DNA from: an uncultured virus (IMG/VR IMGVR_UViG_3300025635_000024)
Lineage: Duplodnaviria; Heunggongvirae; Uroviricota; Caudoviricetes
IMG/VR virus record: IMGVR_UViG_3300025635_000024
DNA length: 20,000 bases
Reading direction: 5' to 3' (one strand)
Shown here: in pieces, positions 1-20,000 of the stretch
How the letters are laid out: each line of letters opens with the position of its first letter
Numbering within the stretch: the first letter of the stretch is position 1
Notes under the pieces: model-generated
Told to the model about the DNA's origin: nothing
The model's database searches: none
Seen by the model: only the letters and a program-made list of their open reading frames with translations
Program-made: the position numbers and the translations under genes

Positions 1-12
1 ATTTAGTATCAT
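1..12 (-). CDS. Start of a gene running off the left edge (MILN...)
   Basis: ATG at 12-10 overlaps the TGA of the 9..293 ORF (ATGA), the coupling pattern used throughout this block. Only 4 codons are visible. Confidence 0.45.
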
Positions 13-293
13 TTTTTCTTGTTTCTAGCGGAAATAGCTGCGGCTTTCTTCTTGGCATCTGCCTTACTAGAGGCTCCCCATGCTTGTAGGGATAACAGTA
101 GGCGCGTAGGTTCACCGTTAGGCTTTCTCTCTGGCCCCGGCATATTGCCCATACGGGCTAGGAAACTGGCTCTGCGACCAGAATCTCCAGACTTTAATGG
201 AGGTTTAAGATCTGCTCCCTCAGTTCGCTTAAAGTGTTCTCTACCAGCCTTATTTAATCCGCCCTTTGGATTTTGATACTTTTTAGCAACCAT
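9..293 (-). CDS. Small basic phage protein (DUF6321-like)
   Basis: 94 aa, Lys/Arg-rich. The NPKGGLN..GR and RRASFLARM motifs are recognised from a common phage family. Confidence 0.75.
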   Translation of the reverse strand: MVAKKYQNPKGGLNKAGREHFKRTEGADLKPPLKSGDSGRRASFLARMGNMPGPERKPNGEPTRLLLSLQAWGASSKADAKKKAAAISARNKKK

Positions 294-882
294 GATTTGC
301 CTTATAAGTTTTAACTCCTGCTTTCAATGGCGCAGAAATAGCAATATCTAAAGGAACACCAGTACGGATTCTACGCATTAAAGTAGCTGGCTTTATCCCA
401 TGTAATCTAGCCAAATCACTTATTGTTTGTTGTTTTGGTTTTGACAATATTTCAATAGATTTTTCTGGTGGAACTTTTTTAACAACAACTAATTTCCACA
501 AAGATTGATATTTAACCCCATAATTTCTTGCTAATTTTGCAAGGTTTATTGTTTCCCCATTAAATGAAACAAAAATTCCGTTTCTTTTGTTTTGAGCTTG
601 TGTTTTTGCATCAGCCCATCTTACATTTTCTTTTGTATATCCTTTATTTACATCAATTCTATCTAAAGAATATTCTTTACTTGGTCTTAATCCAATATCA
701 TTAATAAAATTCCAAAATCCATCATCTCCATGCCAAGAATCACAAACTAATATTCCTCTTGCGCCATAATTTTTAAAATCATTATTGTTTTCATTATAAC
801 AACGACTAAATAAATTTCTCCATACAACATGGGAAATTATTATTTTTTCAATCTCATCCTTATTACAAAAAGGAAAATTCAT
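283..882 (-). CDS. HNH-type (homing) endonuclease with C-terminal HTH-like DNA-binding repeats
   Basis: RCYN...YGARGI.VC..W and SLDRIDVNKGYTKENVRWA...Q..N motifs, then two HTH-like segments (LAKLARNYGVKYQSLWK; ISDLARLHGIKPATLMRRI). Markedly AT-rich. Confidence 0.8.
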   Translation of the reverse strand: MNFPFCNKDEIEKIIISHVVWRNLFSRCYNENNNDFKNYGARGILVCDSWHGDDGFWNFINDIGLRPSKEYSLDRIDVNKGYTKENVRWADAKTQAQNKRNGIFVSFNGETINLAKLARNYGVKYQSLWKLVVVKKVPPEKSIEILSKPKQQTISDLARLHGIKPATLMRRIRTGVPLDIAISAPLKAGVKTYKANHGC

Positions 883-892
883 TTTTAATTAC

Positions 893-1372
893 TTATTCCA
901 AGTTGCTGCTATTTTCATCCTCATCTTCATATTCTCGATCTTTATTGGCCTCATATTTTGCAAGTCTCAACATTTTCTTTTGTTGTTCTGTCATAGGTTT
1001 TTTAATGCTTCCACCAACTAACCAAGCAGAACAAGTACGGTCAGCAGCGCATTTGAACTCAAAAAGCTCACAATAACCTAGTTCTGCACTAGCAACAACC
1101 TCGTTAGCGTAAGTCTCGTTATCCGATTCCTCGCCCTGAATACCATTGATAATGCAGTCCATCATTTCAGGAGTCTGGATAAATGCAGAACAATTACCGC
1201 AGCGCATTGTCTGTGCATTGTCTGGAGTCGTAGCCCACTCAACAGCACGTTTATTCCAGAAATCACCCGGTTCCTCTGGGTTTGCTGGGCCATAGCCTAC
1301 ATTTTTAAATGCCCAATCCCGATTCTTCAGGTTAAGCTGGATGTCTGAACAGACTTTAGGACAGGTCTTCAT
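893..1372 (-). CDS. Cys-rich hypothetical protein with HiPIP-like metal-binding motif
   Basis: 159 aa with RCGNCSAF...GYCELF...RTCSAW and an acidic tail. ATGA-coupled to the upstream ORF. Confidence 0.65.
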   Translation of the reverse strand: MKTCPKVCSDIQLNLKNRDWAFKNVGYGPANPEEPGDFWNKRAVEWATTPDNAQTMRCGNCSAFIQTPEMMDCIINGIQGEESDNETYANEVVASAELGYCELFEFKCAADRTCSAWLVGGSIKKPMTEQQKKMLRLAKYEANKDREYEDEDENSSNLE

Positions 1373-1518
1373 TTTTTCTTCTTTGCAGTCTTGGCTGCTT
1401 GCTTGAAGTCAGCCTTGGTTGGCGCACCCTTAGTACCCGGTTTACGCATCTTTTCGCCAGAACCCTCAGCTATTCGCTTACGCTTGGCATGAATATTGGC
1501 ATAAAGACCGGGCTTCAC
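1369..1518 (-). CDS. 49-aa Lys-rich protein (not in ORF track)
   Basis: Hand translation: MKPGLYANIHAKRKRIAEGSGEKMRKPGTKGAPTKADFKQAAKTAKKKK. The GTG start overlaps the upstream TGA (GTGA) and the stop overlaps the next ATG (ATGA). Confidence 0.85.
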   Translation of the reverse strand: MKPGLYANIHAKRKRIAEGSGEKMRKPGTKGAPTKADFKQAAKTAKKKK

Positions 1519-1679
1519 TTCTTACCCTTCTTCTTAGCCATGCCAGCTTCGCTAAGGGCGATTGCTACCGCCTGTTTCTGAGACTTGACCACTGGGCCAC
1601 CTTTGCCACTATGCAGCGTTCCCTTGCCAAATTCCTTCATAACTTTGGCTACCTTCTTCTGGCCTTTTGTCTTCTTCAT
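1515..1679 (-). CDS. 54-aa Lys-rich protein, DUF6496-like (not in ORF track)
   Basis: Hand translation: MKKTKGQKKVAKVMKEFGKGTLHSGKGGPVVKSQKQAVAIALSEAGMAKKKGKK. The VM.EF..GTLHSG...KQA.AIALSEA signature is recognised. Confidence 0.85.
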   Translation of the reverse strand: MKKTKGQKKVAKVMKEFGKGTLHSGKGGPVVKSQKQAVAIALSEAGMAKKKGKK

Positions 1680-1956
1680 TGAGCAATTCCCCTAGCTGTA
1701 ATTGCAATTCTTGTTCGGTAACACCATAGGCACGCTCAAAAGCTTTACGGCCTAAGCCGTGGTAACCTGAATTTCCTCTATGATGCTCTGGGCATAGGGG
1801 CAGGACGTTATCGTGCGAGTTTCTGACTCCCATCCCTAAACCCAAACCCCTGATATGGTGAATCTCGGCTGGAGTACCGGGATAACCTGCCCTATAGCAG
1901 ATTATACAACCAATGTCAGCAACTTTTGACAAGTATTGTGCTTCTCTTTTACGCAC
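1609..1956 (-). CDS. Ref-like (recombination enhancement) Zn-binding HNH nuclease
   Basis: GCIIC...AEIHHIR...VLPLCPEHHRG motifs. GTG start. The last 71 nt overlap the next gene. Confidence 0.75.
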   Translation of the reverse strand: MRKREAQYLSKVADIGCIICYRAGYPGTPAEIHHIRGLGLGMGVRNSHDNVLPLCPEHHRGNSGYHGLGRKAFERAYGVTEQELQLQLGELLNEEDKRPEEGSQSYEGIWQGNAA

Positions 1957-2131
1957 GATTTTTACCCTCTAATCGCCTGTGAACCAGCTTTATCAAGTCT
2001 TTTATCTGGTCTGGGTAGTAGTACCAAAGGTTGCCAAATGACTGCAACCCGATTTCTTCAATGTCCTGATCCGTTAACTTTCGCAAGGTTAGCGGCAATT
2101 CGCTGCTGTCGAGCAAGGTTCGTTGGATCAT
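1949..2131 (-). CDS. Hypothetical protein (true start may be TTG at 2086)
   Basis: Fills the gap between neighbours on the operon strand. LTDQDIEEI...LEGKN resembles short phage accessory modules. Confidence 0.5.
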   Translation of the reverse strand: MIQRTLLDSSELPLTLRKLTDQDIEEIGLQSFGNLWYYYPDQIKDLIKLVHRRLEGKNRA

Positions 2132-2291
2132 AGTCGGCGAATCCGTCTACGTCACCGCACTCTGGACACTCAGTAAGAGTATCCTCTGTAAATTGACAGC
2201 GCCCACGAGGTATCTCATCCCAATCGTCAACAAATCCACATTTGCAACATTGTGCCAAATTGCTATCATCAACTATATATTTGTCGTTCAT
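2058..2291 (-). CDS. Small Zn-ribbon-like protein
   Basis: Two CxxC pairs (CCKC, CPEC). Strong SD AGGAGG upstream. Confidence 0.7.
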   Translation of the reverse strand: MNDKYIVDDSNLAQCCKCGFVDDWDEIPRGRCQFTEDTLTECPECGDVDGFADYDPTNLARQQRIAANLAKVNGSGH

Positions 2292-2300
2292 ATTATCCTC

Positions 2301-2630
2301 CTATTGGGTTGCTCTATCTAGACCTCTGTTAGAGGCTTCCTGTGAGCGCCAGACATCGATTCTGGCCTGTGCTGCTACCAACATCCACCTAAGTGTTTCT
2401 GCCTTCTCTACGGCCTCTTTAAGCCCGTCCAGAACCGCTAGATATTCTGGATGACTGTAGGCGTAGTTATCCTTATCGGCAATAGTGTTGCCTATTGCTA
2501 CTGAGAACAACATTGCTTTTTTGCTTTTGCGGAATTCTTCAAGGTAAGTAACCTGAGCCTTGGCCTGTGCGTACTCAGCAGAGTGCCGGATCATGTAGTT
2601 AATTGCTTCGTGAGGATCTATTGAGTTCAT
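2301..2630 (-). CDS. Conserved helical phage protein, function unknown
   Basis: 109 aa, predicted coiled-coil (YAQAKA...EEFRKSKKA...AYSHPEY...IDVWRSQEAS). On the operon strand. Confidence 0.75.
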   Translation of the reverse strand: MNSIDPHEAINYMIRHSAEYAQAKAQVTYLEEFRKSKKAMLFSVAIGNTIADKDNYAYSHPEYLAVLDGLKEAVEKAETLRWMLVAAQARIDVWRSQEASNRGLDRATQ

Positions 2631-2636
2631 ATTGGT

Positions 2637-2656
2637 AACCCAGCTTTCGCCGGGCC
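2637..2656 (-). promoter_or_regulatory. GNRA-capped RNA hairpin between genes
   Basis: Minus strand GGCCCGGC-GAAA-GCUGGGUU: 8-bp stem with three G-U pairs, so it folds only on this strand. No long U-tract follows. Confidence 0.55.
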
Positions 2657-2661
2657 TTTTA

Positions 2662-2862
2662 TTAAGAAAATGTAGCTATTTGTTTTTCAGCACGTTCTAC
2701 AGCTTCGTTCCAATTGGCAACCCACTTAAATGACAAAGTTTCAATATCGTGAGCTTGATAACTTCCTTTATATCCACGAGCAAAAGTGAATGTTTTAGCC
2801 TTGTTATCACGAGTAATTTTTAGCCACTGAGTTTCATTGCGGACATATTTTTCTGTGTTCAT
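2662..2862 (-). CDS. Hypothetical 66-aa protein with its own promoter (moron-like)
   Basis: SD CTAGGAG at 2875-2869 with a promoter-like sequence upstream. Confidence 0.75.
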   Translation of the reverse strand: MNTEKYVRNETQWLKITRDNKAKTFTFARGYKGSYQAHDIETLSFKWVANWNEAVERAEKQIATFS

Positions 2863-2902
2863 ATTTAGCTCCTAGTTATTGATATTGTGTTGCGTCAGAA
2901 GA

Positions 2903-2930
2903 ATATTACCACGATATTTTGATCGTGCAA
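2903..2930 (-). promoter_or_regulatory. Putative sigma70 promoter with overlapping palindrome
   Basis: TTGCAC-N16-TAATAT with extended -10 TGn. Inverted repeat CACGAT-N6-ATCGTG at 2910-2927. Confidence 0.5.
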
Positions 2931-2933
2931 CAA

Positions 2934-3359
2934 TTATTTAGCAGCGTGTTGCCAGACATAATCGATAGCTTGTGCAAATTGTTTTCTTGTCAACGATAGC
3001 TGTAAGTTATCAGTTAGGACTAGTCCATCGCCTACCTGCTTTAGATCGCTACCAGATAAGCCCCATTTGCCAGATTTCTTGTGCCTTTCATCTACTTTCA
3101 GCATGGCATCTAGCCCTATCCTGATGTCTTTAGCCTGATCTTCCTTGCCAGCAGCGTTAGCAGCCACTAACCCAATATTTAGCCTAGCAACTATCGTATT
3201 CCAGCTACCCTCGTCCCCATAGCCCTCTCTCAGCTTCATAAGTTCAGCATGAGGCGCTAGTTGCAGGGCTGTTTCTGATTCCTCGTTATGCCTGATGGTC
3301 AGTGGTAGTGCTTTTGGTATGTACTTTCTAGCTTTTCTTGGCTTCTTGTTTGATGGCAT
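2934..3359 (-). CDS. Hypothetical phage protein
   Basis: 141 aa with a basic N-terminus (KKPRKARKY). Continuous with the operon. Confidence 0.7.
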   Translation of the reverse strand: MPSNKKPRKARKYIPKALPLTIRHNEESETALQLAPHAELMKLREGYGDEGSWNTIVARLNIGLVAANAAGKEDQAKDIRIGLDAMLKVDERHKKSGKWGLSGSDLKQVGDGLVLTDNLQLSLTRKQFAQAIDYVWQHAAK

Positions 3360-3609
3360 TTATTGCTTCTTCTGCTGTTGTAATTATATTAACTTGACCT
3401 TGCCAGTTGTGATGCCAGATAACCTGATCTGGTGTTAGTTTGGCTGCTTTATCCCGCTTAATCTCAAACATATAGTTTTTGCCCTTGTATCCAACCACTA
3501 TGTCAGGACATCCACCATGTACACCATGTAAGTGCTGAACCGTCATTCCTGCGGCTCGTAGTTCCTTCACAATCTTGGTCTGGTTATCGTCTACCCGTTT
3601 GAAGGTCAT
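3328..3609 (-). CDS. VRR-NUC / PD-(D/E)xK nuclease (resolvase-like)
   Basis: RVDDNQ..IV..LR, GCPDIVVG, FEIK and LTPDQ..WH..W motifs. Start moved to ATG 3609 (ATGA overlap). Confidence 0.85.
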   Translation of the reverse strand: MTFKRVDDNQTKIVKELRAAGMTVQHLHGVHGGCPDIVVGYKGKNYMFEIKRDKAAKLTPDQVIWHHNWQGQVNIITTAEEAINAIKQEAKKS

Positions 3610-4007
3610 TTCACAACACCCCATTGATTAGTACGTTTTTGGGCATCCCAGTTTTCAGCCAAAATTCCACCCTTTTTTCTATCTGCATTTGATTTTTTCT
3701 TTAACGTCTGACGTTCAGATAAAACTTTATCATTTATAAAATGACATTCAATGTTACTCATCCAGTCTAGTGTTTTTATGTCTTGGGTTTTATCGGTATC
3801 CCATAACCTGTTAGCCAAAGGTTTCATATTATTCGCAACCATAACCCTTACTTGTTCTGCCCATGCAATTTTTTTAGGTATACGCTTTAGCTTTCTATCC
3901 ATCAATTTAATTTCATAGGGGGTAAGCCATTTTTCAAGTTCCGTCATACGGATACCAGCCCTAAAAGCCTTAATTAACATTGCGTCATATATTCTTTGCT
4001 TATCCAC
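3606..4007 (-). CDS. Hypothetical basic protein
   Basis: 133-aa ORF overlapping both neighbours. No motif recognised. Confidence 0.65.
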   Translation of the reverse strand: MDKQRIYDAMLIKAFRAGIRMTELEKWLTPYEIKLMDRKLKRIPKKIAWAEQVRVMVANNMKPLANRLWDTDKTQDIKTLDWMSNIECHFINDKVLSERQTLKKKSNADRKKGGILAENWDAQKRTNQWGVVK

Positions 4008-4209
4008 GCCAATCTCCTTTTATTCCCCTATTGCCCTTAGCCCACTGCTCTCTAGTGTCGTGTTCTAGCTTGTTTGCAGCCGCCTCATCCCGCTTTTGTC
4101 GTACTTTATTAAGATAACTAACTGCTTTGTCGCGATTTTCTGCTCTCCACCTAAGTACCTGCCTGACCTCGCACTGGTGTCTGTATTCCTCAGATGAATG
4201 AAAATTCAT
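4000..4209 (-). CDS. Small conserved phage protein following the helicase
   Basis: SEEYRHQCEVRQVLRWR...QWAKGNRG..GDW. Start placed at ATG 4209 rather than inside the helicase gene. Confidence 0.7.
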   Translation of the reverse strand: MNFHSSEEYRHQCEVRQVLRWRAENRDKAVSYLNKVRQKRDEAAANKLEHDTREQWAKGNRGIKGDWRG

Positions 4210-4220
4210 TGAAAATTCAT
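4199..4220. repeat. Perfect 11-bp tandem duplication
   Basis: tgaaaattcat at 4199-4209 and 4210-4220. Confidence 0.9.
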
Positions 4221-5176
4221 GCAGCTTTGAATCTTCCTCTGTTGTCATAGTCACTCGGTTGACCCTCAAATCGCTCTATAAACTGGCTAGAATCCCTGTG
4301 GAACCAGAACGGATACCAGTCCGTACTTTCCCCATTCCGCTGCTTCTCGTTCATCAGGATCATATCTGGACTCTGAGGATCAATCTCCTGACCCTTCTGA
4401 ATATCGTTTTCTTTCTTTTTGTTGCGCCACACAATAAACACGTTGTCTACCTGATCCGTAATCGAAGACGATCCTCGTAGGTCATTCTTGTTCGGCATCA
4501 ACTCATCCGACTGGAGCTTTCGGATATGGTGAATCAGGTGGATATGGCAGTCGTGATCCCTAGCCAGAGCAGTCATCTCGTCTACAAACTTCTTCTGACC
4601 GTTATAGTCATCCTCCCCGGAAATAATTTTCATCAACGAATCCACAAAAAAGTGCTGCACACCTAGTTCTACGGCGCAATATCTTGCCACTGAGATAATC
4701 TGTTCCGCAGACGTAGTTCCCTGCTGGTCATAGAACCAAAGATTGCCTTGTGCAAAAGCCTTAAAACGGGCGTATAAGGCGCGTTTGTAGGGTTCCCCTT
4801 GTCTGGATGCCTCCCAGTCGATATTTTCGCCTGCAAACTGCCTTAAAAGCCGTTTAATCGATACTCTAGGTTTCATCTCAAAGCTGGCAATACAACATTT
4901 CTGCTCAGACTTGATTAAACCCAGTGCAACCTGACCTGTCAGCAGGGACTTACCGCCACCATTGGAACCTGCCCAAACCGTTACCTCACCCGGCCTGAAA
5001 GCAAACGACTTTGTGGCTTCCCAGACCATAGGAACAGACCGATCCACCAGCGGGTTATCGATCTGGTCTTCAAGCTCGTCAATCCAAACTGAAGCGTCTT
5101 TGACTAGGTACTTGTGGTCTGTAGCGTGTAGATAAGCAGAGAAATCAATATTGTCAGTCAGGTACATAGTCATCAT
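4217..5176 (-). CDS. SF4 (DnaB/T7 gp4/Twinkle-like) replicative helicase, no primase domain
   Basis: Walker A GSNGGGKS, SFEM, Walker B FFVDSL, IHLIHHIRK, DLRGSSSITDQVDNV, KQRNG. SD GAGGA before ATG 5176. Confidence 0.9.
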   Translation of the reverse strand: MMTMYLTDNIDFSAYLHATDHKYLVKDASVWIDELEDQIDNPLVDRSVPMVWEATKSFAFRPGEVTVWAGSNGGGKSLLTGQVALGLIKSEQKCCIASFEMKPRVSIKRLLRQFAGENIDWEASRQGEPYKRALYARFKAFAQGNLWFYDQQGTTSAEQIISVARYCAVELGVQHFFVDSLMKIISGEDDYNGQKKFVDEMTALARDHDCHIHLIHHIRKLQSDELMPNKNDLRGSSSITDQVDNVFIVWRNKKKENDIQKGQEIDPQSPDMILMNEKQRNGESTDWYPFWFHRDSSQFIERFEGQPSDYDNRGRFKAA

Positions 5177-5495
5177 ATTCCTCAAGATTATTTATCAATA
5201 TTTGTCCGGACACTGTGTGTACACGTAATGCCTTAGCTGCCAGAAATGCGTTATGCAGTGCTTTGACCTTTTGGTACGGCTCACGGGTTGTTATGTGTAC
5301 TGGCAAGCCTACAGCAAACCTGAGATCCAAAGCATTGATATTTTCTATCGGCAATATTTCCACATCAGCAAATTCTATCGAGTGACGATGCCAGACAGCC
5401 CATGACTTTGTTTTGTCTTCACCGTAGTGGACGAAGATAGCTTTAGGAGCAACCCTATCAAGACGCATCTTGATAATCTCTTGGTGGCCTCTCAT
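5154..5495 (-). CDS. Hypothetical protein between initiator and helicase
   Basis: 113 aa with an LDLRF..GL.VHI motif. ATGA-coupled to the initiator gene. Confidence 0.7.
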   Translation of the reverse strand: MRGHQEIIKMRLDRVAPKAIFVHYGEDKTKSWAVWHRHSIEFADVEILPIENINALDLRFAVGLPVHITTREPYQKVKALHNAFLAAKALRVHTVSGQILINNLEEYDDYVPD

Positions 5496-6154
5496 TTGAT
5501 TCTAAGTTTCCACTCAGGAATATTGTTCTCAGGCATTGCAGGTTTCTGGAACCGCTGATTACGAACCCAGTTACGCCAAGTAGCGTCCCAGTCCTTCTTT
5601 ACACCTTTAGCACCAGCAACGCTAATCCAGTAATCCTTGAAGCCAGCAGAGACTTTAACTGGATCTAGGTCTGGTCTTTCCTGCTTGCAGAACTGCTTTT
5701 GGTCTTCAGACAATTCCCAGTCTTGAGATAAACGAGTTCCACGAGTGCTTACTATATTGGTTATTGGTTTATGGTTATTGGTTAGTTGAACGTCCGCTGA
5801 ACTACTGTTCAACACCTGTTCATCACCTGTTGAACTGCTGTTAAGCCGCTGTCGTGCAGATGCTTTACCACCACGAGATTTTTTCTCAATAAATGACCGA
5901 TATTCCGCAATTTCTTGATCACAACGTGAATGTAACCATTGATCCCCATCCAACTTAAAGAACGAAGAAAGTATCAAATCAACATCATTTTCTGAAACAG
6001 CAAGCTGGAAAGCTAGTGTTCGTAAATCATTTTTTATTGGTTTTTCTGAGTCGTAATACATCCAGAGCATCCGCAAATATGTCATTGTTTGCGTGTCTGT
6101 TAGGCGCGAAGTGGCCTTAATAAAGTCACCGATATGATGCTGGTAATAGTGCAT
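5492..6154 (-). CDS. YdaU/DUF1376-family replication initiator (lambda O analogue)
   Basis: N-terminal MHYYQHHIGDF...YLRMLWMYYDSEKP...RCDQEI, a low-complexity linker, and C-terminal RGTRL..DW...F.DYW...KKDW.ATWRNWVR. Confidence 0.85.
   Translation of the reverse strand: MHYYQHHIGDFIKATSRLTDTQTMTYLRMLWMYYDSEKPIKNDLRTLAFQLAVSENDVDLILSSFFKLDGDQWLHSRCDQEIAEYRSFIEKKSRGGKASARQRLNSSSTGDEQVLNSSSADVQLTNNHKPITNIVSTRGTRLSQDWELSEDQKQFCKQERPDLDPVKVSAGFKDYWISVAGAKGVKKDWDATWRNWVRNQRFQKPAMPENNIPEWKLRIK
5755..5846. repeat. Putative replication origin: iteron array plus AT-rich heptamer array
   Basis: TATTGGT x4 (one variant) at 5755-5782. Six GTTnAAC-like units at exact 11-bp period starting 5785, 5796, 5807, 5818, 5829, 5840. 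Confidence 0.7.
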
Positions 6155-6187
6155 ATCTGCCTCACGTTATTGGCTGTCGTTACTGGT

Positions 6188-6243
6188 GGGATGAGGCAGG
6201 ACGGTAACGAATCGTCTTTTCGGGAGCTACCCTAGCCGTTCCC
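6188..6243 (-). ncRNA. C4-antisense-like structured RNA in the initiator leader
   Basis: Three-way fold: closing stem GGGA..GGC/GCC..UCCC, hairpin GGG-UAGCU-CCC, GAAAA linker, hairpin GACG-AUUCGUUAC-CGUC. The loop is complementary to downstream sites. Confidence 0.6.
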
Positions 6244-6247
6244 GTTG

Positions 6248-6276
6248 ATTATACGGACTTGTTTCTAATACTACAA
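6248..6276 (-). promoter_or_regulatory. Sigma70 promoter for RNA leader and replication genes
   Basis: TTGTAG (6276-6271)-N17-TATAAT (6253-6248). Confidence 0.75.
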
Positions 6277-6324
6277 GACCGACAAACTTCACTTTTCTCA
6301 AACTGTATTCCACTACGGGAACGC

Positions 6325-6696
6325 TTACACTTTGGACAAACCCTCATTCCGAAAAAATGTGTCTTTGACGTTGCTAACACACGTTTTAAATGATCTTTCG
6401 GCAATTTGTTGTCCACGGGGAGAAACCTTTGGTAAAAATGTCTTTAACGGCTTAAATTCTGGCTGATATTTAGCTGGCACTATGTCCATTACAACAGCCA
6501 TTTTTTCAGGCTGTCCAACAGGGAAGTATACATTACCTATCTTTCGGAGTTTCTGATAATTAACTAAAGTCTGTAACTCGCTCTTTAAATCATAGGTTTT
6601 TTCAAGGCCAAATAGCCCAAAATTCATCAGGAACGACTCAGCAGTCATCCCGCCAAACTTATGGAATACTTCTAGGATACGTTCCCTACGACTCAT
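6325..6696 (-). CDS. Hypothetical protein, possible N-terminal winged helix
   Basis: 123 aa. SD AAGGAG upstream. RERILEVF...GGMT...L..LV....L.K.G..YF pattern. Confidence 0.65.
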   Translation of the reverse strand: MSRRERILEVFHKFGGMTAESFLMNFGLFGLEKTYDLKSELQTLVNYQKLRKIGNVYFPVGQPEKMAVVMDIVPAKYQPEFKPLKTFLPKVSPRGQQIAERSFKTCVSNVKDTFFRNEGLSKV

Positions 6697-6734
6697 CCGT
6701 TCTTCTCCTTCAGGATTAGTTCTCTGTCTGTCAT
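6693..6734 (-). pseudogene. 13-codon mini-ORF MTDRELILKEKNG, probable deletion remnant
   Basis: ATGA overlaps at both ends. SD-like GGAG immediately upstream. Confidence 0.5.
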
Positions 6735-6982
6735 AACTCCTCCCCGTTATCTTCAGCGGCTTTGTTCAGGCGTTGTAGTGCAGTCTCTCCTTGTGCTTTA
6801 TCTTTATGGCAGTTGATCTGCGTTATCGCTTGTGGTGCTGTCGGATAAACGTACTGCCGTTGGTCTATCGTCAGGTCATCGGTAAACCGCAACGCACTAA
6901 CTAACGCTGGTGTCATTGCCGTGTATTGCTTTGGGTTCGGCTCGTCTGGGCAGATCGTAATTGTGTACGGTAATTTAGCCAT
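6731..6982 (-). CDS. Hypothetical protein
   Basis: Start reassigned to MAKLPYTITICPDEPNPKQ at 6982, which has a purine-rich SD and a short overlap with the upstream stop. Confidence 0.65.
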   Translation of the reverse strand: MAKLPYTITICPDEPNPKQYTAMTPALVSALRFTDDLTIDQRQYVYPTAPQAITQINCHKDKAQGETALQRLNKAAEDNGEEL

Positions 6983-7265
6983 GATTACTTTCCTTTGCTT
7001 TATCAAGAATAACTTTCGCTTTTTGTACGCCATCCCAAGTGTTAGGTACGCCACGGATAACTGTCCCCAACGCTTCCACCAACTCCGCATTCATCTCGTG
7101 CAGTCGTTTACGCTCTTGCTCTAACTCGGCTGCATATCGCCATCCTTCTCGTTGTGATTGATGCAGTCGGCGTAGTTCTGCATCTGCTAAGGTATGCCAC
7201 CAGCCATCACGCTCAGCAAAAGCAAAATCAGCCAGCCTTAATGCTTCTGGTTGTTTGTCAGTCAT
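6975..7265 (-). CDS. Modular phage accessory protein
   Basis: MTDKQPEALRLAD...AELRRLH...NAELVEAL. ATGA-coupled start at 7265. Confidence 0.7.
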   Translation of the reverse strand: MTDKQPEALRLADFAFAERDGWWHTLADAELRRLHQSQREGWRYAAELEQERKRLHEMNAELVEALGTVIRGVPNTWDGVQKAKVILDKAKESNHG

Positions 7266-7612
7266 TGTTCTCTCCTTGCGCGGATAGCGTTTGCAACACC
7301 ACTGGGACAACTGTCACAACGCGGCTCATATGATTCAGCCACCTTCGCACACGCCTCATTCTCATCCTTGCGACCTTCTGCTATGCCGTTAATCATGGCG
7401 CGATTCCAATTCTCTGCAATTTGCCAGTCTAGTTCTGCCAGCATGTCTTCAGTCGTTTCACCATGCCCAGTTGCATAGCTACGTTGAATCATCCACCACG
7501 CTACTTTCTCTCGCTCATCCTTGCGACCTGCTGCATAGGCTTCTCTAACCGCGACACAGGCAGGGCGTTGACATTGGTCATGGCAGGTATGGATGCTGTC
7601 TTCTTTGTTCAT
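7262..7612 (-). CDS. Modular phage accessory protein
   Basis: IHTCHDQCQRPACVAVREA, YATGHG.T.EDML.EL and EACAKVAE...AIRAR modules. ATGA-coupled start at 7612. Confidence 0.7.
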   Translation of the reverse strand: MNKEDSIHTCHDQCQRPACVAVREAYAAGRKDEREKVAWWMIQRSYATGHGETTEDMLAELDWQIAENWNRAMINGIAEGRKDENEACAKVAESYEPRCDSCPSGVANAIRARREQ

Positions 7613-7788
7613 AGTCGGTGACCTCTCATAACCCGGCATTTCTCACGATCCTGCTGGCTAAAGTCAGGGCTTATCTCTGATACAGAACAAGGGATCCTGA
7701 CTACGTTATGAGCCTTAATACCCCAGTAAATAGCCAATCCACCACATATAAATGTAAATATCAAAATAGCAATTTCAGCAACTTTCAT
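7609..7788 (-). CDS. 59-aa membrane-anchored protein (not in ORF track)
   Basis: Hand translation: MKVAEIAILIFTFICGGLAIYWGIKAHNVVRIPCSVSEISPDFSQQDREKCRVMRGHRL. SD GGAG upstream; stop overlaps the next ATG. Confidence 0.8.
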   Translation of the reverse strand: MKVAEIAILIFTFICGGLAIYWGIKAHNVVRIPCSVSEISPDFSQQDREKCRVMRGHRL

Positions 7789-7818
7789 AGTTTTCTCCGT
7801 TAGTTGTGCTGCCGAAAC

Positions 7819-7847
7819 ATAATGCTGCTTTGGCGAAATCCTGTCAA
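7819..7847 (-). promoter_or_regulatory. Leftward early promoter
   Basis: TTGACA (7847-7842)-N17-CATTAT (7824-7819). Confidence 0.75.
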
Positions 7848-7891
7848 TAGAATTTCTATATCGTAATATTCCACTTAATTAAAATTATTCA

Positions 7892-7920
7892 TTGACATAG
7901 TTATTGCATTGGTGCATTAT
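7892..7920 (+). promoter_or_regulatory. Rightward early promoter
   Basis: TTGACA (7892-7897)-N17-CATTAT (7915-7920), followed by SD CTAGGAG 7944-7950 and ATG 7957. Confidence 0.75.
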
Positions 7921-7956
7921 TCCTATACCGCAATCGCGGATTACTAGGAGATCAAT

Positions 7957-8232
7957 ATGAATAAATATGAGTTGCAATATTACTATCTTAATGAGATACA
8001 AACAGGCCATCCAGACGATTTCCTGTGCGACCTAAGTGCTGATGTAATACAGGAAGAATTCAGCAATCTACTGTCAGTCTGGGCTAATAACCGTCTTGAT
8101 GCAAATAAGTTGCGTCAGGCTCTTAGCAATGAAATAGGAGCAATGATCTGTCGTGCTACCAAGTCAGCACCAGACGTTATTCTTACAGCAGAAGATTATC
8201 AAGACTATGCAGACGAATTGAGGAGAGACTAA
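7957..8232 (+). CDS. Acidic hypothetical early protein
   Basis: First gene after the promoter. Strong SD. D/E-rich. Confidence 0.75.
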   Translation: MNKYELQYYYLNEIQTGHPDDFLCDLSADVIQEEFSNLLSVWANNRLDANKLRQALSNEIGAMICRATKSAPDVILTAEDYQDYADELRRD

Positions 8233-8426
8233 TGGATAACTCAATTATTGCAGAAGTACGCACTATTGCTTATAAAGAAGGCATTGCAGAAGGTTTTGAG
8301 ATTGCCCGTCAGATGCTTTGTAAGTCACTAGGTGAAGACCTTGATAGCTTTGGCAAGGCTTGCGCTCACGTTGATAAATTGATATGGGAGAAAGCACGTT
8401 ATGAAAAAGCTATTTTCGACGAATGA
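8232..8426 (+). CDS. Hypothetical protein
   Basis: TAATG coupling and SD GAGGAG. Confidence 0.7.
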   Translation: MDNSIIAEVRTIAYKEGIAEGFEIARQMLCKSLGEDLDSFGKACAHVDKLIWEKARYEKAIFDE

Positions 8427-8499
8427 CTGGTTTGCTAGACATCCAGTCTGCACTGGTGCAATAATGGTCTTTCTTTATCTTTTAGCCTGTTCAATATGA
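8401..8499 (+). CDS. 32-aa single-TM peptide (not in ORF track)
   Basis: MKKLFSTNDWFARHPVCTGAIMVFLYLLACSI. GGGAG upstream; stop overlaps the next ATG (ATGA). Confidence 0.6.
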   Translation: MKKLFSTNDWFARHPVCTGAIMVFLYLLACSI

Positions 8500-8669
8500 G
8501 TAAATCAATCCTAGATCCATCGTTTAAATATGTCTCAGCCGCTAATACAAACATTGCTAAGACGTTTGCAAAGATTCGCAAGGATCAGCAAGTTAAGACT
8601 AAGCCGTTACCGCCTGTTCAGGAAGTTCGGCAATTCAATATTATGCAGTATAAAAAATTCAAAGGATAA
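8496..8669 (+). CDS. 57-aa basic protein (not in ORF track)
   Basis: MSKSILDPSFKYVSAANTNIAKTFAKIRKDQQVKTKPLPPVQEVRQFNIMQYKKFKG. Fills the gap up to the ERF gene. Confidence 0.75.
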   Translation: MSKSILDPSFKYVSAANTNIAKTFAKIRKDQQVKTKPLPPVQEVRQFNIMQYKKFKG

Positions 8670-8672
8670 ATA

Positions 8673-9296
8673 ATGTCTGAATATCAAGTATACGCAAAGC
8701 TGCAAAAAGCTAGGATCAAACTACAATCAGCAGCCATTAAGAAGTCAGGACACAATAAATTCGCAGGTTATCAGTATTTCGAGCTTGGTGATTTTCTTCC
8801 TACCATTAACGAGATATTCAATGAACTTGGACTCTGCTCAGTCATCAGCTTTGATAAAGAGTTGGCTACTCTACGCATTATCGATACTGATAATGGTGGG
8901 AGCATTACATTTACTAGCCCGATGGCTGATGCTCACCTGAAAGGCTGTCATCCTATCCAGAACCTCGGAGCAGTAGAAACATATAGCCGCCGTTACTTAT
9001 ACGTTACAGCGCTTGAGATCGTAGAACACGATGCTCTTGATGCTACAACAGGCCAAGATACGCCCAAGTCTGCAAAGCCCATTACTAAAGACGTATTTGA
9101 CAGCATGACCTCTGAGGAACAAGAGGCAATCCGCAGTATCGGAGTACAAGTTATCTCCCTACTGGCTATGGACGATGTGGAAGGTGCTGTTCAGTATATT
9201 GAACAATGCGAATTGGATGCAGATTCCAAAACCGCCCTATGGAGTCTGTTGGATAGTAAACAACGGGCAGCAATTAAGAAATTCACTACAAGGTAA
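8673..9296 (+). CDS. erf: ERF-family single-strand annealing protein
   Basis: KSGHNKFAGYQYFELGDFLP and Q.LGAVETYSRRYLY..ALEI.E.D..D motifs. Confidence 0.85.
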   Translation: MSEYQVYAKLQKARIKLQSAAIKKSGHNKFAGYQYFELGDFLPTINEIFNELGLCSVISFDKELATLRIIDTDNGGSITFTSPMADAHLKGCHPIQNLGAVETYSRRYLYVTALEIVEHDALDATTGQDTPKSAKPITKDVFDSMTSEEQEAIRSIGVQVISLLAMDDVEGAVQYIEQCELDADSKTALWSLLDSKQRAAIKKFTTR

Positions 9297-9298
9297 AT

Positions 9299-9544
9299 AT
9301 GAGCAATTTTGACAATACTAATCGTGGGATTCTCTCTAAGAATCTCAATAAGACAGCCGATAATCATCCAGAATACTCTGGTTCTATCAATATAGATGGC
9401 ACAGATTACTGGCTATCTGCATGGATTAAAGAATCCAGCAAAGACGGTAAGAAGTTTTTTAGCTTGTCAGTAAAACCTAAAGATTCTGTTAAGCAGAAAC
9501 CTAAAGCAAAAGACGATCTGCCTATAGATGATGTGCCGTTCTGA
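9299..9544 (+). CDS. Small SSB-like protein
   Basis: DNTNRG.L.KN...HPEYSG.I.IDG..YWLSAW.K...FSLSV with an acidic DDVPF tail typical of SSBs. Lies next to the annealase. Confidence 0.7.
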   Translation: MSNFDNTNRGILSKNLNKTADNHPEYSGSINIDGTDYWLSAWIKESSKDGKKFFSLSVKPKDSVKQKPKAKDDLPIDDVPF

Positions 9545-9549
9545 TCTAC

Positions 9550-9713
9550 GGCCTGAAAGCGGATACTGTGAAGTGGGTAGCTGGGATTTAATCACCGCCA
9601 GCCACAGACGCAGCGAGTAAGGCCACCTAATACGCCAAGCTAGGAGTGGCGCGTAACCCTAGCAGCAGGGGCTGAGTCCTCCTTCGTAATGCTCCAAAAC
9701 TCAGTGACCCTGC
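9550..9713 (+). ncRNA. Cluster of three structured RNA elements (unassigned family)
   Basis: Stems GGCCT/AGGCC, CTGTG/CACAG, GCTGG/CCAGC; CGCCA/TGGCG with pseudoknot GCTAGG/CCTAGC; GCAGGG/CCCTGC plus GCTGAGT/ACTCAGT. GC-rich and free of long ORFs in an otherwise gap-free genome. Confidence 0.6.
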
Positions 9714-9774
9714 ACAATTTATAAAGTAAATACCATATACAGCTTTATATATTTGTATATACCATAGGAGATTT

Positions 9775-9969
9775 ATGAAACTGCTAGACGAACTGCAAAA
9801 ACGCCTTGATGCACCTAATGACCGTCAACTGGCTGCAAAACTTAATCTATCTACACCAGTAATTAGCCGCATTAGAACTGGTAAAAATGGCGTTAGTGCA
9901 GAAATTATGATTCATCTACATGAACTGCTAGGTATGTCTATTGCTGAGATCAAGGAGCTTTGCAAGTGA
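9775..9969 (+). CDS. XRE/Cro-like HTH regulator
   Basis: NDRQLAAKLNLSTPVISRIRTGK HTH. SD TAGGAG. Confidence 0.85.
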   Translation: MKLLDELQKRLDAPNDRQLAAKLNLSTPVISRIRTGKNGVSAEIMIHLHELLGMSIAEIKELCK

Positions 9970-10274
9970 CTTGGAATATTACAGAACTAGACGTTATACG
10001 GTGGGCTGAAGCTAGAGGAATTGTAGCTAATTCAGACTCCAAGACGCAGTTACTCAAAGCAGTATCTGAAATGGGAGAACTAGCAGATGCCATTATTAAA
10101 CGGGATCGACCTGCTATTATTGATGGCATTGGTGATGTGCTTGTTTGTCTTATTGTGGTGGGGGCTTTAGAGGATATTAGCCTGACACACTGTCTAGAAT
10201 CAGCCTATAACGAGATTAAAAACCGCAGAGGCTTCCTTAATAAAGATGGAGTATTCGTCAAAGATGGGAGTTAA
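9966..10274 (+). CDS. MazG-like all-alpha NTP pyrophosphohydrolase
   Basis: WAEARGI...QLLKAVSEMGELADAI...DGIGDVLV.L...AYNEIKNR.G....GVFVK. GTGA-coupled start at 9966. Confidence 0.85.
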   Translation: MTWNITELDVIRWAEARGIVANSDSKTQLLKAVSEMGELADAIIKRDRPAIIDGIGDVLVCLIVVGALEDISLTHCLESAYNEIKNRRGFLNKDGVFVKDGS

Positions 10275-10602
10275 ACCAACAGTAGAACTCTATGCAGAAT
10301 CTATTAAATATCTACTCAACAATGAAACCACAATACATCAATTCTCTGAGGCTACAGGATTCCATGTAGTAACGTCAGGAAGAATACTTAGGGTATTCCA
10401 TAAATATAAGCTAGTTCACATCTCTGACTGGGAGCAGGATAGACGAGGCAGAGACTCCATAAAGATCTATAAATGGGGGACAGGAAAAGATGCTAAACGG
10501 TTTAAATTAACAGCAGCCCAACGTCAGCAAAGACGCAGGGATTTACTAAAGAAAATAAACCATCCTATTAGTCTTCTTAGACCTTTATCAACTGGCCTCT
10601 AA
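10264..10602 (+). CDS. Hypothetical winged-helix-like DNA-binding protein
   Basis: TIHQFSEATGFHVVT..RILR.FHK.KLVHISDW and a basic tail LTAAQRQQRRR. Confidence 0.65.
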   Translation: MGVKPTVELYAESIKYLLNNETTIHQFSEATGFHVVTSGRILRVFHKYKLVHISDWEQDRRGRDSIKIYKWGTGKDAKRFKLTAAQRQQRRRDLLKKINHPISLLRPLSTGL

Positions 10603-11533
10603 ATACTACATGGTCATCATCCCAGACCTGACATAACTCTGGAGGCAATAATTCACCATCAACATAGGTTAGAACTGCAAAGCCTGACCTATGATTTTTG
10701 GGGTTGTCTTCAGAATACTCAAACTGGTCTCCATTAACGTCACAAAGCGTACCTGTATCTACCCCGTATCTATCACCTCGGTAATCGCTCCAAGGCGTAA
10801 CCTTTAGGGAATGTAGATGCCCAGTAACTACGCTAATGCCAGCTTTGACGGTATTGTTGTAAACCGCATGGATGCCATTATGATAACGATGCTTAATCAT
10901 CGTATCGTCATTAACCATAATGCTGGTAGAGAATTTCCATAGCGGAAAATGGTCAGTCAGATTCATGCCTTCTACGCCTCGCCAAGTATCCCCTACCTGA
11001 GCCGCTAAACGGGCGTTAAAGCGCATATCGTGATTCCCCCATGTCCAGTGTAGGGCAGCGCCTTTTGCGGCCTTCTCAACCTCTCCTAGACGCTCCTGAC
11101 AGGCTTCTAGTTCCTGTTTTACAGTAGGGATAGTCCCCCATCCTGAGACTGGATGCCGGGAGATGCTGGCTCCGTCAAATACATCACCATTCATAACGAC
11201 CATCCGAGGCTTTAAATCTTTGATGATCTTTACAAATGCACGATGAGCAGTGCTGATAATACCGGGCCAGTAATGACAGTCAGACCCTACAACGATAACA
11301 CCATTTTTTAATGTAACATTGACTCTGATATTGTTCTCTGGATATGTTACTTTGAAGTCAGGGCTATTCTTTGCTACACCTTTAAGAATAATCCCATACT
11401 TTTCTTCAATCTTCCTACGTCTGAATTGAACATTTCTTTCAGATATTTGTAATATTTTTGATAACTCTACTACTGAACCGTGTTTATTCCACAGACCTAT
11501 AAATTCTTGGTCTGTGCAAGATCGCTTTTGCAT
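10577..11533 (-). CDS. Calcineurin-like metallophosphoesterase with N-terminal HTH-like segment
   Basis: SDCH, NGDVFD, GNHD, KH and GHLH motifs in canonical order. Confidence 0.88.
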   Translation of the reverse strand: MQKRSCTDQEFIGLWNKHGSVVELSKILQISERNVQFRRRKIEEKYGIILKGVAKNSPDFKVTYPENNIRVNVTLKNGVIVVGSDCHYWPGIISTAHRAFVKIIKDLKPRMVVMNGDVFDGASISRHPVSGWGTIPTVKQELEACQERLGEVEKAAKGAALHWTWGNHDMRFNARLAAQVGDTWRGVEGMNLTDHFPLWKFSTSIMVNDDTMIKHRYHNGIHAVYNNTVKAGISVVTGHLHSLKVTPWSDYRGDRYGVDTGTLCDVNGDQFEYSEDNPKNHRSGFAVLTYVDGELLPPELCQVWDDDHVVFRGQLIKV

Positions 11534-11541
11534 GATCCCCT

Positions 11542-11736
11542 CTAATTAGAAAATCGATGAAATTCTCCACACCAATCATCTCTTGATGTAATTACGAAAA
11601 CGCAATCATAGTCATCGTCACCCACGTTAATCAATGCAGGTGGATAGCGTCTGCAATAGCCAACATCCTCTTTTGGCTCTACGTCAAAGAAAGAACAGGA
11701 TTGACAAGCTGGCATCCAATCTTCTTTTTTCTTCAA
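11542..11736 (-). CDS. Small four-Cys metal-binding protein
   Basis: CQSCSFF...GYCRRYPP...DDWCGEF. Confidence 0.75.
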   Translation of the reverse strand: MKKKEDWMPACQSCSFFDVEPKEDVGYCRRYPPALINVGDDDYDCVFVITSRDDWCGEFHRFSN

Positions 11737-12032
11737 GATTTATTGCCTTTAAATTCAGGTTCTTCCGTCAATAATTCAAATGAATTAGCAGGGAAAACTC
11801 TTGTATCGCCAGTTTCAAAGACCATAAAAATCGCATTATTTCTTTGTGTCCAGCAAAACCTTAGATAAATTTCGTCGCTAAAGGCATAACCATCGTTCAT
11901 TCCTCTAGCACCACAATACTGGTCTCTGGTAGTTATAACCGTCCAGCCGCCAACATTGTTTCTGAAACCTGCTGCTTCTTGCGCGAAACTATAACAACTA
12001 ATTAACGATAAGACAACAGCAAGTTTCTTCAT
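11733..12032 (-). CDS. Exported small protein (signal peptide or lipoprotein)
   Basis: MKKLAVVLSLISCYSFAQ contains a possible lipobox LISC and an SPase I site SFA|Q. Two further Cys in a beta-rich body. Confidence 0.7.
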   Translation of the reverse strand: MKKLAVVLSLISCYSFAQEAAGFRNNVGGWTVITTRDQYCGARGMNDGYAFSDEIYLRFCWTQRNNAIFMVFETGDTRVFPANSFELLTEEPEFKGNKS

Positions 12033-12033
12033 G

Positions 12034-12510
12034 TCAGCCTCCTAAATAAAGGGCTTTCTCGTCATTTCGCCTCTTTACAAGGCCTGGTAATATCTTCCCA
12101 CCGCCTTTGGTGTACTTTAGGAACTCGTTAGCGGCTCCCTCATAGTCACCTCGATTGTGCTTCTGTCTCAAGGTGCTTCTCTGTAGCGTTCCTAGCCCGC
12201 AGTTAAAGCTAAAGCTGACCAACGCATCCAACTGGCCTTGACTAGCAATAACAGGACAATACTTGGATACGCCTCGTACAAACCGAGCAAGATCGGCTTT
12301 AAGAATCTCATCTATTTCCTCTTTGGAAAATATGCGGAAATCTTCAATCTTCAATGGATAGTTAAAACGGTCAGCCATCTTCAGATTACCCTGCTCAGGA
12401 TACAGAACATGACCAACCCCAATAGTCCATAAAGCAGCAGGACAGCGGTAAGGCTTATTCCTTACTCCCTCATGCTTCTTGATTGCTTGTAAGGCTTTGT
12501 CAGAAATCAT
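12034..12510 (-). CDS. Endolysin, GH24 phage lysozyme
   Basis: HEG....YRCPA..WTIGVGH, DALVSFSFN.G and GG..LPGLVKRR..E motifs. Confidence 0.92.
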   Translation of the reverse strand: MISDKALQAIKKHEGVRNKPYRCPAALWTIGVGHVLYPEQGNLKMADRFNYPLKIEDFRIFSKEEIDEILKADLARFVRGVSKYCPVIASQGQLDALVSFSFNCGLGTLQRSTLRQKHNRGDYEGAANEFLKYTKGGGKILPGLVKRRNDEKALYLGG

Positions 12511-13022
12511 TTGCCAAACGCCCGACCACCAAAATGAAACGCTATGATGGATGCAAATAGAGCCTGAGTCTCATCATCCCAAAGCTGGTTAGCCATCTCG
12601 TTAAAAGAAACACCAGCCTCAAAGCCCTTATAAGCCAGAACCGCATCCAAGGCACACAGAAGGCCAAAAAAGCCATAAGTAATGACAGGACGTACAGAAG
12701 CCCTCAGATTCTTCATCCACTGGCTAGTGCCTTCATTTAGGCTTATATCGTGGGCATAAATGGCTTGCATCTCAGCCTGTTGAGCGCCAATCAATGCCAA
12801 TCTTTCATCAGACGCAGACTGGGTACGGATCTCGTCTAACTTAACTTCCTCAATCTTCTGTTGGGCAGCAAAACCCTCTTTAGCTAAGGCTAGTTCACGC
12901 TCTGTCTGCATCCTAGCCAATTCAAGCTCATGCTTCTTATCCGACTTATCCTGAAAGAAGTCTAGGATCTTGGGCAAACCACCCATTAAGAACGACGTAA
13001 AAGTAGATAGCAAAGTAAGCAT
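12507..13022 (-). CDS. Holin-like multi-TM protein
   Basis: Hydrophobic N-terminus, DKKHELEL coiled coil, LRASVRPVITY TM, and C-terminal IIAFHFGGR. Directly upstream of the endolysin. TAATG-coupled start at 13022. Confidence 0.7.
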   Translation of the reverse strand: MLTLLSTFTSFLMGGLPKILDFFQDKSDKKHELELARMQTERELALAKEGFAAQQKIEEVKLDEIRTQSASDERLALIGAQQAEMQAIYAHDISLNEGTSQWMKNLRASVRPVITYGFFGLLCALDAVLAYKGFEAGVSFNEMANQLWDDETQALFASIIAFHFGGRAFGK

Positions 13023-13579
13023 TAGCCCCCCAGAGTAAACATCCAAACAATTCCTGCTATTATTGCAACAGAAACTATAACACCTAGTGCTATAGCAAAC
13101 ATATCCTGAATAAACTGAACCTTCTTAGCTTTTTCTCGTCTAGCAGCCATTTCCAAAGCCTTTAGGTGCAATTTCCTATCGGTTTCTCTCTGTCTACGGT
13201 CTGCCCTCAGTTTCTCCAATCTACCCATGAATTCTTCATATAAACCGGGTTCCTGAAACTGGTAGATAAACATCTCTTTTAGGTCTTTGTAGAACTGCTT
13301 TAATTGCCTTTCAGCGACCATCATCTCAATGACGATTTCGTAGTCACTGCGGCTATCTTCCTGACCTTCAGGTGGGTTCTCTTGTAAGGCTTTAGCTTCG
13401 GCTATGCCTTCTTCAGCCTTGCCAGCAGACGAAAAAAAACTGGTAAGCGCCCCTAATGATTCATTGGCAGACTTACCAGCCTCAGCACACTCTCTAATCT
13501 CGTCAAATGCCTCTTTAGCGACATCAAAAGCAGCCTTAGCCCCTTTGATGACCATCAGGGCTGTAGCGACTTCAATCAT
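13022..13579 (-). CDS. Coiled-coil protein with C-terminal TM helix (lysis region)
   Basis: 185 aa ending FAIALGVIVSVAIIAGIVWMF. Confidence 0.7.
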   Translation of the reverse strand: MIEVATALMVIKGAKAAFDVAKEAFDEIRECAEAGKSANESLGALTSFFSSAGKAEEGIAEAKALQENPPEGQEDSRSDYEIVIEMMVAERQLKQFYKDLKEMFIYQFQEPGLYEEFMGRLEKLRADRRQRETDRKLHLKALEMAARREKAKKVQFIQDMFAIALGVIVSVAIIAGIVWMFTLGG

Positions 13580-13767
13580 TTTGGCAAAGTACCATTACCA
13601 GACATCCAGAACATTAGACCTAATGCTCCAGCACCGACAATCCAAAAGACTTTCTTAACGACAGAACGACCCACTTCCTCGTAGATCTTCTTAAATGCGA
13701 CTTCAGCGGCTCTTTCTGCTATAGCTTCGATCTGATCGTCGGTTAATGGGATTTCTTTGTTAGCCAT
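13576..13767 (-). CDS. Small single-TM protein (lysis region)
   Basis: IEAIAERAAE.A..KIY.EVGRSVVKK followed by the TM segment VFWIVGAGALGLMFWM. Confidence 0.75.
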   Translation of the reverse strand: MANKEIPLTDDQIEAIAERAAEVAFKKIYEEVGRSVVKKVFWIVGAGALGLMFWMSGNGTLPK

Positions 13768-13777
13768 GACTTTTTAC

Positions 13778-14464
13778 CTAATAAAGATCGTAACCAAATA
13801 TTGCAAATGAATTAACTTGGTTTCCAGTTAATGATACTGTTTGTGTTGGGCCAGTAGTGGTATTTGAGGCAGCCATGCGACCTTGATTACTACCAACGTC
13901 GTACAATAATCCTGAACTATTAGGACTTGGATATGCTGGTGTAGCAAAATTTGATACAGAAGCCCCAAAAAAACAGCCGTTAGCAGAAGATGTTTGAGAT
14001 CCTGTAATAGAATTTGAAGATGAATTCTGTGACAATGGAGAAGTCATTGAGTAAATTCCTGTAACCCTATAAATAGCAACCCCAACAAAAGCAGTGCCTC
14101 CCTGAGCAATAGTAAAAGAACCAGTTCCAGTTGGTATTTTTATTGTATATATACCAGTAATACCACCATCATCATAGTCAGTGCTGTTTCCTCTAGTAAT
14201 TAACGTCATTGAAGTACCGTTAATTGTAGGAGTTGTTGGATTAGATAATGCACTACCAGAAAAACGAGTTCCAACGACAACAAAATGACGGTTTAAATCT
14301 TCAATACCGGGGCTAAAAGTTCCATTAGGAGAACCTGTATACACCAAAGTTACATTGCCATTTTCAGCACGATATACTTCTGTGTCATTAACATTAACAA
14401 CACTCATTCTTGTGTCATTTGCATACACAAGACTCATTTCAGTGCTATTGACGTTTAGCGTCAT
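13778..14464 (-). CDS. Putative receptor-binding / tail-fibre distal protein
   Basis: S/T/G/N-rich, beta-strand-like 228 aa directly after the fibre gene. Confidence 0.55.
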   Translation of the reverse strand: MTLNVNSTEMSLVYANDTRMSVVNVNDTEVYRAENGNVTLVYTGSPNGTFSPGIEDLNRHFVVVGTRFSGSALSNPTTPTINGTSMTLITRGNSTDYDDGGITGIYTIKIPTGTGSFTIAQGGTAFVGVAIYRVTGIYSMTSPLSQNSSSNSITGSQTSSANGCFFGASVSNFATPAYPSPNSSGLLYDVGSNQGRMAASNTTTGPTQTVSLTGNQVNSFAIFGYDLY

Positions 14465-14466
14465 AA

Positions 14467-14964
14467 TTAGCTCGTATAAATGTTAAGCGTTGTTCCAGAA
14501 ACGGAAATACGAACACCACCAATTGTTGATGATGTTGCATAAGATTGAGCAATTGTAGGGTCTCCAGAAACACCAGTACCATTAGTAACTGAAATTCCAT
14601 TACCAGCAGTAATTGTTCTAGCCGTAAGCGTATTTAAAGCAGTACGAACTACAACACCGTTTGCACCGGGATCACTTGGTTTTGCAGCAACAGCAGTAGT
14701 TACAAATGCAGTTGTGGCAAATTTAGTTGTATTGTCTCCAGCAGTAGGAGTAGAACCAGTAGCAGTACCAGTTACAACTAAGTTACCACCAACAGTAAAG
14801 TTATCGCCATCAGTACCATCTTGCTGGTCTTTAAGCTGTGCCATTAGCTCACGGATAGCGTTATTGATACCACTAGGAGCGCATCCCTCAGCTATGTTAA
14901 TGCCAGCAATATCGGTATTATTTGCTGGTGTAGAGCTAAACTCGCTAATCTTGTTCTTTGCCAT
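14467..14964 (-). CDS. Short tail-fibre / adaptor protein
   Basis: N-terminal INIAEGCAPSGINNAIRELMAQLK anchor-like motif, TPTAGDNTTKFATTAFV fibre motif, ITAGNGISVTNG.GVSGDPTI. Confidence 0.7.
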   Translation of the reverse strand: MAKNKISEFSSTPANNTDIAGINIAEGCAPSGINNAIRELMAQLKDQQDGTDGDNFTVGGNLVVTGTATGSTPTAGDNTTKFATTAFVTTAVAAKPSDPGANGVVVRTALNTLTARTITAGNGISVTNGTGVSGDPTIAQSYATSSTIGGVRISVSGTTLNIYTS

Positions 14965-14967
14965 GAT

Positions 14968-16827
14968 TTAATTTCCTAACAATCCTGTAAATGTACCTAC
15001 AGCAGCAGATGACGGGACTAATGCGGTTGGCGGTCTTGTTTGCCTTGCTTTTAATTCAGCAATAATAGCGGCTTGCTCAATAGGATCAGCAGCAAATAAG
15101 CGTTTTTGCAGTTCGGCAGCAGTTTCTGAGCTAATGCCTTTAGTTCTAGCAGCAGCACTACGGAGCGCAGCAAGAGCAGTGCTAGTCAAACCTCCAGTTG
15201 CATAGGCTTGTGCAAGTTGTGCAGCATTTCCAGTACCTTCACTAATAGCCAATCTTTCTCCAGTCTGAGAACCACCCATCAATGCTTTAGCTGTTTTAGT
15301 TTGACCTGCCAAAGCATCTACATAATTAACAAATTCATTATATTTTGCTGTATCAGTAAAGGCATAGCGCATCAAAGATTTTTGCTTATCGCTCTTAAAT
15401 ATTTGACGAGCAAAATCACCGCCCTTAAAGTTCTCAAGCCTTGAATTAACATCAGCCATCATGCCAAGACGGAAAGCCTCTTTTTCAGAGTCATTCATCT
15501 TTTTGAGCTTATCTAAAGCCTCTTTATAATCCATTCCTTGATATTTTTGACCAAGTTCAAATGAAGACCTAATACGCTCATTATCTGCAAATTCTTGATT
15601 AGCTTTAGCGTAATCTGGATTCTTTACTTTAATTAAATCGTTAAATTCTTTTCTAACATTTGCAACATCACGACCATAAGAACTAACTTTCCCTGTTACT
15701 TTGTCAGTATTTGATTCAACAACACGATCAAGGCCAATCTTTATCTGATGCAATATATTTGTAGGAACAAATTGAGCATTACGAATCTGCTCTAAATCTG
15801 GCAATTTTTGACCATAAACCGCTGCTCTACGCTGTGCTTCTTGATATGCTTCCTCAAAAACAGGGCGGTCAACATACTTACGGAAATCTCTTGCATCAAC
15901 TGCAACATTGTATGCTTTAGGATACTTAGCTGCGGCTGCTTTTTGCTGATTTTCAGCCAAGAATGTCAGATATTCATAACCATTGACGTTTTTACCTAGT
16001 CCAGCACGTTCAACCAATCCTTTGACAATATCGTTAGGTTGGTCAATAAGGCGAGACTCCAAGAATCGAGCAGTTCCAGCCTTTTGTGAGGACGGAATAA
16101 CATAAGATGAGTAAGCTAAATCTTGCAAACTTTTACTAATGTCAGCAAGAACAGGACGAGGAACACCAATTCTGTCCATTTCAAGCAACATTGCATGAGC
16201 CTCATCAGCACTAATCTTGTCTTTTTGCAGTGCATTAGCAATTAACTTTGATGCTGCTGTTGGCTGATCTCCAATACCAGAAGCAATCAATATATTTTTA
16301 ATAGCACCAGTGGCATATTTAACGCCAATAGGTAATCCACCACCAAGAACACCACCAATAATACCGCCCATAGTGGATTGCATACCTACGTCTTTTTCAG
16401 CAGTACCAGCGCCAGTCAATGCACCAGTGGTAGCCCCCATAGCAGTACCACGACCTATTTGGCCTAATGTAGTGGTTCCTGTAACAGCTTCTTGAACAGC
16501 AGGAGCAGCTCTACCAAGCAGTTTAAATCCAGCTAAAGGAGCAGCTAAAGCACCACCAACTTCAGTAACAGTGCTAATAGTAGGATAGTCATATCCAAAT
16601 TGCTTTTGTTGCTCTCTAAGTTGATTACGAATACGCTCATATTGAGGCCCACTAATTGAACCAGACCTAAGAGCAGCCTCTAACTCATCGGCAAAACCAA
16701 ATGTCGCGCCCTGAGCCAAAGACCTAACTCCTTCTGCAAAACCAGAATAAGGAACTTTAGGCAACATTACTGACCCTGTTGCTTCTGGCCCTTCTACTAT
16801 TTGATCGTTATCCCAAGGATTCGCCAT
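14968..16827 (-). CDS. Putative DNA-ejection (internal virion) protein, large
   Basis: 619 aa, helical and Ala/Gly-rich, with QGATFGFADE and GSQT.ER motifs. Last gene before the tail fibre, as P22 gp16. Confidence 0.65.
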   Translation of the reverse strand: MANPWDNDQIVEGPEATGSVMLPKVPYSGFAEGVRSLAQGATFGFADELEAALRSGSISGPQYERIRNQLREQQKQFGYDYPTISTVTEVGGALAAPLAGFKLLGRAAPAVQEAVTGTTTLGQIGRGTAMGATTGALTGAGTAEKDVGMQSTMGGIIGGVLGGGLPIGVKYATGAIKNILIASGIGDQPTAASKLIANALQKDKISADEAHAMLLEMDRIGVPRPVLADISKSLQDLAYSSYVIPSSQKAGTARFLESRLIDQPNDIVKGLVERAGLGKNVNGYEYLTFLAENQQKAAAAKYPKAYNVAVDARDFRKYVDRPVFEEAYQEAQRRAAVYGQKLPDLEQIRNAQFVPTNILHQIKIGLDRVVESNTDKVTGKVSSYGRDVANVRKEFNDLIKVKNPDYAKANQEFADNERIRSSFELGQKYQGMDYKEALDKLKKMNDSEKEAFRLGMMADVNSRLENFKGGDFARQIFKSDKQKSLMRYAFTDTAKYNEFVNYVDALAGQTKTAKALMGGSQTGERLAISEGTGNAAQLAQAYATGGLTSTALAALRSAAARTKGISSETAAELQKRLFAADPIEQAAIIAELKARQTRPPTALVPSSAAVGTFTGLLGN

Positions 16828-18420
16828 TTATTTACCTTTAATCCTTCTTACGCCTTTTGCATCAAAGTATGTTTGACCCGGTTTAACATTGGCATAATCA
16901 GCAGCAGTAAAGACATAAGGCTCAAATTGAGGAACTTCCAAGTTAACCTCTGCTTCACCTGCTTTAGCATTAGTACGCCTACGAACAATAGAATTTTGAT
17001 AATCTTTAGCCCTACGAGCATTTAAATCTCGCAATGTCTGAATTGCTTTGCCAGCATCAGCAGCAGATTCTGCACTTTCAAGTTCCTTAGCAGCGCGAAC
17101 TGCATCGCCTTCTGTTTGAGTGCCTTTATTAAGACGCAAAGATTCGTTAATAAGTGTTGTTTTAAATCGTTCAAAATCATTTCTAGCAATGACATCTGGA
17201 TCACTAGAACCAAATGCACTTAATGTAGAAAGACCCGCTTTTGTTAAACGACCAAATTTAATTGTTCCATTTGAAATACTATTTAGATATTTCTGTGAAT
17301 CATTAGCAAGGTTGATAGCTGCTTGACCATTAGTAAAATCTTCTTCTTCAGCTTTTTGCAATACTGCTGGCATTGGCTTAGAAGGAACTTTCCCAACATA
17401 ATCAACAGGCTTACCTGTAGTAGCATCAAGAACAGGGAGTCCCGGTCTTGTTGGCAGGAATACTAATTTACCTGTCGTAGGATCAGTAGTCGGTGTACTT
17501 GCATACATTGACTTACCTTCACCTTGTGGCTTACGAGCAACAATCTTCCAAGATTGACTTGCAGCATCATATTGACGAGTAGTTCCATCAGCAAAATCAC
17601 GGATTTCTGGAGCTTGTTTAGTTGGAGTGCCATAAATAGGCTCACCTGTTTGAGTATCAACAAGAACACCATTAACAACGGCTGTTTTACGTTCTGTTGG
17701 TTTTTCTTCAGGTTTATAAATTACTTCACCAGTAACAGAATTAACAAGATTTCCACCAACAACAACGCCTTTTGAAACTTCTGGAGCAGAATAAATAACT
17801 TCTCCAGTAGCAACATCAATAATAGAGTTACCAACAACTTGAGTTTTACGTTCAGATGGTTTAGGAGGAGCAGTATAGATAGGCTGCCCAGTATCCAAAT
17901 CAACTACTACACCGTCAACAACAACAGTATTCTTTTTCTTATCTGTTGGAGCCTGATAAATAACCTCACCAGTTGGAGATACCAATGTTTGACCAGCACT
18001 CAATGCAGTAGGCTTCTTAGCAAGTGCCTCACGTTCTGCAACCAATCTAAATGCACCTGCTGGATTAGCATCAAACTCATCTGCCAAATCAGGATATTTA
18101 GCTTTCATAGCTTGAACACCTGCCATCTGACGAGCTTGCAATCCTAATTGTTGTTGAGTTGCAAAGTTTTTAATTCCCTGTTCATAAGCACCGCCAGCAG
18201 CACCAAATCCGCCAGCCAAAGCACCTAAAACATTTTCAGCAATAGAACGTCGAGGCCCAACACGGCTCATACCTTGAGCCAATGCTAAACCAGCACCTAG
18301 CAAACCTTGAACATTAGCTCGGTTCTGCAAGTTTTGTGTTTCTTCAGCACCAAGTAATCCAGTTAAATAACTAGGTGCAGATGAACCAAATACGTTAGGG
18401 ATGTAATTTGTAATATCCAT
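16828..18420 (-). CDS. Putative DNA-ejection protein with internal beta-hairpin repeats
   Basis: 530 aa. Gly/Ala-rich hydrophobic N-terminus and five VV.G.lVD..TGEvIY repeats. Position analogous to P22 gp20. Confidence 0.65.
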   Translation of the reverse strand: MDITNYIPNVFGSSAPSYLTGLLGAEETQNLQNRANVQGLLGAGLALAQGMSRVGPRRSIAENVLGALAGGFGAAGGAYEQGIKNFATQQQLGLQARQMAGVQAMKAKYPDLADEFDANPAGAFRLVAEREALAKKPTALSAGQTLVSPTGEVIYQAPTDKKKNTVVVDGVVVDLDTGQPIYTAPPKPSERKTQVVGNSIIDVATGEVIYSAPEVSKGVVVGGNLVNSVTGEVIYKPEEKPTERKTAVVNGVLVDTQTGEPIYGTPTKQAPEIRDFADGTTRQYDAASQSWKIVARKPQGEGKSMYASTPTTDPTTGKLVFLPTRPGLPVLDATTGKPVDYVGKVPSKPMPAVLQKAEEEDFTNGQAAINLANDSQKYLNSISNGTIKFGRLTKAGLSTLSAFGSSDPDVIARNDFERFKTTLINESLRLNKGTQTEGDAVRAAKELESAESAADAGKAIQTLRDLNARRAKDYQNSIVRRRTNAKAGEAEVNLEVPQFEPYVFTAADYANVKPGQTYFDAKGVRRIKGK

Positions 18421-18427
18421 ATTCCAC

Positions 18428-18958
18428 CTAGATCAGCGAAACTTTAGGTACTCCAACCTGATACTGTGGAGCTTGTACTGGCATTTGATTCCCGCGCATT
18501 AAACCAGCAGGAGGCAATGTAGGTTGCTGTTGGCTTAATAGACTTTGGCCTGTTTGTGAAGCCATCTGAGTAAGAACAGGATTCTGTTGAGCATATTTCC
18601 CAATATCACTAAATCCCATCTTTACGGTATCTGCAAAACTAGGAGAAAACGATTCTCCAGCCAATGATGCAACATTTCCACCACTACCCATAGCAGCAGT
18701 CATTCCAGCAGCATTAGTCGGGATCATTGCTGGTACAGCTTGACCAAACCCACCAACAGCGCCCGGCATAAGGCTAGTGCCAGCAGCAGGAGCAGAAGCT
18801 AAAGCACCAGATGCACCAAGACCTGAGCCAGCACCCATTAAAGCACCGCCACCATAACCACCAACAGCGCCTAGCAAAGCACCTTTAAGCGGATCTTTCT
18901 TATTCATCATAGCGCCAGCAGATGCACCAACAACTGCCATAGTTACTGGATCACCCAT
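18428..18958 (-). CDS. Gly/Ala-rich putative virion/ejection protein
   Basis: MGDPVT...PLKGALLGAVGG.GGG glycine-zipper-like N-terminus. TAATG coupling. Confidence 0.65.
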   Translation of the reverse strand: MGDPVTMAVVGASAGAMMNKKDPLKGALLGAVGGYGGGALMGAGSGLGASGALASAPAAGTSLMPGAVGGFGQAVPAMIPTNAAGMTAAMGSGGNVASLAGESFSPSFADTVKMGFSDIGKYAQQNPVLTQMASQTGQSLLSQQQPTLPPAGLMRGNQMPVQAPQYQVGVPKVSLI

Positions 18959-19662
18959 TATTTACCCCCTTGAGGAGTAGCCGTAGTCTTAGTCTCCAAA
19001 GGAGCGCCATAAAAGACATTAGCAGCCTGTTGCAATCTTTGCATCGGTATCTCTTGAGCAGCCAACTGACCTTGAATTGCTTGTTGACCATAAGCCTCTT
19101 GAGCCTGACCTGCTTGGAGCAACCGTTGAATATCAGCATAGTCAGCCGCAGCCATTTGTGGAGCAGCCTGAGCAGCAGCCATTTGTCTAGCCCTTTCAGC
19201 CTCAGCCGATTGATAAGCCAATTGACCGCCTTGTTCTGCCAGAGAACGAGCAAAAATGTCCTGAGCCTGACCAGTCTGTTGACCTTGAGCAGCAGAACCA
19301 TAACGACCCATCGAGGAAGCCTGAGACTGAAGATTCTGGATATTACGGGTATATTGCTCACCAGCTAGACGGTTAGCCTGTTCCAAAGCACCCGCTAGGA
19401 ATGGATTAACGCCTCGTCCTTGAATCGTAGCTAGTTGCTCTGCCTGTGCTGCACCTACCAATGGAGAGCCAGCCTGAGCGCGTTGTGCAGCCTGTTGGAT
19501 AGCAGCCTGAGAGAAGGCCGATTGTTCTGGAGCAAGCGTAGCAGGAGCCTCTGGCATACCCTGATACAGTCGTTTAGCCTCGCCTAAACTGTACGTTATA
19601 TACGGTTTAAACTCTGGTGCTATTTCCGTTTTAGTCTCTTGAGTTCCGCCACCACCACCCAT
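18958..19662 (-). CDS. Gln/Ala-rich putative DNA-transfer protein (P22 gp7-like position)
   Basis: Start reassigned to MGGGGGTQETKT (SD GAGGTG). NPFL and GRYGS motifs in a Q/A-rich helix. Confidence 0.65.
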   Translation of the reverse strand: MGGGGGTQETKTEIAPEFKPYITYSLGEAKRLYQGMPEAPATLAPEQSAFSQAAIQQAAQRAQAGSPLVGAAQAEQLATIQGRGVNPFLAGALEQANRLAGEQYTRNIQNLQSQASSMGRYGSAAQGQQTGQAQDIFARSLAEQGGQLAYQSAEAERARQMAAAQAAPQMAAADYADIQRLLQAGQAQEAYGQQAIQGQLAAQEIPMQRLQQAANVFYGAPLETKTTATPQGGK

Positions 19663-19663
19663 A

Positions 19664-20000
19664 TCACACCTCACATATCCATTTACGAGGCCTGAATCCG
19701 TAAGCCTTAGCCCTACGATTCCACCCCGGTCTATGACTAGCAAATGTTAAATATTTGACATTAGCATCTCTAGCCATATTTTTGATAAATTGTAAACCTT
19801 TTTGCACTACTTGATAATCATTTTCTAACGTCCATGCAGCCCAAACGTGCAATTCCTCGCCCATTGGTTGCAAGATAAAGAAGCCATAAAAATGGTTATT
19901 CTCTAGTACCACCCACAGCATTGCCTTTTGGTTCCAGCAATCTGTATATACATCTTCAGTGATCCAGTTCTCAGGACTTCTGCCCTTAATCTTCTCAAGA
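19664..20000 (-). CDS. Putative GNAT-like virion assembly protein, 5'-truncated by the window edge
   Basis: The frame stays open to the edge (LEKIKGRSPENWITEDVYTDCWNQKAMLWVV...LHVWAAW...F.S.RPGW.R.A..YGF). Position like P22 gp14. Confidence 0.6.
   Translation of the reverse strand, partial: LEKIKGRSPENWITEDVYTDCWNQKAMLWVVLENNHFYGFFILQPMGEELHVWAAWTLENDYQVVQKGLQFIKNMARDANVKYLTFASHRPGWNRRAKAYGFRPRKWICEV

Follow-up and report, generated by a model that had tools for sequence, protein, structure and literature searches.

A leader RNA encoded in the uncultured phage DNA analysed here (a stretch of 20,000 nucleotides, hereafter the window) combines a three-way junction with two loop-borne codes: the loop of its P3 hairpin covaries, across homologous leaders, with two short downstream targets, T1 and T2, and the loop of its P2 hairpin is kept self-complementary while its sequence changes, as in self-kissing dimer loops of the DIS or OLE L9.3 type. 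We assign a probability of about one half to dose-sensitive repression as the function of this RNA, in which its own P3 loop would be parked on the decoy T1, and a second copy, docking through P2, would cover the ribosome-binding site (RBS) of the next gene. The initial annotation of this DNA had proposed a C4-like leader with a built-in switch over the RBS of the replication initiator. Its three-way leader and repeated targets stood up to the analysis, and the loop/target covariation that it asked for was found, whereas C4 membership and the arm/RBS helix as a conserved switch did not.

The leader in the window

All of the annotated elements were read directly on the minus strand, at the coordinates of Table 1. 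The loop UCGUUAC (6210-6204) is complementary to GUAACGA (6183-6177, 7 bp) and to UAACG (6169-6165, 5 bp), and the arm CUGCCUCA (6199-6192) is complementary to UGAGGCAG (6164-6157) over 8 bp, or 9 bp with the flanking U-G pair. The annotated promoter is also present, as TTGTAG (6276-6271), a 17-nt spacer and TATAAT (6253-6248), but its -35 hexamer matches the consensus at only three of six positions, which is why the promoter scan did not list the site. We infer that transcription in the window starts at about 6243-6241. Of 427 distinct leaders, 302 have a -10-like hexamer ending 8-22 nt upstream of the core, with a peak at 12 nt, compared with 39 of 421 coding controls; hence, the RNA usually starts at P1. 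Such spacing suggests a primary 5' end.

Table 1 Features of the leader and of the genes downstream of it in the window
Feature	Position	Strand	Basis
Putative -35 hexamer (3/6 consensus)	6271..6276	-	Direct reading; absent from consensus scan
-10 hexamer, perfect consensus	6248..6253	-	Direct reading
P1 5' strand: 4-bp outer part 6243-6240, 3-bp core 6237-6235	6235..6243	-	Rfam alignment
P2 hairpin: 3 bp, 5-nt loop with palindrome AGCU (6228-6225), candidate self-kissing loop	6222..6232	-	
A-rich junction strand joining P2 to P3	6217..6221	-	Rfam alignment
P3 hairpin: 4 bp, 9-nt guide loop 6212-6204	6200..6216	-	Covariation in 20 sequences
Junction and P1 3' strand; 6199-6191 can alternatively pair with 6165-6157 (subgroup-specific arm)	6188..6199	-	
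Target T1, 7 bp to guide loop, end 22 nt upstream of start codon, candidate decoy	6177..6183	-	
Target T2, 5 bp to guide loop, end 10 nt upstream of start codon, adjoins SD	6165..6169	-	
Shine-Dalgarno-like (SD) GAGG, 5 nt upstream of ATG	6160..6163	-	Direct reading
DUF1376 putative replication initiator, 220 aa, ATG at 6154, candidate regulated gene	5492..6154	-	Pfam E 2.7e-21; PHROG 'primosomal' and 'replication initiation' families
113-aa ORF overlapping initiator stop and helicase start; no family match	5154..5495	-	
DnaB-like helicase, same operon	4217..5185	-	Pfam DnaB_C E 1.8e-16

Folding of the single sequence gave no three-way signal (z from -0.42 to +0.33 over four stretches containing the fold), and structure prediction for the window RNA puts another fold at the energy minimum (z -0.42 for 6150-6242). 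In the window the three-way fold rests on covariation in relatives: in the P3 stem, three of four pairs change on both sides and 100% of cells are paired in 20 aligned sequences. The three-way leader RNA is real, and its transcript carries short repeated targets, one of them at the RBS of the initiator; covariation supports both. The A-rich junction hexamer of the window also occurs in 66 of 69 protein-selected leaders, for which the parser demanded a near match. A U-rich, terminator-like tract follows 273 of 405 leaders and is absent in the window.

Family assignment

The only Rfam match over the element was int-alpA (RF02996), with 28.6 bits at model positions 6-52 (E 0.00026 in 221 nt), below the gathering cut-off of 35.8 bits. 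Its exact 22-nt core is found in at least 118 viral loci; 20 of these were scored against int-alpA and 19 passed the cut-off, whereas the window and, likewise, its nearest relatives (26.2 and 26.6 bits) did not. The window therefore contains a divergent relative of int-alpA rather than a member by the cut-off. Judged by its sequence, the element is a divergent leader RNA of the int-alpA type, in which P1 is short and interrupted and the U-tail is missing. It shares with int-alpA the three-way junction of P1, P2 and P3, the order of the helices, the conserved UA, GAAAA and CU junction strands, and the location in phages, prophages or mobile elements, the window having phage lysozyme, ERF, helicase and initiator genes. 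The continuous 8-bp P1 of int-alpA, followed by a U-rich tail, is absent; P1 of the window consists of 3 + 4 bp with an internal loop. The int-alpA model differs further in that its 71 positions stop at about T1 and its structure line has no loop/target or intermolecular pairing. The nearest record is viral (14 kb, 39% complete) and, incomplete as it is, gave no match. Among 50,697 named phages, there was no close match to the whole leader and there were 22 partial ones.

The scaffold itself is already catalogued, as int-alpA, a motif said to come from Weinberg et al. 2017; Rfam types RF02996 as 'Gene; sRNA'. In the accessible parts of the literature, the term int-alpA is an Rfam label in one table (PMC12370729) and a gene order in PMC13612085, and the accessible main text of PMC5737381 does not contain the name. 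No mechanism of the kind proposed below was found in print in the openly accessible literature, though a supplement probably dealing with int-alpA may cover loop/target pairing.

The assignment to C4 was not borne out. The Rfam search of the window gave no match to C4, c4-2 or c4-a1b1 at E<=10, and no C4-type match appeared in 30 relatives either, in a search whose filters can discard weak matches; c4-a1b1 may be missing from the library, since the 2010 table gives it no Rfam accession. The design and the client are also different. C4 has two guide loops, a' and b', directed to separate a and b targets, whereas in the window a single guide loop finds its complement twice, and the other loop is self-complementary. 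The C4 client is an antirepressor operon, whereas that of the window is the DUF1376 initiator, and Rha or antirepressor genes are rare among family clients (3/124).

Leader collection

The loci were collected by five viral RNA-pattern scans and one protein-based scan, with three further loci from a loose pattern scan of bacterial genomes. Five of the six RNA-pattern scans gave at least 118-120 loci each. The matches of the loose scan were mostly due to chance: of at least 120 loci, five passed the stem filter, three were kept by eye, and two were parsed. The first batch comprised 301 sequences including the window, of which 286 were parsed and one mis-parse was dropped; the second comprised 357 loci, of which 296 satisfied the stem filters for P2 and P3. 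The resulting 581 sequences correspond to 427 distinct leaders, and 405 of them were used in the target tests after the exclusion of 16 without a start call and six with long loops. Start codons were assigned by tblastn for protein-selected loci and elsewhere by a script rule preferring near, SD-like ATGs. Since the junction strands were fixed by the search patterns, their conservation is no evidence, and since the sequences are related, the counts given below are not independent events. Eighteen sequencing runs each contained fewer than 20% of the words, and four RNA runs yielded only short contigs of relatives, two of which reach the leader; these are assembled contigs, without ends or strand.

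The P3 guide loop and its two targets

Covariation between the loop and its targets, a check set beforehand, was found across homologous leaders, far beyond chance at the level of the family. In a zone-free comparison using one leader per distinct P3 loop (202 loops), the cognate leader contained two Watson-Crick sites that do not overlap, each at least 5 bp long, for 104 loops, compared with 2.7% of non-cognate pairs. The corresponding values were 166 loops versus 18.7% at 4 bp, and 45 loops versus 0.35% at 6 bp. The summed site length was 10.47 for cognate and 6.71 ± 0.095 for permuted leaders, with a maximum of 7.11 in 20,000 permutations. The cognate leader was the best or tied for only 71 of the 202 loops because many loops are near-variants of each other. 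In a MAFFT alignment of 20 leaders picked for 9-nt loops, loop/T1 was 96.4% paired, with four of seven pairs changing on both sides, and loop/T2 reached 89% pairing, with 17 cells of double change; not one of the 500 shuffles came as high.

The two targets have different positions and strengths. Among the 337 leaders with both sites of at least 4 bp, T1 exceeds T2 in length in 237, matches it in 65 and falls short of it in 35; T1 mostly begins 12-14 nt past the junction and pairs with the 3' end of the loop, and the period from T1 to T2 peaks at 13-14 nt. T2 overlaps the ribosome-binding zone (-13 to -4) in 322 of these leaders, whereas T1 reaches -13 in four. No pair of 4-bp sites is present in 68 of 405 leaders. 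In the window, the calculated pairing energies are -7.7 kcal/mol for loop/T1 and -3.5 kcal/mol for loop/T2, and T1 lies only about 4-5 nt past P1. These comparisons of sequences support well a two-target switch between loop/T1 and loop/T2, which on the same grounds are the conserved alternatives in the leader. A separate idea, that long T1-T2 spacers fold back to bring the sites close, was unsupported, as just one of 15 spacers beat its shuffles. P1 length correlates negatively with linker length, but the correlation arises in part from the method itself and carries no weight here.

Self-complementarity of the P2 loop

A palindrome of at least 4 nt is present in 57 of 72 distinct P2 loops of up to 14 nt (nine longer ones were excluded), compared with 23.2 ± 3.5 in shuffles and a maximum of 36 in 5000 of them. 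Counted per leader, 342 of 427 have such a palindrome and 85 have none of 4 nt; 14 of the 16 possible 4-mers are in use as cores. The P3 loops, taken as a control, contain palindromes in 19 of 214 cases, with 32.5 expected from shuffles. The excess in P2 recurred in all four separately collected sets (30/38, 14/19, 15/18 and 9/11, against shuffle means of 10.9, 5.3, 7.8 and 4.1), although one shuffle tied with the smallest set. The palindrome centre is displaced 0.5-1 nt to the 3' side of the loop centre in 44 of the 57 loops, so that the palindrome does not extend the dyad of the P2 hairpin.

The commonest non-palindromic P2 loop is GACG, found in 32 leaders. In the accessible parts of the sources, a GACG tetraloop self-kisses via two base pairs and forms the dimer in MoMuSV (PMC7357161; PMC516450). 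Palindrome switching likewise marked intermolecular bridges of OLE and GOLLD that were confirmed by cryo-EM, the covariation evidence for the OLE bridge being a switching among GGCC, GAUC and AGCU (bioRxiv 2024.12.08.627333, accessible part). The properties of the P2 loop strongly suggest that it serves as a dimerisation loop through RNA-RNA kissing; in the window the kiss comprises 4 bp, with -2.9 kcal/mol as a free duplex.

The P2 and P3 codes reassort, as 26 of 52 P3 loops seen repeatedly carry more than one P2 core. Two copies of the leader were found in six of 50 phage records (four lineages), and the P2 loops differ within all six; this is consistent with insulation in a small, biased sample, in which one copy had usually been picked for AGCU. 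In loci L777-L779 (G009, G015 and G021), the two leaders are 585 nt apart, and their P3 loops share five bases and could cross-pair, while the P2 loops differ; the P2 loop of the first copy changes from GATC in G009 and G015 to GACG in G021.

Downstream genes and genomic setting

In a set chosen by initiator similarity alone, the leader is located upstream of 69 of 80 related initiator genes. The element is not exclusive to initiators. A scan of clients took one downstream ORF per loop, many of them incomplete, and covered 124 out of 200 (16 protein-selected ones and the last 60 were left out). Fifty were initiators, primosomal proteins, primases or helicases, and 24 were HNH, homing or other endonucleases; the others comprised three Rha or antirepressors, two ParB, three tail proteins, three of unnamed families and 39 with no match.

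Several observations concern the surroundings of the leader. Two of the three closest relatives of the initiator (L338 and L340) have no such leader; about 120 nt upstream of the initiator start they have a different long hairpin or terminator-like leader followed by a U-run, which may be an alternative control cassette in the same slot. In L003, L012, L028, L114 and similar loci, as in many relatives, the promoter runs into the 3' part of a small gene whose product ends in a conserved Arg-Pro-x-Trp-Phe motif and is perhaps a Cro-like regulator, and the window has an unrelated 123-aa ORF at that position. Inside the initiator gene of the window, at 5756-5846, there are short direct repeats and a 19-nt inverted repeat, as would be expected of an origin-bearing initiator gene; lambda O-like genes have the origin within the gene. 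At 7819-7920, where two early operons diverge, two back-to-back promoter-like sites with identical hexamers (10/12) lie on opposite strands. A 199-aa ORF at 283-882 resembles by eye a free-standing HNH-type homing endonuclease and has no Pfam match; the Rfam search gave no int-alpA match upstream of it. Finally, one member of the family lies in E. coli (L775, NZ_CP073984.1, 4001-4221), where it is part of a late region resembling that of P22 and has a Rha gene on one side and a DUF551 gene on the other. Most of this stretch is present in 28 of 5426 complete E. coli genomes, and it offers a culturable test case.

Proposed mechanism

From these results, the following mechanism may be put forward. 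A promoter-proximal int-alpA-type three-way leader would control translation of the next gene through two exchangeable codes. In a lone transcript, the P3 loop would be parked in cis on the decoy T1, so that T2 and the SD stay accessible. Once the number of copies rises, be it by genome replication, by co-infection or through short terminated leaders, a pair of RNAs would kiss through P2, and the partner's P3 loop, thereby at a high local concentration, would bind the weak T2 and block 30S entry. The outcome would be negative feedback on the output of the initiator (or nuclease), reading the RNA's own concentration and specific to leaders that share both codes. If both partners are full-length, both loops are possibly on T1, so that the model needs either T1-less short RNAs or an exchange of loops.

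The clients are mostly genes whose dose matters, 50 for replication and 24 for nucleases out of 124, which fits the dose model. Copy-number control of the initiator, one of the roles originally suggested, is plausible and gains support from the self-complementarity of P2, a feature absent from the first reading; control over superinfection would be expected only among phages that have both codes in common. Several facts count against the dimer model: the U-tract is absent in the window, the kiss there has only 4 bp, 85 of 427 leaders are palindrome-less, 68 of 405 lack two 4-bp sites, and in the window the arm/RBS fold is lower in computed energy than the bare three-way fold. As to the direction of control, the covariation fits repression and activation on dimerisation alike.

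Alternative explanations

The same parts could work with the opposite sign, which we consider unlikely. The monomer would then be OFF, with its own loop on T2 in cis, and P2 kissing would let the loops take the partner's T1, so that the RBS is freed above a threshold of RNA. Such a scheme uses the same P2 and the same loop/target covariation, and T1, the stronger site, is possibly too close to P1 in the window (about 4-5 nt) for cis pairing. There is a precedent in IsrK of Gifsy-1, which activates its own long transcript in trans (PMC4825925, accessible part), and homing nucleases would gain from synthesis when a second genome is present. However, positive feedback on an initiator or nuclease would be risky, and a symmetric mRNA-mRNA swap leaves the U-tract of 273/405 leaders without a role.

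Rather improbable is a pseudoknot switch acting in cis only, with folding kinetics, a ligand or a protein deciding whether the loop is on T1 or T2, and with the P2 palindrome serving some other end, for example as a DNA operator, a methylation site or a means of RNA stability. The covariation of loop/T1 and loop/T2 requires no partner, the junction nucleotides are highly conserved (though their strands were fixed by the search patterns), and GATC, AGCT and TGCA are common enzyme sites on DNA. On the other hand, P2 uses 14 of 16 cores, which reassort with the P3 codes (more than one core for 26 of 52 shared P3 loops), and the palindrome, which is off-centre in 44 of the 57 loops, is no continuation of the P2 dyad.

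We regard as very unlikely the switch of the initial annotation, in which the P1 3' arm on the SD region is the OFF state. The helix is prominent in the window, where its 9 bp (-16.4 kcal/mol) are the third strongest of 405 and give the lowest computed fold (-20.0 versus -15.7 for the bare three-way fold, pseudoknot left out). A run of 8-9 bp is also found in seven of the 17 members of the window's subgroup, compared with at least 7 bp in 22 of 388 leaders outside the subgroup; however, the remaining 10 members have just 4-5 bp, and the arm sequence is explained by P1. Across relatives, 51.6% of cells were paired versus 51.7% in shuffles, 311 of 500 of which were as high, and the mean energy was -6.81 for cognate and -6.94 for permuted combinations, 86% of permutations being as good. 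With no covariation and an energy no better than permuted, the helix was rejected as a switch of the family. Being the lowest computed fold, it may contribute locally, adding an OFF state in the window. The claim of mutually exclusive folds holds in so far as the arm helix excludes P1, but the 5' parts of T1 and T2 lie in its 25-nt loop, and loop/T1 pairing is therefore not plainly excluded.

A true C4/CI-type immunity RNA, processed by RNase P and stopping an antirepressor operon through two guide loops in trans, would share the logic of loop-borne guides and repeated targets in the own transcript (PMC5320573 and PMC4825925, accessible parts) and would suit the three Rha or antirepressor genes among 124, but it is highly improbable given the lack of any C4-type Rfam match in the window or 30 relatives, the single guide loop, the location of both targets downstream within about 30 nt and the start of the RNA at its own promoter.

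Discussion

Taken at its widest, dose sensing would make the leader a widespread, portable and protein-free copy counter: about 100 nt long, forming a homodimer through a palindromic loop, gating the RBS by an address-coded second loop, reassorting its two codes against cross-talk between different phages and between different genes of one phage, and acting as a main dose control of the initiator across a large group of uncultured phages. From the sequences at hand, we would put this wide version at somewhat short of an even chance. Control of initiator dose at the level of RNA is known from plasmids, where CopA/CopT and IncI repZ act by antisense RNA and a pseudoknot, through loop-initiated pairing near the RBS. 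These systems use a separate countertranscript from the opposite strand, whereas the leader model needs none; the promoter scan of the window listed no opposite-strand promoter-like site near the leader.

Among phage RNAs, C4 of P1 and P7 (RF01695) and the CI RNA of P4 are similar in having a loop-borne guide and repeated targets in their own operon, one of them at an RBS (PMC5320573 and PMC4825925, accessible parts); the CI system covers CI/seqA/seqC (PMC4825925, accessible part). C4, however, is processed to 77 nt and has a pair of guide loops (a' and b'), in place of one guide loop and a palindromic loop, and the targets of CI flank the RNA and cause termination, while those of the leader are two adjacent downstream sites. 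IsrK of the Salmonella prophage Gifsy-1 is another leader RNA and, in its short form, acts in trans on the longer transcript of which it is part; it differs in pairing over about 30 nt inside orf45 and in activating (PMC4825925, accessible part), and the window has no IsrK match in Rfam. The main text of PMC4825925 on IsrK, in its accessible part, contains neither 'dimer' nor 'palindrom'. Self-complementary hairpin loops that switch palindromes are found in the DIS of HIV-1, in L9.3 of OLE and in L21a of GOLLD, and the GACG tetraloop in MoMuLV and MoMuSV; these belong to genome dimers or large RNA assemblies, and none is described, in the accessible sources, as gating a bacterial RBS.

If dose-sensitive repression is the function of the leader, an orphan RNA family common in phages would gain a function that can be tested, and phages would sense genome dose or co-infection by RNA alone, at the replication initiator. 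A short element with two swappable codes would provide orthogonal, dose-compensating leaders for synthetic biology. The leader would be a self-sensing, riboswitch-like element, the ligand of which is the RNA itself.
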